Of a stretch of DNA of 64,000 nucleotides, positions 1 to 64,000 are shown piece after piece; position 1 is the first letter of the stretch; each line of letters begins with the position of its first letter. A program made the translations under genes and the position numbers. Origin of the DNA: an uncultured Clostridia bacterium. Lineage in GTDB: Bacteria > Bacillota > Clostridia > Oscillospirales > Oscillospiraceae. The stretch covers positions 60,780 through 124,779 of the forward strand of contig CAMVTO010000001.1 in the NCBI GenBank assembly GCA_947170435.1. The letters run 5' to 3'. Under the pieces are notes generated by a model. The model had not been told where the DNA came from. It did not search any database and worked only from the letters and a program-made list of their open reading frames with translations.

Positions 1-1509
1 GAGGAGGAGGCCAAGGCCGCTCCCGCGCAGGCGAAGATCGTCGACGTCAAGGCCGGCAAGGGCAAGGGCGTCTACAAGTTCGGCATCGCCATCTCCCCGC
101 TGGACTGCATGGGCTGCGCGGTTTGCGTGGGCGTCTGCCCGACCGGTGCGCTCGCCATGGTCCCGCAGGAGCAGGAAGCCGCTCAGCAGGAAGTCTTCGA
201 CTACATGGTCGAGAAGGTCGCGCCCAAGGCCGACATGCAGGACAACACCGTCAAGGGCTCCCAGTTCCGCACCCCGCTGCTTGAGTTCTCCGGCTCCTGC
301 GCCGGCTGCGCTGAGACGAGCTATGCCCGCCTCATCACTCAGCTCTTCGGCGACCGCATGTACATCACCAACGCCACCGGCTGCTCGTCCATTTGGGGTG
401 GCCCGGGCGCCACGTCCCCGTACACCGTGGACAAGAACGGCCGCGGTCCCGCGTGGATCAACTCCCTGTTCGAGGACAACGCCGAGCACGGCCTCGGCCT
501 CTGGATGGGTCAGAACGCGATCCGCGAGGATCTCAAGGCCAAGACGGTGGAACTGATCGCTCAGCCCCAGACCGTTCCCGAGCTGAAGGAAGCCGCCCAG
601 AAGTGGCTCGACACCTATGAAAACGGCACCGAGAACGAGGCTGCTACCGCCGCCTACATCAAGGCGATGGAGGAGAACATCAGCGACATCGACGACACGA
701 TCGCCTTCATGAGCAGCGACAAGGCCAAGGAAGTCTGCGGCGCGGAGTATGCCGCCCAGGCGCTTGAGGCGAACAAGGCCGCCAAGGCTGCCGGCGCTGT
801 CCATTGCCAGTGCTCCGCCTGCAAGCTGGTCGAGCAGATCCTCGACAAGAAGAACTACCTCGTCAAGAAGTCCATCTGGATCTTCGGCGGCGACGGCTGG
901 GCGTACGACATCGGCTTCGGCGGCGTGGATCACGTCCTCGCCAGCAAGAAGAACGTCAACGTGTTTGTCTTCGATACCGAGGTCTACTCCAACACCGGCG
1001 GTCAGGCGTCCAAGGCCTCCAACATCGGCCAGGTCGCGCAGTTCGCGGCTGCCGGTAAGGAGGTCAAGAAGAAGAGCCTCGCCGAGATCGCGATGAGCTA
1101 CGGTTACGTCTATGTGGCGCAGATCGCCATGGGCGCGAACCCGGCCCAGACCATCAAGGCCATCACCGAGGCCGAGGCCTACGACGGCCCGTCCCTCATC
1201 ATCGGCTACAGCCCCTGCGAGATGCACAGCATCAAGGGCGGCATGACCAACTGCCAGAAGGAAATGAAGAAGGCCGTCGACTGCGGCTACTGGAACCTGT
1301 TCCGCTTCAATCCCGACGCCGAGCAGAAGTTCACCCTCGACTCCAAGGCGCCCGCGGGCGGTTATCAGGAGTTCCTGATGAACGAAGCCCGTTACAGCCG
1401 CCTCACCCGCGAGTTCCCCGAGCGCGCCACGACCCTGTTCGCGCGCAACGAGGAGGCCGCGAAGGAGCGCTACGAGCACCTGCTCAAGCTGGTGGAGATG
1501 TACAAGTAA
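1..1509 (+). CDS. nifJ: Pyruvate:ferredoxin (flavodoxin) oxidoreductase, C-terminal part (5' truncated by window)
   Basis: Open frame from base 1; DCMGCAVCVGVCP 4Fe-4S motif, EFSGSCAGCAET, NATGCSSIWG, GGDGWAYDIG TPP-binding motif, DTEVYSNTGGQ. Confidence 0.97.
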   Translation, partial: EEEAKAAPAQAKIVDVKAGKGKGVYKFGIAISPLDCMGCAVCVGVCPTGALAMVPQEQEAAQQEVFDYMVEKVAPKADMQDNTVKGSQFRTPLLEFSGSCAGCAETSYARLITQLFGDRMYITNATGCSSIWGGPGATSPYTVDKNGRGPAWINSLFEDNAEHGLGLWMGQNAIREDLKAKTVELIAQPQTVPELKEAAQKWLDTYENGTENEAATAAYIKAMEENISDIDDTIAFMSSDKAKEVCGAEYAAQALEANKAAKAAGAVHCQCSACKLVEQILDKKNYLVKKSIWIFGGDGWAYDIGFGGVDHVLASKKNVNVFVFDTEVYSNTGGQASKASNIGQVAQFAAAGKEVKKKSLAEIAMSYGYVYVAQIAMGANPAQTIKAITEAEAYDGPSLIIGYSPCEMHSIKGGMTNCQKEMKKAVDCGYWNLFRFNPDAEQKFTLDSKAPAGGYQEFLMNEARYSRLTREFPERATTLFARNEEAAKERYEHLLKLVEMYK

Positions 1510-1517
1510 ATCCATAC

Positions 1518-1559
1518 AGGCAAAAAGAAAGACGGCGCGAGCCGTCTTTCTTTTTGCCT
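1518..1559 (+). terminator. Intrinsic terminator after nifJ
   Basis: Perfect stem AGGCAAAAAGAAAGACGGC-GCGA-GCCGTCTTTCTTTTTGCCT. Confidence 0.9.
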
Positions 1560-1587
1560 TGCAAATGCAAGGGTTTGCCTATATACT
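1559..1587 (+). promoter_or_regulatory. SigA-type promoter of apbE (probably leaderless transcript)
   Basis: TTGCAA(1559-1564)-17 bp-TATACT(1582-1587); ATG at 1595 with no Shine-Dalgarno. Confidence 0.65.
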
Positions 1588-1594
1588 GTCAGTT

Positions 1595-2611
1595 ATGAAG
1601 AAGTATATATTTGCTTTGTTTTTGATCGCCTGCCTTGCCCTCGCCGGCTGCGGAAGACAGCCGGACGGTACGCCGCACCGGCGCACCGTGTTCGCCATGG
1701 ACACCGTGATGAACCTCACTGTCTACGGCGGGAACGGCGAAGCCGCGCTTTCCGCCGCGGAGCAGGAGTTGTACCGCCTTGACGCGCATTTGGCGCGGGG
1801 AACGGCGGGCAGCGTGGTGTACGCCCTCAACCACGATGGCACGGTCATCGACCGCGAGGCCGCCGCTCTGCTGCGCGCGAGCGGCTCCGTTGCCCAGGCG
1901 AGCGACGGCGCGTTCGATCCCACCGTGGCGGAGCTGCTGGATCTTTGGGGCTTTGGCAGCGGGGCGGGAGAGCATCGCGTCCCATTGCCGGAGGAAATCG
2001 CTGCGGCGCTCGCGCATGTCGGTGAAAAGTATGTGCATATCGATGGGGAACAGGTGATCCTGGATCTGCCCGCGCAAGTTGACCTCGGCGGCGTCGCCAA
2101 AGGCTGGGCAGGGGAGCGGATGTTCGCCTGTATGAAGGAAAATGGCATCACCGGCGCCGCGCTGGATCTCGGCGGCGACGTGGCGCTGTGGGGCGGCAAA
2201 TTGGACGGGCCGTGGCGCGTCGCCATCAAAGACCCGGCGGACGAGAGCGCATACCTCGGTGTGCTGGAGGCGGAAGGCGACCGGTTTATTATGACTTCTG
2301 GGGTTTACGAACGCTATTTTGAGGAAAACGGCGTGCGCTATCACCACATCCTCGACCCCAAGACGGGCTATCCCGCGGACAGCGATCTGCTGTCTGCTAC
2401 TGTGATTTGCAAGGACGGCATCTGGGCGGACGCGCTGGCGACAGCGTGCTGCGTGCTGGGCGCGGACGGTGCGCTGGAGCTGTGGAAAACGGCGGCGACA
2501 GAATGGGTGCCGTTTGACGCGATCCTCGTTACCGACGACGGGCGCGTGCTGTACACCTGCGATGGGTTTACGGCACAGGCGGAGGGGTATACCTATGAGC
2601 GGGTCGCCTAA
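1595..2611 (+). CDS. apbE: FAD:protein FMN transferase (ApbE family lipoprotein)
   Basis: Lipobox LAGC; FAMDT, GAFDPTV, DLGGVAKG, TSGVYERYF, YHHILDPKTGYP, ADALATA motifs. Confidence 0.93.
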   Translation: MKKYIFALFLIACLALAGCGRQPDGTPHRRTVFAMDTVMNLTVYGGNGEAALSAAEQELYRLDAHLARGTAGSVVYALNHDGTVIDREAAALLRASGSVAQASDGAFDPTVAELLDLWGFGSGAGEHRVPLPEEIAAALAHVGEKYVHIDGEQVILDLPAQVDLGGVAKGWAGERMFACMKENGITGAALDLGGDVALWGGKLDGPWRVAIKDPADESAYLGVLEAEGDRFIMTSGVYERYFEENGVRYHHILDPKTGYPADSDLLSATVICKDGIWADALATACCVLGADGALELWKTAATEWVPFDAILVTDDGRVLYTCDGFTAQAEGYTYERVA

Positions 2612-2981
2612 GCTGGTGCCAACCAAATACGACGCGCTGGTGGTGCTGATCGTGCTGGCACTTGCCGTCGCGCTGGGTGCGAGGTACTGGTTCGCGCCCG
2701 CGCGGGAGGCGGCGGAAATCATCGTTTCCATCGGCGGTGTCGAAGCGGAGCGGCTGACATTCGACGATTCCGAATACGATTACACCAACAACGGCTATAC
2801 CGTACATGTGACCGTGCGCGCGGGCAGCGTGCGGGTCGATCACGCGGACTGCCCGACGCAGGACTGTGTGCGCACCGGCGCAATTTCCCGACCGGGGCAG
2901 AGCATCGTGTGCCTGCCGGCGCGGATCATCCTTACCATTGAGGGTGCGGCGGCGCCCGACTACGACGCGATCGCGGGGTGA
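2595..2981 (+). CDS. NusG domain II-containing (DUF1312-like) membrane-anchored protein
   Basis: N-terminal TM helix; ADCPTQDCVRTGAISRPGQSIVCLP signature; GGAGGGG RBS. Confidence 0.85.
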   Translation: MSGSPKLVPTKYDALVVLIVLALAVALGARYWFAPAREAAEIIVSIGGVEAERLTFDDSEYDYTNNGYTVHVTVRAGSVRVDHADCPTQDCVRTGAISRPGQSIVCLPARIILTIEGAAAPDYDAIAG

Positions 2982-2985
2982 GCGG

Positions 2986-3486
2986 ATGAAGACGAAACAA
3001 CTCACCACCTGCGCGATATTGGCGGCGCTGGCGCTGGCGCTTTCGTATGTGGAGGGCATGTTCCCGCTGCCCGTGCCGCTGCCGGGATTCAAGCTGGGCC
3101 TTGCCAACATCGTGACGCTGTTCGCGCTCTATACGCTCGGCGCGCCGCCGGCGCTGGCGATCCTGCTGGTGCGGGTGCTGCTGGGCGCGATGTTCGCGGG
3201 CAACGCCTCGGCGCTGATCTATTCGCTGCTGGGCGGCTTTTGCGCGATGCTGGTGATGATCGGGCTTTCGCGCATTCATAAGCTCTCGGTTTATGGCGTA
3301 TCCGTCGGCGGCGCGGCAGCGCACAACGCGGGGCAAGTCGCGGCGGCGATGCTGACGCTGGGCAGCGCCACGCCGGCTGTATATTTGCCGGTTTTGCTGA
3401 TCGTGGCGGTGTTCAGCGGCGCACTGACAGGGTTTGTGTGCAGCCTGCTGCTGGGGCGGAGGCTTTTCCGCCTGTGGGCGAAGTGA
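2986..3486 (+). CDS. Gx transporter family / heptaprenyl diphosphate synthase component I-like membrane protein
   Basis: LPGFKLGLANIV and GAAAHNAGQ motifs; multi-TM; usual partner of the NusG-II gene. Confidence 0.85.
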   Translation: MKTKQLTTCAILAALALALSYVEGMFPLPVPLPGFKLGLANIVTLFALYTLGAPPALAILLVRVLLGAMFAGNASALIYSLLGGFCAMLVMIGLSRIHKLSVYGVSVGGAAAHNAGQVAAAMLTLGSATPAVYLPVLLIVAVFSGALTGFVCSLLLGRRLFRLWAK

Positions 3487-3574
3487 CTTTTTCGCTGCCG
3501 CAAAGGCGTTTTTTCTCTACGGAAGTTTGAAACCATTTCTCTTTTGGGTAAGACCAAAAGAGAAACGGTTTCAG
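3468..3574 (+). repeat. Dispersed palindromic repeat family 1, copy A
   Basis: CCGCCTGTGGGCGAAGTGACTTTTTCGC...GGAAGTTTGAAACC-A-TTTCTCTTTTGG-GTAAGA-CCAAAAGAGAAA-C-GGTTTCAG; similar to 20812-20921, 44666-44742 and 45567-45640. Confidence 0.85.
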
Positions 3575-3599
3575 GTTCGTTCCCCGAAAGGAGTTTACG

Positions 3600-4688
3600 A
3601 TGGACAAAAAAGACGAGATTATCCTCCAACAATTAGAGGTCATCCGCAGTATGTCGGAGAACAACCTCAAGCGCATGGGCACGGACTTCTGGGGCGCGCC
3701 CAAATCGAACGCGCCCGCCGCGCCCGCGTCAGGCGACGCCGCGGCAAAGGACGACAAAAAGACGCCCCCCACCGCCGCCAGCGGCGGCGAGGGCGGCGGG
3801 ACCAAGGAAGAGGAGCTGCCGCCGCCGGAGGACATCGCCGACCTCAAAGCGGAGCTGGACAGCTACATTGGGCTTGCCGATGTGAAGAAGGAGGTCAACA
3901 ACCTCATCAACATGGCGACGGTGTTCAAGCGCCGCCAGGAGGCGGGGCTGCCGACGACCGATTTCTCGCTGCACATGGTGTTCACGGGCAATCCCGGCAC
4001 CGGCAAGACCATGATCGCGCGGCTCATGGCGCGCATTTACCGCTCGCTGGGCATCCTGTCGAAGGGACAGCTCGTCGAGGTGGATCGCAGCGGGCTGGTC
4101 GCGGGCTACGTCGGCCAGACCGCCATCAAGACCCAGCAGCAGATCCAGAAGGCGCTCGGCGGCGTGCTGTTCATCGACGAAGCCTACGCCCTCAACGGCA
4201 AGAGCGACAACGACTTCGGACAGGAAGCCATCGACACGGTGCTTAAGGCGATGGAGGATCATCGCGACGACATTGTGGTGATCGTGGCGGGCTACGACGA
4301 GCTGATGGAGCGGTTCATCCACTCCAATCCGGGGCTGGAGTCCCGCTTCAACCGCTACCTGCACTTTGACGACTACTCCACCGACGAGATGGTGGAGATC
4401 TTCAAGCTCCAGTGCAAGAAGGGCAGCTATCAGCTCGCGGACGGCGTGGAGGACGAGGTGCGCGAGTTCATCGACGAGGCGAACGACGCCGGCGGCGTCA
4501 CATTCGGCAACGCCCGCGGCGTTCGCAACATCTTCGAGCAGATCCTCACTGAGCAGGCGAACCGCCTCGCCAAGCTGGACGAGTTCACAAAAGAGGACTT
4601 AATGACCATCACGGCGGAGGATGTGTTCCATGCCCGCGGTATGGACTACGACGCGCCGATGCCGGTGGCAGAGGAAGGGGCGCCGTAA
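3600..4688 (+). CDS. AAA+ ATPase, SpoVK/CbbX family
   Basis: HMVFTGNPGTGKT Walker A, GVLFIDEAY Walker B, LVAGYVGQTA, SNPGLESRF, FGNARGVRN. Confidence 0.9.
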   Translation: MDKKDEIILQQLEVIRSMSENNLKRMGTDFWGAPKSNAPAAPASGDAAAKDDKKTPPTAASGGEGGGTKEEELPPPEDIADLKAELDSYIGLADVKKEVNNLINMATVFKRRQEAGLPTTDFSLHMVFTGNPGTGKTMIARLMARIYRSLGILSKGQLVEVDRSGLVAGYVGQTAIKTQQQIQKALGGVLFIDEAYALNGKSDNDFGQEAIDTVLKAMEDHRDDIVVIVAGYDELMERFIHSNPGLESRFNRYLHFDDYSTDEMVEIFKLQCKKGSYQLADGVEDEVREFIDEANDAGGVTFGNARGVRNIFEQILTEQANRLAKLDEFTKEDLMTITAEDVFHARGMDYDAPMPVAEEGAP

Positions 4689-4751
4689 TCGAGGCAGCGC
4701 CCCGCTTGCCGCGACCGAACAGGGAAGCGGGAAGCGGCAGGCGCAACGGTG
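4689..4751 (+). repeat. Dispersed GC-rich repeat family 2, copy 1
   Basis: Near-identical to the reverse complement of 44831-44891. Confidence 0.85.
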
Positions 4752-4802
4752 TATTTACGACGCGCCGCTGAGCGTGGGAGAGGAACAATAATAAAACTCC
4801 GC

Positions 4803-4831
4803 TTGACAAAGCGGAGCGGAGCGGGTAATAT
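4803..4831 (+). promoter_or_regulatory. SigA-type promoter of antisense sRNA
   Basis: TTGACA(4803-4808)-17 bp-TAATAT(4826-4831); no ORF follows on this strand before a terminator. Confidence 0.75.
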
Positions 4832-4835
4832 AAAA

Positions 4836-4940
4836 GCAGAAGGGCGGCTGCGACAAGCGGCTTGGCCCAATCGCTAGTGGGTTAGTTGGTCATAAGACCA
4901 GACAACCGTCACCGTGCCGGGTGGCGGTTGTCCTTTTTTA
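4836..4940 (+). ncRNA. Putative antisense (antitoxin-like) sRNA of about 100 nt
   Basis: Lies between the promoter above and terminator GACAACCGTCACC-GTGCCG-GGTGGCGGTTGTC-CTTTTTT (4901-4938); overlaps the 3' end of the minus-strand peptide ORF. Confidence 0.65.
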
Positions 4941-4995
4941 TCCGCAACGAAAAAACATACCCGTGGATATGTAACGTCAGATAGAAAAAGTACAT
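4909..4995 (-). CDS. 28-aa peptide MYFFYLTLHIHGYVFSLRIKKDNRHPAR (type I toxin-like); absent from the ORF track
   Basis: Strong SD AGGAGGTG 5 nt before ATG; own promoter; hydrophobic/aromatic N-terminus and basic C-terminal tail. Confidence 0.7.
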   Translation of the reverse strand: MYFFYLTLHIHGYVFSLRIKKDNRHPAR

Positions 4996-5062
4996 GGCTC
5001 CACCTCCTTATCGAGGTGTAGCCAAACCGCCAACGCTTCGTCAGCGCCCTTCTGCAACATTT

Positions 5063-5091
5063 GTTATATAATAGTGAGGACAACCTGTCAA
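5063..5091 (-). promoter_or_regulatory. SigA-type promoter of peptide mRNA
   Basis: Minus strand TTGACA(5091-5086)-17 bp-TATAAC(5068-5063). Confidence 0.7.
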
Positions 5092-5157
5092 CAAAATAGG
5101 ACGGTTCAATCCTAATAAAAATAGGACATACAGTCATAATATCCATGAGGTGATATT

Positions 5158-5382
5158 GTGACGAAAATGCGGGAATTGCGAAAAGCACTCGGTTATACGC
5201 AGATCAAAATGCAATTTCTGACCGGGATTGACCAAAGCGCTTACTCAAAGCTGGAGCTGGGCAAGCGCAACATGAGCTTTGAGCAGTGCAGACAGATCGC
5301 GCTGGCGCTCAAGACCAGCATGGACTACCTTGCCGACCTGACGGACGACCCGAAGCCGTACCCGCGGAAAAAGCAGCCATGA
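5158..5382 (+). CDS. XRE-family helix-turn-helix regulator
   Basis: MRELRKALGYTQ...GIDQSAYSKLELGKR...TSMDYLADLTD; GAGGTG RBS before GTG. Confidence 0.88.
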   Translation: MTKMRELRKALGYTQIKMQFLTGIDQSAYSKLELGKRNMSFEQCRQIALALKTSMDYLADLTDDPKPYPRKKQP

Positions 5383-6032
5383 CCATCCAAACCACCCTCC
5401 TGGACCTGTTCTTTCCGCCGAAGTGCGCGGTTTGCGGCAAGATCGGCGTCCACGGTATCTGTGCCGCGTGTGAAAAAGCGCTGCCGCGGATGGACGAGAC
5501 CCTGCGCGAGGGCGCGGGGTTTGGCAAGTGCGCCGTGCCGCTGCGCTACGAGGGCACAGTGCGCACGGCGCTGCTGCGGCTCAAGTTCCACGGCGCGCAG
5601 GGCGTCGCGGACGCTTTCGGGGCGATCCTCGCCCAATGCGCGGCAGAGGAGCTGGGCGGCGCGTTCGATCTCGTGACCTGGGCGCCGGTGTCGGACAAGC
5701 GTCGGCGGCGGCGCGGCTACGATCAGGCGCAGCTGCTCGCGGAGGCTGCGGCAAAGGTCTGGGACACGACGCCGGTGCGGCTGCTGCGCAAAACGCGGGA
5801 CAACCCGCCGCAGTCCGGGCTGGGCGCGCTGGAGCGCCGGGGCAACGTCATCGGGGTGTACGAGGCGGTGAACGTGGAGCGCGTGCGAAACGCGCGTGTT
5901 TTGCTCATCGACGATATCATCACGACGGGTTCGACGCTTGCTGAGTGCGCGCGTGTGTTGAAGGACGCGGGCGCGGCAGACGCAGTATGCGCGTGCGTAG
6001 CGTCGGCAACGACGGAAACGCACAAAAACTGA
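5379..6032 (+). CDS. comF: ComF family protein (double zinc ribbon + phosphoribosyltransferase)
   Basis: LFFPPKCAVC, ICAAC, RGYDQA, VLLIDDIITTGSTL; ATGA overlap with the XRE stop codon. Confidence 0.9.
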   Translation: MTIQTTLLDLFFPPKCAVCGKIGVHGICAACEKALPRMDETLREGAGFGKCAVPLRYEGTVRTALLRLKFHGAQGVADAFGAILAQCAAEELGGAFDLVTWAPVSDKRRRRRGYDQAQLLAEAAAKVWDTTPVRLLRKTRDNPPQSGLGALERRGNVIGVYEAVNVERVRNARVLLIDDIITTGSTLAECARVLKDAGAADAVCACVASATTETHKN

Positions 6033-6171
6033 CAGTTTTTGGCGGAATTCTCTGGATACATAGAAGCACGGTTTAGCCACAAATACTATTGCAAACTGCG
6101 ATATGAGTCGTTATAATGGTAGCACTTGGTAAAATGCAAATACTATTGTATTGAGATAAGAGGTAAACAAA

Positions 6172-7197
6172 ATGGCACTGGGGAAAGATATCGGCATTGA
6201 CCTCGGAACCGCATCGGTTCTGATCTATGTAAAGGGCAAGGGCATCGTGCTCAACGAGCCGTCGGTCGTCGCCATTGACAAGAACACCGGCAAGCTGCTC
6301 AAGGTCGGCGCGGACGCGCAGGCCATGCTGGGCCGCACGCCGGGCAACATCATCGCCATCCGTCCGCTGCGCGAGGGCGTCATCTCCGACTACGAGGTGA
6401 CCGAGCGTATGCTCAAGGAGTTCATCCACAAGGTCGCGGGTTTCCAGTTCTTCAAGCCGCGCATCATCATCTGCGTGCCGTCGGGCATCACTGAGGTCGA
6501 GGAGCGCGCGGTCATCGACGCCGGCATCCAGGCGGGCGCGCGCCGCGTGTACCTGATCGAGGAGCCGGTCGCCGCCGCCATCGGCGCGGGCATCGACATC
6601 ACTCAGCCCGACGGCAACTTCGTCATCGACATCGGCGGCGGCACCACGGATATCGCGGTCATCTCGCTCTCCGGCGTGGTCGAGAGCGCGTCCATCAAGG
6701 TCGCGGGCGACCAGTTCAACGAAGCGGTGATCAAGTATATGCGCCGCACGCACAACCTGCTCATCGGTGAGCGCACGGCGGAAGAGATGAAGATGCAGAT
6801 TGGTTGCGTGTTCCCGCCGGAGGAGGAGACCAGCATGGAGGTCAAGGGCCGCAGCCTGCTGACGGGCCTGCCCCAGCTCGTGACCGTCACCTCCACGGAG
6901 ATGATGGACGCCTTTGAGGAGCCGGTGGAGCGCATCATGGAGGCCGTGCATCAGGTGCTCGAGCGCACGCCGCCCGAGCTGGTGGCGGATATCTCCACCA
7001 ACGGCATCGTGATGACCGGCGGCGGCAGCCTCGTCAAGGGCTTTGACAAGCTTGTTACCGCCCGCACAGGCATTCCCACCGTGGTGGCGGATAACGCCAT
7101 CCAGTGCGTCGCCGAGGGTACGGGCAAGAGCCTCGAGAGCGTCGGCGATATGCAGGACGGCACGATGAACCTCAGCCGCAGAAAGCAGATCAACTGA
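6172..7197 (+). CDS. mreB: Rod shape-determining actin-like protein MreB/Mbl
   Basis: IGIDLGTA, NEPSVVAI, IRPLREGVI, DIGGGTT, GIVMTGGG; upstream TTGCAA-17-TATAAT (6089-6117). Confidence 0.93.
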   Translation: MALGKDIGIDLGTASVLIYVKGKGIVLNEPSVVAIDKNTGKLLKVGADAQAMLGRTPGNIIAIRPLREGVISDYEVTERMLKEFIHKVAGFQFFKPRIIICVPSGITEVEERAVIDAGIQAGARRVYLIEEPVAAAIGAGIDITQPDGNFVIDIGGGTTDIAVISLSGVVESASIKVAGDQFNEAVIKYMRRTHNLLIGERTAEEMKMQIGCVFPPEEETSMEVKGRSLLTGLPQLVTVTSTEMMDAFEEPVERIMEAVHQVLERTPPELVADISTNGIVMTGGGSLVKGFDKLVTARTGIPTVVADNAIQCVAEGTGKSLESVGDMQDGTMNLSRRKQIN

Positions 7198-7204
7198 ATC
7201 GAAC

Positions 7205-7236
7205 GAAATCCCGCCGAAAGGCGGGATTTCTTGTTT
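7205..7236 (+). terminator. Intrinsic terminator after mreB
   Basis: GAAATCCCGCC-GAAA-GGCGGGATTTC followed by TTGTTT. Confidence 0.88.
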
Positions 7237-7269
7237 CTGCCGTTCATAAATCGTTTACACAGGAAGGTA

Positions 7270-7329
7270 TTGACATTGTTTGGTACGAGTGCTACACTGC
7301 GTTTAGCACTCGAAAGAAAAGAGTGCTAA
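7270..7329 (+). promoter_or_regulatory. hrcA operon promoter and CIRCE operator
   Basis: TTGACA(7270)-17-TACACT(7293); perfect CIRCE TTAGCACTC-N9-GAGTGCTAA at 7303-7329. Confidence 0.97.
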
Positions 7330-7343
7330 AAGGATAGACGACG

Positions 7344-8381
7344 ATGGAATTGAGCGAGCGCAAAAAGCAAATACTGAAAGCGGTCGTCGAGCATTACATC
7401 GACAGCGCGGAGCCGGTCGGCTCCAAGCTGCTCGCGCAGGAGTTGGGCGTTTCGTCCGCGACGGTGCGCAACGAGTTCGCGGAGCTGTGCGACTTGGGTT
7501 ATTTGGAGCAGCCCCACACGTCCGCCGGGCGCGTGCCGTCGCCGCAGGGCTACCGGCTCTATGTCAACGAGCTGATGGAGCACCGCAGCGTCTCCGCCGA
7601 GGAGGCGGAGGGCATCGACGAAACGCTCCGCAGCAAGCTGATGGGCGGTGCGATCACCAACGCGGGACAGCTGGTGTCGTCCATTGTTCACTATCCGGCC
7701 TACTCCGTCACCGCGGGCAACGCGGGGCTGACGGTGGAACGCTTCGAGCTGATCCCTGTGGATGCCACGGGCTTCATCACCGTGGTGATGACAGACGACA
7801 AGAACGTCAAGAGCCAGCTGCAAAGCTCCGCGCTGCAATTCGACGCAGAGCGGCTGAGCGACCTCAAGAATCTGCTCAACACCCACTTTACCCACAAATC
7901 CCGGGCGGAGATGAGCGAGCACCTGATGAGCGTCAGCGACCAGCTGCCGCCGGAGCTGTTCCTCGTGCTCTCCAAGACGGTGGAGTACGCCGCCGGGATT
8001 CTGGACGCGGCGTCGCGGCGCGATGTCGTTACCACCGGCGCGAGCGAGATCCTGAAAATGCCGGAATATCGAGACGTGGACAAAGCCCACGAGCTGATGA
8101 CCTTCCTGGCAGACAACAAGGAACAGCTCCCCGTCCCGGAGGGCGACGGCCCGGTGCAGATCCTGATCGGCCCGGAAAACGTGGATCACGCGCTGCGGGA
8201 TACCAGCGTGGTGGTTGCCAGCTATGACATCGGCGACGGTATGCGCGGGCTGATCGGCGTAGTGGGGCCGACGCGCATGGACTACGCCACTGTGACCGCG
8301 CGGCTTTCGTACTTTGCCGAGAGTCTGACGAAGATGTTCGGCAAGGGCTTGCCGCCCGGACAAATCGAGGATAACACATAA
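7344..8381 (+). CDS. hrcA: Heat-inducible transcription repressor HrcA
   Basis: EPVGSK, SSATVRNE, QPHTSAGRVPS, GVVGPTRMDY; downstream of CIRCE. Confidence 0.97.
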   Translation: MELSERKKQILKAVVEHYIDSAEPVGSKLLAQELGVSSATVRNEFAELCDLGYLEQPHTSAGRVPSPQGYRLYVNELMEHRSVSAEEAEGIDETLRSKLMGGAITNAGQLVSSIVHYPAYSVTAGNAGLTVERFELIPVDATGFITVVMTDDKNVKSQLQSSALQFDAERLSDLKNLLNTHFTHKSRAEMSEHLMSVSDQLPPELFLVLSKTVEYAAGILDAASRRDVVTTGASEILKMPEYRDVDKAHELMTFLADNKEQLPVPEGDGPVQILIGPENVDHALRDTSVVVASYDIGDGMRGLIGVVGPTRMDYATVTARLSYFAESLTKMFGKGLPPGQIEDNT

Positions 8382-8396
8382 GGAGTATGAGGATAA

Positions 8397-8954
8397 ATGG
8401 CAGACGAAGAAAAGAAGGAAGAACAGGCGCCCGTTGCTGACGAGGCTCCCGAAGCAAAGGACGCCGCGGAAGCCGCCGAGCCGGAGACCTTCACCGTCAC
8501 GAAAGAGCAGATGGAGAAGATGGAGGTCGCGGCCAAGCAGCTTGCCGAACAGCAGGACAAATTCCTGCGCCTTGCCGCCGAGTACGACAACTACCGCAAG
8601 CGTACCGCCAAGGAAAAAGAAAACATCTACGCCGACGCGAAGATCGAGACCCTCACCGCGATGCTGCCGGTATACGACAATCTGGAGCGGGCGCTGGCGC
8701 AATTCGGCGACGACGATTCGCCCCACCGAAAGGGCGTGGAGATGATCTTCACCCAGTTCAAGGAGAGCCTGAGCAGGCTGGGCGTCAGCCCCATCGACGC
8801 GGTGGGTCAGCCCTTCGATCCGGAAAAGCACAACGCCGTGATGCACATCGAAGACGACGCGGTGGGCGAAAATACCGTGGTCGAGGTGTTGCAGCAGGGC
8901 TTCACGCTGGGCGACAAGGTGCTGCGGTTCGCAATCGTCAAGGTCGCGAATTGA
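8397..8954 (+). CDS. grpE: Nucleotide exchange factor GrpE
   Basis: LRLAAEYDNYRKR, FDPEKHNAV, QQGFTLGDKVLRFAIVKV. Confidence 0.96.
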   Translation: MADEEKKEEQAPVADEAPEAKDAAEAAEPETFTVTKEQMEKMEVAAKQLAEQQDKFLRLAAEYDNYRKRTAKEKENIYADAKIETLTAMLPVYDNLERALAQFGDDDSPHRKGVEMIFTQFKESLSRLGVSPIDAVGQPFDPEKHNAVMHIEDDAVGENTVVEVLQQGFTLGDKVLRFAIVKVAN

Positions 8955-8963
8955 ACGGCCTTT

Positions 8964-8979
8964 TGTTTCACGTGAAACG
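8964..8979. promoter_or_regulatory. parS centromere-like site (ParB/Spo0J binding)
   Basis: TGTTTCACGTGAAACG, 15/16 match to the consensus TGTTTCACGTGAAACA; intergenic. Confidence 0.85.
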
Positions 8980-9052
8980 ATTTTTGATAGAATTAGAAGT
9001 TATTCAATAAAAACAGTCTATAATAATTGACAGATATTAGGAGGCAAACATT

Positions 9053-10921
9053 ATGTCTAAAGTAATCGGAATCGACCTTGGTACTACCAACAGCTGCGTG
9101 GCGGTCATGGAGGGCGGCGAGGCCGTCGTTATTGCCAACGCCGAGGGCAACCGCACCACACCGTCCGTCGTCGCGTTCAGCAAGACCGGCGAGCGCATGG
9201 TGGGTCAGGTCGCAAAGCGTCAGGCGATCACCAATCCGGAGCGCACCATTTCCTCTATCAAGCGCGAGATGGGCACCGACCACCGCGTGGAGATCGACGG
9301 CAAGAAGCTCACCCCGCAGGAAATCAGCGCCATGATCCTCCAGAAGCTCAAGGCGGACGCCGAGAGCTATCTGGGCGGCACCGTCACCGAAGCGGTTATC
9401 ACCGTTCCCGCGTACTTCACCGACTCCCAGCGTCAGGCCACCAAGGACGCCGGCAAGATCGCCGGCCTTGACGTCAAGCGCATCATCAACGAGCCGACGG
9501 CGGCGGCGCTCGCCTACGGCGTGGACAAGGAGGGCCAGCCGCAGAAGATCATGGTCTACGACCTCGGCGGCGGCACGTTCGACGTGTCCATCCTCGACAT
9601 CGACGACGGCGTGATCGAGGTGCTGGCCACCGCGGGCAACAACCGTCTCGGCGGCGACGACTTCGACGAGTGCATCATGAAATACCTCGTGGACGAGTTC
9701 AAGAAGGCGGAGGGCATCGACCTGTCCACCGACAAGGTCGCCATGCAGCGCTTGAAGGAGGCCGCCGAAAAGGCGAAGATCGAGCTCTCCGGCGTCACGA
9801 CCTCCAACGTCAACCTGCCGTATATCACGGCGGACGCCACCGGCCCGAAGCATCTGGACGTGACGCTCACGCGCGCGAAGTTCAACGAGCTGACCGCGCA
9901 CCTCGTCGAGGCGACCATGGGTCCCGTGCGTCAGGCTATGAGCGACGCCGGCCTCAAGGCGGGCGATCTCGCCAAGGTGCTGATGGTGGGCGGCTCCAGC
10001 CGTATCCCCGCCGTGCAGGACGCGGTGAAGAACTTCACCGGCAAGGAGCCGTTCAAGGGCATCAACCCCGACGAGTGCGTCGCCATGGGCGCGGCGCTCC
10101 AGGCAGGCGTGCTGACCGGCGACGTCAAGGGCCTGCTGCTGCTCGACGTTACCCCGCTGAGCCTCGGCATTGAGACCATGGGCGGCGTTTGCACCAAGCT
10201 CATCGAGCGCAACACCACCATCCCCGTCAAGAAGAGCCAGATCTTCTCCACCGCCGCGGACGGCCAGACCTCCGTCGAGGTCAACGTCCTCCAGGGCGAG
10301 CGCGAGATGGCGGCGGCGAACAAGAGCCTCGGCCGCTTCCACCTCGACGGCATCGCTCCGGCGCGCCGCGGCGTGCCGCAGATCGAGGTCACGTTCGACA
10401 TCGACGCCAACGGCATCGTGAACGTCAGCGCCAAGGACCTCGGCACCGGCCAGGAGCAGCACATCACCATCACCGCGTCCTCCAACATGAGCAAGGAGGA
10501 CATCGAAAAGGCGGTCAAGGAGGCGGAGCAGTTCGCCGCCGAGGACGCCAAGGCGAAAGAGAAGGTCGAGATTCGCAACGCCGCCGACCAGATGGTCTAT
10601 CAGAGCGAAAAGACCCTCGGCGAGGTGGGCGACAAGCTGCCTGCCGACGAGAAGGCAAAGGTGCAAGCGGGCGTCGACAAGCTCAAGGAGGCCCTCAAGG
10701 GCGATGACACCGCCGCGATCAAGGCCGCGACGGATGAGCTGACCCAGATGTTCTATGCCATGAGCGAGAAGCTCTATCAGGGCACGAATCCGCAGGGCGG
10801 CGCGCAGGGCGCTTACGGCGCCGGCCCCGACATGGGCAATATGGGCGGTCAGCCGAACGGCGGTCAGCAGTATTACGACGCTGACTACAAAGTGGTTGAC
10901 GAGGACGACCAGAACAAGTAA
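9053..10921 (+). CDS. dnaK: Chaperone DnaK
   Basis: [39 protein letters not shown]. Confidence 0.99.
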
Positions 10922-10995
10922 AATCAGATCAAATACCACAGCGGGGACGGCTCAACCGAGCCGCCCCCGAATGTGGCGTTTTAGGGGAGTTATCC

Positions 10996-12138
10996 ATGGC
11001 AGATCATAAACGGGATTATTACGAGGTGTTGGGCCTGCAAAAGGGCGCCTCGGAGGAAGAGATCAAAAAAGCGTATAAAAAGCTGGCGCGAAAGTACCAT
11101 CCTGACATGAACCCCGGCGACAAAGAGGCCGAGGAGAAGTTTAAGGAGGTCAACGAGGCCAACGAAGTGCTCTCTGACCCGGAGAAGAAGGCGCGCTATG
11201 ACCAGTTCGGCTTCGCCGGCGTCGACCCGAGCTACGGCGCGGGCGCGGGCGGCGCCTACGGCGGCGGCATGGACTTTGACTTCGGAGATTTGGGCGATAT
11301 CTTCGGCAGCTTTTTTGGCGGCGGCTTCGGTGGCTCCCGCGCGAATCCGAACGCGCCGCAGCGCGGCGAAAGCCTGCGTACCAGCGTGAATATCACGTTC
11401 GAGGAGGCCTGCTTCGGCTGTGAGAAGGAGGTCATCATCGAGCGCGTGGAGCAGTGCGATGATTGCCGCGGCAGCGGCTGCGAGAAGGGGACCACCGCGG
11501 AGGTCTGTCAGGAATGCGGCGGCCGCGGCGTGGTGCAGCGCCGCCAGCAGACGCCGCTGGGTTTCATGGCCAGCACGGCGCCGTGCCTCAAGTGCGGCGG
11601 CAAGGGCAAGATCATTCACAAGCCCTGCAAGACCTGCGGCGGCCGGGGTCAGGTGCGCAAGCGCAAGACCATCAAGGTCAACATTCCCGCGGGCATTGAC
11701 AACGGCCAGACCATCTCGCTGCGCTCTCAGGGCAACGCCGGCAAGAACGGCGGTCCGGCGGGCGACCTGCTCATCGTCATCGCTGTGCGGCCCCACGAAA
11801 TCTTCCGCCGCGAGGGCACCAGCATTCTCTGCGAAGCGCCGATCACCTTTGCACAGGCGGCGCTGGGCGCGGAGCTGGAGATTCCCACCATCGACGGCAA
11901 GGTGAAGTATACCATCCCGGAGGGGACGCAGTCCGGCACAACGTTCCGGCTCAAGGGCAAGGGCGTACCCGGCATGGGCGGACGCGCGCGCGGCGATCAG
12001 TATGTGACCGTGTACATCGAGACCCCGCGCAACCTCAACAAGGAGCAGAAAGCTGCGCTCAAAAAGTTCAGCGAGCTGTTGGGCGAGAAAAACTACGAAG
12101 AAGACAAGGGCGGGTTTTTCGGCAAATTCAAGAAATAG
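10996..12138 (+). CDS. dnaJ: Chaperone DnaJ
   Basis: J domain with HPD, G/F-rich region, four CxxCxGxG repeats. Confidence 0.98.
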
Positions 12139-12156
12139 GCAAAGGATTGATGTGAG

Positions 12157-13236
12157 ATGCGAAATACCGGCACAAGAGGCTATTCCGGTTACCGGGGACG
12201 GCGCGGCGGCAAGCCCGTGCTGATCCTCGTGCTGCTGCTGATTCTGTTGGCGGCGGTGGCTTTTCTGGCGGTGCAGCGCTATATGGTTTTCCATGGGGAC
12301 GGCTCGTATCACTTTGAGCTGCCCTGGGCACGCTATGCCGAGGCTGCGCCGGAGCCGCAGAAAACCGGACAGGAGCTGGAGATCGTCATCGAACAGCCGG
12401 AGGAACAGGCAGCGGCCGAAGAAGAAAAACAGCCGGAGCAGAGCGCTGTACAGCCAATGCGTGCGCAGGAACTGGATGCGTCCGCGCTTTCCGGGAGCAT
12501 GGAGCGCGACCTCGCCGCACTTCCCGAGTCCATCAACGCTGTCGCCATCCGCGTCAAGACTGTGAGTGGCGACCTGCTCTATCCGTCGGCGCTGAAACTG
12601 GCGCTCGACGCGGGCGCGGTGCAGGGCAGCAGCATCGCCCGCAGCGCCATCGAGGATCTGACCGCTTCGGGCCGCTATACCATCGCGCGGCTCTCCGCGC
12701 TGCACGACAGCCGGTTTTCCTTCGCGCATATGACCGACGCGGCGGTACTGCAAAAGGCATACAAAAACAACATCTGGTACGCGCCCGACAGCAGCTTCTA
12801 CCTCGCGGCGGAGAAGGAGCTGACCCGCGAATATCTCACGGCGATCGCCGCGGAGGTGGCGGAGCTGGGCTTCGACGAGCTGCTCTTCGACGAGTTTGGC
12901 TATCCGGCGGCGGGCCGCCTCAGCAACATTGACGACAGCGCGCGGACGGTGACGATGCAGGAAGCGCTCGCCACGCTGGCGGAGAACCTTCGCGAAACCG
13001 CAACGGCGCACAATGTGCGCCTCTCCGTTGTCCTGGACGAGGCGACGGTCCTCAATGGCGGCAATGAGAAATCCGGCCAGGAGCTTGCGACGCTTGCCAC
13101 AATCTTTGACCGCATCTACGTCCGCACCACGGAGCCGCAGCCGCTGCAAGCCGCATTGGAGCCATACCGCGCAGAGCTGGTGCCGATGGTCACAGAACCG
13201 CCTGCGGATGGAACATACCTAATTGTATCGGAATAA
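12157..13236 (+). CDS. Membrane-anchored putative glycoside hydrolase (DUF4015-like TIM barrel)
   Basis: N-terminal TM; NAVAIRVKTVSG, YTIARLSALHD, EVAELGFDELLFDEFGYP pattern. Confidence 0.6.
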   Translation: MRNTGTRGYSGYRGRRGGKPVLILVLLLILLAAVAFLAVQRYMVFHGDGSYHFELPWARYAEAAPEPQKTGQELEIVIEQPEEQAAAEEEKQPEQSAVQPMRAQELDASALSGSMERDLAALPESINAVAIRVKTVSGDLLYPSALKLALDAGAVQGSSIARSAIEDLTASGRYTIARLSALHDSRFSFAHMTDAAVLQKAYKNNIWYAPDSSFYLAAEKELTREYLTAIAAEVAELGFDELLFDEFGYPAAGRLSNIDDSARTVTMQEALATLAENLRETATAHNVRLSVVLDEATVLNGGNEKSGQELATLATIFDRIYVRTTEPQPLQAALEPYRAELVPMVTEPPADGTYLIVSE

Positions 13237-13280
13237 ACCATACAAAATAGTACCTGATAAAAAAGAGAGGGTTTGACACC

Positions 13281-14033
13281 ATGCGCCTGATTTCCTGGAA
13301 TGTCAACGGCCTGCGCGCCTGCCTGAACAAGGGATTCATGGACTTCGTCCATACCATCAACGCCGACGTCATTTGCCTGCAGGAGACCAAGGTGCAGGCG
13401 GGGCAGATCGCGCTGGAGCTGCCGGGATACCATCAGTTTTGGAACTACGCGGACAAAAAGGGATACTCCGGCACAGCGGTGTTCACCAAGCCGGAGCCGC
13501 TGTCCGTGACCTATGGCTTTGGCGAGGATATCCACCGCCATGAGGGACGGGTCATTACCGCGGAGTATTCGGACTTTTACCTGGTGTGCTGCTACACGCC
13601 CAACTCGCAGGACGAACTGCGCCGGCTGGATTACCGTATGCAGTGGGAAGACGACCTGCGCGCGTATCTGTGCGAGCTGGATCTGGTGAAGCCGGTGGTC
13701 TACTGCGGCGATCTGAACGTGGCGCATGAGGAGATCGACCTTAAAAATCCAAAGACCAATCACTTCAATCCCGGCTTCTCCGACGAAGAGCGCGGCAAGA
13801 TGACCGAGCTGCTTGCCAGCGGCTTTCTCGACACCTTCCGCACCCTGCATCCCGACGCGGTGGACGCGTACTCGTGGTGGAGCTACCGTGCGGCGTCCCG
13901 CGAGCGGAATGTGGGGTGGCGCATCGACTATTTCATCGCCTCCGAGCGACTGCGTGACCGCATTGAGACGGCGAGCATCCTGCCGGAGGTCACGGGCAGC
14001 GACCATTGTCCGGTGATGCTGGAGCTGGCATAA
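13281..14033 (+). CDS. xth: Exodeoxyribonuclease III / AP endonuclease
   Basis: ISWNVNGLRA, LQETK, GYSGTA, GDLNVAH, GWRIDYF, SDHCP. Confidence 0.97.
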   Translation: MRLISWNVNGLRACLNKGFMDFVHTINADVICLQETKVQAGQIALELPGYHQFWNYADKKGYSGTAVFTKPEPLSVTYGFGEDIHRHEGRVITAEYSDFYLVCCYTPNSQDELRRLDYRMQWEDDLRAYLCELDLVKPVVYCGDLNVAHEEIDLKNPKTNHFNPGFSDEERGKMTELLASGFLDTFRTLHPDAVDAYSWWSYRAASRERNVGWRIDYFIASERLRDRIETASILPEVTGSDHCPVMLELA

Positions 14034-14059
14034 GAAACGGTTTCACGGATCGTTCTTAC

Positions 14060-14092
14060 AAAAAAAGAGACCGACGAAAGTCGGTCTCTTTT
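14060..14092. terminator. Bidirectional terminator between xth and thiolase
   Basis: AAAAGAGACCGAC-GAAA-GTCGGTCTCTTTT. Confidence 0.9.
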
Positions 14093-14109
14093 CATTTACT
14101 TAAGAGCAA

Positions 14110-15363
14110 TCAGCACTTCTCAAACACCGTCGCAACGCCCTGGCCGCCGCCGATGCACAGCGTGGCGAGGCCCTTCTTCGCCTCGGGGCGCTTCTGCATC
14201 TCGTGCAGCAGCGTGACGATGATACGCGCGCCGGACGCGCCGACGGGGTGGCCGATGGAGATCGCGCCGCCGTTGACGTTGACCTTGCTCATGTCGAAGC
14301 CCAGCTCACGCGCGACGGCAATGCTCTGCGCCGCAAACGCCTCGTTGGCCTCGATGAGGTCCATATCCTTGACCTCGCAGCCGGCCTTCTTCATGGCCTG
14401 GCGGGTCGCGACGACCGGGCCGACGCCCATGATCTTCGGATCGACGCCGCCCTGGCCCCAGCCGATCAGCTTCGCCATGGGCTTGAGGTTGTACTTCTTG
14501 ACCGCTTCGCCGCTGGCGAGGACGATGGCAGCCGCGCCGTCATTGATGCCGGAGGCGTTGCCCGCGGTGACGCGCTGCTGGCCCTTGTCGTCGCTGTCCT
14601 GGATGCCGTGGGGCTCAAAGGTGTGCGTGACCTGCGGCGCCGGGGACTCGGGGCCGACGGGGAACGCGCCGCGCAACGTGGCGAGCTTGTCGAGCGGGGA
14701 AAGGCGCGGGAACTCATCGACCTTGAACTCGACGGTCTCCTTCTTGACCTTCACGGGGACGGGAACGATCTCGTCTTCGAAGCGGCCGGACTCGATGGCG
14801 GCCTTCGCCTTGCTCTGGGAGGAGAACGCGAACTCGTCCTGCTCCTTGCGGGAGATGCCCCACACGTCGTTGATGTTCTCGGCGGTGGTGCCCATGTGGT
14901 AGTTGTTGAACGCATCCCAAAGGCCGTCCTTAATCATCTCGTCAACGACCTTCTTGTCGCCCATGCGGGCGCCCCAGCGCTCGTCGGGGAGGGTGTAAGG
15001 AGCCGCGCTCATGTTCTCGGTGCCGCCCGCGACGACGATCTCAGCGTCACCGGCGAGGATGCTGCGCGCCGCCTCGATGACGGACTTCATGCCGGAGCCG
15101 CAGACCATGCCGACGGTGTAGGCGGGGACGGAATAGGGGAGACCGGCCTTGACGCCGACCTGACGCGCAACGTTCTGGCCGAGGCCGGCGGTCAGGATGC
15201 AGCCGAACATCAGCTCATCGACGTTCTCCGGGGCAACGTTCGCGCGCTTGAGCGCTTCCTTGACGACGATGGCGCCGAGGTCAGCGGCCGGGGTGTTCTT
15301 CAGGCTTCCGCCATAGGAGCCGACGGCGGTACGGCAGCAATTCACTACATACAGGTCTTTCAT
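14110..15363 (-). CDS. thlA: Acetyl-CoA C-acetyltransferase (thiolase)
   Basis: VCGSGM catalytic Cys, [33 protein letters not shown]; GAAGGAG RBS. Confidence 0.95.
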
Positions 15364-15504
15364 GGGCGTTTCTCCTTCGTAATTGTAAAGTTTTGGGCGC
15401 TTACGCGCATTGTCAACAGACAAATTATAACTGAGCCACAGGGAAAAATCAAGCCTTATGCCGCCGTGTTTCACAGTTGTCGCGCAGGCGGAGGCAAACC
15501 GGCA

Positions 15505-16620
15505 TCAATCGTCCTGCACGGCGCGCAGCGCGGCGTAGACCTTCTCTGCGTCAAAGCGGTCTGCGATCGGGCTGAGCTCCATCTCGGCACGATCCACCTC
15601 CGCGGTAAAAAACACCTCGAAGTAGGTATCGCGCACCGCCTCCGCCGCGGCATGGATGCCAAGCGGGCGGCGGAGAATGATATGATAGCCGTGCTCGGAT
15701 TCCACGACGTCGCTGATCTCGTTCTCACCCAGCAGCCGCGCAGCAAGATCAAAGGCTTCTGCCATCTCGCCGTGAGTGAAGGTGTAGCCCTCCGGGTTCA
15801 GCGCACGGCCGGGGTCCTCGCTGTACTCGTCCGCCAGCGCGGCAAAGTCCGCCACGGGATCGCTGCTGGCGTGCAGCCGGGCGAGGATGTCCTCGGCAAG
15901 CGCTTTCTTTTCCGCGGCGGCGGCTTCGTCCAGCGGCTCGCGCGTCTCGGGATCGACGGTGGCAAGCAGAATGTGATCGGCGGTGATATAGCCCGAACCC
16001 GCGGCGTAGGCGTGGAGCACGTTATCATCGGCGTAGAGGGCGGAGCCGGGGGTGACGTAGGCGTCGTAGAACGCCTGATACAGCGCGCCGGCGCGGCTCA
16101 CGCGATCAAAGCTTTCCTCGGTGAGGCCCAGCTTGTAGATCTCCGCGCGGTAGCCGTCCTCGCCGAGCTGCTCGATGTCCGCCTGACGCTGCGCGTCCAG
16201 CGCGGCTTGCGCCTCGTCGGAGAGCGTGATGCCGTACTGCTCTGCCAGATTTTCCAGCACAAGCTGCTGCTTGACCAGCTCCAACGATTCTGAAAGGACG
16301 GTCTCCTTCGGGTCGTTGCCGTTGGCGAGCGGCTGGCTGAAGTCCAGGCCCGCGCCGTTGTAGGCACGCAGCACATAGTCGAGGTACGCGCAGCTGTAGC
16401 CGATCTGGTAGGTCAGCAGCTCCGCGGGCGCGGTATTGCCGTCCACCGTGGCGACGGTCGCGCCGCCGGGCACGCCAATGGCGGCAAAGGTGATGCCCTG
16501 CTCCAGCTGCGCGGGAGAAAACTCCGGCGCGGTGGGGGTAAAGCGCACAATGGCGGCGCCTGCCGCCAGCGAGATGGCTGCCGCCAGCAGAGCGGATAAC
16601 AGACGATCTTTCCACAGCAT
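15505..16620 (-). CDS. Parvulin-type peptidylprolyl isomerase (PrsA/SurA-like), exported
   Basis: Signal or TM N-terminus; ADHILL, FAALADEYSEDPG, VESEHGYHII. Confidence 0.85.
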   Translation of the reverse strand: MLWKDRLLSALLAAAISLAAGAAIVRFTPTAPEFSPAQLEQGITFAAIGVPGGATVATVDGNTAPAELLTYQIGYSCAYLDYVLRAYNGAGLDFSQPLANGNDPKETVLSESLELVKQQLVLENLAEQYGITLSDEAQAALDAQRQADIEQLGEDGYRAEIYKLGLTEESFDRVSRAGALYQAFYDAYVTPGSALYADDNVLHAYAAGSGYITADHILLATVDPETREPLDEAAAAEKKALAEDILARLHASSDPVADFAALADEYSEDPGRALNPEGYTFTHGEMAEAFDLAARLLGENEISDVVESEHGYHIILRRPLGIHAAAEAVRDTYFEVFFTAEVDRAEMELSPIADRFDAEKVYAALRAVQDD

Positions 16621-16623
16621 AAT

Positions 16624-19600
16624 TCAAGCCTCCGTATTCACATGCAATTCGTTGACAAGGGTCAAAGCGCTGTCCAGCACATCCTCGCCGCGGGCGAGCT
16701 TCAGCGCCAGCTTCGGTTCCGTGCCCGCCGACAGCGTCAGCCGCCGTCGGTTGCGGGGCGATGCGCACAGACGCATGACGGCCTCCACCGGGAAACCATC
16801 GCCGCCGAAGGTGAAGGTCACGGTCTCGCCGCGCTGAGTGATATCCCGCACGCCGACCTCCGCGGCGGCGGTGCGCAGCAGCGCCACATCCATCAGGGCC
16901 AGCACGCTCTTGGGCGGATCGCCGTAGCGGTCCATCAGCTCGTCGAGCAGGTCGCGGGACTCCTCCTGTGTTTGCAGCGCCGCAATACGCCGGTACACGT
17001 CCATGCGCTGTTCCGGAGAAGGAATGTAGCTCTCCGGCAGATTGGCCGACACGGTAAGATCGGCGGCGCAGTCCTCGCGGCGGGACCTTTTGCCGCCCCT
17101 TTCCTCAAGCACAGCATCTTCCAAAAGCTGCAAATACATATCGTAGCCCACGGACATCATGTAGCCCGACTGCTCGGGGCCGAGCAGATTGCCCGCGCCG
17201 CGGATCTCCAGATCACGCATGGCGATGCGGAAGCCCGAGCCGAACTCCGCATACTCGCGGATGGCGGTGAGCCGCTTGTTGGCGACCTCGGTGAGGATTT
17301 TGCCGGGGCGGTAGGTCATATAGGCGTATGCGCGCCGCGCGCTGCGGCCGATGCGTCCGCGGATCTGATGCAGCTGAGCAAGTCCCATGCGATCGGCATC
17401 CTCGATGATAAGGGTGTTTACATTCGGTATGTCAATACCGGTCTCGATGATCGTGGTGCAGACCAGCACCTGCACCGCGCCGGTCTCCATGTCCTGCATG
17501 ACGGAGGACAGCCCGCGCTCATCCAGCTTGCCGTGGGCGATGGCAACGCCAACGTCGTCGCCGAGCATTTGCCGGAGCCGCGCGGCGCAGCGGTCGATGG
17601 TCTCCACGCGGTTGTGGAGATAGTACACCTGCCCGCCGCGGGCAAGCTCGCGCCGAATGGCATCGCCGATCACGCCCCAGTCGTGCTCCAGCACATAGGT
17701 CTGCACCGGCTGACGGCCCTCCGGCGGAGTCTCGATGGTGCTCATGTCACGCAGACCGGAGAGCGCCATGTTCAGCGTGCGCGGGATCGGCGTCGCCGAC
17801 AGCGTGAGCGTGTCCACCTGCCGCGCCAGCTCGCGCAGGCGCTCCTTGTGACTCACGCCGAAGCGCTGCTCCTCGTCAATGATGAGCAGCCCAAGATCAT
17901 GGAAGCGCATGTTCTTTTGCAGCAACGCGTGAGTGCCGATCAGAAGGTCGACGTGACCCTCGGCGGTATCCTGCAAAATCTTTTTCTTCTCGGCCGGGGT
18001 CTTGAAGCGGCTCAGCGCTTCGATCCGCACCGGAAAGGAACGGAAGCGCGCCATCGCCGTAGCGTAGTGCTGTTGCGCAAGCACAGTCGTCGGCACGAGG
18101 ATCGCCACCTGCTTGCCGTCCAGAATGCACTTCATCGCGGCGCGCAGCGCCACCTCGGTCTTGCCGTAACCCACGTCGCCGCAGAGCAGGCGATCCATGG
18201 GCGTCTTGTGCTCCATGTCGCTCTTAATCTCGGCAATGGCGCGCATCTGATCGTCGGTTTCGGCATAATCGAATGAATCCTCAAATTCACGCTGCCATGG
18301 TGAATCCGGCGAGAACGCAAAACCCGGCCGGCGCTGCCGCTCGGCGTAGAGCGCGATCAGCCCCTTGGCGAGATCCTTCGCCGCGGCCTTGGCTTTGGCT
18401 TTTGCCTTTGTCCAGTCCGTGCCGCCCAGCTTGCTGAGCCGGGTGGTGGGGTGCCCCTCCTCGTCCTCGCCGCCGCCGATGTACTTTGACACGAGGTCGA
18501 GCTGTGTCGCGGGGACGTAGAGGCTGTCGCTGCCGGCGTAGGCGATCTTGATATAGTCTTTGTCCACACCGTCCACGCGCATGCGCTCGATGCCCACGAA
18601 GCGGCCGATGCCGTGGTGGACGTGAACGACGAGGTCGCCGGGGGAGAGGTCGGTGTAGGATTGCAGCTTTTGGCGATTCGCGTCCCGCGTCTGGCGGGTC
18701 TTGGCCTTTTTGCCCGCCACCGGCGCGGTGAGCTGCCCCTCGGTGAGGATCGCCAGCTTCAGTTGCGGCAGCTCGCAGCCCGCGGAGAGGGTGCCGAGAC
18801 CGATGGTGATCTCCCCTAGCCGGGGCAGGGTTTCGTTTTTGAAATCGGGGCGCGCATGGATCCCGCGCTCCTCCAGCAGCCGCAGGAAATTTTTGGCGCG
18901 CGTCTCGTTGCCGCAGAGCACGTTCACGCCGCTGCCGGCAGAGATATAGTGCTGCATGTCTGCCGCCGCCGTCTCCAGGCTGCCGCCGTAGGAGGGCAGT
19001 TGCTTGACGTTCATGGAAAGCAACGCGCGCGGCGGCAGCAGGTCGCGGGAGGTGGGCAGCGCGTTGAGCTGCACAGCCGGGAATTCACCCAGCTTCGCCG
19101 TCAGCCGGTCGGCGGTGAGCGCGACCTCAGCGAACGAACCCGCCAGCTCGCCGGTCTCGATAAGCGGCAGGCTGTCCTGCTCCAGCTCCCAGAGGAAACC
19201 CTTTACACGCTCGGCGAGCCGTGCGCCGTCGCTCAGGAACACCAGCGCGTCGCTGGGCAGATAGTCCAGCGCGGTTACCGCCGTGGGGTAGCAGGCGAGC
19301 AAGTAGCGGTCCATGCCGCCCACGGGCAGCCGCTGCTGAAAGCGTTCCAGATCGGCGCGGAGGGTTTCGACCGCCTTATCCGCACCCTTTTTGCGCGCCA
19401 GCTGCTTCATTGCGTGCTCCACGCGTGCGTACAGCCCCTCACGTCCGCCCTCGGCAGCGTCAGGCAGCACCTCCGCAGCGGGGAGGATGGTCAGCTTTTT
19501 GATATTCTTCGTGCGGCGCTGAGTCGAGACATCGAACTCGCCCATGGCGTCGATCTCATCGTCAAAAAACTCGATGCGCACCGGCTCCGCGAGCGGTGAC

Positions 19601-20157
19601 CAGACATCGAGAATGCCGCCGCGGACGGCGAACTGTCCCACGCCCTCCACCTGCTCCGCGCGGGCGTAGCCGGAGGCGTCCAGCTGCCGCGCGAGGCCGT
19701 TTAAGTCGTGGCGGCCGCCGGGCTTGAGCGTCAGCGCCGCATCGCGCAGCGCGTCGGGCGGCAGCGTGCGCTGCATCACACCGTCGATGGTGGCAATCAG
19801 CGCGCTTACCTTGCCCGCGGCAAGCGAGCAGAGCGTGCCGAGCCGCTGCTGCTCAAAGCTGTGCGAGGCGTAGACCCGGTCGCGCAGCTGCCATTCGCGG
19901 GCAAACAGCAGCGCCGGCTCCACACCGGTGAGCGTTTGCAGGTCGATCGCCATGCGCCGTGCCTCGCCTTCGTCGGCGCAGAGCACGACAAAGGGGCGCT
20001 GCATCGACTGACGCAGCGCTGCGACGGCCATGGCGCGGTGAACGGGAGAGAGCCCGGAGACCGACGCGGGACAGCGCCCCGCCTCGATCACTCCTTGCAG
20101 CTCCCGCAGCTCCGGCAGCGCGCCGACGGCTTGGGAAAGGGGGTTCATATTCGTCAT
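16624..20157 (-). CDS. mfd: Transcription-repair coupling factor
   Basis: VHVHHGIG (CarD/TRCF), CGDVGYGKTE, DEEQRFGV, LSATPIPRT, QIRGRIGRS, RDLEIRGAGNLLG. Confidence 0.98.
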   Translation of the reverse strand: MTNMNPLSQAVGALPELRELQGVIEAGRCPASVSGLSPVHRAMAVAALRQSMQRPFVVLCADEGEARRMAIDLQTLTGVEPALLFAREWQLRDRVYASHSFEQQRLGTLCSLAAGKVSALIATIDGVMQRTLPPDALRDAALTLKPGGRHDLNGLARQLDASGYARAEQVEGVGQFAVRGGILDVWSPLAEPVRIEFFDDEIDAMGEFDVSTQRRTKNIKKLTILPAAEVLPDAAEGGREGLYARVEHAMKQLARKKGADKAVETLRADLERFQQRLPVGGMDRYLLACYPTAVTALDYLPSDALVFLSDGARLAERVKGFLWELEQDSLPLIETGELAGSFAEVALTADRLTAKLGEFPAVQLNALPTSRDLLPPRALLSMNVKQLPSYGGSLETAAADMQHYISAGSGVNVLCGNETRAKNFLRLLEERGIHARPDFKNETLPRLGEITIGLGTLSAGCELPQLKLAILTEGQLTAPVAGKKAKTRQTRDANRQKLQSYTDLSPGDLVVHVHHGIGRFVGIERMRVDGVDKDYIKIAYAGSDSLYVPATQLDLVSKYIGGGEDEEGHPTTRLSKLGGTDWTKAKAKAKAAAKDLAKGLIALYAERQRRPGFAFSPDSPWQREFEDSFDYAETDDQMRAIAEIKSDMEHKTPMDRLLCGDVGYGKTEVALRAAMKCILDGKQVAILVPTTVLAQQHYATAMARFRSFPVRIEALSRFKTPAEKKKILQDTAEGHVDLLIGTHALLQKNMRFHDLGLLIIDEEQRFGVSHKERLRELARQVDTLTLSATPIPRTLNMALSGLRDMSTIETPPEGRQPVQTYVLEHDWGVIGDAIRRELARGGQVYYLHNRVETIDRCAARLRQMLGDDVGVAIAHGKLDERGLSSVMQDMETGAVQVLVCTTIIETGIDIPNVNTLIIEDADRMGLAQLHQIRGRIGRSARRAYAYMTYRPGKILTEVANKRLTAIREYAEFGSGFRIAMRDLEIRGAGNLLGPEQSGYMMSVGYDMYLQLLEDAVLEERGGKRSRREDCAADLTVSANLPESYIPSPEQRMDVYRRIAALQTQEESRDLLDELMDRYGDPPKSVLALMDVALLRTAAAEVGVRDITQRGETVTFTFGGDGFPVEAVMRLCASPRNRRRLTLSAGTEPKLALKLARGEDVLDSALTLVNELHVNTEA

Positions 20158-20184
20158 GGATGGTTCCTTACGAGAAAAACGGCG

Positions 20185-20778
20185 TCAGCCGTTGAATCGG
20201 TTTTGCGCCTCGGTGACGCCCTTTTGGATCACACACTCGGCAGCGTCCAGCGCCCGGTCGATGGCGGCATCCACCACCTTGCGTTCATCTTTACTGAAAG
20301 ATCCAGTCACCCAGTCGACCATATCGAATTCCGGGTGTTCCGGTGCGCCGACGCCGACCTTGACGCGGGGAAACTGATCGGTGCCGAGGTGGGCGATGAT
20401 GTTCTTGAGCCCGTTGTGCCCACCGGCGGAACCGTTGCCGCGCACACGCAGCTTGCCCAGCGGGAGCGACACGTCATCGGAGATGACGAGCACATGCTCC
20501 GGCGGGATCTTGTAGAAGCGCGCGGCTTCGCCCGCCGCCTCGCCGGAGAGGTTCATGTAGGTCTGCGGCATCATCAGCAGCACCTTGGCGCCGCCGAAGT
20601 CGATGACCTCGGTGAGCGCCTTGAATCGCAGGCGGTTGCACTTGAGATCGCGCTTCTCGATGAGCCGCTCCGCCGCCAGAAAGCCAATGTTATGGCGGGT
20701 ATTTTCGTATTTTTTGCCGTAGTTGCCGAGGCAGACGAGCAGCCAGTCCACGGCGGAGGGGGATTTGTTGAAGAGCAT
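20185..20778 (-). CDS. pth: Peptidyl-tRNA hydrolase
   Basis: LGNYGKKYENTRHNIGF, PQTYMNLSG, GSAGGHNGLK. Confidence 0.97.
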   Translation of the reverse strand: MLFNKSPSAVDWLLVCLGNYGKKYENTRHNIGFLAAERLIEKRDLKCNRLRFKALTEVIDFGGAKVLLMMPQTYMNLSGEAAGEAARFYKIPPEHVLVISDDVSLPLGKLRVRGNGSAGGHNGLKNIIAHLGTDQFPRVKVGVGAPEHPEFDMVDWVTGSFSKDERKVVDAAIDRALDAAECVIQKGVTEAQNRFNG

Positions 20779-20811
20779 AGTTGGATTCCTTATTGGTTTT
20801 CATAGGAAGTA

Positions 20812-20921
20812 CCGCCTGCGGGCGGGGTGACTTTTTCGCCACCGAAAAGCGTCGTTCTCTTTTGGGGAAGTCTGAAACCGCGATTTCTCTTTCCAAGAAA
20901 AAGAGAAAAGGCGGTTTCAGA
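20812..20921 (+). repeat. Dispersed palindromic repeat family 1, copy B
   Basis: CCGCCTGCGGGCGGGGTGACTTTTTCGC...GGAAGTCTGAAACCGC-GA-TTTCTCTTT-CCAAGAA-AAAGAGAAA-AG-GCGGTTTCAGA. Confidence 0.85.
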
Positions 20922-20941
20922 TAACGCTCTATATCATAGGG

Positions 20942-21901
20942 TTAATTGAACAATTTTGCAATCGAAATTTCCTGATAGGTGCGCTCAATCGCCTCGGCGA
21001 ACATGGGCGCCACGGTCAGGTACTTGATGCGGCCGCGCGCGGCTTCGGGATGCGCGGGTATGGTGTCGAGCAGCGCCAGCTCCTCAATGTTGCTCTTCTC
21101 CAGACGGTCGATGGCCGGACCGGAGAGCACGCCGTGGCTCGCGCAGGCGTAGACCTTGGTCGCGCCGCCGATCTCCACGATGGCCTTCGCCGCGCCGCAG
21201 AGGGAGCCGGCGGTGTCCACCATGTCGTCAAAGAGGATGCACTCCTTGCCCTTCACGTCGCCGATGACGTGCATGACCTCGCTTTGGTTCGCCTTGGGCC
21301 GGCGCTTATCCACAATCGCGAGGTTCATGTGCAGCTTCTGCGCGAACGCGCGGGAACGCGCCACGGAGCCGACGTCCGGGGAGACGACGACCATTTCGCT
21401 GGCGCGCTCGCCGAACTTCTTGGCATAGTAGTCCACGAAGATCGGGTTGCCCAGCAGATTGTCCACGGGAATGTCAAAGAAGCCCTGGATCTGCGCGGCG
21501 TGCAGATCCATCGTCAGCACACGGTCAGCGCCGGCGGCGGTAATCATGTTCGCCACCAGCTTGGCGCTGATGGGGTCGCGGGACTTTGCCTTGCGATCCT
21601 GACGCGCGTAGCCGAAGTACGGCACCACCGCCGTGATACGACCCGCGCTGGCGCGGCGGCAGGCGTCGATCATAATGAGCAGCTCCATCAGATTGTCGTT
21701 GACCGGCTTGCAGGTGGACTGCACCAGAAACACGTCGCTGCCGCGGACGGTTTCGTACAGCGAGCAGGAAACCTCGCCATCGGCAAAGCCCTTGACCTCG
21801 TTCTCGCCCAGCTTGATGCCGATGGTCCTGCAGATGTCAGCAGCCAGCTTGGGGTTTGCGTTGCCGGTGAATACCTTGATGTCCTTCCCGTGAGAAATCA
21901 T
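20942..21901 (-). CDS. prs: Ribose-phosphate pyrophosphokinase
   Basis: FADGE, PYFGYARQDRK, DLHAAQIQGFF, DDMVDTAGS. Confidence 0.98.
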   Translation of the reverse strand: MISHGKDIKVFTGNANPKLAADICRTIGIKLGENEVKGFADGEVSCSLYETVRGSDVFLVQSTCKPVNDNLMELLIMIDACRRASAGRITAVVPYFGYARQDRKAKSRDPISAKLVANMITAAGADRVLTMDLHAAQIQGFFDIPVDNLLGNPIFVDYYAKKFGERASEMVVVSPDVGSVARSRAFAQKLHMNLAIVDKRRPKANQSEVMHVIGDVKGKECILFDDMVDTAGSLCGAAKAIVEIGGATKVYACASHGVLSGPAIDRLEKSNIEELALLDTIPAHPEAARGRIKYLTVAPMFAEAIERTYQEISIAKLFN

Positions 21902-21934
21902 GCGTTAACCTCCTATGTGTCTGTATGCGGTTGC

Positions 21935-23068
21935 TTACTTCTTCCCTTTGAGTTCGCGGTTCTTCGCGGCCCAACCCTCCAGATTGCTCTGACGCTCGCG
22001 CGCGACACCCAGCGCGTCCGCCGGTACGTCCTTGGTGATGGTGGAGCCCGCCGCGGTGTAGCTGCCGCTGCCCAGCGCCACCGGAGCGACCAGGTTGGTG
22101 TTGCAGCCGATGAACACGTCGTCGCCAATGGTGCAGCGGTACTTTTTGAAGCCGTCGTAGTTGCTCGTCACCGTGCCGCAGCCGAAGTTCACGCGCTCGC
22201 CCACGTCGCTGTCGCCCACATAGGTGAGGTGCGAGATCTTGGTGCCGTTGCCGATGACGCTGTTCTTGATCTCCACAAAGTCGCCGACCTTCACATGGTC
22301 GCCCACGACGCTGTTCGGGCGCATGTAGGCAAACGGGCCGACGTTGGTGTGGTTCCCAATGCGGCTTTCCGTCGCCTGCGAGGCGTTGACCTCGGTGTCG
22401 TGACCCACAGTGCAGTCCGTGAGCATGGCGTTGGGGCCGATGGTGCAGTTTTCGCCGATGACCGTCTCGCCCCGCAGAATCGTGCCGGGGAGCAGCACCG
22501 TACCCGTGCCGATCTTCACCCGCGGATCGATGTAGCAGTTGTTGGAGTCGAGGATCGTCACGCCGTTGTCCAGATGCTTTTGCAGGATCTTCTGGCGGCA
22601 CATGGGCAGCGCGGCGCGCAGCTCCTCCTCGTCGCCTACGGGCAGAAAGCCCTTTTCGATCTCCGCGCCATCGGGAAACGCAGCGAACGCGCCGTGGTCG
22701 CGCAGCACCTCCCGCACCGCCTCCGCCTTCGCGCGGTACACCGCGCCGCCGGAGAATACGCCCACGGGCAGCACCACACCGTTGAGTACCAGCACGCCGC
22801 CGTCCTCGCCCTTGAGTGCGTCCAGCAGCTCACTCGCGTGCTGCGCGCCGTCGATCAGCACGGCGTGGGCGGGCAGATAGGGCTTGATCGTTTCGTGTAC
22901 ACTTTTGTCAGATACAATAAAAAGCCGCTCGATGCCAGAATTTGTCAGCTCCGCGCAGGTCCAGGTAAGGACGGGGCAAAACCAGACGCTTTGCAGCATC
23001 AGCGGCGTTTTCTCTTTGGTCAAGGCAATATCGTCGGGAAGAAACAGGATCGCGCTGTTGCAGTCCAT
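21935..23068 (-). CDS. glmU: GlmU-like protein: intact left-handed beta-helix acetyltransferase, degenerate N-terminal uridyltransferase domain
   Basis: GPFAYMRP, GDFVEIKN, SHLTYVGD, NFGCGTVTSNYDG; canonical position upstream of prs; 377 aa; no LAAGxGTRM motif. Confidence 0.8.
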   Translation of the reverse strand: MDCNSAILFLPDDIALTKEKTPLMLQSVWFCPVLTWTCAELTNSGIERLFIVSDKSVHETIKPYLPAHAVLIDGAQHASELLDALKGEDGGVLVLNGVVLPVGVFSGGAVYRAKAEAVREVLRDHGAFAAFPDGAEIEKGFLPVGDEEELRAALPMCRQKILQKHLDNGVTILDSNNCYIDPRVKIGTGTVLLPGTILRGETVIGENCTIGPNAMLTDCTVGHDTEVNASQATESRIGNHTNVGPFAYMRPNSVVGDHVKVGDFVEIKNSVIGNGTKISHLTYVGDSDVGERVNFGCGTVTSNYDGFKKYRCTIGDDVFIGCNTNLVAPVALGSGSYTAAGSTITKDVPADALGVARERQSNLEGWAAKNRELKGKK

Positions 23069-23339
23069 CGGATACTCCCCCTTTCTAACTACGATAGTCA
23101 ATACATTATAACAGACGATGACCGGAAAATCCACCATTTTGCATGAAAAATTTCATATTTCTTTTTGCGGTTTGCCCAGCGACAGACAAATTGCAAATCA
23201 ATGTTTAGTAAACTCGTTTTTCTTGTTGCTTTCTTGAACTTTGTAGGGTATAATGGAGCAACCTCAGGCGCGGGCGTACAATTTCACAATTTGTTAACCC
23301 ACACTTACAGCGCCCAACGCAAAGGAGTCAAAGCAGGCT

Positions 23340-23843
23340 ATGCTCAACATCGTCCTCGTTGAACCGGAGATCCCGCAGAACTGCGGCAACATCGCCCGCA
23401 CCTGCGCCGCCACCGGCGCACGGCTGCATCTGGTGGAGCCGCTGGGATTCGATATCAGCGACAAGGCGGTCAAGCGCGCGGGGCTGGACTACTGGCATCT
23501 GGTAGAGGTTGCGACCTACAAAGGCCTCGATGACCTCTTTGCAAAGCACCCCGAGGCGGCGGAGGATTGCTGGCTCGCCACGACGAAGGCGCCGCAGGAC
23601 TACACGAAGGCGATGTTTCGGGACGAGTGCTGGCTCTTTTTCGGCAAGGAAACGGCGGGCCTGCCTGAAGACTTCCGCATGGCGCACTTCGAGCGCTGCA
23701 TCCGGCTTCCGATCCGCGCGGAGGCGCGGAGCCTGAACCTCAGCAACTCGGTGGCGGTGGTCACGTTTGAGGCGCTCCGGCAATTAGGGTTCCCTCATCT
23801 TGCCCTGACGGGCGAGATGGGGTCAAAGGATAAAAGCATTTGA
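23340..23843 (+). CDS. trmL: tRNA (cytidine(34)-2'-O)-methyltransferase
   Basis: EPEIPQNCGNIARTC, KRAGLDYW, FGKETAGLP, RSLNLSNS. Confidence 0.95.
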   Translation: MLNIVLVEPEIPQNCGNIARTCAATGARLHLVEPLGFDISDKAVKRAGLDYWHLVEVATYKGLDDLFAKHPEAAEDCWLATTKAPQDYTKAMFRDECWLFFGKETAGLPEDFRMAHFERCIRLPIRAEARSLNLSNSVAVVTFEALRQLGFPHLALTGEMGSKDKSI

Positions 23844-23999
23844 CCCTGATTGCCATGATGCCGTTTCGCGCGCCGCTTTGCGGCAACCGCGAAATATGGC
23901 GGCACATTTTGTGATACAAGATGTGCCGTGGACTCCATCCCGGATACATTATAGAACTTGTCAGCATTTCCCCACTATTTTCAGGAGGATTGAAATAGG

Positions 24000-25277
24000 A
24001 TGAACTACAACAAGAAGACGGTCAAGGACATCGACGTCAAGGGCAAGAAGGTCTTGCTGCGCTGCGACTTCAATGTGCCGCAGGACAAGGAGACCGGCGC
24101 CATTACCAGCGACAAGCGCATTGTCGCGGCGCTGCCCACGATCCGGTACCTGCTGGAGCAGGGCGCAGCTGTGATTGCCTGCTCGCATCTGGGCAAGCCG
24201 GTGGCCACATTTGACTCCTATGTGAAAAAGCAGGTCGAAAAGGGCAAGAAGGCGGAGGATATTACCGAGGACGCGTGGAAGAAGAGCCTGAAAAAGCTGA
24301 CCCTCGCCCCCGTGGCGCAGCGCCTGAGCGAGCTGTTGGGCAAGGAGGTCATCTTCGCCGCCGACGTGATCGGCCCCGATGCGCGCGCCAAGGCCGAGGC
24401 GCTGAAGCCCGGCCAGATCCTGCTGCTGGAAAACACCCGCTTTGAAAAGGGCGAAACCAAGAACGATCCTGCCGTCGCCAAGGCTCTGGCCGATCTGGCG
24501 GGAGCCGAGGGCGTTTACGTTTCCGACGCGTTTGGCTCCGTGCACCGCGCCCATGCTTCTACCGAGGGCGTGAGCAAGTATCTGCCCGCCGTGTCCGGCT
24601 TCCTGGTCGCCAAGGAGCTTGAAGTCATGGGCAAGGCGCTCGACGATCCCAAGCGCCCGTTTGTCGCGGTGCTCGGCGGCGCGAAGGTCAGCGACAAGAT
24701 CAACGTCATCAACAACCTGCTCGAAAAGGCCGATACCATCATCATCGGCGGCGGCATGGCCTACACATTCTCCAAGGCGCAGGGCGGCGAGATCGGCACC
24801 TCTCTGCTGGAGGCCGACAAGCTCGACTATGCGCTGGAAATGATCGAAAAGGCGAAGAAGAACGGCGTTAAGCTCCTGCTCCCGGTGGACAGTGTCTGCG
24901 CCAAGGAGTTCAAGGCCGACGCCGAGCCTCTCACCGTTGAGGCGGGTCACATCCCTGCCGACATGATGGGCATGGACATCGGCCCCAAGACCGTGGAGCT
25001 GTTCTGCGACGCGGTCAAGGATGCCGGCACCATCGTCTGGAACGGCCCCATGGGCGTGTTTGAGTTCCCGACCTTCGCCGTCGGCACCAAGGCGATGGCG
25101 AAGGCGCTCGCCGAATCCGGCGCGGTGACGATCATCGGCGGCGGCGACAGCGCGGCGGCAGCCGAGCAGCTGGGCTTTGCCGATAAGATCACCCACATCT
25201 CCACCGGCGGCGGCGCGAGCCTTGAGTTCCTTGAGGGCAAGGAGCTTCCCGGTGTTGCCTGCCTGCTCGACAAGTAA
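24000..25277 (+). CDS. pgk: Phosphoglycerate kinase
   Basis: [47 protein letters not shown]. Confidence 0.98.
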
Positions 25278-25492
25278 AGACACGATTCGGCACAGTCTGC
25301 CCCTTTGACAAGAAAATCGACAGACTGCCGGAAGTCAATCTCGATAGACCGAATTTTTAAAAAGATAAAAGTCGATAGACAACTAACGATTATTCTGTAA
25401 GTCAATCGAACTTTTGACGGAATACAAAATATTTGTTCCTGCAGATGAACCAAAGACTCTGTGAATGTATATAATAGAAGGAGAGAATTATT

Positions 25493-26266
<774 letters not shown>

Positions 26267-26275
26267 TAAACTCGT

Positions 26276-26422
26276 TTTTGCGCTTCGCGCAAAAGCCGAA
26301 AGAGATTCGCTGCGCTTCCCGCACGCCGTTGGCGCATGGGCGCTCCGCGCAGAGAGAAAAATCTGACGTACATGCCGTCAGATTTTTCGATTTGATTCAT
26401 TTCGCGCCAGCGGGCGCGAAAT
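26276..26422. repeat. Multi-hairpin intergenic element including a terminator-like stem
   Basis: Stems at 26276-26294, 26356-26388 (13 bp, T-rich 3' arm) and 26399-26422. Confidence 0.55.
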
Positions 26423-26436
26423 AGAGGAGATCTTTT

Positions 26437-27810
26437 ATGAAAAAAGCTCCCACAACCTTAATTATTCTGGACGGACTCGGACTTAGTGCGCGTCCCGAGG
26501 GCAACGCTGTGCTTGCGGCGAAGACCCCGGTGCTCGATCGCCTGTGCAGTACCTATGCCCATACCACGCTCGCGGCCTCCGGCCCTGACGTAGGGCTGGG
26601 AGAAGGCCAGTGCGGCAACGGAGCCACGGGGCGCAACAACATCGGCGGCGGGCGCATCCTGCCGCAGGCGCTGCCCCGGATCGACGCCGCGATTGCCGAC
26701 GGTACGTTCTTTGAGAACCCGGCCTACAACAAGGCGATGGACGCGTGCCTCGAAAACGGCACGGCGCTGCATTTGATGGGCCTGTTGAGCGACGGTATGG
26801 TGCACGCCTCGATTGAGCACCTGTTCGCGCTGCTGAAGATGGCGAGCATCAAGGGCCTGACGCGGGTCTACATCCACGGATTCCTCGACGGTCGCGACAC
26901 CGCGCCCCGGACAGGCAGGGCTTTTGTGGAGCGGGTGCAGAAAAAGTGTGCGGAGTTCGGCGTTGGTAAGATCGCGACCGTCATGGGCCGCGGCTACGCC
27001 ATGGATCGCGCCAAGCGCTGGGATCGCACCGAGGCCGCATATGACGCGCTGGTCTACGGCGAGGGCGCGCAGGACGAGAACCCCATCCGTGCCATTGAGG
27101 CCGCCTACCGCGACGGGCTGGACGACGAGGACGTTGAGCCTATCGTCTGCGACCGCGACGGAACGATCGGCGATCACGACAGCGTGATCTTTACCAACTG
27201 CCGCGCCGATGGCGCGCGCCAGCTGACCCGCGCCTTTGTGGATGCCGGCTTTGGCGGCTTCCAGCGGGAGCGGTTTCCGGTCACGTTCGTGTGCAACACG
27301 GACTATGACGCCATCATGCCCAACGTTCTGGTGGCGTTTCCGCAGCCGGAGGCGAAGAACGATCTGCGTGCCTACCTCACGGAGATGGGCATGGAACAGC
27401 TGCGCGTCAGCGACACGGACGAGTGCGTCGAGGGCATCCTCAGCGGCGAGTACGACGTGGTGATCCTGCGTCTGCCCGGCTGTGCCGCGGCAGGCCACAG
27501 CGGCAGCTTCGAGCGCGCGGTGAGCGCCGTGGAGGAGGCCGACACGCAGGTGGGCAAGGTCGTGGACGCGACACTGAGCATGGGCGGCATCGCCATGGTG
27601 ACCGCCAGCCACGGCAACGTGGAGGAGATGCTGGACGCGGATGGTAAGCCGACAGGCCGCAACACGACCAATCCGGTTCCGTTCATCCTCTGCGGCGCGG
27701 GCACCGAGCTGCGTGACGGGCGGCTTGCGGATATCGCACCGACGATCCTCGACGTGCTGGGGTTGATCCAGCCGCCGGAGATGACCGGCAAAACGTTGAT
27801 CCTGCGATAA
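26437..27810 (+). CDS. gpmI: Cofactor-independent phosphoglycerate mutase (GpmI) homolog, catalytically degenerate
   Basis: IILDGLG, GLLSDG.VH, HGFLDGRD, YAMDR, HGNVEEM, TTNPVPFI, LADIAPTIL; follows pgk-tpiA; catalytic Ser and several metal ligands substituted. Confidence 0.8.
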   Translation: MKKAPTTLIILDGLGLSARPEGNAVLAAKTPVLDRLCSTYAHTTLAASGPDVGLGEGQCGNGATGRNNIGGGRILPQALPRIDAAIADGTFFENPAYNKAMDACLENGTALHLMGLLSDGMVHASIEHLFALLKMASIKGLTRVYIHGFLDGRDTAPRTGRAFVERVQKKCAEFGVGKIATVMGRGYAMDRAKRWDRTEAAYDALVYGEGAQDENPIRAIEAAYRDGLDDEDVEPIVCDRDGTIGDHDSVIFTNCRADGARQLTRAFVDAGFGGFQRERFPVTFVCNTDYDAIMPNVLVAFPQPEAKNDLRAYLTEMGMEQLRVSDTDECVEGILSGEYDVVILRLPGCAAAGHSGSFERAVSAVEEADTQVGKVVDATLSMGGIAMVTASHGNVEEMLDADGKPTGRNTTNPVPFILCGAGTELRDGRLADIAPTILDVLGLIQPPEMTGKTLILR

Positions 27811-27830
27811 AATTCATACGCTCATGTTTA

Positions 27831-27876
27831 AAAAGTGCTTCGACGGTACACAATACCGTCGAAGCACTTTTGTTTT
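27831..27876 (+). terminator. Intrinsic terminator after the gpmI-like gene
   Basis: AAAAGTGCTTCGACGGTA-CACAA-TACCGTCGAAGCACTTTT followed by GTTTT. Confidence 0.85.
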
Positions 27877-27910
27877 GTGTGCCGCGCAGGCGGCGGAAAG
27901 GACAATCAAC

Positions 27911-28624
27911 ATGAGCAATACGGGAAGCCGCGGGACGCGGCACTTTTTTGACGGGACCGGGGCTTACATAGCCCTGTTCCTCGTGGTGACGGCCTTGGCC
28001 GTCGCGGGCTATTGGACCCTGATTCCCCATTCCACCGTAGACGAGCCGATCATCGAGGAGCTTCCGGCTCCCGCGCCGGTCAAGCCGGTTGCCGTGACCC
28101 CGGAGGCCGTCGTAAAGACTCCGGTCATCCCGGAGCCAGAACCCGCCGCGCCGGTGCAAAGCGCGGTGGAGATCGAGGTCATGGACGATATCTATGAGGA
28201 GGTGACGCCGACACCGCCGGTACTGATCGTCGATCCGTTGGTGGGTGAGACCGTCGCGGCGTTCTCTATGGACGCGCTGCAATACAGCGCCACCATGGGC
28301 GACTGGCGCACCCACGACGGTGTGGACATCGCCGCCGACCCGGGTACGCAGGTCTGCGCCGCCAGCTCCGGCACGGTGCTGGACGTGCGCGACGACGACT
28401 GGATGGGCACGACGGTTGTCATCTCCCATGACGGCGGCTATGACACGGTTTACGCCAACCTGCAATCCATCCCAACGGTGGAGATCGGAGACTATGTCAC
28501 CGCCGGGCAGGTCATCGGCTCGGTGGGGAAAACCGCTCTGGGCGAGTCTGCGGAGCCGCCGCATCTGCACTTCGCCGTGACAAAAGATGGGGAATATGTC
28601 GATCCCTCGGAATTTTTGAAATGA
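27911..28624 (+). CDS. Membrane-anchored M23 peptidase (SpoIIQ-like)
   Basis: Single TM, Pro-rich linker, WRTHDGVD and PHLHF zinc motifs. Confidence 0.8.
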   Translation: MSNTGSRGTRHFFDGTGAYIALFLVVTALAVAGYWTLIPHSTVDEPIIEELPAPAPVKPVAVTPEAVVKTPVIPEPEPAAPVQSAVEIEVMDDIYEEVTPTPPVLIVDPLVGETVAAFSMDALQYSATMGDWRTHDGVDIAADPGTQVCAASSGTVLDVRDDDWMGTTVVISHDGGYDTVYANLQSIPTVEIGDYVTAGQVIGSVGKTALGESAEPPHLHFAVTKDGEYVDPSEFLK

Positions 28625-28672
28625 ATTTTGATAGACCGGCAGCAATCGACCCAAAAAGTTTGCTTCCGTGAG

Positions 28673-28701
28673 TTGACAAAAGAAAAAGCCGGTGCTATAC
28701 T
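28673..28701 (+). promoter_or_regulatory. SigA promoter of the T-box leader
   Basis: TTGACA-17 bp-(TG)TATACT. Confidence 0.88.
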
Positions 28702-28709
28702 TTATCGCA

Positions 28710-29020
28710 GTAAACCGATGAGGAAGAGTGAGTAGGTCACGCCTCTTTTCCCAAAGCGAGCCGCGGACGGTGGAAGCGCGGTGGAAAACACGGGACCGAA
28801 TGGACTTCCGAGGGCAAGCGGAAAGGGTGCGAATGACCGGACGGCGAAGCGTCTGCGTCAGGCAGCAGCCGAGTATGTGCGCCGGGGCAGGACTCCCCGT
28901 CAACAACGGTCAGCGTATGCAGTACGCGTAAAGTGGGCGCGCAAGCGTCAAGCCGGGTGGCACCGCAGGACGATAAACGATCCTGTCCCAGCAAAGAATT
29001 TTGCAGGGACAGGATTTTCT
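28710..29020 (+). ncRNA. T-box riboswitch, Trp-specific
   Basis: Stem I AG box (AGCGA) and GGTGGAAG motif; specifier loop GAA-TGG-A (TGG at 28801-28803); T-box GGGTGGCACCGC near 28955-28966; terminator 28980-29019. Confidence 0.92.
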
Positions 29021-29064
29021 GTTTTCAGAGGGGTCCTGTCCCGAAAGAAAGGTAGGAAAACACC

Positions 29065-30435
29065 ATGGCAAACCAGAATATCCCGTACAAGATCTATCTC
29101 GAAGAAGCGGAGATGCCGAAGTATTGGTACAATGTGCGCGCGGACATGAAAAATAAGCCCGCGCCGCTGTTGAACCCAGGCACCCACCAGCCCATGAAGC
29201 CCGAGGAGCTTGCCGGTGTATTCTGCGACGAGCTGATCGCGCAGGAGCTGGACAACGACACCCGCGAGTACCCCATTCCGCAGGAGATCCTGGATTTCTA
29301 CAAGATGTACCGTCCATCCCCGCTGGTGCGGGCATACTGTCTGGAGGAAAAGCTGCAAACCCCTGCAAAAATCTACTATAAGTTCGAGGGCAACAACACC
29401 TCCGGCAGCCACAAATTAAACTCCGCCATCGCGCAGGCGTACTACGCCAAGAAGCAGGGGCTCCGCGGCGTGACCACTGAGACCGGCGCAGGACAGTGGG
29501 GCACGGCGCTGAGCATGGCGTGCTCGTACTTCGGCCTCGACTGCAAGGTGTTCATGGTCAAGGTCAGCTATGAGCAGAAGCCCTTTCGCCGCGAGGTCAT
29601 GCGCACCTACGGCGCGTCCGTCACGCCCTCGCCGTCCGATACCACGGCAGTCGGCCGCAAGATTCTGGCGGCTCATCCGGGGACGTCCGGCTCTCTGGGC
29701 TGCGCGATCTCCGAGGCAGTGGAGGTCGCGACCTCCACGCCGGGCTACCGCTATGTTCTCGGCAGCGTGCTCAACCAGGTGCTGCTGCATCAGAGCGTCA
29801 TCGGCATGGAGACCAAGATCGCGCTGGATAAGTACGGCATCAAGCCCGATATCGTCATCGGCTGCGCGGGCGGCGGCAGCAACCTCGGCGGACTGATCTC
29901 TCCGTTCATGGGCGAGAAGCTGCGCGGCGAGGCGGATTACCGCATCATCGCCGTCGAGCCAGCGTCCTGCCCCAGCTTCACCCGCGGCGTGTACGCCTAC
30001 GATTTCTGCGATACCGGCATGGTATGTCCCCTTGCGAAGATGTATACCCTCGGCAGCGACTTCATCCCGTCTGCCAACCATGCCGGCGGCCTGCGCTACC
30101 ACGGCATGAGCCCGATCCTCTCCCAGCTCTACGACGACGGCTTTCTGGAGGCGGTCAGCGTGGAGCAGACGCGCGTGTTCGAGGCGGCGGAGCAGTTTGC
30201 CCGCGTGGAGGGCATTCTCCCCGCGCCGGAGAGCAGCCATGCCATCCGCGTCGCCATCGACGAGGCGATGAGGTGCAAGGAGACCGGCGAGGAAAAGACC
30301 ATCGTCTTCGGACTCACCGGCACCGGTTACTTCGACATGGTGGCGTATGAGAAGTTCCACAACGGCGAGATGAGCGACTACATCCCCACCGATGAGGAGC
30401 TGGCGAAGTTCCGCGCGAACCTTCCGAAGATCTGA
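29065..30435 (+). CDS. trpB2: TrpB2-type PLP enzyme (stand-alone tryptophan synthase beta; indole salvage)
   Basis: SGSHKLNSA PLP lysine, TETGAGQWG, GSLGCAISEA, GGGSN, HAGGLRYHG, PAPESSHA; no adjacent trpA. Confidence 0.92.
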   Translation: MANQNIPYKIYLEEAEMPKYWYNVRADMKNKPAPLLNPGTHQPMKPEELAGVFCDELIAQELDNDTREYPIPQEILDFYKMYRPSPLVRAYCLEEKLQTPAKIYYKFEGNNTSGSHKLNSAIAQAYYAKKQGLRGVTTETGAGQWGTALSMACSYFGLDCKVFMVKVSYEQKPFRREVMRTYGASVTPSPSDTTAVGRKILAAHPGTSGSLGCAISEAVEVATSTPGYRYVLGSVLNQVLLHQSVIGMETKIALDKYGIKPDIVIGCAGGGSNLGGLISPFMGEKLRGEADYRIIAVEPASCPSFTRGVYAYDFCDTGMVCPLAKMYTLGSDFIPSANHAGGLRYHGMSPILSQLYDDGFLEAVSVEQTRVFEAAEQFARVEGILPAPESSHAIRVAIDEAMRCKETGEEKTIVFGLTGTGYFDMVAYEKFHNGEMSDYIPTDEELAKFRANLPKI

Positions 30436-30443
30436 TCAAAGCG

Positions 30444-30477
30444 AAAAAGGCTCCCGCCAACGGCGGGAGCCTTTTTT
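30444..30477. terminator. Bidirectional terminator
   Basis: AAAAAGGCTCCCGCC-AAC-GGCGGGAGCCTTTTTT. Confidence 0.9.
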
Positions 30478-31832
30478 CAATCTCCGAATTGTTCGTGCAT
30501 GGCTTTCATCGTTTTTTTCAGGAAGTACACCGACAAAAGCAGCGAGAACACCTCCGCAATGGGGTAGCTGAGCCATACCAGCTCCAGCCGCCGCGTCAGG
30601 GAAAGCAGATACGCCGCGGGCAGCAGCACCAGCAGCTGACGGCAGATGGACACGACAAGAGAGTGCATCGGGTTGCCGATGGCCTGAAAGACCGAGCCGG
30701 CAATGATGCAGAAGCCCGCGAACAGGTAGCTTGTGGCGATGATGCGAAACGCCGGAACGCCGTCGCGGAGCATCGCCGCGTCCGCGTCGAAGATGCGCAG
30801 CAGCTGCGAGGGAAACACCTCGAACATGAACACGCCGAGGAGCATGATGCCGACAGCGGTGAGGACGCTCAGTCGGATGGTCTTTTTCACGCGGTCGGCG
30901 CGCCGCGCGCCGTAGTTGTAGGAGATGATCGGCACCATGGCGTTGTTCAGACCGAACACCGGCATGAAGATGAAGCTCTGCAATTTGAAGTACGCGCCAT
31001 ATACCGCCGTTGCCACCGTGGAGAAGGTCAGCAGGATCTGGTTCATACCAAACACGAGGAAAGAGCCGACACATTGCATCAAAATCGACGGAAATCCAAT
31101 CTTGTAAACCTCTTTTGCAATGTCAACCCTGAAGCGCATCTCGTGGATATCCAGCGAAATGTCCTTATTGTACCATACGTTTATGAACAAGCCAATGAAT
31201 GCAGAAACGATCTGCCCCAGCACGGTTGCGATCGCCGCGCCCTTGACGCCCATGGCAGGGAAGCCGAGGTAGCCGAAGATCAGGATCGGATCCAGGATGA
31301 TGTTGATGACCGCGCCGGTGATCTGGGTGATCATCGAGAGCGACGTGCGGCCGGTGGCCTGCAAAAAGCGCTCAAAGCAGAACTGGAAGAAGATGCCGAA
31401 CGAAAGGCCAAGGCAGATCGTGCAGTACACGGTGCCGGCCTCGACAATGGCGGAGACGTCGGTCTGCGTCCGAAAAAACGGCCCGGAGCAGGTGAAGCCG
31501 ATTCCCGCAAAGAGCGCCGCGCACAGCGCAAAGAGAATCACGCCGGTATTTGCCACGCGGTTTGCCATGTCCTGCCGCTTTTCGCCCAGCGAGCGGGAGA
31601 TCAGCGCGTTGACGCCAAGCCCTGTGCCCGCGCCGAGACCGATCATCAGCGCCTGGAGCGGAAACGCCAGCGACAGCGCGTTGAACGCGTCCTGACTCAC
31701 GCGTGAGACGAAGTAGCTGTCCACCACGTTGTACAGCGCCTGGAGCAGCATGGATATCATCATGGGGACCGCCATGGCCGCAAGGAGCTTCCCCTCCGCC
31801 ATGGTGCCCATTTTGTTTTCTTTGGTTTCCAT
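30477..31832 (-). CDS. MATE family efflux transporter
   Basis: LYNVVDSYFV, NIILDPILIFG, MGVKGAAIATV, YNYGA; about 12 TM segments. Confidence 0.93.
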   Translation of the reverse strand: METKENKMGTMAEGKLLAAMAVPMMISMLLQALYNVVDSYFVSRVSQDAFNALSLAFPLQALMIGLGAGTGLGVNALISRSLGEKRQDMANRVANTGVILFALCAALFAGIGFTCSGPFFRTQTDVSAIVEAGTVYCTICLGLSFGIFFQFCFERFLQATGRTSLSMITQITGAVINIILDPILIFGYLGFPAMGVKGAAIATVLGQIVSAFIGLFINVWYNKDISLDIHEMRFRVDIAKEVYKIGFPSILMQCVGSFLVFGMNQILLTFSTVATAVYGAYFKLQSFIFMPVFGLNNAMVPIISYNYGARRADRVKKTIRLSVLTAVGIMLLGVFMFEVFPSQLLRIFDADAAMLRDGVPAFRIIATSYLFAGFCIIAGSVFQAIGNPMHSLVVSICRQLLVLLPAAYLLSLTRRLELVWLSYPIAEVFSLLLSVYFLKKTMKAMHEQFGD

Positions 31833-31939
31833 AATTATCCTCTTGATCTGAAAAATACGGGGCCGCCTCTGGTCGGGGGCGACTCCGTTATTGCTGAAAG
31901 AAAGGCTAAGACTCGGATTTGCCTGGACGGCAAGTCCCC

Positions 31940-33064
31940 TTATTTCTTGAGTTCGCCGTTGGCGGCCTTGGTCAGGTACGCGTTGATGAAACCGTCCAGC
32001 TCGCCGTCCATGACCGACTGAATGTTGCCGGTTTCATAGTCCGTGCGGTTGTCCTTCACCAGCTGATAGGGCATGAACACATAGGAGCGGATCTGGCTGC
32101 CCCACTCGATCTTGAGCTGCACGCCCTTGAGGTCGCTGATCTTCTCCGCGTGCTGCTGCAATTTGAGCTGCACCAGCTTCGCCTTGAGCATCTCCATGGC
32201 ATAGTCGCGGTTCTGGAACTGCGAGCGCTGGGTCTGACACGCGGTCACGATGCCCGTGGGCTTGTGGATCAGGCGCACCGCGGAGCTGGTCTTGTTGATG
32301 TGCTGGCCGCCCGCACCGCTGGAGCGGTAGACCTGCATCTCAATGTCCTCGGGCCGGATCTCCACCTCGATGTCCTGCGGCAGCTCCGGCATGACCTCCA
32401 GCGCCGCGAACGACGTCTGGCGGCGGGCGTTGGCGTCAAACGGCGACACGCGCACGAGGCGATGTACGCCGTGCTCGCCCTTGAGATAGCCGTAGGCGTT
32501 CTCGCCGCGGATCATCACCGTCGCGCTCTTTAAGCCCGCCTCGTCGCCGTCGAGATAGTCGAGCATCTCGAACTCAAAGCCGTGCTTGTTCGCCCACTGC
32601 ATGTACATGCGGTAGAGCATTTCCGCCCAGTCCTGCGCCTCGGTGCCGCCCGCGCCGGGGTGGAACTCCAAAATGGCGTTACAGTGGTCGTACTCACCGG
32701 AGAGCAGCGTGGTGAGCCGCGCGGCGTCCAGCTTTTGCTCCAGCTCGGCGTAGCCCGCCTCCAGCTCCGGCAACAGGCTGTCGTCGTCCATCTCCGTGCC
32801 CATGTCGACCAGTGCCAGCAGGTCGTCCCGCTCGGAGACGAGCTTTTCGTAGCGCTGCACCTTGCTTTGCAGCTGCTTGAGCTGCGTCTGGTTCTTCTGG
32901 CTGCGCTCCACGTCGTTCCAGAAGCCCTCCTCCTCGGCCTCGGCCAGCAGGCGCTCGATCTCGTGCTTCGCGCTCTCGATCTCCAGCGCCTTGTAGAGGT
33001 TGTCTATGGTTTCATCCATGCCGTGCAGCTTCTGCTTGTAGCTGTCGTATTCGATCACTGCCAT
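31940..33064 (-). CDS. prfB: Peptide chain release factor 2 (single uninterrupted frame)
   Basis: GAGGTEAQDW, HRLVRVSPF (SPF anticodon-mimic), GAGGQHIN, WGSQIRSY. Confidence 0.97.
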   Translation of the reverse strand: MAVIEYDSYKQKLHGMDETIDNLYKALEIESAKHEIERLLAEAEEEGFWNDVERSQKNQTQLKQLQSKVQRYEKLVSERDDLLALVDMGTEMDDDSLLPELEAGYAELEQKLDAARLTTLLSGEYDHCNAILEFHPGAGGTEAQDWAEMLYRMYMQWANKHGFEFEMLDYLDGDEAGLKSATVMIRGENAYGYLKGEHGVHRLVRVSPFDANARRQTSFAALEVMPELPQDIEVEIRPEDIEMQVYRSSGAGGQHINKTSSAVRLIHKPTGIVTACQTQRSQFQNRDYAMEMLKAKLVQLKLQQHAEKISDLKGVQLKIEWGSQIRSYVFMPYQLVKDNRTDYETGNIQSVMDGELDGFINAYLTKAANGELKK

Positions 33065-33091
33065 AATGATAATCCCTTCTTCCTCTTGTGG

Positions 33092-33136
33092 CACCCCGTT
33101 TTAAGGGGAGCTGCCGCCGCGGGCGGCTGAGGGGTG
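33092..33136 (+). repeat. REP-like short palindromic element in the prfB leader
   Basis: CCCC-GTTTTAA-GGGG-AGCTG-CCGCC-GCG-GGCGG-CTGAGGGG; single copy in this window. Confidence 0.45.
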
Positions 33137-33246
33137 TTCCTTTTTTGCGTTAACTGTGGGATTCTACCATACACATATAAAAAAAGCAAGGGAAAGCCGC
33201 GAAAAAGGCTTGTGTTTCCCGGTTTTGTCTCATATACTAGGGCAGT

Positions 33247-34095
33247 ATGAAACAAAAACGGAGAAAAATTGCGATCGCTGTCCTTGCCGCGCTGCTCCTT
33301 GGCGTGTGGTGGGACAATATGCGCCTTGTCACCGAGACGTTTACTTACGCCGACGCCGCGCTGCCGGAAGCGTTTGAGGGCTTGCGCGTCGTGCAGCTCT
33401 CAGACCTTCACGCCCGACAGTTCGGCGAGGGGAACGCGCGGCTCATCGCCGCGGTGGAGCGGGCAAAGCCCGATCTCATCGCGCTCACCGGAGACTTTGT
33501 GGACGGACACAGCAACGTTGCCGATATCATCCCGCTCGTAGACGGCCTGACGGCCATCGCGCCGGTGTACTACGTCACCGGCAACCACGAGTGGGGCAGC
33601 GGGCAGGCGCAAACCGTGATGCATACGCTACGGGCGCTTGGGGTTTACTGTCTGGAAAATGAGTTTACAATCCTGGAACGTGGCGGCGAGCACATCCTTT
33701 TGGCCGGCATTCACGACCCCAACGGCTTCGCCGACCAGAAGACGCCGGAGGAGCTGGCGCGGGAGATCTATGCCGCGGAGGATGATCCCTTCTGGCTGCT
33801 GCTGGCGCACCGCAACAACCTGTTCAACGGGCGTTATTGCCGTCTGGGGGCGAACCTGACGCTCTGCGGTCATGCCCATGGGGGCATCTGGCGCCTGCCC
33901 TTCACCGACGGGCTCATCGACGCCACGAAGACACTCTTCCCGTCGTATACCAGCGGGTTCTACACCTGTACCGACGGCGGGCACGAGCGCGCGACCGTGT
34001 TTGTCTCGCGCGGGCTGGGGAACTCACCCCGCGGCGTCCCGCGGCTGCTGAACCCGCCGCAGGTGGCGGTCATTACGCTGACGCGGGGCGAGTAA
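33247..34095 (+). CDS. Calcineurin-like metallophosphoesterase (YkuE-like)
   Basis: SDLH, TGDFVD, GNHE, LAH, GHAHGG, VSRGLG; N-terminal TM. Confidence 0.92.
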   Translation: MKQKRRKIAIAVLAALLLGVWWDNMRLVTETFTYADAALPEAFEGLRVVQLSDLHARQFGEGNARLIAAVERAKPDLIALTGDFVDGHSNVADIIPLVDGLTAIAPVYYVTGNHEWGSGQAQTVMHTLRALGVYCLENEFTILERGGEHILLAGIHDPNGFADQKTPEELAREIYAAEDDPFWLLLAHRNNLFNGRYCRLGANLTLCGHAHGGIWRLPFTDGLIDATKTLFPSYTSGFYTCTDGGHERATVFVSRGLGNSPRGVPRLLNPPQVAVITLTRGE

Positions 34096-34137
34096 CGCGC
34101 CCGGGCTGTCCCTCATACACTGGTTTGAGGTGATGGC

Positions 34138-34473
34138 ATGCAACTGCTGGAGGATGGGATCATTGCCGCGCTGGCGGCGATCGGGCTGGTGACGCTGCTC
34201 TTCGCGCTGCTCTCGGCACTGCTGCGCCCACGCGGCTGCACTGCGGAGGACGCGTTCGCCGTTGTTCCCTGCCGCGCCGGGGAGGGCGCGAAGCTGGAGC
34301 GCACCGTGCGCACGCTGGAGCGCGCCCGCTATGACTGCGGTGGGTTCTGCCGCATCGTGATCCTCGACCGGGGAATGGACGAGGAGGCGCGGAAGGTGGC
34401 AGCGCTGCTGTGTCACGACAGCTTTGACGTTACTATTTGTAATAATTTGTCGAAATTCAACGAATCGGAGTAG
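34138..34473 (+). CDS. Hypothetical membrane-anchored protein
   Basis: GAGGTG RBS; N-terminal TM; fills the gap before recD2. Confidence 0.7.
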   Translation: MQLLEDGIIAALAAIGLVTLLFALLSALLRPRGCTAEDAFAVVPCRAGEGAKLERTVRTLERARYDCGGFCRIVILDRGMDEEARKVAALLCHDSFDVTICNNLSKFNESE

Positions 34474-34476
34474 ATC

Positions 34477-36681
34477 ATGGACGAACAACAGACGCTCATC
34501 GGAACCGTTGCGGCGGTCGTTTTCCAGAACGAGGAGAACGGCTATGCCGTGGTGCGCATCGTTACCGACGATGGCGAGCTGATCACCGTCGTCGGCTGCA
34601 TACCCTGCGCGGCGCCCGGTGAGCAGATCGCCGCCACCGGGGCATTTGTCACCCATCCGCAGCACGGTGAGCAGTTCTCTGCGACCGAGGTAGAGCGGCA
34701 GATGCCGGCCACCGAGAGCGCGATTCTGGACTATCTCGCCTCCGGGGTCGTCCGGGGCATCGGTCCCGCCACCGCGCAGAAGCTGGTGGAGCGCTTCGGC
34801 CTCGATACGCTGGAGGTGCTGGAGAACGCGCCTGAAGAGCTGCGCAAGGTAAAGGGCTTTACAGACAAGCGCGTGCGCGAGATCACCGAGAGCTTTCGCG
34901 AGCAGATGGGGCTGCGGCGGCTGATGGAGTTTCTGCTGCGTTTTGAGCTGCCGGTGAGCCTGTCCGTGCCGCTCTACCGGCGCTTTGGCAGCGCCGCCAT
35001 GGAGATGCTGCGCCGCAATCCGTACTTACTGGTGGACGAGCCGTTTTCGCTCGACTTCGCGCTGGCGGACGAGATCGCGCTCTCACTGGGCGGAGACACC
35101 TCCTGCCGTACCGAGGCGGGGATCTTATTTGAGCTTTCCCACAACGAGAGCAATGGCGGGCACATCTTCCTGCCCCGCGTGAAGCTGATCGCCGCCACGG
35201 CGCAGCTGCTGGACGCGCCGGAGGAGGAGATCGAAAAAGCGCTGGACAATCTGATCGACACAAACCGGGTGGTGCAGGAGCCGGTGGCGAACGTCACCGC
35301 GTGCTATCTTGCCCGCAGCCTGGAGGCCGAGCGCTACGTCGCGCTGCGCATTCGCGCCATGCTCTCGGACAAGCCTGACAAGCTGAAGGGCGCGAAGCGC
35401 GCCATCGACGAGATCGAGCGGGAGCAGGGCATTGAGTACGCGCCGCTCCAGCGCCGCGCCGTGGAGCTGGCGGCGGAGCAGGAGCTGCTGATCCTCACCG
35501 GCGGCCCCGGTACGGGAAAAACCACCTCGGTGCGGGCGATTTTGACGCTCTTTGCGCGCATGGGGCTGGACGTGCTGCTCGCCGCGCCCACGGGCCGCGC
35601 CGCGAAGCGCATGGGCGAGGTCTGCGGCCGCGACGCCCAGACTATCCACCGCATGCTGGGCATGAGCTGGGACGAGCATACCGGCAAGATCCAATTCACG
35701 AAGAACGAGAAAGACCCCTTGAAGGCTGACGCGGTGATTGTGGACGAGACCTCGATGGTCGATCTGGCACTGATGCGGGCGCTGCTCGCGGCGCTGCGGC
35801 CGGGGTGCCGGCTGGTGCTGGTGGGTGATCCCGACCAGTTGCCCAGCGTGGGCGCGGGAAACGTGTTCTCAGACCTCATCCGCAGCGGGCGGGTGGAAAC
35901 CGTCGCGCTGACCGAGGTGTTCCGGCAGGCACAGCAGTCCGCCATCATCCGCAATGCCCATGCTGTCAACGAAGGCAACGTGCCGGAGCTGACCAACACG
36001 GCGGAGAGCGATTTCTTTTTCCTGCCTCGCCGTGACCCGGTGCGGCTGGCGGACACGGTGGTGGAGCTGTGCAAAACGAGACTGCCCGAAAAAATGGGCA
36101 TCCCCGCGGCGGAGATCCAAGTGCTGACCCCCACCCACAAGGGAGCGGCGGGCACCGTTGCTCTCAACCGAGCCTTACAGGCGGCGCTGAACCCGGCGTC
36201 CCCGGAGAAGCGGGAGCGTCTGTTCGGCGATACGGTGTTCCGCGAGGGCGACCGCGTCATGCAGACGCGCAACGATTACGACGTGATCTGGGAGCGGGAG
36301 GACGGCACCGCCGGTACGGGCGTCTTCAACGGCGACGTGGGGCAGATCCTGCAAATCGAACCCAGCGGCGAGCTGCTGACCGTCGCCTTTGACGACCGCG
36401 TGGCGACATATACCGCGGATATGCTCGCGGAGCTGGACATCGCCTACGCCATCACCGTACATAAGGCGCAGGGCAGTGAGTACCGCGGCGTGGTGTTCGC
36501 TGCCGCGGGCTGTCCCGCAGCGCTGGAGGTGCGGGGCGTGCTGTATACCGCCATTACCCGCGCCCGGGAGCTGCTGATCGTTGTGGGCGACGACAGCACC
36601 GTGCGGCGCATGACCGAAAACGACAAACGACAGAGAAGATACAGCGGCCTGCGCTGGCGGCTGGCAGAGGACAAGACATGA
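34477..36681 (+). CDS. recD2: ATP-dependent RecD2-like DNA helicase
   Basis: [17 protein letters not shown] Hh[50 protein letters not shown]. Confidence 0.95.
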
Positions 36682-38549
36682 AGGAATTTTCGGCAGGAGC
36701 ATACGACGTAGCCGTGATCGGCGCAGGACACGCGGGCATCGAGGCCGCGCTTGCCGCCGCGCGCCTCGGCATGAAGACCGTGTGCTTTACCATCAACCTG
36801 GACGCAGTGGGCAATATGCCCTGCAATCCCGCCATCGGCGGCACGGGCAAGGGGCACCTCGTGCGCGAGCTGGACGCTCTCGGCGGCGAGATGGCGAAGG
36901 CGGCGGACAAGGCGTGTATCCAATATCGGCTGCTCAACCGCGGCAAAGGCCCCGCGGTGTGGTCGCTGCGCGCGCAGGCGGATCGCCGCCGCTATCAGGA
37001 GGTCATGAAGCACACGCTGGAAAAGCAGGAGAACCTGCTGGTGCGTCAGGCGGAGATCGTCGACCTCCGTGTGGAACACGGCGCGGTCAGGAGCGTCGTC
37101 ACCGCCACCGGCGGCGTGTATGAGGTGAAGGCGGTGGTGCTGTCCACGGGGACGTATCTCGCGGGACGCACGATCATCGGCGAGTGTATTGAGGACAGCG
37201 GCCCTGACGGGATGCACGCCGCGACGACGCTGGCGCGGCGGCTGAGCGAACTCGGTCTCCCGATGCGCCGGTTCAAGACCGGTACGCCGCCCCGCGTCAA
37301 TGCCCGGAGCGTGGACTTTTCCAAGCTGGAGCGGCAGGACGGCGACGCCGTGCCGGTGCCGTTCTCGTTTGAGACGACGGACGCACCGAATAATCAGGCG
37401 GTCTGCTATTTGACCTACACCAACGCCGAGACCCACCGCATCATCCACGAAAACCTCGACCGCAGCCCGATCTACTCCGGCGTCATCGAGGGCATCGGCC
37501 CGCGGTACTGCCCGTCCATCGAGACGAAGATCGTGCGCTTTCCCGACAAGGCGCGGCACCAACTCTTTATTGAGCCGATGGGGCTGAACACCGAGGAACT
37601 GTATATTCAAGGCTTTTCATCCTCCATGCCGGAGGAGGTGCAGGTCGCGATGCTCCACACGCTCCCCGGCCTCGAGCACGCGGAGATGACCCGCCCCGCC
37701 TACGCCATTGAGTACGACTGCATCGACCCTGTGGCGCTGTTGCCGACGCTGGAGACGAAAGCCATCCGCGGTCTCTACGGCGCGGGGCAGTTCAACGGCT
37801 CATCGGGCTATGAGGAAGCGGCGGTGCAAGGCTTCGTGGCGGGCGTCAACGCGGCGCTCAAGCGCAAGGGCGAGGAGCCGCTGATTCTTGGCCGCGAGCA
37901 GAGCTACATCGGCACGCTGATCGACGACCTCGTCACCAAGGGCACCAACGAGCCGTACCGCATGATGACCTCGCGGAGCGAGTACCGATTGCTGCTGCGG
38001 CAGGACAACGCCGACGAACGGCTCACGGCAATCGGCCACCGGATCGGCCTCGTGAGCGACGAGCGGCTTGCCGCCGTGGAGGATAAATATGCTGCCATCG
38101 AGAGGGAAATCAAGCGTCTCGAGCATACGGGCATCCCGTCCTCGGACGCGCTCAACGCCCTGCTGACCGCGCGCGGTACCGCCGAAGTCCACGACGGCGC
38201 GACGCTGCTGAACCTGCTGCGCCGCCCGCAGCTGTCCTACGACGATCTGCGCGCGTTCGACGCAGGCTGCGCGACGTTCCCTGCTGCGCTCGCCGAAAGT
38301 GTGGAGATCGCGGTCAAGTACGAGGGCTATATCAAGCGCCAGAGGGCGGAGGTCGCGGAGTTCGCGCGGCTGGAGCGCAAGGCGCTGCCGGAGACGGTTG
38401 ACTATAGCGCGATAGACGGTCTGCGACTGGAGGCGCGGGAGAAGCTGGACGCCATCCGACCCCGCAGTCTGGGGCAGGCAAGCCGCATTTCGGGCGTCAG
38501 CCCCGCGGACATCGCGGCATTGATGATCTGGCTGGAGCGGAACAACTGA
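36678..38549 (+). CDS. mnmG: tRNA uridine-5-carboxymethylaminomethyl modification enzyme
   Basis: [50 protein letters not shown]. Confidence 0.98.
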
Positions 38550-38585
38550 CAAAAACCTCCCGCCGCACGGCGGGAGGTTTTTGTC
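38548..38585. terminator. Bidirectional terminator
   Basis: GACAAAAACCTCCCGCCG-CA-CGGCGGGAGGTTTTTGTC. Confidence 0.9.
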
Positions 38586-38589
38586 GCTC

Positions 38590-39345
38590 TTACAGGTCTT
38601 GCGCCGGGGCTTCAGGCGCGGGCTGCTTCACCTGCTCGTAGAAGCCGGCCTGCGAGAGCCGCAGGTACGGCGTGAGAAAGATCTCGACGAGCGCCAGCAG
38701 GATGCCGCTGATCAGGATGTAGAGGATATCGCCCGCCGCGGTGTCCGGCAGGACGGGGCCGAGCGCGAACTGGCAGACGGAGAACACTGCGAACTCGCCC
38801 AGCAGCAGCGGCCAGAAGCTCACATACAGACCGAGGAGCTGCCACTTGTGGCCGCGCATCTCCGCGCGGCTGCGGCGCAGCGCCTCCAGCACGTTGATCT
38901 CAGGGTCGTCCACCAGATGGAACAGCGCCATGGAGTAGGAGAAGAGCATGACCACACCCGGCAGGATAAACAGCGAAAGGCCCAGGCCTACCAGCGACCA
39001 CATCAGCACATCCAGCAGCACGACCTTGCCCGCGAAGGGGAAAGCGTCAAACAGGCTGTCGTATGGCAGCGATTCGCCGCGGCGGAGGCGCAGGCAGTAG
39101 AGCAGGAACCCTGCGTTGAGCACGGCGGAGATCAGCACGATCAGCACGTCGAAGAACGAGAACGCCATCGGCAGACCGTTCACCGACGCCGCGGGCATCA
39201 GCCGCCCGGCGACGGTGCCGATGAGGTTGAGGCCGAGGGTGAGGATAAGCAGCAGCGCCGTCATACGCAGCGGCAGCACGCGCGCGGTGCGCATCAGGTT
39301 CCACGACTGCTCCTTGAGCGTGCGCAGGTCAAAGGATTCGGGCAT
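38590..39345 (-). CDS. DUF975 family membrane protein
   Basis: SLFILPGVV..SYSMA, EALRRSRAEMRGHKWQL, PYL..S.A.FY pattern; start codon uncertain. Confidence 0.82.
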   Translation of the reverse strand: MPESFDLRTLKEQSWNLMRTARVLPLRMTALLLILTLGLNLIGTVAGRLMPAASVNGLPMAFSFFDVLIVLISAVLNAGFLLYCLRLRRGESLPYDSLFDAFPFAGKVVLLDVLMWSLVGLGLSLFILPGVVMLFSYSMALFHLVDDPEINVLEALRRSRAEMRGHKWQLLGLYVSFWPLLLGEFAVFSVCQFALGPVLPDTAAGDILYILISGILLALVEIFLTPYLRLSQAGFYEQVKQPAPEAPAQDL

Positions 39346-39557
39346 GGGCATACCTCCCATCATAAGCTATACCGTACCATAGCACAAAAATCGAAAAAAC
39401 GCAAACCCGGCAAAGAAAACAGATATAGTGGCGAAAAATAGCTGTCATACAAGATAATCAACTGGACAAGGCGCACAAAGTGCGATATAATCTATCCGAC
39501 TATGGGGCAAAGTCGGCGTTCGCCGGACTGCCTGTGGAAAAAAGATGAGGTGAGACA

Positions 39558-40922
39558 ATGGCAAAAGCGTTCTTTGGCGGCGTTCATCCCAATGACATGA
39601 AGGCCGCAACCAATGAAAAGGCCATCGAGCAGCTTGCGCCGCCGAAGCAGGTCATCATCCCGATGTCCCAGCACTTTGGCGCACCCTGCACACCGACCGT
39701 GCAAAAGGGCGATCATGTCAAGATCGGCCAGAAGATCGGTGAGTTCAAGGGCCTTGGCGCTCCCATCCACGCGTCGGTTTCCGGCACGGTCGTCGCGGTG
39801 GAGCCGCGGCCATACTCGATGGGCGGCAATGTGATGTCCGTGGTGATCGACAACGATTTCCAGGACGAAATCAGCGAAGAGGTCGTGGCCCCGGCAAACC
39901 CGGATATGCTCAGCGTGGAGGAAATGATCGAGATCGTCAAAAATGCCGGTATCGTCGGTATGGGCGGCGCAACCTTCCCGACCCACGTCAAGATCGCCGG
40001 CGGCATCGGACAGGTGGACACGGTGATCATCAACGGCGCAGAGTGTGAGCCGTACATCACCGGCGACCATCGCGCCATGCTTGAGCGTCCCGAGCAGATC
40101 GTCGGCGGCTGCTGCTATCTCGCAAAGATGTTTGGCGTGGACAAGGTCATCATCGGCGTTGAGATGAACAAACAGAACGGCATTGATTCCCTCAACAGGA
40201 CCATTGCCGAGAGGAAGGCCCCCGTCGTGGTGCAGCCGCTGCACACCCGCTATCCCCAGGGCGGCGAGAAGCAGCTCTGCCAGGCCATCACCGGCAAGCA
40301 GGTTCCGCCGGGAGGACTTCCCAGCGCCATCGGCTGCGCGGTGTTCAACATCAACTCGGTATGTTCGATCTATAAGGCCATGACCACCGGAATGCCCGTG
40401 GTGCGCAAGGTCGTGACCGTCTCCGGCTCCGGCGTGGTCGAGCCGAAGAACATCGAGTGTCCCATCGGCACTCCCGTCAGCGTCGTGCTGGACGCCTGCG
40501 GCGGTCTGAAGGACGGCACGTTCAAGCTCATCGCCGGCGGTCCGATGATGGGCATGGCGCAGTATACGACGGACATCTCCGTGACCAAGGGCATGGGCGC
40601 GCTGCTGGCATTTGCCGGTGACGAAAACAAGACCTCCGACAATCCGACCTGCATCCGCTGCGGCCGCTGCGTCGAGGCCTGCCCGATGCACCTTGAGCCT
40701 CTCTATTTATATATGTATGTGCAGAAGAAGCGCATCGACGAACTCAATGCCGCCAACATCATGGACTGCATGGAGTGCGGCGCCTGCGCGTACATCTGTC
40801 CGGGCCGACTGCATCTGACCCAGTCGTTTAAGGCGGGCAAGCAGATGGTCAAGGACGACGCCATGAAGAAAAAAGCCGCCGCGGAGGCCGAGAAGGCTGC
40901 CGCAGAGAAGAAAGGAGCGTGA
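39558..40922 (+). CDS. rnfC: Rnf complex subunit C
   Basis: QHFGAP, AGIVGMGGATFPT, NGAECEPY, CIRCGRCVEACP, CMECGACAYICP; promoter TGGACA-17-TATAAT at 39463-39491. Confidence 0.96.
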   Translation: MAKAFFGGVHPNDMKAATNEKAIEQLAPPKQVIIPMSQHFGAPCTPTVQKGDHVKIGQKIGEFKGLGAPIHASVSGTVVAVEPRPYSMGGNVMSVVIDNDFQDEISEEVVAPANPDMLSVEEMIEIVKNAGIVGMGGATFPTHVKIAGGIGQVDTVIINGAECEPYITGDHRAMLERPEQIVGGCCYLAKMFGVDKVIIGVEMNKQNGIDSLNRTIAERKAPVVVQPLHTRYPQGGEKQLCQAITGKQVPPGGLPSAIGCAVFNINSVCSIYKAMTTGMPVVRKVVTVSGSGVVEPKNIECPIGTPVSVVLDACGGLKDGTFKLIAGGPMMGMAQYTTDISVTKGMGALLAFAGDENKTSDNPTCIRCGRCVEACPMHLEPLYLYMYVQKKRIDELNAANIMDCMECGACAYICPGRLHLTQSFKAGKQMVKDDAMKKKAAAEAEKAAAEKKGA

Positions 40923-40928
40923 GCGAAC

Positions 40929-41930
40929 ATGGATTATAAGGCGTTAAAGCTCATCGCTTCCTCGAACCCGCATATCCGCAACAACGAGGACACCCGCTCG
41001 ATCATGCTCGACGTGATCATTGCCCTGTGTCCCGCGCTGGCGTGGTCGATTTACCGCTTCGGCTTCCGCGCGCTGCTCGCCGCGGCTGTGTCCGTCGGCT
41101 CCGCGATGTGCTGGGAGTGGCTGTATCGCAAGGCGCTCAAAAAGCCCCAGACGCTCGGTGATCTCAGTGCCGCCGTCACGGGTCTGCTGCTCTCGATGGT
41201 TTGCCCCGTGACGCTCCCGTACTGGATGCTGGTGCTGGGCAACTTCTTTGCGATCGTGGTCGTCAAGCAGCTCTACGGCGGCCTCGGCAAGAACTTTATG
41301 AACCCGGCTCTCGCGGGCCGTGCGGCGCTGGTGGCGTGCTATGCCTCCCAGATGACCAGTTGGATCGACCCGAACGCCGGCTGGGCGCCCCTGAATCTCC
41401 ACGGCGCAGACGTGGTGACGGCGGCGACTCCGATGGCGATGATCGGCGAAGACTTTGCCGGTCTTACCGCCACCTACAGCGTGAGCGACATGTTCATCGG
41501 CTTCGTCGGCGGCTCTGCCGGTGAGATCTCCTCGATGATGCTGCTCATCGGCGGGCTGTATCTCATCTTCCGCAAGGTTATCTCCTGGCACATTCCTGTG
41601 GCGTACATCGGCAGCGTGGCGCTGCTCGCCCTGATCTTCCCCCATGGCAACGACCCCGTGCAGTACATGCTCTACAGCTTGTTCGGCGGCGGATTGATGC
41701 TCGGCGCGTTCTTTATGGCGACGGACTATGTTACGAGCCCCGTGACCAAGAAGGGCCAGCTCATCTTTGGCGTGGGCTGCGGTCTCATCACCGTGTTCAT
41801 CCGCACGTTTGGCTCCTTCCCGGAGGGCGTGTGCTACTCCATCCTGCTGATGAACTGCACCGTGTGGATCATCGACAAGCACGTCAAGCCCACCCGGTTT
41901 GGTGTGGTAAAGGAGGCGGCGAAGAAATGA
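40929..41930 (+). CDS. rnfD: Rnf complex subunit D
   Basis: KQLYGGLGKNFMNPA, DVVTAATP FMN-Thr motif, GAFFMATDY. Confidence 0.96.
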   Translation: MDYKALKLIASSNPHIRNNEDTRSIMLDVIIALCPALAWSIYRFGFRALLAAAVSVGSAMCWEWLYRKALKKPQTLGDLSAAVTGLLLSMVCPVTLPYWMLVLGNFFAIVVVKQLYGGLGKNFMNPALAGRAALVACYASQMTSWIDPNAGWAPLNLHGADVVTAATPMAMIGEDFAGLTATYSVSDMFIGFVGGSAGEISSMMLLIGGLYLIFRKVISWHIPVAYIGSVALLALIFPHGNDPVQYMLYSLFGGGLMLGAFFMATDYVTSPVTKKGQLIFGVGCGLITVFIRTFGSFPEGVCYSILLMNCTVWIIDKHVKPTRFGVVKEAAKK

Positions 41931-42517
41931 AGATCAACAGCAAGTTTATCATCAAGGTTGCCGGCACCCTGACCGCCATTTGCCTTGTGGTCGCGGCGTT
42001 GCTCGGCGGCGTGAACGCGATTACGGCGGATAAGATCGCGGCCATCAATCAGGCCAACACCGAAGCCTCCCTCAACGCGGTTTCCGCGGGTGCGGACGAG
42101 TTCGCTCCCATTGCGCTGACCGATGCCATGACCGCCACCGCGTCCGCCGCGGGCGCGAAGCTGACCGAGGCGTACACGGTCAAGTCCGCGGGTGAGGCCG
42201 TCGGCTATGCCTTCAAGGTTGTGGCCTCCGGCTCCCAGGGCAACATCGAGATGATCGTCGGCGTGGACGCGGACAACGCCGTGACCGGCGTGTCCATCGT
42301 CAATAACAAAGAGACCGCGGGCATCGGTTCCAAGGTCATGGAAAACAACGCGCTGCCCTCTGGTACCGGCGTGCTGGATCAGTTCATCGGCATGTCCGGC
42401 GCGGGCACGCTGACCGTGGGCAAGACGGTTGACGCCATCTCCGGCGCGACGGTCTCCTCCAAGGGCGTGACCAAGGGCGTGAACGCGGCGCTGGCCGTCG
42501 CGGAAGCGCTGGCTTGA
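41927..42517 (+). CDS. rnfG: Rnf complex subunit G
   Basis: N-terminal TM, ETAGIGSK, DAISGATVSS flavinylation motif. Confidence 0.94.
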   Translation: MKINSKFIIKVAGTLTAICLVVAALLGGVNAITADKIAAINQANTEASLNAVSAGADEFAPIALTDAMTATASAAGAKLTEAYTVKSAGEAVGYAFKVVASGSQGNIEMIVGVDADNAVTGVSIVNNKETAGIGSKVMENNALPSGTGVLDQFIGMSGAGTLTVGKTVDAISGATVSSKGVTKGVNAALAVAEALA

Positions 42518-42537
42518 GAAGGGAGGAAGGAACAGAT

Positions 42538-43164
42538 ATGAATTTCGGCAAACAATTCAAGGAAGGCCTTCTGACCAACAACCCCGTTACCGTGCAGTTG
42601 CTGGGCATGTGCTCGACGCTGGCCATCACCACCTCGATGGCGAACGGTATTGGCATGGGCCTCTCCGTTACCATTATCCTGACACTGGCAAATATCTTCA
42701 TCGCGCTGCTGCGCAAGGTCATCCCCGACGAGGTGCGCATCGCGTGCTTCATCGTTGTGATCGCCGGCTTCGTCACTATGGTTGACCTGAGCCTGCAGGC
42801 GTTCTTCCCGGCGATTGCGAAGTCGCTCGGCGTGTTTATCCCGCTGATCGTCGTCAACTGCATCATCCTCGGCCGTGCCGAGGCATTCGCCAGCAAGAAC
42901 ACCGTCCTCGCCTCGGCGGTGGACGGCATCTGCCAGGGCATCGGCTACACCGCCGTGCTGCTGGTGCTGTGCTTCTTCCGCGAGCTGCTGGGCGCGGGCA
43001 CGCTGTTCGGCGTGCAGATCATGCCCAAGAGCTACGTTCCGGCGGGCATCCTGGTGCTGCCGGTGGGCGGCTTCCTCTGCCTCGGCGCGCTGATTGCCGC
43101 GATGCAGTGGGGTCTCAAGAAGGCGGAAAAGAAGAACGCGAAGAAGGAGGGTGAACAGGCATGA
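42538..43164 (+). CDS. rnfE: Rnf complex subunit E
   Basis: LLGMCSTLA, PLIVVNCIILGRAE. Confidence 0.95.
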   Translation: MNFGKQFKEGLLTNNPVTVQLLGMCSTLAITTSMANGIGMGLSVTIILTLANIFIALLRKVIPDEVRIACFIVVIAGFVTMVDLSLQAFFPAIAKSLGVFIPLIVVNCIILGRAEAFASKNTVLASAVDGICQGIGYTAVLLVLCFFRELLGAGTLFGVQIMPKSYVPAGILVLPVGGFLCLGALIAAMQWGLKKAEKKNAKKEGEQA

Positions 43165-43751
43165 AGATCACAACATTGCTCGCCATCTCCCTCGGCGCGA
43201 TCCTGACCAACAACTTCATCTTCGCGCAATTCCTCGGCATCTGCCCGTTCCTCGGCGTGTCCAAGAAGTCGGATACCGCCATCGGCATGGGGTTGGCGGT
43301 GACTTTCGTCATGGGCCTTGCCTCCGCCATCACCTACGCGGTGAATCTGCTCCTCGTGGCGCTCGGCCTAGAGTTCATGCAGACCGTGGCGTTCATCCTC
43401 GTCATCGCGTCGCTGGTGCAGTTCATCGAGATGTTCCTCAAGAAGTCCATGCCGTCGCTGTATACGGCGCTGGGCGTCTACCTGCCGCTGATCACCACCA
43501 ACTGCGCGGTGCTGGGCGTCGCGCTGCTGAACGTGCAGAACGAATACAACTTTATCGAGTCCGTGGTCTACGGCGTCACCGGCGGCCTCGGCTTCCTGCT
43601 GGCGATCTACCTGTTCGCAACGGTGCGTGAGCGCACGGAGTTCGCGGACTATCCCGAATCCTTTGAAGGCTTCCCCATCGCGCTGATCACCTCCGGCCTG
43701 CTGGCGCTTGCCTTCATGGGCTTCTCCGGCCTTCAGGTCTGGCCGATGTAA
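43161..43751 (+). CDS. rnfA: Rnf complex subunit A
   Basis: FLGICPFLG, LPLITTNCAVLG. Confidence 0.95.
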   Translation: MKITTLLAISLGAILTNNFIFAQFLGICPFLGVSKKSDTAIGMGLAVTFVMGLASAITYAVNLLLVALGLEFMQTVAFILVIASLVQFIEMFLKKSMPSLYTALGVYLPLITTNCAVLGVALLNVQNEYNFIESVVYGVTGGLGFLLAIYLFATVRERTEFADYPESFEGFPIALITSGLLALAFMGFSGLQVWPM

Positions 43752-43766
43752 GGGAGGGTAACGAAT

Positions 43767-44669
43767 ATGACTATCGTATATGCTGTTTTGATCCTCGGCG
43801 TCATCGCCGTCATCTTCGGCCTTGTCCTCGCGTTTGCCGCGAAGGTGTTCGAGGTGGAGGTCGACCCGAGGCTCCCACAGATCCAAAGCGCCCTTGCCGG
43901 CGCGAACTGCGGCGGCTGCGGCTATCCCGGCTGCGCCGGCTGCGCCGAGGCGATTTTGAACGGCAAGGCGCCCGTCACCGCCTGCGCCCCCGCGGGCGCG
44001 GAGGGCGCGGCGAAGATCGCCGCCATCATGGGCGTCGAGGCCGATGCGGGCGAGAAGCAGGTCGCGCACGTCATCTGCAACGGCGGCGACAACTGCGTCA
44101 AGCGCTATGACTACGTCGGCACGCCCAGCTGCCTCGCCGCGACGAAGGTTGCCGCCGGCCCGACCGCGTGCCAGTTCGGTTGCCTCGGCTTTGGCGAGTG
44201 CGTGGCTGCCTGCCAGTTCGACGCCATCCACATCAACGATCACGGCGTTGCCGAGGTCGACAAGGAAAAGTGCACCAACTGCGGCGCCTGCCGCGAGGCG
44301 TGCCCGCGCCACATCATCGTTGAGGTGCCCTACAAGCAGAAGGTGTTCGTCAACTGCGCAAACAAGGATCGCGGCCCGGCCGTGACCAAGGTCTGTGCCA
44401 ACTCCTGCATCGCCTGCGGTATGTGCGAGCGCACCTGCAAGAAGGACGCGATCCACGTCGTGAACAACGTCGCGGTGATTGACTACGCGAAGTGCGTCAA
44501 CTGCGGCCTGTGCGCCAAGGCGTGCCCGAAGAACGCCATCGAGCCGATCCCGACCCCGGAGGAGAAGGAGAAGTTCAAGGCCGCGCAGAAGGCTGCCGCC
44601 GAGCGCGCCGCCGCCGCGAAGAAGGCCGCGGAGGAGAAGGCTGCCGCCGAGGGTGCGAACCCGTCCTGA
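43767..44669 (+). CDS. rnfB: Rnf complex subunit B (polyferredoxin)
   Basis: ANCGGCGYPGC and multiple CxxCxxCxxxCP motifs. Confidence 0.95.
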   Translation: MTIVYAVLILGVIAVIFGLVLAFAAKVFEVEVDPRLPQIQSALAGANCGGCGYPGCAGCAEAILNGKAPVTACAPAGAEGAAKIAAIMGVEADAGEKQVAHVICNGGDNCVKRYDYVGTPSCLAATKVAAGPTACQFGCLGFGECVAACQFDAIHINDHGVAEVDKEKCTNCGACREACPRHIIVEVPYKQKVFVNCANKDRGPAVTKVCANSCIACGMCERTCKKDAIHVVNNVAVIDYAKCVNCGLCAKACPKNAIEPIPTPEEKEKFKAAQKAAAERAAAAKKAAEEKAAAEGANPS

Positions 44670-44742
44670 CACCGCCTTTTCTCTTTCCTCTTGCGGAAAG
44701 AGAAAACACGGTTTCAGACTTCCCCAAAAGAGAAAGACGCTG
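44666..44742 (-). repeat. Dispersed palindromic repeat family 1, copy C (inverted)
   Basis: Reverse complement CAGCGTCTTTCTCTTTTGGGGAAGTCTGAAACCGTG-TTTTCTCTTTCC-GCAAGA-GGAAAGAGAAAA-GGCGGTGTCAG; closest to copy B. Confidence 0.87.
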
Positions 44743-44771
44743 ACGCGACTGCCGCGTGAGCGTCTTTTTTT
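44733..44771 (+). terminator. Probable rnf operon terminator
   Basis: AAAGACGCT..ACGCG-ACTGC-CGCGT..AGCGTCTTTTTTT. Confidence 0.7.
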
Positions 44772-44830
44772 CTGCGTGGTACGATGCGCTGTTTTCCTTA
44801 TGTCGAATTGACTTCCCTCGATTGCCTGGT

Positions 44831-44891
44831 CACCGTTGCGCCAGCCGCTTCTCGCTTCCCGATGGTCGCGACAAGCGGGGCGCTGCCTCGA
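44831..44891 (-). repeat. Dispersed GC-rich repeat family 2, copy 2 (inverted)
   Basis: Reverse complement aligns end to end with 4689-4751. Confidence 0.85.
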
Positions 44892-45027
44892 AATTCGCTC
44901 GCTTCATCCGCCACAGGCGGCGCTTCGCTCATTTCCACCGGGCGAGCCCCGCCGTGTGCGAGGAGGGTGAGTCCGTCGTTCGACGGCAAAGACTTGACAG
45001 TGCGCGGAGAATATGGTACGTTTTTGA

Positions 45028-45186
45028 CGCCAAACACAAGTGAAATATCGTTACTAGAGTGAGTTTTTATTTCGGTAAAAACGCACCCCTTAATATTAGC
45101 GCACTCTGGTAGCGTTATTCACTTGTGTTTGGCGACGCATGGGGTCGCGTTTTTCGTGGCGTGACTTCGTGTCACGCCATTTTTTA
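45028..45186 (+). ncRNA. Putative structured sRNA or leader: long hairpin plus terminator
   Basis: Promoter TTGACA(44994)-17-(TG)TACGTT(45017); arm 45028-45061 pairs with 45102-45134; internal TTCG-capped stem 45063-45082; terminator 45156-45190. Confidence 0.6.
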
Positions 45187-45201
45187 TTTTGGGGGACGGG
45201 T

Positions 45202-45420
45202 ATGAAAACGGTGGACGAGTTATGGATGGACTTTGACGAGCAAAACCTCGCGCTGCACAACGCGCTGGACATGCTGTACGCGATGAGCGAAGCGGCAAAA
45301 AGCGACGACCTCGATCATAAGGCATTTGCAAACGCGCTGACGGTTCTTTATGACCATCTCAGCGAGATTGAAACACAATACAGTCAGCTCAACGAGACGT
45401 TGATCGCGCTGAAAACGTAA
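45202..45420 (+). CDS. 72-aa acidic, probably helical orphan protein
   Basis: GGGGGA RBS-like sequence; MKTVDELWMDFDEQNLALHNALDMLYAMSE...; amphipathic heptad pattern. Confidence 0.65.
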   Translation: MKTVDELWMDFDEQNLALHNALDMLYAMSEAAKSDDLDHKAFANALTVLYDHLSEIETQYSQLNETLIALKT

Positions 45421-45566
45421 ATTCCATCCCAAGCCCCGTGGCAGGCACCACTGCGCGAAGAAAGGTCGTGCCGGCGGGCAGCCGGCGCGTTGCACCGTCA
45501 ATTCAGCTTACGAAAACAGCGTCCCGTACTACGGCAGGTATCTTCAAATCCCAAGAAACCTTCCCC

Positions 45567-45640
45567 AAAAGCCCTTTCTCTTCTACGGAAGTTTGAAACC
45601 ATTTCTTCTTTCGGCAAGACGAAAGAAGAAACGGTTTCAA
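45567..45640 (+). repeat. Dispersed palindromic repeat family 1, copy D
   Basis: TCTACGGAAGTTTGAAACC-A-TTTCTTCTTTCG-GCAAGA-CGAAAGAAGAAA-C-GGTTTCAA; closest to copy A. Confidence 0.87.
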
Positions 45641-45649
45641 GAAACGTTC

Positions 45650-46351
45650 TTACGCCTGTTTCCGAATCAAAATAAACGGCGTACATTGATCGTCTTGTCC
45701 CGCAGGATTGTCGCGGATGATCTCGCAGAGCTGCTCGTCCGTGAGCGTCACATCGTCGCTCTTGCCGAGGATATCGCGGGTGAAATCATTGGCGTCGATG
45801 ATCATGGTGGAGACGCCGGTCTTTTCCCGAATCTCGTTGCAGACGCCATTGGGATTCTTCGGCAGCGGGATGCCGAACTCACCGTAGACCGGGAACACGT
45901 CGGGGTAGAAGCCGTCCAGCCCGCGCACCTCGTCGCCGACCATGTCGTAAAAGATGCCTTTCTTGCCGATGAGCTTGCCGAAGCCCGCGCACACCGCCGC
46001 CCAAAAGACCTTGAACGCACCGCAGCGGTCAATGGCGAACTGCATCTTGTACACGTCGCCCACGCCGATGCCCGCGCTGTTGTGCTGGGTAGCGAAGCGG
46101 CTCAAAAACTTTGCGAGCCAGCTGATCTTCATATCCTTGCGATAGACTACGTTCTTCTGGCAGAGGGAGACGATCTTTTCGCTGATGGCGAGCAGGTCGC
46201 CCTCCTGCCACAGGGGCTTGACGTAGCGCTCCACCAGCTCGTTGTAGTCCTCGCCGATCTCGATGAAGTGGGTCTGGATTGCGCAGCGGTCGTAGCTGCC
46301 GGTGCCGGTGTCAATGGTGACGTTTTTCTTGTCGTTGGCGGTAAAATCCAT
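45650..46351 (-). CDS. CofE-like (F420-0:gamma-glutamyl ligase family) protein
   Basis: GDLLAISEKIVS, IIDAND, DNPAGQ..Q.TP patterns typical of clostridial CofE-like proteins. Confidence 0.65.
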   Translation of the reverse strand: MDFTANDKKNVTIDTGTGSYDRCAIQTHFIEIGEDYNELVERYVKPLWQEGDLLAISEKIVSLCQKNVVYRKDMKISWLAKFLSRFATQHNSAGIGVGDVYKMQFAIDRCGAFKVFWAAVCAGFGKLIGKKGIFYDMVGDEVRGLDGFYPDVFPVYGEFGIPLPKNPNGVCNEIREKTGVSTMIIDANDFTRDILGKSDDVTLTDEQLCEIIRDNPAGQDDQCTPFILIRKQA

Positions 46352-46425
46352 ATCAAATCTTCCTTCGTCATTAGTAGCGTGGTTATTTTACCACAAATTT
46401 GCAAAAAAGCTACTGTAAAATCAAA

Positions 46426-46854
46426 TTACGCCAGAAAATCGGCGTACTGCTCCACGATCTCCTCGGCCTCCATGCACATCACCGCCCACTCCTCCGGCGC
46501 TGCGACGCCCTTGACCGCCGCCGTGCGAAATCCGGCGGCCTTGGCGTTTCGGAGCGCGTCAGAATGTCCGAGAAAGACCACGGTGTCCCGCAGCGAGGAG
46601 CGCAGGCGGCGCATCGCCTTTTCGTACATCTTCGCGTCGGATGCGGCGCAGCTTGCCTCCTGTGCGGTCAGGATGCCGCGGAAGTAGTCGGACAGCCCCG
46701 CGTCATGGAGCGCACGCTCCGCCTCCGTGCGGGGGAGCGCGGTGACGGCGTACATCCAGACGCCCTCCATCTTCAAGATGGACAGCACCTTGTCGACGCC
46801 CTCGTGGTTTAAGAGGGTGTCCTCAATGGAGAATATCGCGCTTTGCAGCCGCAT
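46426..46854 (-). CDS. Short HAD-fold protein, cap-less, with degenerate motifs
   Basis: AIFSIEDTLL (motif I position), GLSDYFRGIL, AKAAGFRT; own promoter TTGACA-17-TATACT (46910-46882). Confidence 0.65.
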   Translation of the reverse strand: MRLQSAIFSIEDTLLNHEGVDKVLSILKMEGVWMYAVTALPRTEAERALHDAGLSDYFRGILTAQEASCAASDAKMYEKAMRRLRSSLRDTVVFLGHSDALRNAKAAGFRTAAVKGVAAPEEWAVMCMEAEEIVEQYADFLA

Positions 46855-46956
46855 ATCGTGTCACAACCTTTCCCGACAAGCAGTATAAACGGCTTGCCGT
46901 TTCCTGTCAAATATGGTACACTGAACCATCATCTTTTATCCACAGAGGGAAGAAAA

Positions 46957-47877
46957 ATGGAGTTTCTGCGTATTTTGGAAGCTGCCCGCACGCCGGCTGT
47001 CACGGCGTTTCTGGCGGCGATCACCTATCTGGGTGACGAGACGGTGTTCATGCTGCTCGCCATCACCGTGTTCTGGTGCGTCAGCAAGCGTCAGGGTTAC
47101 TATGTGTTTGCCGTCGGCCTCGGCGGTACGGTCATGAACCAGTGGCTCAAGCTGATCTTCCGTGTCCCGCGGCCGTGGGTACTCGACCCGAGCTTTACCA
47201 TCGTCGAATCCGCGCGCGCCGCGGCAACGGGGTACTCGTTCCCATCGGGCCACACGCAGAACATTGTCGGCACGCTGGGCTGCATCGCGGTCGCCAACAA
47301 ACAGAAGTGGCTGCGCGTCGTTTGCTGTGTGTTCATCCTCCTCGTGCCGTTTTCCCGCATGTACCTGGGCGTGCACACCCCGCTGGACGTGGGCGTGTCC
47401 TTTGCGTGCGCCGTGGCGCTGGTCATCGCGCTGTGGCCGTGCTTTCGGGATGACGAACAGTTTGGCAAAACGGTCAAGGCGGTGCTCTGCGCCCTGCTGA
47501 TCCTCTCCGTTTGCTTCGCGGTGTGGGTGAACGTGACCGCGTTCCCTGCGGACGTGGACGCGGAAAATCTGGAGCACGGCATGAAGAACGGCTGGACGCT
47601 GCTCGGCTGCGTGCTGGGGCTGATCGTGTCGTACTATGTGGACGAGAAGAAGCTGCACTTCGACACAAAAGCGCCTCTGGTGGGGCAGGCCTGCAAGCTG
47701 CTGCTGGGGCTGGCGTTTCTCGTCGGCATCCGCGCGGGGGTCAAGCCGGTGCTCAACGCTGTCACCGGCGGCGCGCTGTGGGCGAACGCCGTGCGCTACT
47801 TCTTCATGGTGGTGTTCGCTGGCTGCATTTGGCCGCTGACCTTCCCGTACTTCGCAAAGCTCGGCGCGAAAAAATGA
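46957..47877 (+). CDS. PAP2 family membrane phosphatase
   Basis: KLIFRVPRP, YSFPSGH, SRMYLGVH motifs. Confidence 0.93.
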   Translation: MEFLRILEAARTPAVTAFLAAITYLGDETVFMLLAITVFWCVSKRQGYYVFAVGLGGTVMNQWLKLIFRVPRPWVLDPSFTIVESARAAATGYSFPSGHTQNIVGTLGCIAVANKQKWLRVVCCVFILLVPFSRMYLGVHTPLDVGVSFACAVALVIALWPCFRDDEQFGKTVKAVLCALLILSVCFAVWVNVTAFPADVDAENLEHGMKNGWTLLGCVLGLIVSYYVDEKKLHFDTKAPLVGQACKLLLGLAFLVGIRAGVKPVLNAVTGGALWANAVRYFFMVVFAGCIWPLTFPYFAKLGAKK

Positions 47878-47888
47878 ACAGATATAAG

Positions 47889-47916
47889 GAAACCGCACCG
47901 GAAACGGTGCGGTTTC
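47889..47916. terminator. Hairpin between convergent PAP2 and uvrA
   Basis: GAAACCGCACCG-GAAA-CGGTGCGGTTTC. Confidence 0.75.
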
Positions 47917-47919
47917 GTG

Positions 47920-50745
47920 CTATTTCAGCATCTTTTTGAGGTATTGCCCGGTGTAGGAGCCCTTGACCTTGGCGACCTCCTCCGGCGTGCCCTGCGCAAC
48001 GATGGTGCCGCCGCCGCTGCCGCCCTCGGGGCCGAGGTCGATGATGTGGTCGGCGCACTTGATGACATCGAGGTTGTGCTCAATGACAAGCACCGTGTTG
48101 CCCGCGTCCACGAGGCGCTGCAGCACGCCCAGCAGCCGCCGCACGTCATCGGCGTGGAGGCCCGTCGTCGGCTCGTCGAGGATATAGATGGTGCGGCCGG
48201 TGGCGCGCTTGCTCAGCTCCGTCGCCAGTTTGACGCGCTGCGCCTCGCCGCCGGAGAGTGTCGTGGACGACTGGCCCAGCTTGATGTAACCGAGGCCCAC
48301 GTCGTAGAGCGTGCGCAGCTTGTTTTCCAGCTTCGGCAGATCGCGGAAGAAGTCCAGCGCTTCCTCCACGGTCATGTCCAGCACGTCCGCGATGTTCTTG
48401 CCCTTGTAGCGCACCTCCAGCGTCTCGCGGTTGTAGCGCTTGCCGTGGCAGACCTCGCAGGGAACGTAGATATCGGGCAGGAAGTGCATCTCGATCTTGA
48501 GCTGTCCGTCGCCGGAGCAGGCTTCGCAGCGCCCGCCGCGCACGTTGAAGCTGAAACGCCCGTTGTTGTAGCCGCGCGCCTTGGCGTCGGGCGTGGAGGC
48601 GAACAGGTCGCGGATATCGTTGAACAGGTTGGTATACGTCGCGGGGTTGGAGCGCGGCGTGCGGCCGATGGGCGTCTGGTCGATGCAGATGACCTTGTCG
48701 AGGTGCTCCTCGCCCTCGATGGCGCGATGCCGTCCGGCATGGACCTTCATGCGGTTTAAGTCCGCACCCAGCTTTTTGTAGATGATCTCGTTTACCAGCG
48801 AGGATTTGCCGCTGCCCGATACGCCGGTGACGCAGGTGAACGTCCCCAGCGGAATGGTCACGTCGATCTCCCGCAGGTTGTTCTCCCGCGCACCGCGGAC
48901 GGTCAGCGTCTTGCCGCTGCCGGTGCGCCGCTCCGAGGGCACGGCGATCTTCATCTTGCCGCTGAGATACTGCCCCGTCAACGAGTGGGGGTTCGCCATG
49001 ACCTCCTCCGGTGTGCCCGCGGCCACGATGTTGCCGCCGTGGACGCCCGCGCCGGGGCCGACGTCAATGATATAATCGGCGGCGCGCATGGTGTCCTCGT
49101 CGTGCTCCACAACGATCAGCGTGTTGCCGAGGTCGCGGAGGCGGCGAAGCGTCGCGAGCAGCTTGTCGTTGTCCCGCTGGTGCAGTCCAATGCTCGGCTC
49201 GTCCAAAATATACAGCACGCCCATGAGGCTGGAGCCAATCTGCGTGGCGAGCCGGATGCGCTGCGCTTCGCCGCCTGAAAGCGACGCGCTGGCGCGGGAG
49301 AGTGTCAAATATTCCAGCCCGACTGATTGTAAAAATCCCAATCGACTCTTAATTTCCTTTAAAATCCGCTCTCCGATCAGTTCTTGCTGTCGACTTAGAG
49401 ACAGATTTTCTATAAATTTTAAAGCATCTGTGACCGATTTATCGGTATAGTCCGAAACATTGAGTCCGCCAACAGTGACCGCGAGGGCTTCTTTGCGCAG
49501 TCGCTTGCCCTGACAGGCGGGGCAGGGGCACTGACTCATGACCTCCTCCAGCTCGGCGCGGACGCCTTCGCTCTGGGTCTCCTTGTAGCGGCGCTCCAGG
49601 TTGTTGATGACGCCCTCGAAGGGTTGATACAGCGTGCCCTTGCCGCGGGGTTGGTCGTATTGCAGCTCCAGCTTCTCGCCCTTCGTGCCGTAGAGCACCA
49701 CGTCCATGACCTCATCGGACAGGCTTTCGATGGGGTCACGGAGGCTGAACTTGTACTTTTTGGCGAGCGCGTCGAAGTACATGCGGGAAATGCCGTCGCC
49801 GCGGACGTTGTTCCAGCCGGAGGCGGCAATCGCGCCGTCAAGGATGGAGAGAGAAGGGTTCGGGATCACAAGGTCGGGGTCGACGCGGAGCTGGAAACCG
49901 AGGCCGGTACACTCCGGGCAGGCGCCGAAGGGGTTGTTGAAAGAGAACATGCGCGGCGCCAACTCCTCAATGGAGGTGCCGCAGTCCTCGCAGGCGTAGT
50001 TCTGGGAGAATAAGATGTCCCGCTGCTCCTGAATGACGTTCACCAGCACCAGGCCGCCGGAGAGCCCCGCCGCGGTCTCGGCGGAGTCGGTGAGGCGATG
50101 CACCACGTCAGGCCGTAAGATAAGTCGATCGACAACGATCTCAATGTTGTGTTTTTGGTTCTTATTGAGCTTGATTTCCTCATCCAGCTCGTACATACTG
50201 CCGTCCACGCGCACGCGGACATAGCCGGACTTGCGAGCGTCCTCAAAGATTTTCGTATACTCGCCCTTGCGCCCGCGGATCACCGGCGCCATGACCTGGA
50301 TGCGCGTGCCCTCGGGCATCGCCATGAGCTGGTCGATGATCTGGTCGATGGATTGCTGCTGGATCTCCTTGCCGCAGTTGGGGCAGTGGGGCGTACCGAT
50401 CCGCGCCCAGAGAAGGCGCAGGTAGTCATAGATCTCCGTCACGGTGCCGACGGTCGAGCGCGGGTTCTGGGAGGTGGTTTTCTGGTCGATGGAGATGGCG
50501 GGGGACAAGCCGTCGATATAGTCCACGTCAGGCTTGTCCTTCTGACCGAGGAACATGCGCGCATAGGAGCTGAGGCTCTCAACGTACCGCCGCTGGCCCT
50601 CGGCGTAAATGGTATCGAACGCGAGCGAGGACTTGCCGGAGCCGGAAAGCCCGGTGACGACGGTCAGCGAGTCGCGCGGGATCTCGACGTCGATGTTCTT
50701 GAGGTTGTTCTCGCGGGCGCCTTTGACGTAAATTTTACTGTTCAT
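47920..50745 (-). CDS. uvrA: Excinuclease ABC subunit A
   Basis: [23 protein letters not shown], zinc fingers, two LSGGEAQR signatures. Confidence 0.99.
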
Positions 50746-50757
50746 GAGCGTATTTCC

Positions 50758-51258
50758 TTACTCTGAAATAATATCTGCAATGTCTGCGCCGAGAAGACCG
50801 ATCAGTGCCTGCGGCGCGACTTCGATCTGCGCGCCGATCTTTCCGGCGCTGACGAACACGGTTTCGCAGCGTTCCACCGCGTTGTGGAACACCGTGGGGT
50901 ACTGCTTCTTCATGCCCACCGGCGAGCAGCCGCCGCGGACGTAACCGGTCAGCCCCAGCAGTTCCTTGACCGCGATCAGCTCGATGGATTTCTCGCCCAC
51001 GGCCCTTGCCGCTTTTTTCAGATCCAGTGATTCCGCCACGGGGATGCAGAATACGTAGAGCTGCTTGCTCGCGCCACGGGCAACGAGGGTCTTGTAGACG
51101 CGTTCGACGTTCTGGCCCAGCGTCTGCGCGATGTGCAGGCCGTACTCGCGATCGCCCAGCGGGCTTTCCGTTTCCTTGTACGCATGCGCCGTGTAGGGGA
51201 TCTTTTTCTGCTCCAATATGCGCATGACGTTGGTCTTTTCTTCCTTATGCTTCGCCAT
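50758..51258 (-). CDS. ybaK: Cys-tRNA(Pro) deacylase
   Basis: KTNVMRIL, VYKTLV, LDLKKAA, TGYVRGGCSPVG, SAGKIG. Confidence 0.95.
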   Translation of the reverse strand: MAKHKEEKTNVMRILEQKKIPYTAHAYKETESPLGDREYGLHIAQTLGQNVERVYKTLVARGASKQLYVFCIPVAESLDLKKAARAVGEKSIELIAVKELLGLTGYVRGGCSPVGMKKQYPTVFHNAVERCETVFVSAGKIGAQIEVAPQALIGLLGADIADIISE

Positions 51259-51317
51259 GGTTGTCCTCCTTCAGCCATATTTCGCGGTTGCCGCATAAGC
51301 GGCGAGCAAAATGGTGA

Positions 51318-52211
51318 TCACTGTGATTCCTTCTCCGCTTGCGAAGCGGGTGGAGAAAGAATTACGACGCCGCCGAGCACGCAGACGATGCCGAGCAGCA
51401 CCCAGACGCTCAGCTTCTCGTGGAACAGTATCACGCCGTTGAGCGCGGCCACCACCGGCTCCACGTTCGCGATGATGGAGGCCTTGCCGCCCTCCACACC
51501 CTCCAGACCCTTGGTGTAAAAGAGGTACGGCAGCACCGTTGCCACCAGCACCAGCCCCGTTGCACCGGCGACACCGCTGGGCGTGGCGAGGACGGGGAGC
51601 AGCGCGGGCAGATCGAGGAACAGCAGCGAGCCGAGCCCCGCGAAAAAGAACGTCCAATAGATCATCGTGTAGGTGCCATACCGCGCGAGGCCGTAGTGGG
51701 CAAAGATCGTATAGGTCGCGTAGCAGAACGCCGACGCCACGCCGAACAGAAGCCCCTGGGGCGAACCTGTCAGCTCGCCGCCGACGATGCCGCTGACCAG
51801 CGCGCAGCCCAGCAGCGCCAGCAGCAGTGCCGCCACCTTGCGGCGCGTGATGGGAGAGTGCCACAGCGCCGCGCTCATCAGCACCACCATCGACGGTGCG
51901 AGATAGAGCAAAATCGCCGCCACCGCGAGCGAGCACTCCATCTGGCAGTTGAAGTAAACCCATGAGAGCGTCAGAATGCTCAAAAGCCCGCTGCCCATAA
52001 AGATGGGCAGATCGCGGGGCTTCACGCGGAACACGTCGCGGCGAAACACCGCGAATACCAGCGTCAGCAGCACGAAGCTGAAGAAGTTGCGCACGAACAC
52101 ACGGTTGTTCATGTCCGCGCCGGCGGACGCCAGCAGCCGGTTGAACACGCCGATGTAGCCCCAGCACACCGCACCGAGGATCACAAAGGCGTAGGAGAGA
52201 TATTTTTTCAT
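51318..52211 (-). CDS. DMT/EamA family transporter
   Basis: About 10 TM segments; AAILLYLAP, PYLFYTKGL, ASIIANVEPV. Confidence 0.9.
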   Translation of the reverse strand: MKKYLSYAFVILGAVCWGYIGVFNRLLASAGADMNNRVFVRNFFSFVLLTLVFAVFRRDVFRVKPRDLPIFMGSGLLSILTLSWVYFNCQMECSLAVAAILLYLAPSMVVLMSAALWHSPITRRKVAALLLALLGCALVSGIVGGELTGSPQGLLFGVASAFCYATYTIFAHYGLARYGTYTMIYWTFFFAGLGSLLFLDLPALLPVLATPSGVAGATGLVLVATVLPYLFYTKGLEGVEGGKASIIANVEPVVAALNGVILFHEKLSVWVLLGIVCVLGGVVILSPPASQAEKESQ

Positions 52212-52257
52212 ATCATTCGATCATGCGGCGCGGTTGCCCATAGGGTGAGCGCCGCGA

Positions 52258-54222
52258 TCATTCCCCCTTCCGCAGCTCGATGATACGGTCGCGGAGGATC
52301 GCCGCGTACTCGAACTCCAGCATGCGGCTTGCCTCCTGCATTTCCTTTTCGAGCTTGCGAATCTGCTCGTCGCGCTCGCGCTCCGAGAGCTTCTTCTTGC
52401 CGCGGCGGCGGGCGGACTCCTCCTCCTTTTTGGAGATCTCCAGCACTTCGCGGATGTCCTTGCGGATGGTCTGCGGCACAATGCCGTGCGCCTTGTTGTA
52501 GGCGTCCTGAATCTCGCGGCGGCGCTCCGTCTCGTCGATGGCGTGCCGCATGGAGGGCGTAATGGTGTCGCCGTAGAGAACCACCAGCCCGTCGGCGTTG
52601 CGCGCCGCGCGGCCGATGGTCTGAATGAGACTGGTTTCGGAGCGCAAAAAACCCTCCTTGTCCGCGTCAAGGATCGCGACCATTGAGACTTCCGGCAGGT
52701 CAAGACCCTCGCGCAGCAGGTTGATGCCCACAAGCACGTCGAATTCGCCGAGGCGCAGGTCGCGGATCAGCTCCATGCGCTCGATGGTCTCCACGTCCGC
52801 GTGCATGTAGCGCACCTTGACGCCGACGCCCTTGAGGTATTCGGTCAGATCTTCCGCCATCTTCTTCGTGAGCGTTGTCACCAATACGCGCTCGTCCCGC
52901 TCAGCACGGGCGTTGATCTCCGCGAGCAGGTCGTCGATCTGTCCCTCTACGGGACGCACCTCCACACGGGGGTCGAGCAGTCCGGTGGGGCGGATCACCT
53001 GTTCTACGACCTGCCCCGCGCGGTCGCGCTCGTAGTCGCCGGGCGTGGCGGAGACGTAGATGCGCTGGTGGACGCGCTGCTCAAACTCCTCGAACTTGAG
53101 CGGGCGGTTGTCGAACGCGCAGGGCAGGCGGAAGCCGTACTCGACGAGGCTGTTTTTGCGCGCGCGGTCGCCATTGTACATGGCGTGTACCTGCGGCAGT
53201 GTGACGTGGCTCTCATCCACGAACAGCAAAAAGTCTTTGGGGAAATAGTCGATCAGCGTCATGGGCGGAGAGCCGACCGGGCGGCCGCCGATGACGCGGG
53301 AGTAGTTTTCGATGCCGGTGCAGTAGCCCAGCTCGCGCATCATCTCGATGTCGTAGCGCGTGCGTTGGTGGATGCGCTGCTCCTCGATCGCCTTGCCGCA
53401 GTCGCGGAAGTACGCTTCGCGCTCCTGCAGCTCCGCCTCGATCTCGACGATGGCGCGCTCCATCTTGTCCTTCGTCGTGACGTAGTGGGACGCGGGATAG
53501 ATGACCGTGTGGTTCAGCAGCCGCAGCTGCTGACCCGTGGTAGGCTGGAACTCGGAAATGCGGTCGATCTCATCGCCGAAGAACTCCACCCGCACCGCGC
53601 GGTCGCGGTAGTAGGCGGGGTAGATCTCCACCGTGTCACCGCGCACGCGGAAGCGGTTGCGCTCAAACGCAACGTCATTGCGCTCGTAGCGATCCTCGAT
53701 CAACCGCCGCAGCAGCTCGTCCCGATCCAGCGTCTGTCCCGGGCGCATGGAGATCATCAGCTTGGCGAAGTCGTCCGGCTCGCCGAGACCGTAGATGCAG
53801 CTCACCGACGATACCACGATCACGTCCCGCCGCTCCAGCAGCGCGCAGGTGGCGGAGAGCCGCAGCCGGTCGATCTCATCGTTGGTCGAGGCGTCCTTGG
53901 CGATATAGGTGTCGGTGTGGGGAATGTACGCCTCGGGCTGATAATAATCATAGTAGGAGACGAAGTACTCCACCGCGTTTTCTGGGAAGAACTCCTTGAA
54001 CTCGGCGCACAGCTGCGCCGCCAGCGTCTTGTTGTGCGCCAGCACCAGCGTGGGACGGTTGATCTTCTCGATAACGCTCGCCATCGTGAACGTTTTGCCG
54101 GAGCCGGTAACGCCGAGCAGCACCTGCTCGTCAAGCCCCATATTGACGCCGTTTACCAGCTTTTCAATGGCCTCCGGCTGGTCGCCGGTGGGCTGGAATG
54201 GCGCGTGCAGTTTGAAATCCAT
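52258..54222 (-). CDS. uvrB: Excinuclease ABC subunit B
   Basis: [43 protein letters not shown]-terminal UVR domain. Confidence 0.99.
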
Positions 54223-54231
54223 GAAAGCCTC

Positions 54232-54912
54232 CTAGATAGGGGGAAGTAGTCCGTTTTCGCGGATGGACACAAAGTCACCGTCGGCCACAATAATATGATC
54301 CAGCAGCTTAATGTCAACCGTACGAAGCGCATCGTAAACCGCCAGTGTCGTCGCGTTATCATCCGGCGAGGGCAAGGCGACGCCGCTGGGATGGTTGTGG
54401 GAGAGCACCACGGCGCTGGCGCCGCACTTGAGCGCGTTTTCCACAATGACGCGGATGTTGACGCTCACCGCATCCACGCTGCCGTCGGCGACTTTGGCGC
54501 AGCGCAGCAGCTTGCCCTTGGCGTCGAGACACGCCTCGTAGAGCCGCTCCTCGCGCATGCCAAAGAAGAAATCCACAAAGTATTCGCCGGCGGCCCGGGT
54601 CGTGCCGATGATAACCGGCGTCTTTGACGCTGTGGTGCGGGAGCGGCGTACCAGCGGGAGGATGAGGCTCAAAAGCGTCGCCGCGTTTTCGCCCACGCCC
54701 TCTACCGTTTCCAGATCCTCCGGCGGCGCGGAGAGCACGCCGTCCAGCGAGCCGAAGCGATCGAGCAGCAAATGGGCGATGCGATTGGTGTCCACGCGGG
54801 GGATGGCGTAAAAGAGCAGCAGCTCCAGCACCTCGTGATCGGCAAAGGCGTCCAGCCCGTGAACGCGGAACTGTTCCTTTTTCCGGGCGCGGTGTCCGTC
54901 GTGTATCGCCAT
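54232..54912 (-). CDS. radC: RadC/UPF0758 JAB-domain protein
   Basis: GHRAR, ELLLFYAIPR.DT, SHNHPSG..PS.DD, LLDHII. Confidence 0.94.
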   Translation of the reverse strand: MAIHDGHRARKKEQFRVHGLDAFADHEVLELLLFYAIPRVDTNRIAHLLLDRFGSLDGVLSAPPEDLETVEGVGENAATLLSLILPLVRRSRTTASKTPVIIGTTRAAGEYFVDFFFGMREERLYEACLDAKGKLLRCAKVADGSVDAVSVNIRVIVENALKCGASAVVLSHNHPSGVALPSPDDNATTLAVYDALRTVDIKLLDHIIVADGDFVSIRENGLLPPI

Positions 54913-54946
54913 GGCGCGACCTCCTCTCCGGCGGAAATAACACTTT

Positions 54947-54975
54947 ATTTTACCATTTATCAAACGCTTGTACAA
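54947..54975 (-). promoter_or_regulatory. radC-uvrB promoter with a LexA (SOS) box-like site over the -35
   Basis: Minus strand TTGTAC-17-(TG)TAAAAT; TGTACAAGCGTTTG (54974-54961) matches 12/14 of Firmicute CGAACRNRYGTTYG. Confidence 0.55.
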
Positions 54976-55004
54976 GTTCTTTTTCAGATTCCAAAAGAAA
55001 ACTC

Positions 55005-55053
55005 TTTACAAATTTGGAAAGGGATGGTACAATTTGCAAACGATTTGCAAATT
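55005..55053 (+). promoter_or_regulatory. Zn-uptake promoter with a Zur-like palindromic operator
   Basis: TTTACA-17-(TG)TACAAT; palindrome AATTTGCAAA-CGA-TTTGCAAATT at 55031-55053 overlapping the -10 and start site. Confidence 0.75.
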
Positions 55054-55078
55054 CGGTTTGAAAGGCGGTGGGACGAGC

Positions 55079-56077
55079 GTGAAATCATGGCATAAGCGAT
55101 TGCTGTGCGCCCTGCTGTGCGCGGCGCTGCTGACTGGCTGTGCTGCGCCCGTTGCGACAGAGCCGGAGGATGGACGGCTGCGGATCGTCACCACGCTGTT
55201 TCCGTACTACGACTTTGCCCGCGCCATCGTGGGCGATCGGGCGGAGGTGACGCTGCTGCTGTCCCCGGGGCGGGAGGCCCACAGCTTTGAGCCTACGCCG
55301 CTGGACGCGGTGACCATCTCCCGTGCCGATGTGTTGATCTACAACGGCGGCGAGAGCGAGGAATGGGTCGATGATATGCTTGACGCGGCGGGAGAACATA
55401 TTGGAACGATCTTAAACATGATGGAATATATTGACGCGCTGGAAGAGGAATTTGTGGAGGGCATGCAGGGCGCGGAGGCCGGAGAACACGACCATGAGCA
55501 CGGCGCAAACCCGCAGGAACACAGCGATGACGCGGACGGCGACGAAATCGAGTATGACGAGCACATTTGGACGTCACCCGTCAACGCAGCGACCCTCTGC
55601 GGGGCAATTTGCGATGCTCTGTGCAAGGTTGACAAAGAAAACAGTTTGGTTTACCAAGAGAATTGTGCCGCGTACACGGCGCGGTTGAACGAGCTGGACG
55701 CGCGGTTCCGGGCGCTGCGGGCAAGCGCGGTGCGGGACCTGATCGTGTTTGCTGACCGGATGCCGCTGCTGTACTTCTGCGAAGCATACGACCTGCGGTA
55801 TCGCGCGGCGTTCCACGGCTGCTCCACTGATACTGAGCCAAGCCTTGCGACGCTCAAGTATCTCATTGACAAGGTGGCGGAGGAGCGCATTCCGGTGGTA
55901 TATACCGTCGACCTCGACAGCCGAAAGATCGCCGAGGTGGTGGCGGAAACTACCGGCGCGGGGATCGAGACGCTATACTCGCTGCAAACTGTCTCCCGGG
56001 CGGACTTCGACGCGGGAGAGACCTATGTGACCATGATGGAGCGTAACCTGAAAGCATTGGAAAGGGGGCTGACGTGA
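55079..56077 (+). CDS. Zn/Mn ABC transporter substrate-binding lipoprotein (ZnuA/AdcA-like)
   Basis: GTG start, lipobox LTGC, EAHSFEP, His/acid-rich loop, DEHIWTSP. Confidence 0.92.
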   Translation: MKSWHKRLLCALLCAALLTGCAAPVATEPEDGRLRIVTTLFPYYDFARAIVGDRAEVTLLLSPGREAHSFEPTPLDAVTISRADVLIYNGGESEEWVDDMLDAAGEHIGTILNMMEYIDALEEEFVEGMQGAEAGEHDHEHGANPQEHSDDADGDEIEYDEHIWTSPVNAATLCGAICDALCKVDKENSLVYQENCAAYTARLNELDARFRALRASAVRDLIVFADRMPLLYFCEAYDLRYRAAFHGCSTDTEPSLATLKYLIDKVAEERIPVVYTVDLDSRKIAEVVAETTGAGIETLYSLQTVSRADFDAGETYVTMMERNLKALERGLT

Positions 56078-56781
56078 TGGAAGAGAAGATTTTGCTGGCC
56101 TGTCATGACGTGAGCCTGGGCTACGAGCGCAAGCCGCTGCTGGAGCACTTGGATTTTACGGTGTATCGCGGGGACTATGTGGCGGTGCTGGGCGAGAACG
56201 GCTCCGGCAAGTCCACGCTTTTAAAGAGCCTGCTGGGGCTGACGCCGCCGCTGGCGGGACGCATCGACCGCAGTGCGCAGAAGGCGGGGCAGCTGGGGTA
56301 TCTCCCGCAGCAGACGCCCGCGCAGCGGGACTTTCCCGCCACGGCGGAGGAGGTCGTGCTGTCGGGCTTCCTGAACCGCCGGGGTTTTCGCATTGCCTAT
56401 ACCGGCAAGGAGCGCACCGCGGCGCTGATGCACATGGGCAAGCTGGGGGTTCTGGAGCTGAAGGACAAGTGCTACCGCGAGCTTTCCGGCGGGCAGCAGC
56501 AGCGGGTGCTGCTCTGCCGCGCGCTGTGCGCTGCCAACGAGCTGCTCATCCTCGATGAGCCGGTGACGGGGCTGGATCCTGCCGCGTCGCAGGATCTCTA
56601 CAAGACGCTGCGTTACCTGCATGAGCGGGAGAACATGGCGATCCTGATGGTGACCCACGATGTATCCGCTGCGCTCCGTGAGGCGAAGACGATCCTGCAC
56701 ATCGGACAAAAGCGCTGGTTTTACGGCACGACGGAGGAGTATCTGCGGGACGAGAGCGGAAGGAGGTTCGGGACGCGATGA
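56077..56781 (+). CDS. Metal ABC transporter ATP-binding protein
   Basis: GENGSGKST, YLPQ, LSGGQQQR, LDEP, VTHD. Confidence 0.93.
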   Translation: MEEKILLACHDVSLGYERKPLLEHLDFTVYRGDYVAVLGENGSGKSTLLKSLLGLTPPLAGRIDRSAQKAGQLGYLPQQTPAQRDFPATAEEVVLSGFLNRRGFRIAYTGKERTAALMHMGKLGVLELKDKCYRELSGGQQQRVLLCRALCAANELLILDEPVTGLDPAASQDLYKTLRYLHERENMAILMVTHDVSAALREAKTILHIGQKRWFYGTTEEYLRDESGRRFGTR

Positions 56782-57587
56782 GCCTTTTATTATCCATGCT
56801 GGCCTATCCGTTTATCGTGCGGGCGTTCGTGGTCGGCGCGCTGGTGTCGCTGTGTGCGGCGCTGCTGGGTGTGCCGCTGGTGCTCAAGCGCTACTCCATG
56901 ATCGGCGACGGACTCTCCCACGTCAGCTTCGGCGCGCTCGCCGTGGCGCTGGCCTGCGGATTTGCGCCGCTGTGGTTCTCAATCCCGGTGGTGATGCTTG
57001 CGGCGTTCTTCCTGCTGCGCATTGCCGAAAGCTCCCGTGTCAGCGCGGACGCCGCGATCGCGGTGCTCTCTGCCTCGGCGCTCGCCATCGGCGTCATCAT
57101 CACGTCGCTGACCACCGGCATGACCACCGATGTCGACAGCTATATGTTCGGCAGCATCCTCGCCATGTCCCGCTCCGATGTGGTGCTGAGCGTCACGCTG
57201 GCGATCGCGGTGCTGGTGCTGTTCGTGGTGTTCTATCATCCACTGTTCGCCGTCACGTTCGACGAGAGCTTTTCCCGCGCCACCGGCATGAAGGTGGGGA
57301 CGTACAAGACCCTGCTCTCGCTGCTCACAGCGCTGACCGTGGTGCTCGGCATGCGCATGATGGGCGCGATGCTGATTTCGTCGCTGGTGATTTTTCCGGC
57401 GCTTTCCGCCATGCGCGTGTTCAAGCGGTTCCGCTCCGTGGTGATCTTTGCGGGTGTGCTGGCGGTGATCTGCTTCTGCGTGGGACTGATCGGTTCGTAT
57501 CTGCTCTCCACGCCCGTTGGCGCGACCGTGGTGGTCTGCGACCTCGCGGCCTTCCTCGCCTGTGCTGCGCTCGGCCGCGCACGCTGA
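56778..57587 (+). CDS. Metal ABC transporter permease (ZnuB-like)
   Basis: SMIGDGLSHVSFG, YMFGSILA, FDESF, GAMLISSL. Confidence 0.93.
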   Translation: MSLLLSMLAYPFIVRAFVVGALVSLCAALLGVPLVLKRYSMIGDGLSHVSFGALAVALACGFAPLWFSIPVVMLAAFFLLRIAESSRVSADAAIAVLSASALAIGVIITSLTTGMTTDVDSYMFGSILAMSRSDVVLSVTLAIAVLVLFVVFYHPLFAVTFDESFSRATGMKVGTYKTLLSLLTALTVVLGMRMMGAMLISSLVIFPALSAMRVFKRFRSVVIFAGVLAVICFCVGLIGSYLLSTPVGATVVVCDLAAFLACAALGRAR

Positions 57588-57594
57588 ATCACAG

Positions 57595-57627
57595 AAAAAG
57601 CCCTCCCGCATCGCGGGAGGGCTTTTT
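57595..57627. terminator. Bidirectional terminator
   Basis: AAAAAGCCCTCCCGC-ATC-GCGGGAGGGCTTTTT. Confidence 0.9.
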
Positions 57628-57634
57628 AAAGAGA

Positions 57635-59338
57635 TCAAGGCAGGTAATTGAGCGGGTTGACGAGCGTGCCGTTCCGCTCCACGCCGAAGTGGCAGTGCGC
57701 GCCGCTGGCGACGCCGGAGCTTCCCACATAAGCAATGGCCTGGCCCTTGTAGACGTGCTGCCCCGCGGAGCAGGCAAAGGAACTGCAATGCTCATAGAAG
57801 GTGCGGTAGCCGTTGCCGTGGTTGATGATGACGGTGTAGCCCATCGCGCCCTTGTAGCCCGTGAACTCCACGGTGCCGCCGTCGGCCGCGACGATGGTCG
57901 CGCCGTAAGCGCAGGCGATGTCGATGCCCTGATGGTAGGTGGACGCGCCGCGGATGCCGGTGTTGCGGTAGCCAAAGTACGAGGTGAGGCGCCCGGAGCA
58001 GGGCCAGCGGAAGCTGCCCGTGGGCATCCAGCTGGGACGTTCCTTGGTGCCGCGCGCGCGGGTTTCCGTCAGAGGGGTGGTCAGCATGACCTTGGAAATG
58101 ATCGTACGCTCGGTCTCAATGCCGTTGACGTATACCACGTCCGCCACAATGTCCGCCGTGCCGTACTGGCCCTTTTTGATGACACGGGTGTCGCCCTGGT
58201 ACATGTTGGGATCGTCCACATAGTTCACGTCGTAGTCCACGTCGTCGCGGTAGTTCTGGCGCTCGGTGATCTTGACGGTCAGGTAGGGGACTTCCTTGCT
58301 CAGCACCAGCTCGTCGCCGATGTTGATGCGGTTGATATTGTAACCGGGGTTGAGGGCCAGCAGCTCGTCGTTGGACATTCCGTGTTCCATGGCGATCTTG
58401 CCCCAGGTGTCATACTTCTGAACGGTGTAGGTTGTCTCGCCGACCTTGGTGCTGTTGATCTTCTCGGCAATGTAGCCGAGGTTCACCAGACTGTCGGTGG
58501 GGACGTAGCCCTCGCTGATGCGAACGTCCTCCACAAAGTCCACGGACAGCGTGTCGTTGGATACGCCGATCTGCTTGACCTGATCAATCAACGCCTCCAG
58601 CGCGCCCTTGTAGGGCGTGGAGCCCACCAGCTCGTCGTCGATATAGAGCGAGTAACCGTAGGTGACGAGGCCAACCTCGTCCGTCAGCTCCTTCTCCAGA
58701 TTCGCGACCTCACCCAGCTCGCTGCGGCGCACAAGGCTGCTGGTGTACTGGAGCGCGTCGTCGGAAAAGGCGAAGGCGCTGCCCAGCGTCTCGGTGGTCA
58801 GCTCCTCCACGCTCGCGGCGATGCGCCGCGCCTGTGCGGCGTCGCCCACGACCTCCAGCGTCTCACCGTTGTAGCTCACAGCGGTGCCGGTGGTGTAAAG
58901 CGAGAAAAAGGCGGCCACAGAGGCAAACACCAGCGCCACGGCGACAAAGGCCAGCGGACGCAGGCGAGTGCGCCGCGTGGCGTGTACTGTGGCAACGCGG
59001 ATGTGCTTGCCGCGGCGGCGGATGAACGTCTCCCGGAGCATCGAGCGCCACATGGGAATCAGCCCCGGGATCAGCAGCAACAGCTGGATCAGGCGGCGGT
59101 CGGACTCCGGGAAATTGCCCGCCTTGTGTTCGCGGCGCAGCGTGCGCAGCCGCGGGCCGATGCGCCGCAGCCGCGCCCAGCACAGATCCGGCAGCGCGCC
59201 AATCCAGGCGAGAATTTCTGCGAGAAGCTCAGCAAGCGTGATCGGCTGCTTGATGGGTTTCTTGCCGGATTGCTGCTTGCGGACCTTCGCGTTTCGATTC
59301 TTGCTCTTTTTTTTATTACGATGATCGGGTGTTGACAT
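57635..59338 (-). CDS. Peptidoglycan DD-endopeptidase with LysM, G5 and M23 domains
   Basis: YTVQKYDTWGKIA (LysM), G5-like VIKKGQYG...RGTK, HQGIDIA and HCHF zinc motifs; start codon uncertain. Confidence 0.9.
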   Translation of the reverse strand: MSTPDHRNKKKSKNRNAKVRKQQSGKKPIKQPITLAELLAEILAWIGALPDLCWARLRRIGPRLRTLRREHKAGNFPESDRRLIQLLLLIPGLIPMWRSMLRETFIRRRGKHIRVATVHATRRTRLRPLAFVAVALVFASVAAFFSLYTTGTAVSYNGETLEVVGDAAQARRIAASVEELTTETLGSAFAFSDDALQYTSSLVRRSELGEVANLEKELTDEVGLVTYGYSLYIDDELVGSTPYKGALEALIDQVKQIGVSNDTLSVDFVEDVRISEGYVPTDSLVNLGYIAEKINSTKVGETTYTVQKYDTWGKIAMEHGMSNDELLALNPGYNINRINIGDELVLSKEVPYLTVKITERQNYRDDVDYDVNYVDDPNMYQGDTRVIKKGQYGTADIVADVVYVNGIETERTIISKVMLTTPLTETRARGTKERPSWMPTGSFRWPCSGRLTSYFGYRNTGIRGASTYHQGIDIACAYGATIVAADGGTVEFTGYKGAMGYTVIINHGNGYRTFYEHCSSFACSAGQHVYKGQAIAYVGSSGVASGAHCHFGVERNGTLVNPLNYLP

Positions 59339-59644
59339 GAACCATAACCTCAATCATAGGATTTCCCAAAATGGTTACAAATTGTAACATATGTCATGAT
59401 ACATTTTTTTCCTGTCCCCGTCAAGCCAAAAATATGGCTAAACGTGAACAAAATGTGAATTATTTCAAGCCTTTTCCCAGATTTTGGGAAAAGAGGCTGA
59501 GGGAACCACCACATGTTCCGCTTTTGCACAAAAGGTAGAAAATGAAAAAATTTGGTTCGGACGGTTGAGCATAGAGGAAAAATCATGTATCATATATGCG
59601 CAAAATCTTGCCGCGATTCACGGCATTTAGGAGGAAAACGCATT

Positions 59645-60625
59645 ATGTTTGGTTTTGGCGAAATGATCAAGGGCCTGAAGGCCAACCCCAAGAGCATCGT
59701 CTTCACCGAGGGTACCGACGCCCGCATTCTGGAAGCGAGCGCCCGTCTGCTGTCCGGTACCTTCCTCAAGCCCATCCTCATCGGCAAGGAGAACGAGGTC
59801 TTTGAGGCGGCGGAAGAGGCCGGCTTCAACATCCGCGGCGCGGAGATCGTCGATCCCGCCAGCTATCCCAAGATGGATGAAATGGTCAAGAAGATGGTCG
59901 AGCTGCGCAAGGGCAAGATGACCGAGGAGCAGTGCCGTGAGGCGCTGAGCCACGCCAACTACTTCGGCACCATGCTCGTCGCTATGGGCGAGGCGGACTG
60001 CCTGCTCGGCGGCGCCACCTACTCCACCGCGGACACCGTGCGTCCCGCGCTCCAGCTGGTCAAGACCAAGCCGGGCAACAAGATCGTCTCCTCCTGCTTC
60101 ATTATGGTTCGTGAGCGCGCTACCGGCGAGAACGAAGTCCTCGCCATGGCGGACTGCGCCATCAACATCGATCCCACCGAGGACGACCTCGTGGAGATCG
60201 CCACCGAGACCGTCAAGTGCGGTCGCGTGTTCGGCATTGATCCGCGCGTTGCGTTCCTGAGCTACTCCACCAAGGGCAGCGGCAAGGGCGAGACCGTGGA
60301 CAAGATGCGCAACGCCTGCGCCAAGGCCCAGGCCGCCATGCCCGACGTGCCGGTGGACGGCGAAATGCAGTTTGACGCCGCGACCTCTCCGGTTGTCGCC
60401 CGCACCAAGCACCTCGACGGCGGCGTCGGCGGTAAGGCGAACGTGTTCGTGTTCCCCGACATCAACGCCGGCAACATCGGCTACAAGATCGCGCAGCGTC
60501 TCGGCGGCTTCGATGCCTACGGCCCGATCCTGCTCGGCCTCAACGCGCCGATCAACGACCTTTCCCGCGGCTGCAACGGCCAGGAGGTCTACTCCATGGC
60601 GATCATCACGGCGTCTCTCGCGTAA
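59645..60625 (+). CDS. pta: Phosphate acetyltransferase
   Basis: IVFTEGTDARIL, TADTVRPALQ, ADCAINIDP, DGEMQFDAA, AGNIGYK, NDLSRG. Confidence 0.95.
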   Translation: MFGFGEMIKGLKANPKSIVFTEGTDARILEASARLLSGTFLKPILIGKENEVFEAAEEAGFNIRGAEIVDPASYPKMDEMVKKMVELRKGKMTEEQCREALSHANYFGTMLVAMGEADCLLGGATYSTADTVRPALQLVKTKPGNKIVSSCFIMVRERATGENEVLAMADCAINIDPTEDDLVEIATETVKCGRVFGIDPRVAFLSYSTKGSGKGETVDKMRNACAKAQAAMPDVPVDGEMQFDAATSPVVARTKHLDGGVGGKANVFVFPDINAGNIGYKIAQRLGGFDAYGPILLGLNAPINDLSRGCNGQEVYSMAIITASLA

Positions 60626-60636
60626 TTCAGAAAAGG

Positions 60637-60661
60637 AAAGAGGCTCTTTGAGCCTCTTTTT
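60637..60661 (+). terminator. Terminator after pta
   Basis: AAAGAGGCTC-TTT-GAGCCTCTTTTT. Confidence 0.85.
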
Positions 60662-60750
60662 CCCTTGCAATCGAGCAAACTTGTGATACAATATTCCAGT
60701 CTGAGATATACCAATCGTTCCAAACATTTTAACTGTAAAGGAGAAGAATC

Positions 60751-61734
60751 ATGGCTATCGTAACGACAACCGAAATGTTCAAGAAGGCGTACAACGGCGG
60801 TTACGCCATCGGCGCGTTCAACGTCAACAACATGGAGATCATCCAGGGCATCACCGAGGCCGCCATCGACCTCAAGGCCCCCCTGATCCTTCAGGTTTCC
60901 AAGGGCGCGCGCAGCTATGCCAAGCACGTCTACCTCATGAAGCTCATTGAGGCGGCGGTGCAGGATGCCGAGCAGACCGCGGGCTTTGATCTGCCCATCG
61001 CAGTCCATCTCGACCACGGCGACAGCTTCGAGCTGTGCAAGAGCTGCATCGACGGCGGCTTCACCTCCGTTATGATCGACAAGAGCGGTCTGCCCATCGA
61101 GGAGAACATCAAGATCACCCGTCAGGTCGTCGAGTATGCCCATGACCACGGCGTCGTTGTCGAGGCCGAGCTGGGCACGCTGGCCGGCGTCGAGGACGAG
61201 GTCAATGTTTCCGCTGAGGATTCCTCCTACACCAAGCCCGAGGACGTGCAGCACTTCGTTGAGGAGACCGGCTGCGACTCCCTCGCCATCGCCATCGGCA
61301 CCAGCCACGGCGCTTACAAGTTCACGGCTGCCCAGTGCACCCGCGATGCCAACGGCAAGCTGGTTCCGCCCCCGCTGCGCTTCGACATTCTCGAAGAGGT
61401 CGCCAAGCGCCTGCCCGGCTTCCCCATCGTGCTCCACGGCTCTTCCAGCGTCCCGCAGGAGTTCGTCGACAAGATCAACAAGTACGGCGGCAAGATGCCC
61501 GACGCCGTCGGTATCCCCGAAGAGCAGCTCCGCAAGGCGGCTGAGATGGCGGTGTGCAAGATCAACATCGACTCCGACCTGCGCCTCGCGCTGACGGCTT
61601 GCATCCGCGAGCACTTCGCCGAGCATCCCGATCACTTCGACCCGCGCCAGTACCTCAAGCCCGGCCGCGAGGCCATCAAGGCCATGGTCGAGCACAAGAT
61701 CAAGGACGTGCTGGGCTGCGATAATAAGGCCTGA
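60751..61734 (+). CDS. fba: Fructose-1,6-bisphosphate aldolase class II
   Basis: GAFNVNNME, HLDHG, VEAELG, IGTSHGAYK, VLHGSS, KINIDSD. Confidence 0.97.
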   Translation: MAIVTTTEMFKKAYNGGYAIGAFNVNNMEIIQGITEAAIDLKAPLILQVSKGARSYAKHVYLMKLIEAAVQDAEQTAGFDLPIAVHLDHGDSFELCKSCIDGGFTSVMIDKSGLPIEENIKITRQVVEYAHDHGVVVEAELGTLAGVEDEVNVSAEDSSYTKPEDVQHFVEETGCDSLAIAIGTSHGAYKFTAAQCTRDANGKLVPPPLRFDILEEVAKRLPGFPIVLHGSSSVPQEFVDKINKYGGKMPDAVGIPEEQLRKAAEMAVCKINIDSDLRLALTACIREHFAEHPDHFDPRQYLKPGREAIKAMVEHKIKDVLGCDNKA

Positions 61735-61749
61735 TAAGGAGAGACAACA

Positions 61750-62988
61750 ATGGCTGAACTGAAAGGCGCATGCATCATCGGGCAGTCCGGCGGCCCGACC
61801 TCCGTCATCAACGCCAGCGCGTACGGCGTCATCCGCACCGCGCTCGATAACCCCAACATCACCGGCGTCTACGGCGCCGAGCACGGCATCGTCGGCGTGC
61901 TGAACGATCGCCTCTTTGACATGAGCAAGGAGGATCCCAAGGAACTGGAGCTGCTCAAGTACACCCCGTCCTCCGCCCTCGGCTCCTGCCGCTACAAGAT
62001 GAAGGACCCGGATGTGGACGACACCGACTACAAGCGCATCCTTGAGGTGTTCAAAAAGCACGACGTCCGCTATTTCTTCTACAACGGCGGCAACGACTCC
62101 ATGGACACCTGCAACAAGATCTCCAAGTATATGCAGAAGGTCGGCTATGACTGCCGTGTCATGGGCGTGCCCAAGACCATCGACAACGACCTGTTCGGCA
62201 CCGACCACTGCCCGGGCTTTGCCTCCGCCGCAAAGTACATCGCGACGAGCTGCATGGAAGTCTGGCACGACGCGCGTGTGTACGACAAGGGCATGGTCTG
62301 CATCATCGAGATCATGGGCCGTCACGCCGGCTGGCTGACCGCCGCCTCCGTCCTCGCCTGTGAGTACGGCGCGGGTCCCGACCTCATCTATGTCCCCGAG
62401 GTCGACTTCGACATGGACAAGTTCCTCGCCGACGTGGAGCGCATCTACAAGGAGAAGGGCAACGTCATGGTCGCCGTCTCCGAGGGCATCCACTACGCCG
62501 ACGGCAGCTTCGTGTCCGAGGCCAAGACCAGCGCCACCGACGGCTTCGGCCACGCGCAGCTGGGCGGGCTCGCGGCGCTTCTGGCGAACGTGGTCAAGGA
62601 GCGCACCGGCGCCAAGGTGCGCGGCATTGAGCTGAGCCTGCTCCAGCGCTGCGGCGCGCACCTCGCCTCTCAGACCGACATTGAGGAGAGTTTCATGGCC
62701 GGCAAGGCGGCGGTGGAGAATGCCGTTGCGGGCATCACCGACAAGATGGTCGCCTTCGAGCGCGCCACCGAGAACGGTCACTATGTCTGCAAGACCAAGC
62801 TGCTCAACCTCACCGATGTGGCGAACTTCGAGAAGAAGGTGCCGCTGGAGTGGATCAACGACGAGCACAACGGCATCAAGCATGAGTTCGTCGACTATGC
62901 GCTGCCCCTGATCCAAGGCGAGACGAAGATGGTCAAGGAGGATTCCCTCCCGCGCTTCGCCAAGCTCAAGAAGGTCATCGCGGAGTAA
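61750..62988 (+). CDS. pfk: 6-phosphofructokinase, probably PPi-dependent
   Basis: QSGGPTSVIN, GGNDSMD (Asp) and PKTIDND (Lys) PPi-type determinants, EIMGRHAGW. Confidence 0.9.
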   Translation: MAELKGACIIGQSGGPTSVINASAYGVIRTALDNPNITGVYGAEHGIVGVLNDRLFDMSKEDPKELELLKYTPSSALGSCRYKMKDPDVDDTDYKRILEVFKKHDVRYFFYNGGNDSMDTCNKISKYMQKVGYDCRVMGVPKTIDNDLFGTDHCPGFASAAKYIATSCMEVWHDARVYDKGMVCIIEIMGRHAGWLTAASVLACEYGAGPDLIYVPEVDFDMDKFLADVERIYKEKGNVMVAVSEGIHYADGSFVSEAKTSATDGFGHAQLGGLAALLANVVKERTGAKVRGIELSLLQRCGAHLASQTDIEESFMAGKAAVENAVAGITDKMVAFERATENGHYVCKTKLLNLTDVANFEKKVPLEWINDEHNGIKHEFVDYALPLIQGETKMVKEDSLPRFAKLKKVIAE

Positions 62989-62998
62989 GAACAATGGA

Positions 62999-63031
62999 AA
63001 AAATTCCCGCTCACAAGAGCGGGAATTTTTT
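62999..63031. terminator. Bidirectional terminator
   Basis: AAAAATTCCCGCTC-ACAA-GAGCGGGAATTTTTT. Confidence 0.9.
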
Positions 63032-63034
63032 GTC

Positions 63035-64000
63035 TCAATACTTATCCACAAACAGTCCGTCGATCAGCGAAGCCAGCGTCCAGAGGCCGAGGAAGGCGAG
63101 CAGTGAAAATGGGGTAAACTGCGTGTACGCCGCCACGAAGCTCAGGTAGAAGCCCAGCAGCGCGCCGCTGACGGACGCGAGGAGCGACAGTACGTTGCCG
63201 ATGCGCACCGCGCGGCAGAGGCGCTTGCTGCCCACCGCCAGCTCCGCGTAAGGCATCAGCCCCTCGCGATAGATCAGCGCGCAGGGCTGGGAGCCGTCCT
63301 TTTCGGAGAGCGCGAGGCGCGTGGAGAGCTGGGGATAGACCGCGTGCGCATCGGTGCCGAATTTGCGCTTGAGAAGCGCCGGGGTAATATTGCCATCGCG
63401 CACCGCCAGCACCGGCGTAATGTGTGCGCGGTGCAGGGCATGGAGCGCCCAGTCCACGTTCTCCGCCGCCATATACTTGACCGCGAACACCGCGATGAGC
63501 ACGTTGTCGACCACGAGGAACATGCCGGTTTGCAGCTTCATGCCGTGGGGGAGCGAGACGCCCATCTTGCGGCAGAAGCTCGCCGTACCGAAGAGCACGG
63601 ACTCGCCGTGGATCGTGCCGCCGACGCCGCCCTCTTCATAGAAATTAAGGTCGGACAGCGGCTCAGGATGCCCACCCTCCTGCTCGAGCAGGTTGTCGAA
63701 CAAGCGGGAGATGCCGGTTTCCGAGGCGTGGGCCATGGTGGCGGCGTAGGAGATGACCTTGCCGCTTTCCTCGCCGAAAATCTTGAGGCCACCCAGCGTC
63801 ACCGTTCCCGGCGGAAACAGGTCGCTGTCGGTCAGGATCAGACAGTTGCTGCGGCGCATCACGTCCGCACCGCGCCAGCCTGCCAGCGCGCTGCCGCACT
63901 TGGTGAATCGGCTCGTCAGCCGGCGCAGGGGCAGGGGATAGATCAGGGGGAACGCCAGCGCGTTTGCGCCTGCGAGCACTGCCGAAAGATTCCAGAAGTA
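63035..64000 (-). CDS. Membrane protein with degenerate P1B-type ATPase-like C-terminal region (5' truncated by window)
   Basis: Frame open to the window edge; segment order TM, P-like, N-like, two C-terminal TMs; no DKTGT. Confidence 0.55.
   Translation of the reverse strand, partial: YFWNLSAVLAGANALAFPLIYPLPLRRLTSRFTKCGSALAGWRGADVMRRSNCLILTDSDLFPPGTVTLGGLKIFGEESGKVISYAATMAHASETGISRLFDNLLEQEGGHPEPLSDLNFYEEGGVGGTIHGESVLFGTASFCRKMGVSLPHGMKLQTGMFLVVDNVLIAVFAVKYMAAENVDWALHALHRAHITPVLAVRDGNITPALLKRKFGTDAHAVYPQLSTRLALSEKDGSQPCALIYREGLMPYAELAVGSKRLCRAVRIGNVLSLLASVSGALLGFYLSFVAAYTQFTPFSLLAFLGLWTLASLIDGLFVDKY

Follow-up and report, generated by a model that had tools for sequence, protein, structure and literature searches.

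A probable BsrG/SR4-like type I toxin-antitoxin cassette of gut Clostridia encodes a predicted β-hairpin peptide in an RNA frame shared with membrane-helix peptides

The 64,000-nucleotide stretch of DNA from an uncultured Clostridia bacterium that was analysed here (the window) carries a cassette of about 300 bases whose neighbours are an AAA ATPase gene on one side and, on the other, an XRE gene followed by a ComF-like gene (a label which is our reading of PF00156 and PF18912). The cassette has zero matches in Rfam or Pfam. What does it encode, and how is its expression controlled? A sequence-only reading had proposed a hidden unit resembling toxin-antitoxin systems of type I, where the mRNA of a small peptide faces a convergent antisense RNA. 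We conclude that the cassette is probably a toxin-antitoxin system of type I and of the BsrG/SR4 kind encoding a predicted β-hairpin peptide, and that its RNA frame also carries membrane-helix peptides at the same phage sites. The features of the cassette are collected in Table 1.

Table 1. Features of the cassette, in positions of the window
Feature	Position	Strand	Basis
Predicted peptide-mRNA promoter	5063..5091	-	TTGACA 5091-5086, 17-nt spacer, -10 TATAAC 5068-5063; by sequence
Predicted peptide mRNA, ~267 nt	4790..5056	-	Ends inferred from promoter and terminator; fold z -7.86
5' arm of long-range 5'-3' mRNA helix	5021..5055	-	Fold; covariation in helices 1-2
Shine-Dalgarno (SD)-sequestering hairpin	4995..5024	-	SD AGGAGGTG 5008-5001; fold
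28-aa ORF, predicted amphipathic β-hairpin with cationic tail	4909..4995	-	Strands at residues 3-10 and 13-20; turn H11-G12
3' arm of long-range mRNA helix	4836..4868	-	Fold, covariation; complement of antisense RNA 5' end
Predicted mRNA terminator	4790..4817	-	Hairpin 4817-4796; loop contains antisense -35 box
Predicted antisense promoter, TTGACA-17-TAATAT	4803..4831	+	Promoter scan
Predicted antisense RNA, ~102 nt	4838..4939	+	Promoter and terminator; wholly inside predicted mRNA
Antisense intrinsic terminator	4901..4939	+	13-pair stem 4901-4932, U-tract to 4939

The 28-residue open reading frame (ORF) is intact on the minus strand where the sequence-only reading had placed it (4995-4909). 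The same reading had described two convergent SigA promoters. This held for the plus strand; on the minus strand, the -35 box is perfect (5091-5086) but the -10 box, TATAAC (5068-5063), lacks its last T, and the promoter scanner made no call. Among 104 relatives, the best toxin-side promoter scores 10-12 out of 12 in 42, while an antisense promoter of at least 10/12 is present in 49 of 51 leader-anchored loci. The plus-strand RNA had been estimated at about 100 nt, in agreement with the length predicted here (fold z -4.74) and with the median of about 94 nt in the 104 relatives; its terminator, read on the opposite strand, corresponds to the last 10 codons and the stop codon of the ORF, again as proposed. 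Two elements had been missed: the minus-strand terminator (4817-4796) and the pairing between the two ends of the mRNA (5055-5021 with 4868-4836). A similar terminator near the antisense -35 box is found in 50 of 104 relatives versus 9 of 73 controls; an mRNA terminator overlaps that box in 43 of the 104, and an earlier terminator-like hairpin is present in 36. Related cassettes also occur in contigs of RNA libraries, which carry no strand or level information and do not show the window copy as transcribed. In run X4, a 178-nt stretch that may be DNA covers 4803-4980 and shows 8 differences; runs X2 and X3 yielded short pieces of related cassettes. The lower GC content of the cassette, which had been listed among its features, is real (50% versus 63-68% in the flanking genes) but is not distinctive because five other intergenic gaps of the window span 30-57%, and it was rejected as evidence. 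Also rejected was the XRE gene (5158-5382) as a part of the cassette, since it is found at the same site without the cassette in L657 and L667; HTH proteins make up 2 of the 114 neighbours at other cassette loci.

The RNA frame was analysed by covariation in 56 of 104 diverse cassettes, the consensus structure being derived from the same sequences. It consists of a 25-pair helix joining the 5' and 3' ends of the mRNA, the SD hairpin and the terminator, with 91% of cells paired and two-sided changes at 24 of 44 pairs. None of 500 shuffles scored as high, and slid controls reached 36-48%. The terminator helix (helix 4) is 97.6% paired. In the arms, 178 G-U were counted on the mRNA strand versus 48 A-C, which makes them a signature of RNA. 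In these alignments, the predicted SD hairpin, 5'-3' helix and antisense terminator are conserved with compensatory changes. The SD of the window lies, as the sequence-only reading had it, in the hairpin CACCTC-GATAAG-GAGGTG (5018-5001), and the full stem, with 11 of 12 pairs formed, runs up to the A of the ATG (z -4.35); in relatives, the SD is locally paired in 97 of 103. Opening the SD-AUG region is predicted to cost a median of 15.1 kcal/mol (91 of the 104 cassettes) versus 7.4 kcal/mol in control genes (150 of 558), and the 13.6 kcal/mol of the window is reached by 11 of these 150 controls. With the antisense RNA bound, the SD stem of the window is predicted to tighten, in the manner of SR4, from 13.6 to 18.3 kcal/mol; over the family, the median change is +0.55, with 46 up and 30 down of 91.

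Is the ORF within this frame a gene? Coding was assessed in 135 promoter-selected loci with an SD core and in 125 distinct coding sequences. In 131 of the 135, at spacings of 57-90 nt, the start codon that comes next shares the frame of the tail; it is out of frame in 2 and missing in 2. The in-frame conservation which had been suggested as a check is indeed observed. Outside the antisense RNA, dN/dS is 0.048-0.108 depending on the divergence ceiling (125 distinct coding sequences; 209-1993 non-independent pairs), and T at codon position 2 is kept at alternate peptide positions. Judged from these substitution patterns, the hairpin ORF is a real gene under purifying selection. Residues T7 and H9, both on the polar face, are nearly invariant (124/125 and 121/125, respectively), and the window ORF keeps the alternating pattern together with the T7, H9 and G12 positions.

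The tail of the peptide is of a different nature. A leader-anchored scan gave 87 matches, 51 of them distinct (47 hairpin-type, 3 helix-type and 1 disrupted). Of 46 full-length tails, 45 use the same codons for NRH, with not one synonymous change. Where the payload is a transmembrane peptide, the element encoding NRH sits immediately behind the stop codon (63 of 65 loci). A single compensatory base pair (columns 174/181) underlies the SAK and PGR/PAR endings, each corresponding to one of its two states. NRH is fixed by RNA structure and is thus not readable as a protein motif, so that the search motif put forward earlier, LHI.G...S.R.K..NRH, mixes protein and RNA constraint at its end. Read-through into the tail is kept in 113 of 115 peptides, the median net charge is +5 (98 peptides), and the charge of the tail may matter. 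Naturally tail-less peptides are encoded in L142 and L144.

A β-hairpin around an HG turn had been suggested from the alternation of hydrophobic residues, and the structure prediction proposed as a check is in line with it. AlphaFold2, run with 96 sequences on a model which included two extra upstream residues, gave two strands, at native residues 3-10 and 13-20, with a core pLDDT of 95 and a pTM of 0.36. Hydrophobic periodicity agrees and is that of a strand more than of a helix, the hydrophobic moments being 2.7 and 2.1 at 170 degrees versus 1.0 and 0.7 at 100 degrees. In the predicted hairpin, F4, L6, L8 and I10 on one strand and Y13, F15, L17 and I19 on the other form an all-hydrophobic face. 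Neither AlphaFold2 nor hydropathy gave a single transmembrane α-helix as in the Hol-Tox/SprG/TxpA family, a 17-residue hydropathy of 1.6 being reached by just 7 of 98 peptides. The peptide is therefore predicted to be an amphipathic β-hairpin and not a transmembrane helix. Cross-strand covariation within the peptide gave no clean register, a cross-strand Arg-swap pair ranking 12th, and a four-copy complex prediction (score 0.22, mark 0.42) provided no evidence either way. Foldseek returned no match at E 0.001 in the PDB, and the best score in the ESM Atlas was 0.77, to unnamed clusters.

Sequence searches gave a similar picture. The hairpin peptide belongs to no Pfam, NCBIfam or PDB family; a PDB sequence search gave 0 matches at E 10, and PHROGs yielded just two values, E 0.011 and 0.19, for one relative. 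A profile search (E 0.001) retrieved 363 clusters at 50% identity. For most of the best 150 of these, the match falls at the C-terminal end of a gene called longer than the peptide; we read these as wrong start calls. None of the 8 cluster members inspected is named. Regarding known toxin families, a comparison which had also been suggested, none of 96 hairpin peptides matched Hol_Tox (PF16935), the genome's own genes include no Hol_Tox above cut-off, and a profile comparison of hairpin and helix payloads gave a probability of 0.6%; in-frame descent of the hairpin from Hol-Tox, which had been suggested by eye, is not supported. YrzI (PF09501) is weakly resembled over the N-terminal 12-17 positions by 7 of the 96 members (best E 0.009), and the YrzI/SpyT profile reached at best 16.6 bits versus a curated cut-off of 23, over profile positions 2-13 of 45.

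How widespread is the cassette? A DNA search gave matches in 8 of 36 congeners and in 1 of 24 genomes of other families. A hairpin-pattern scan listed at least 122 viral and at least 120 GTDB stretches, out of an estimated total of about 130 and 2200, respectively; among the stretches listed, the ORF is intact in 66 viral and 61 GTDB distinct loci. Carriers in GTDB are mostly labelled Oscillospiraceae, Lachnospiraceae, Ruminococcaceae or Clostridia, and four Bacteroidales. The antisense promoter (at least 10/12) is present in 163 of 218 distinct hairpin matches, and an SD with an ATG ORF in the tail frame is found in 124 of the 156 with promoter and enough upstream DNA, versus 6 of 55 without promoter. 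From these comparisons, the cassette is a member of a large unannotated family of gut Clostridia and their phages. The family is patchy, because even draws over class and order found few carriers: 3 weak matches in 299 other genomes for the class, and 2 in 301 for the order, the latter with a strict pattern that misses the window too. Neighbouring genes (114 ORFs at 57 loci with long flanks) are unrelated to each other and include housekeeping genes as well as integrases and genes for tails and lysis; no phage genes lie beside the window copy. Of 29 congener loci around the ComF-like gene, 8 also have the AAA gene; 7 of these 8 lack the cassette and the eighth, in G011, holds a relic of it. 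One Vescimonas replicon has seven cassette places, and the match in Vescimonas fastidiosa (L678) is unannotated; Gemmiger formicilis (L185/L188) is another cultured carrier. As far as genome comparison goes, the cassette is accessory.

The genome of the window has two further copies, an intact paralog on contig C40 and an antisense-only relic on C47. The C40 paralog (G000:C40 ~9116-9358, L011) encodes a 27-residue hairpin peptide; its terminator loop is common with the window copy and the middle of its antisense RNA differs. Contigs of X1 and X12 join across about 450 nt at this paralog, suggesting an empty allele. The C47 copy (~3129-3270) consists of the antisense half (promoter, 5' stem and terminator) with no leader or intact ORF, as do L010, L013, L172, L208 and L235. 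Such antisense-only copies may act in trans against incoming cassettes, or may be decay relics. Tandem arrays were also seen: L143 has five matches of the hairpin type, L544 has three to the promoter pattern, and L153, L197, L233 and L248 have pairs. The contigs labelled Bacteroidales or Bacteroidaceae (L153, L180, L197 and L233) may be mis-binned Clostridia DNA.

The frame is not restricted to hairpin peptides. Scans anchored on the antisense promoter gave 247 matches, 184 of them distinct with upstream DNA, and in these 184 cassettes the payload was classified as helix in 65, hairpin in 40 and other in 9, with 70 unclassed by the parser (many of them helix ORFs by eye). Hol_Tox was matched by 4 of 56 distinct helix peptides at E 0.01, 2 of them above cut-off, and two further unnamed helix groups are present among the payloads. 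In the leader-anchored set, the payloads of L257, L303 and L331 are Hol_Tox peptides that score above cut-off, and they sit in the same frame. The siblings L331 and L303 also match BsrG of Rfam (RF01412) at E 7e-6 and 7e-5, with 32-35 bits versus a gathering score of 55 and with a match that includes coding sequence; for the window and three hairpin loci, RF01412 gave no match. What is new here is that, in these sequences, one RNA frame carries both hairpin peptides and transmembrane peptides, the latter in part exceeding the Hol-Tox (PF16935) cut-off. A comparison of 218 cassettes gave 104 pairs with both outer flanks in common, of which 75 are hairpin-hairpin, 14 other-other and 15 mixed, i.e. 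a hairpin versus another payload, the mixed pairs coming from three or more separate sites. In L257/L285 and L038/L043, the flanks, promoters and arms are near-identical and the cassettes differ only from the SD hairpin to the antisense terminator; L043 has both payload kinds, 1.2 kb apart. Payloads thus differ between phage sites that are otherwise near-identical in sequence, and this same-site swap is the best evidence, drawn from sequence comparison, for the hairpin being a toxin. The exchange likely proceeds when paralogous cassettes recombine through their conserved arms. We see about even chances for the fuller reading, namely a β-hairpin type I toxin family in a modular Clostridia frame that would trade payloads (hairpin, Hol-Tox and at least two unnamed helix families) via recombination in the pairing arms, so that toxin, SD hairpin and antitoxin specificity region would be replaced in one step.

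Other payloads were seen in the same frame. Unnamed helix peptides with a KAC/KAR-like end and no Pfam match occur in L598, L550, L422, L404, L043 and about 40 loci, and are a candidate for a further type I toxin family. L401, L414, L460, L406, L417 and others carry short unnamed helix peptides starting with MEY or MDY, some with longer leaders containing an extra hairpin. The 34-residue payloads of L465 (323-424) and L479 (415-516) have a hydrophobic N-terminal stretch followed by an alternating, β-hairpin-like C-terminal one and score E 0.14 or worse with the hairpin profile. Finally, a Synergistaceae contig (L148, 1545-1616) has a different 24-residue peptide which ends before the hairpin and matches no family.

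Which known system does this arrangement resemble most? Published systems are compared here from the accessible portions of the articles cited. The sequence-only reading had likened the architecture to TxpA/RatA. The type I layout is supported by the conserved frame, the covarying helices and the payload exchange, but BsrG/SR4 of the Bacillus subtilis phage SPbeta is the closer model. Convergent genes and a prophage location are common to both, and the topology of bsrG mRNA, probed there and predicted here, is the same: a 5'-3' helix, a local SD stem, a stop-codon hairpin that is also the antitoxin terminator, and a terminal terminator (PMC3834814). SR4 differs in being 183 nt long with a non-complementary 5' stem-loop, whereas the antisense RNA here is about 100 nt and, in the window, lies wholly inside the mRNA (PMC3834814). 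The peptide differs as well, being a predicted β-hairpin with no BsrG-like helix, and its ORF reads through the terminator hairpin. In TxpA/RatA, EF3263 and SprG/SprF, as here, a cis antisense RNA overlaps the 3' end (its length being about 110 nt in EF3263), the peptide is small and cationic, and the distribution is mobile and multi-copy (PMC2887945, PMC4147584, PMC8594479). Hol_Tox peptides occupy the same frame, while hairpin peptides have neither a transmembrane segment nor a Hol_Tox match. The type I systems of Clostridioides difficile are likewise from Clostridia, prophage-borne, with a convergent antisense RNA and a positively charged tail; as described, their toxins have a hydrophobic N-terminal transmembrane region, unlike the hairpin (PMC6563280, PMC7699646). 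SpyT (YrzI, PF09501) of B. subtilis is a small toxic peptide with a weak likeness, at profile positions 2-13, to the region of the hairpin turn, but it is longer, is controlled by a peptide antitoxin and RNase, and the available text describes no antisense RNA for it (PMC12067863).

On this basis, we are confident that the peptide is translated and antisense-controlled, and consider it likely to be toxic to its host; if it is, the membrane has a somewhat better than even chance of being the target. The folded mRNA would be long-lived and poorly translated. An antisense RNA of about 100 nt, made from the stronger promoter, would pair with the 3' half of the mRNA, starting probably at the terminator loop as SR4 does, and RNase III would cut the duplex. 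Once the antisense supply stops, through loss of the prophage or region or through stress, the peptide would be made. In the least supported steps, the cationic tail would attract the peptide to the membrane from the inside, the hydrophobic face would insert, and edge-to-edge association of hairpins might build a sheet or small pore, leading to growth arrest. For transcription, cleavage by RNase III, toxicity and action at the membrane, we argue from the accessible descriptions of BsrG/SR4, TxpA/RatA and EF3263 (PMC4147584, PMC8309996, PMC2887945). The conserved T7 and H9 of the polar face would be explained equally well by a specific binding partner and by a membrane pore.

This last point bears on an alternative that we regard as unlikely: under the same antisense control, the peptide would be a non-lethal regulator which adds a β-strand to a protein of the host or of the phage, through which DNA uptake, superinfection or sporulation, for instance, might be blocked. 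ComI is described as such a regulator for competence. Sibling payloads weakly score the ComI model NF052249 (E 2e-4 to 0.02, far below cut-off), which together with the near-invariance of T7 and H9 would suit a regulator. Published peptides point both ways: YhzE-2 has an antisense RNA, yet is not toxic (PMC2887945), and the weak YrzI likeness of a few members could be counted in favour of a regulator, were YrzI not itself toxic (PMC12067863), both as given in the accessible text. The triple lock on expression and the antisense-only relics, which are typical of toxic payloads, and the unrelated neighbours, which offer no pathway link, argue against a regulator.

Two further readings concern the cassette as DNA and the window copy itself. 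The arms are inverted repeats at the DNA level between two facing promoters, and the middle segment might then be a flippable switch, with the ORF incidental or phase-varied. We find this hardly credible, and rejected it: all 104 same-site pairs among the 218 cassettes are in the same orientation and none is inverted, and the single cross-flank match is non-reciprocal, is 75% alike and has each promoter type on its usual side. Moreover, joints over the window were absent from four runs, no recombinase accompanies the cassette regularly (integrases account for 2 of 114 neighbours), and both the G-U bias of the mRNA strand and the purifying selection on the ORF speak against a switch. It is also very unlikely, if slightly less so, that the window copy is a decaying silent member whose toxin promoter is crippled, so that only antisense RNA would be made, guarding against incoming phage cassettes. 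The imperfect -10 box, the relic at the same site in G011, the antisense-only copy on C47 and the lack of flanking phage genes are what such decay might leave behind; against it stand an intact ORF that has kept the alternating pattern, T7, H9 and G12, and helices that are all intact.

If the peptide is toxic, as we favour, it would represent a new toxin fold, carried by the Oscillospiraceae, Lachnospiraceae and Ruminococcaceae that abound in the gut and by their prophages; no β-hairpin fold was met among the type I toxins described in the text available. Membrane-acting type I toxins are described as transmembrane α-helices (PMC8309996), and the main searches for type I toxin families selected hydrophobic helices, so that a β-hairpin family would have been missed (PMC2887945, both from accessible text). 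No published description of the hairpin family was found, including in the accessible part of PMC10491270, and an anonymous listing is possible in Sberro, GMSC, sORFdb, T1TAdb and the Fozo tables, which lay outside the search; six motifs were absent from the part of the PMC8040213 supplements searched, and literature matches to peptide motifs were unrelated by title. With 25-28 residues and no cysteine, the hairpin lends itself to synthesis and testing. The swaps found in nature at identical sites offer matched pairs with which to study what selection favours in type I toxins, and they illustrate a way in which new toxin-antitoxin specificities can come about, while the RNA frame can serve as a search key for further unnamed payload families.

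Some observations were also made on the surroundings of the cassette. The junction between the AAA and ComF-like genes is a variable insertion site. The XRE gene occurs there with no cassette in some congeners (L652, L657 and L667), and G011 has an apparently different small regulator-like ORF in its place. Repeated AATAGGAC boxes lie upstream of the XRE HTH gene (window 5093-5382). Past the AAA gene, at 4650-4785, lie a GC-rich hairpin and a direct repeat of 27 nt that is imperfect and has a spacing of 109; both recur in L650 and L658. Further along, at 7344-12138, the ORF list reads by eye as an ordinary hrcA-grpE-dnaK-dnaJ operon.

Follow-up and report, generated by a model that had tools for sequence, protein, structure and literature searches.

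What is the long hairpin that lies between a promoter, a terminator and the gene of a 72-aa orphan protein in the genome of an uncultured Clostridia bacterium, and what does it do there? A first-pass annotation, made from the letters of a 64,000-nt stretch of one contig (hereafter the window), had taken this arrangement for an unrecognised RNA-gated module. The hairpin, the terminator and the ORF are all real and lie where they had been placed (Table 1). The arms of the long stem (45028-45061 and 45102-45134) form 17 perfect base pairs, after which come one bulged A, one mismatch (U.U) and two G.U wobbles, as had been described, and this hairpin is the sole inverted pair of 17-mers separated by 20-150 nt in the 64-kb window. 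The region 45020-45200 has a minimum free energy of -81.7 kcal/mol (z = -10.1), with equally stable folds in 0 of 200 shuffled sequences, and a terminator scan recovered the stem at 45156-45180 together with its U run ahead of the small ORF.

Table 1 Features of the leader cassette and of the repeat that encloses it, in positions of the window.
Feature	Position	Strand	Description
Left arm of dispersed ~400-bp repeat	44664..44846		Terminal palindromes, MITE/REPIN-like; matches one end of 'empty' copies
Predicted sigma-A promoter	44994..45022	+	TTGACA 44994-44999, 17 nt, extended -10 TG-n-TACGTT 45014-45022
5' arm of long stem S1	45029..45063	+	45029-45044 is the lower part; AAUA at 45044-45047 is conserved; the upper part beyond it is hypervariable
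Segment A	45059..45070	+	Partner B (early hairpin) or B' (top of long stem)
Segment B	45077..45089	+	AAAAACGC plus variable tail, apical loop; partner A or C
3' arm of long stem	45097..45133	+	Starts with B'
Linker	45134..45140	+	Family consensus R-R-C-A-A; only RRC kept in this copy
Segment C	45141..45154	+	Partner B (predicted OFF) or terminator 5' arm plus loop 45158-45168 (antiterminator, predicted ON)
Intrinsic terminator	45156..45190	+	10-bp stem, U run
72-aa ORF	45202..45420	+	Acidic, soluble helical-hairpin protein of a small family
Right arm of dispersed repeat	45424..45650		Inverted relative to left arm; 21-bp terminal palindrome

A consensus promoter scan left the TTGACA/TACGTT site uncalled (its -10 box matches at 3/6 positions) and called another site within the stem. 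In 71 of 83 homologues the best -10 box ends 6 nt ahead of the stem, which puts the predicted +1 at G45029; the stem does start near the predicted transcription start, as had been proposed, but the C45028-G45134 pair would lie outside the RNA. Two RNA-library contigs, X2 and X3, span the leader; their first bases, 45010 and 45019, lie ahead of the predicted +1, so that they are no proof of the transcript, and they may be DNA. The UUCG of the capped stem reported in the loop is present at 45071-45074, but it is closed by a U.G pair and is not conserved, and it forms part of another hairpin, A:B, whose formation competes with the upper end of the long stem.

This leader belongs to a widespread family of folded leader RNAs of Clostridia, present in multiple copies. 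No gathering-score match to Rfam was obtained in the 64-kb window or over the leaders of 13 loci, the leaders of 12 further loci gave none at E<=0.05, and at E up to 10 only sub-threshold miRNA-type hairpin matches appeared; the module matches no Rfam family, C4-related and riboswitch models included. BLAST detected paralogues in its own genome and 11 further places in 7 of 60 relatives, and a covariance model built from 48 members and used to search genomes then found 4 copies in its own genome. This model matched 4 of 40 genomes of the same taxonomic family, 41 of 150 of the class and 1 of 150 of the phylum, that one belonging to the same class; five rich genomes contain 14-23 matches each, a few of which are opposite-strand self-hits. 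Searching 3 of the 64 parts of the genome collection with a motif pattern yielded 120 loci, or an estimated ~2,600 stretches overall, chance matches included. There were 149 distinct pattern matches, 96 with a terminator of -8 or better and 90 of them parsed, and, among the matches listed, the passing genome-collection records are titled Clostridia or Bacillota and are mostly gut or rumen MAGs. Viral contigs yielded 60 and 20 pattern matches, yet only 5 distinct real units.

The fourth copy in the genome of origin (G000:C33:29535-29716, L224) is weaker and lies at a contig end, its gene not assembled. A long subtype (L012, L014, L081-L086 and others) has a stem span of ~150-165 nt with an extra segment in the 5' arm, and its distance from B to the end of the stem is still 42-63 nt. 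At one locus (L254:691-808, G284:C6), a stack of units begins with a drum RNA (RF02958, 76 bits) that has a promoter and a terminator of its own, followed by a truncated leader unit (860-958), three full units and a 62-aa ORF. Literature searches listed no description of the family, and six motif words are absent from supplementary files 1-6 of PMC8040213; the family may be among the 3,161 candidates of that paper. The portion available of Weinberg 2017 (PMC5737381) holds nothing that matches it.

Of 141 members submitted, 132 could be parsed, and in these the cognate duplex energies of 43 segment pairs were compared with permuted ones. Six helices covary: A:B' (z -31.5), the lower stem (-26.8), the terminator (-25.0), B:C (-19.7), A:B (-13.4, with a mean energy of -12.0 over members) and C with the terminator arm (-6.7), permutation values that overstate significance, as the members are related. 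All other distinct segment pairs are weaker than -3, and sub-segments of the six helices also score. With the terminator loop included (C:TL), the antiterminator reaches -12.65 versus -9.90 (z -13.3) and is better than shuffled arms in 128 of 132 members; one of -6 kcal/mol or better is present in 132/132, with a mean of -13.4 next to a terminator mean of -16.4. Among the 132 members, an antiterminator formed instead by the 5' end, B' or A showed no covariation.

A sequence-only alignment of 48 members gave pairing in 94.2% of cells versus 81.7% when shuffled, with compensatory change in 23 of 32 pairs (12/13 in the lower stem, 5/5 in the terminator, 6 of the 7 B:C pairs that vary), and sliding the helix partners abolishes this signal. 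The B:C energy is -17.4 for cognate, -14.2 for non-cognate and -11.3 for tail-shuffled pairs, the cognate being better than the shuffled in 87 of 87. The core words of B and C are fixed by the search pattern in 83 of the 141 input sequences; in the 58 model-found members they vary with compensation. The upper stem is more stable on the + strand in 120 of 130 members and contains 351 G.U pairs there versus 62 on the other strand, a bias which argues that it is selected as RNA and which ruled out an invertible DNA or DNA palindrome. An alternative pairing of GCGAC, at the end of the right arm, with GTCGC had also been proposed. This can form, but the last 10 nt of the stem show no covariation versus C (z -0.9 to -1.7, in a test that used the C segment, the linker not being itself a tested segment), and we rejected it as the switch: the covariation signal is carried by B:C and C:terminator, neither of which had been noticed in the first pass.

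Judged from these pairings, the leader is probably, though by no means certainly, a transcription attenuator in which a predicted loop-to-tail pseudoknot would decide termination ahead of the 72-aa gene. An intrinsic terminator lies between promoter and gene, an antiterminator overlaps the 5' arm of the terminator, and an anti-antiterminator (B:C) overlaps the antiterminator; that these three covary supports the attenuator or antisense-controlled switch suggested earlier. The helices exclude one another in a chain, with A pairing with B or B', B with A or C, and C with B or the terminator arm. We infer that the OFF state consists of the long stem, B:C and the terminator, and the ON state of C paired with the terminator arm. 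In this copy, the duplex energies are -10.0 for A:B, -16.9 for A:B', -18.8 for B:C (13 bp) and -18.7 kcal/mol for the terminator, and for a transcript that stops at 45168 the nested fold predicted is the antiterminator hairpin (-13.5 kcal/mol).

In the proposed mechanism, transcription would begin on the first base of the stem, and a short hairpin would form with A capturing B. The 3' arm would then zip the long stem, B' displacing B from A and leaving B exposed in the apical loop. Provided that the stem folds back at the conserved AAUA loop, B could pair with the emerging C and so keep it off the terminator, upon which the terminator would fold and an RNA of ~155-160 nt would be released (OFF); were B:C to form too late, C would pair with the 5' arm and loop of the terminator, giving readthrough (ON). 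The default would be mostly OFF, with the readthrough fraction set by the race between B:C and C:terminator, and a signal common to all copies of a genome, most likely a protein recognising the folded shape, would tilt this race.

The fold-back matters for the geometry. The stem has a mean length of 34.8 bp, both linkers together average 11.2 nt, and the purine/A-rich linker from stem to C averages 6.7 nt; because a straight stem is too long for the linkers to span in 90 of 132 members, a pseudoknot in cis needs a putative bend. A loop or bulge of at least 4 nt is present in 119 of 132 members, at a median of 15 bp from the base of the ~35-bp stem, and AAUA occupies the hinge place in 93/132 versus 4/132 in the next stretch, taken as control. 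These features and the short linker, whose consensus over 132 members is R (130/132), R (130/132), C (122/132), A (109/132) and A (107/132), favour fold-back in cis; against a bend, the folded stem of this copy has only a bulge and a mismatch. The unpaired RRC-AA and AAUA are conserved though not invariant.

The upper stem changes faster than synonymous sites, which a cis switch leaves unexplained. Four alleles of one orthologous 72-aa-family locus are mosaics: L002 and L010 are 97% identical in the promoter and 94% in the ORF (23/25 four-fold sites), 67% in the terminator, 54% in the upper stem (shuffled baseline 47%) and 25% in the B tail, and L002 and L262 agree by 77-100% in leader segments and 69% in the ORF. 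Two congeneric genomes, with 17 and 13 parsed units, share 8 orthologous pairs; in these the promoter averages 0.96 identity, the lower stem, the B tail, the head of C and the terminator 0.83-0.88, and each of the upper arms 0.59. In four of four further runs, contigs match 45141/45143-45477/45480 with 10-13 differences in ~340 bases and carry other sequence upstream, two of them ending loosely in another stem end and two rejoining at 44952, and one RNA-library contig with this hairpin has unlike letters beyond the terminator. Because near-identical ORFs carry other hairpins and vice versa, hairpins and genes are exchanged at the conserved C/terminator block. Recombination is likely anchored in the conserved ends, and this would account for swapped hairpins, swapped genes and tandem arrays alike.

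In ten tandem sets inspected, promoter-like -35/-10 elements are present in every gap and the RNAs differ inside; in the L228 triple array, a 76-nt gap with duplicated SD and first codons is nearly unchanged, with unrelated RNAs. Gene-distal units make up 16 of 58 matches, and of the 12 parsed, 11 keep B:C (-11.4 to -17.6) and mostly all helices. This retention favours a function of the RNA itself and also fits recent shuffling; self-promoted tandem units and helix-keeping distal units are more than pure cis control requires.

Such observations bring in the main rival, a possible though doubtful reading that keeps the same two states and has B act in trans, like phage P4 CI RNA. The released hairpin RNA, its 5' end paired and perhaps trimmed at the stem base, would bind C of nascent transcripts and force termination, so that each cassette would silence itself after a pulse of expression, and the changing hairpins would be specificity (immunity-like) types. 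P1/P7 c4 is a further system grouped with P4 CI. CI RNA pairs with seqA upstream and seqC downstream (PMC4825925, in the portion available), and B is likewise complementary to an upstream site, A, and a downstream site, C. The length of a straight stem, too great for cis action in those 90 of 132 members, the retention of helices in tandem self-promoted units without a gene of their own, the near-uniqueness of upper stems (2 of 450 within-genome pairs exceed 75% identity) and the swapping of hairpins on near-identical genes all fit this reading as well. Against it, the terminated RNA includes its own C, which would occupy B unless removed, one distal unit (L258) has lost its 5' end, and a tertiary fold in cis agrees with the hinge and with a linker of conserved length.

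The absence of orthogonal codes inside a genome weakens the idea of a per-copy trans code in B:C: for 21-30% of non-cognate pairs the energy is less than 1 kcal from that of the cognate, and the non-cognate penalty within a genome (3.2, 2.9) equals that across a congeneric pair (4.0, 1.8). In two low-power tests, the arms gave no above-chance second match in their own genome as would-be guides, and one 20-mer of the upper arm had 0 exact matches in viral contigs. We regard it as rather unlikely that the system is protein-free and RNA-addressed, with the released hairpin as a trans key and the upper stem or the B/C code setting which copies are silenced.

An SD-led ORF follows the terminator in 76 of 90 parsed members, and this downstream gene is not conserved: surface proteins, AbrB-like regulators and small orphans are mutually unrelated. 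Pfam matches were obtained for 24 of 72 scanned ORFs (BspA LRR 4, C-type lectin 2, DUF6809 2, tRNA_anti-like 2, SHOCT/TM2 2, and singles including SLH, HTH, AbrB-like, NlpC/P60 and HIRAN). In three rich genomes, 31 of 48 ORFs were scanned, giving LRR 10, AbrB-like 4, SLH 2, copper-amine-oxidase N 2, RCC1 1, HicA 1, IS200 1 and none 10. AbrB/MazE-like regulators of ~80 aa recur behind the leader (L290, L274, L296, L281, L300, L287, L304, L256, L109) and are candidates for feedback on leader promoters. Acidic helical proteins of mostly 36-50 aa (MPDY../MDNYKEMY..) also stand behind it in many genomes (for example L004:1589-1735), ten times in G329 (L305, L306, L311, L313, L315-L317, L319-L321), with no Pfam match among those scanned.

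High-copy c-di-GMP riboswitches precede surface proteins in Clostridia, and the leader could in principle be a small-molecule riboswitch, for instance for a second messenger, that controls a regulon of surface proteins through a ligand stabilising the B:C pseudoknot. With up to 23 copies per genome, LRR, SLH, RCC1 or copper-amine-oxidase N in 15 of those 31 ORFs besides the four AbrB-like ones, and conserved unpaired RRC-AA and AAUA, the family has something of this character. We nevertheless consider it unlikely, as no Rfam riboswitch matched, loose E-values included, and the core words vary with compensation, which leaves few invariant bases for a pocket.

An rnfB-like ferredoxin gene and an F420-ligase-like gene converge on the cassette from its two sides, and it is enclosed by the inverted arms of a repeat present at 22 clustered places in the genome (among them G000:C15:1-433, C1:139522-139896, C1:53095-54210, C1:64274-65530 and C52:2004-3255; G000 is the genome of origin), some copies being empty (~400 bp) and some holding other cargo. 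One longer copy that was inspected lacks the leader RNA and has, between promoter and terminator, an ORF for a Cys-rich membrane protein, and a search for a RAYT/Y1 transposase (PF01797) gave no match in this genome, which is 88% complete. At the orthologous site, the gap measures ~140 bp in G017 and G018, ~240 bp in G011 and ~2 kb in G025, and the leader is absent from all four; in G025 (G025:C21:1002-3044, L323/L328) a different insertion of ~2 kb occupies the same rnfB site, which suggests that the space between these convergent genes is a hot spot for insertions. A further repeated stretch, 44830-44965, separates the left arm from the promoter, and many contigs that come from other organisms or places can be aligned to it.

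A mobile promoter-terminator module that merely dampens expression by constitutive leak, with unregulated helices and arrays as by-products of recombination, would agree with the patchy distribution (4 of 40 family genomes), with the position of the cassette within a dispersed repeat and its absence from the orthologous site, and with the duplication of the gene's SD and first codons in the L228 triple array; six mutually exclusive helices kept by compensatory change exceed what a leaky terminator needs, and we hold this explanation to be quite improbable.

The 72-aa protein belongs to a small family (7 matches in one search and 13 in another; 7 copies in 3 of 49 genus genomes). The leader does precede this orphan, as first described, and is found at 9 of 9 readable loci of its family, but it is not specific to it. 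The protein is predicted to form a two-helix hairpin (pLDDT 94) and is soluble and acidic (14 D/E, 4 K/R); its maximum 19-aa hydropathy of 0.39 ruled out a type I membrane toxin. It has no Pfam, PHROG or PADLOC family, a Foldseek search returned generic helical hairpins only, none at E<=0.001, and all Atlas look-alikes score <0.9. A Rop-like RNA-binding role was considered and is unsupported. A type III toxin-antitoxin pair, with a pseudoknotted RNA antitoxin and the 72-aa protein as toxin, had been suggested from the layout and accords with the order of promoter, pseudoknot-capable RNA, terminator and small gene (PMC3401426, in part) and with the leader at 9/9 loci, but is very improbable, as the leader has no short tandem repeats and no fixed toxin partner, the acidic helical hairpin belongs to no toxin family, and the same leader precedes dozens of unrelated genes, many of them secreted. 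A relic of a phage antirepressor-control region, also suggested, is unsupported: compensatory change maintains the pairings, only 5 distinct members lie in viral contigs, and none of the 72 + 31 scanned downstream ORFs belongs to an antirepressor, kil or icd family.

How the proposed pseudoknot-gated attenuator relates to known systems can be set out from the available portions of the papers cited here. Riboregulators of Firmicutes with terminator, antiterminator and anti-antiterminator have a defined logic (PMC5314783), in which C corresponds to strand 2, whose partner is either the 5' arm of the terminator or a strand further upstream, here B. Unlike these, the anti-antiterminator would be a 13-15 bp loop-to-tail helix across a ~35-bp stem, the leader would be gated by a further A:B / A:B' exchange, and it has no known sensor domain, leader peptide or Rfam match. 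With P4 CI and Gifsy-1 IsrK (PMC4825925), the leader shares a segment complementary to sites up- and downstream in one leader and premature termination before small genes, and the readthrough transcript could be a target of the short RNA released at its own terminator; in contrast to them, it lies mostly outside viral contigs, in multiple copies, before surface-protein rather than kil, icd or antirepressor genes, and it has an intrinsic terminator with an explicit antiterminator and no Rfam match, its trans action being hypothetical.

The zipper-type attenuator cATT of pLS20 likewise combines a long imperfect stem with an intrinsic terminator and two states of similar energy (PMC13401043). There, the antiterminator extends the long stem through a hairpin upstream of it, whereas here the RNA is predicted to start at the stem base, the 5' end scores only z -1.7 against the terminator arm, the antiterminator is local (C:TL), and the genes that follow are not conjugation genes. 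'Mobile attenuators', which are exapted IS terminators (PMC2965389), also place similar terminator-bearing leaders before unrelated genes; the present leader differs in having its own promoter and six covarying helices.

On the evidence of its pairings, this appears to be a real, uncatalogued attenuator family that follows the logic of Firmicute attenuators with a pseudoknot as anti-antiterminator, and its covariation supplies exact mutations for testing the helices. Occurring in over a quarter of sampled Clostridia genomes, in up to about 20 copies each, before surface-protein repertoires and AbrB-like regulators, the leader would rank as a major control element of uncultured gut bacteria that catalogues do not yet list. 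That close relatives differ in rapidly replaced upper stems is unusual for a leader acting in cis and suggests either diversifying selection or a special route of recombination. If the hairpins do act as RNA keys, tandem promoter-RNA-terminator arrays would be collections of keys, and hairpin exchange would re-wire or free up to ~20 surface-protein genes, like phage heteroimmunity played out on a chromosome. The trigger, once found, would point either to a regulator or signal of surface proteins that is new, or to a network of antisense immunity on the chromosome.
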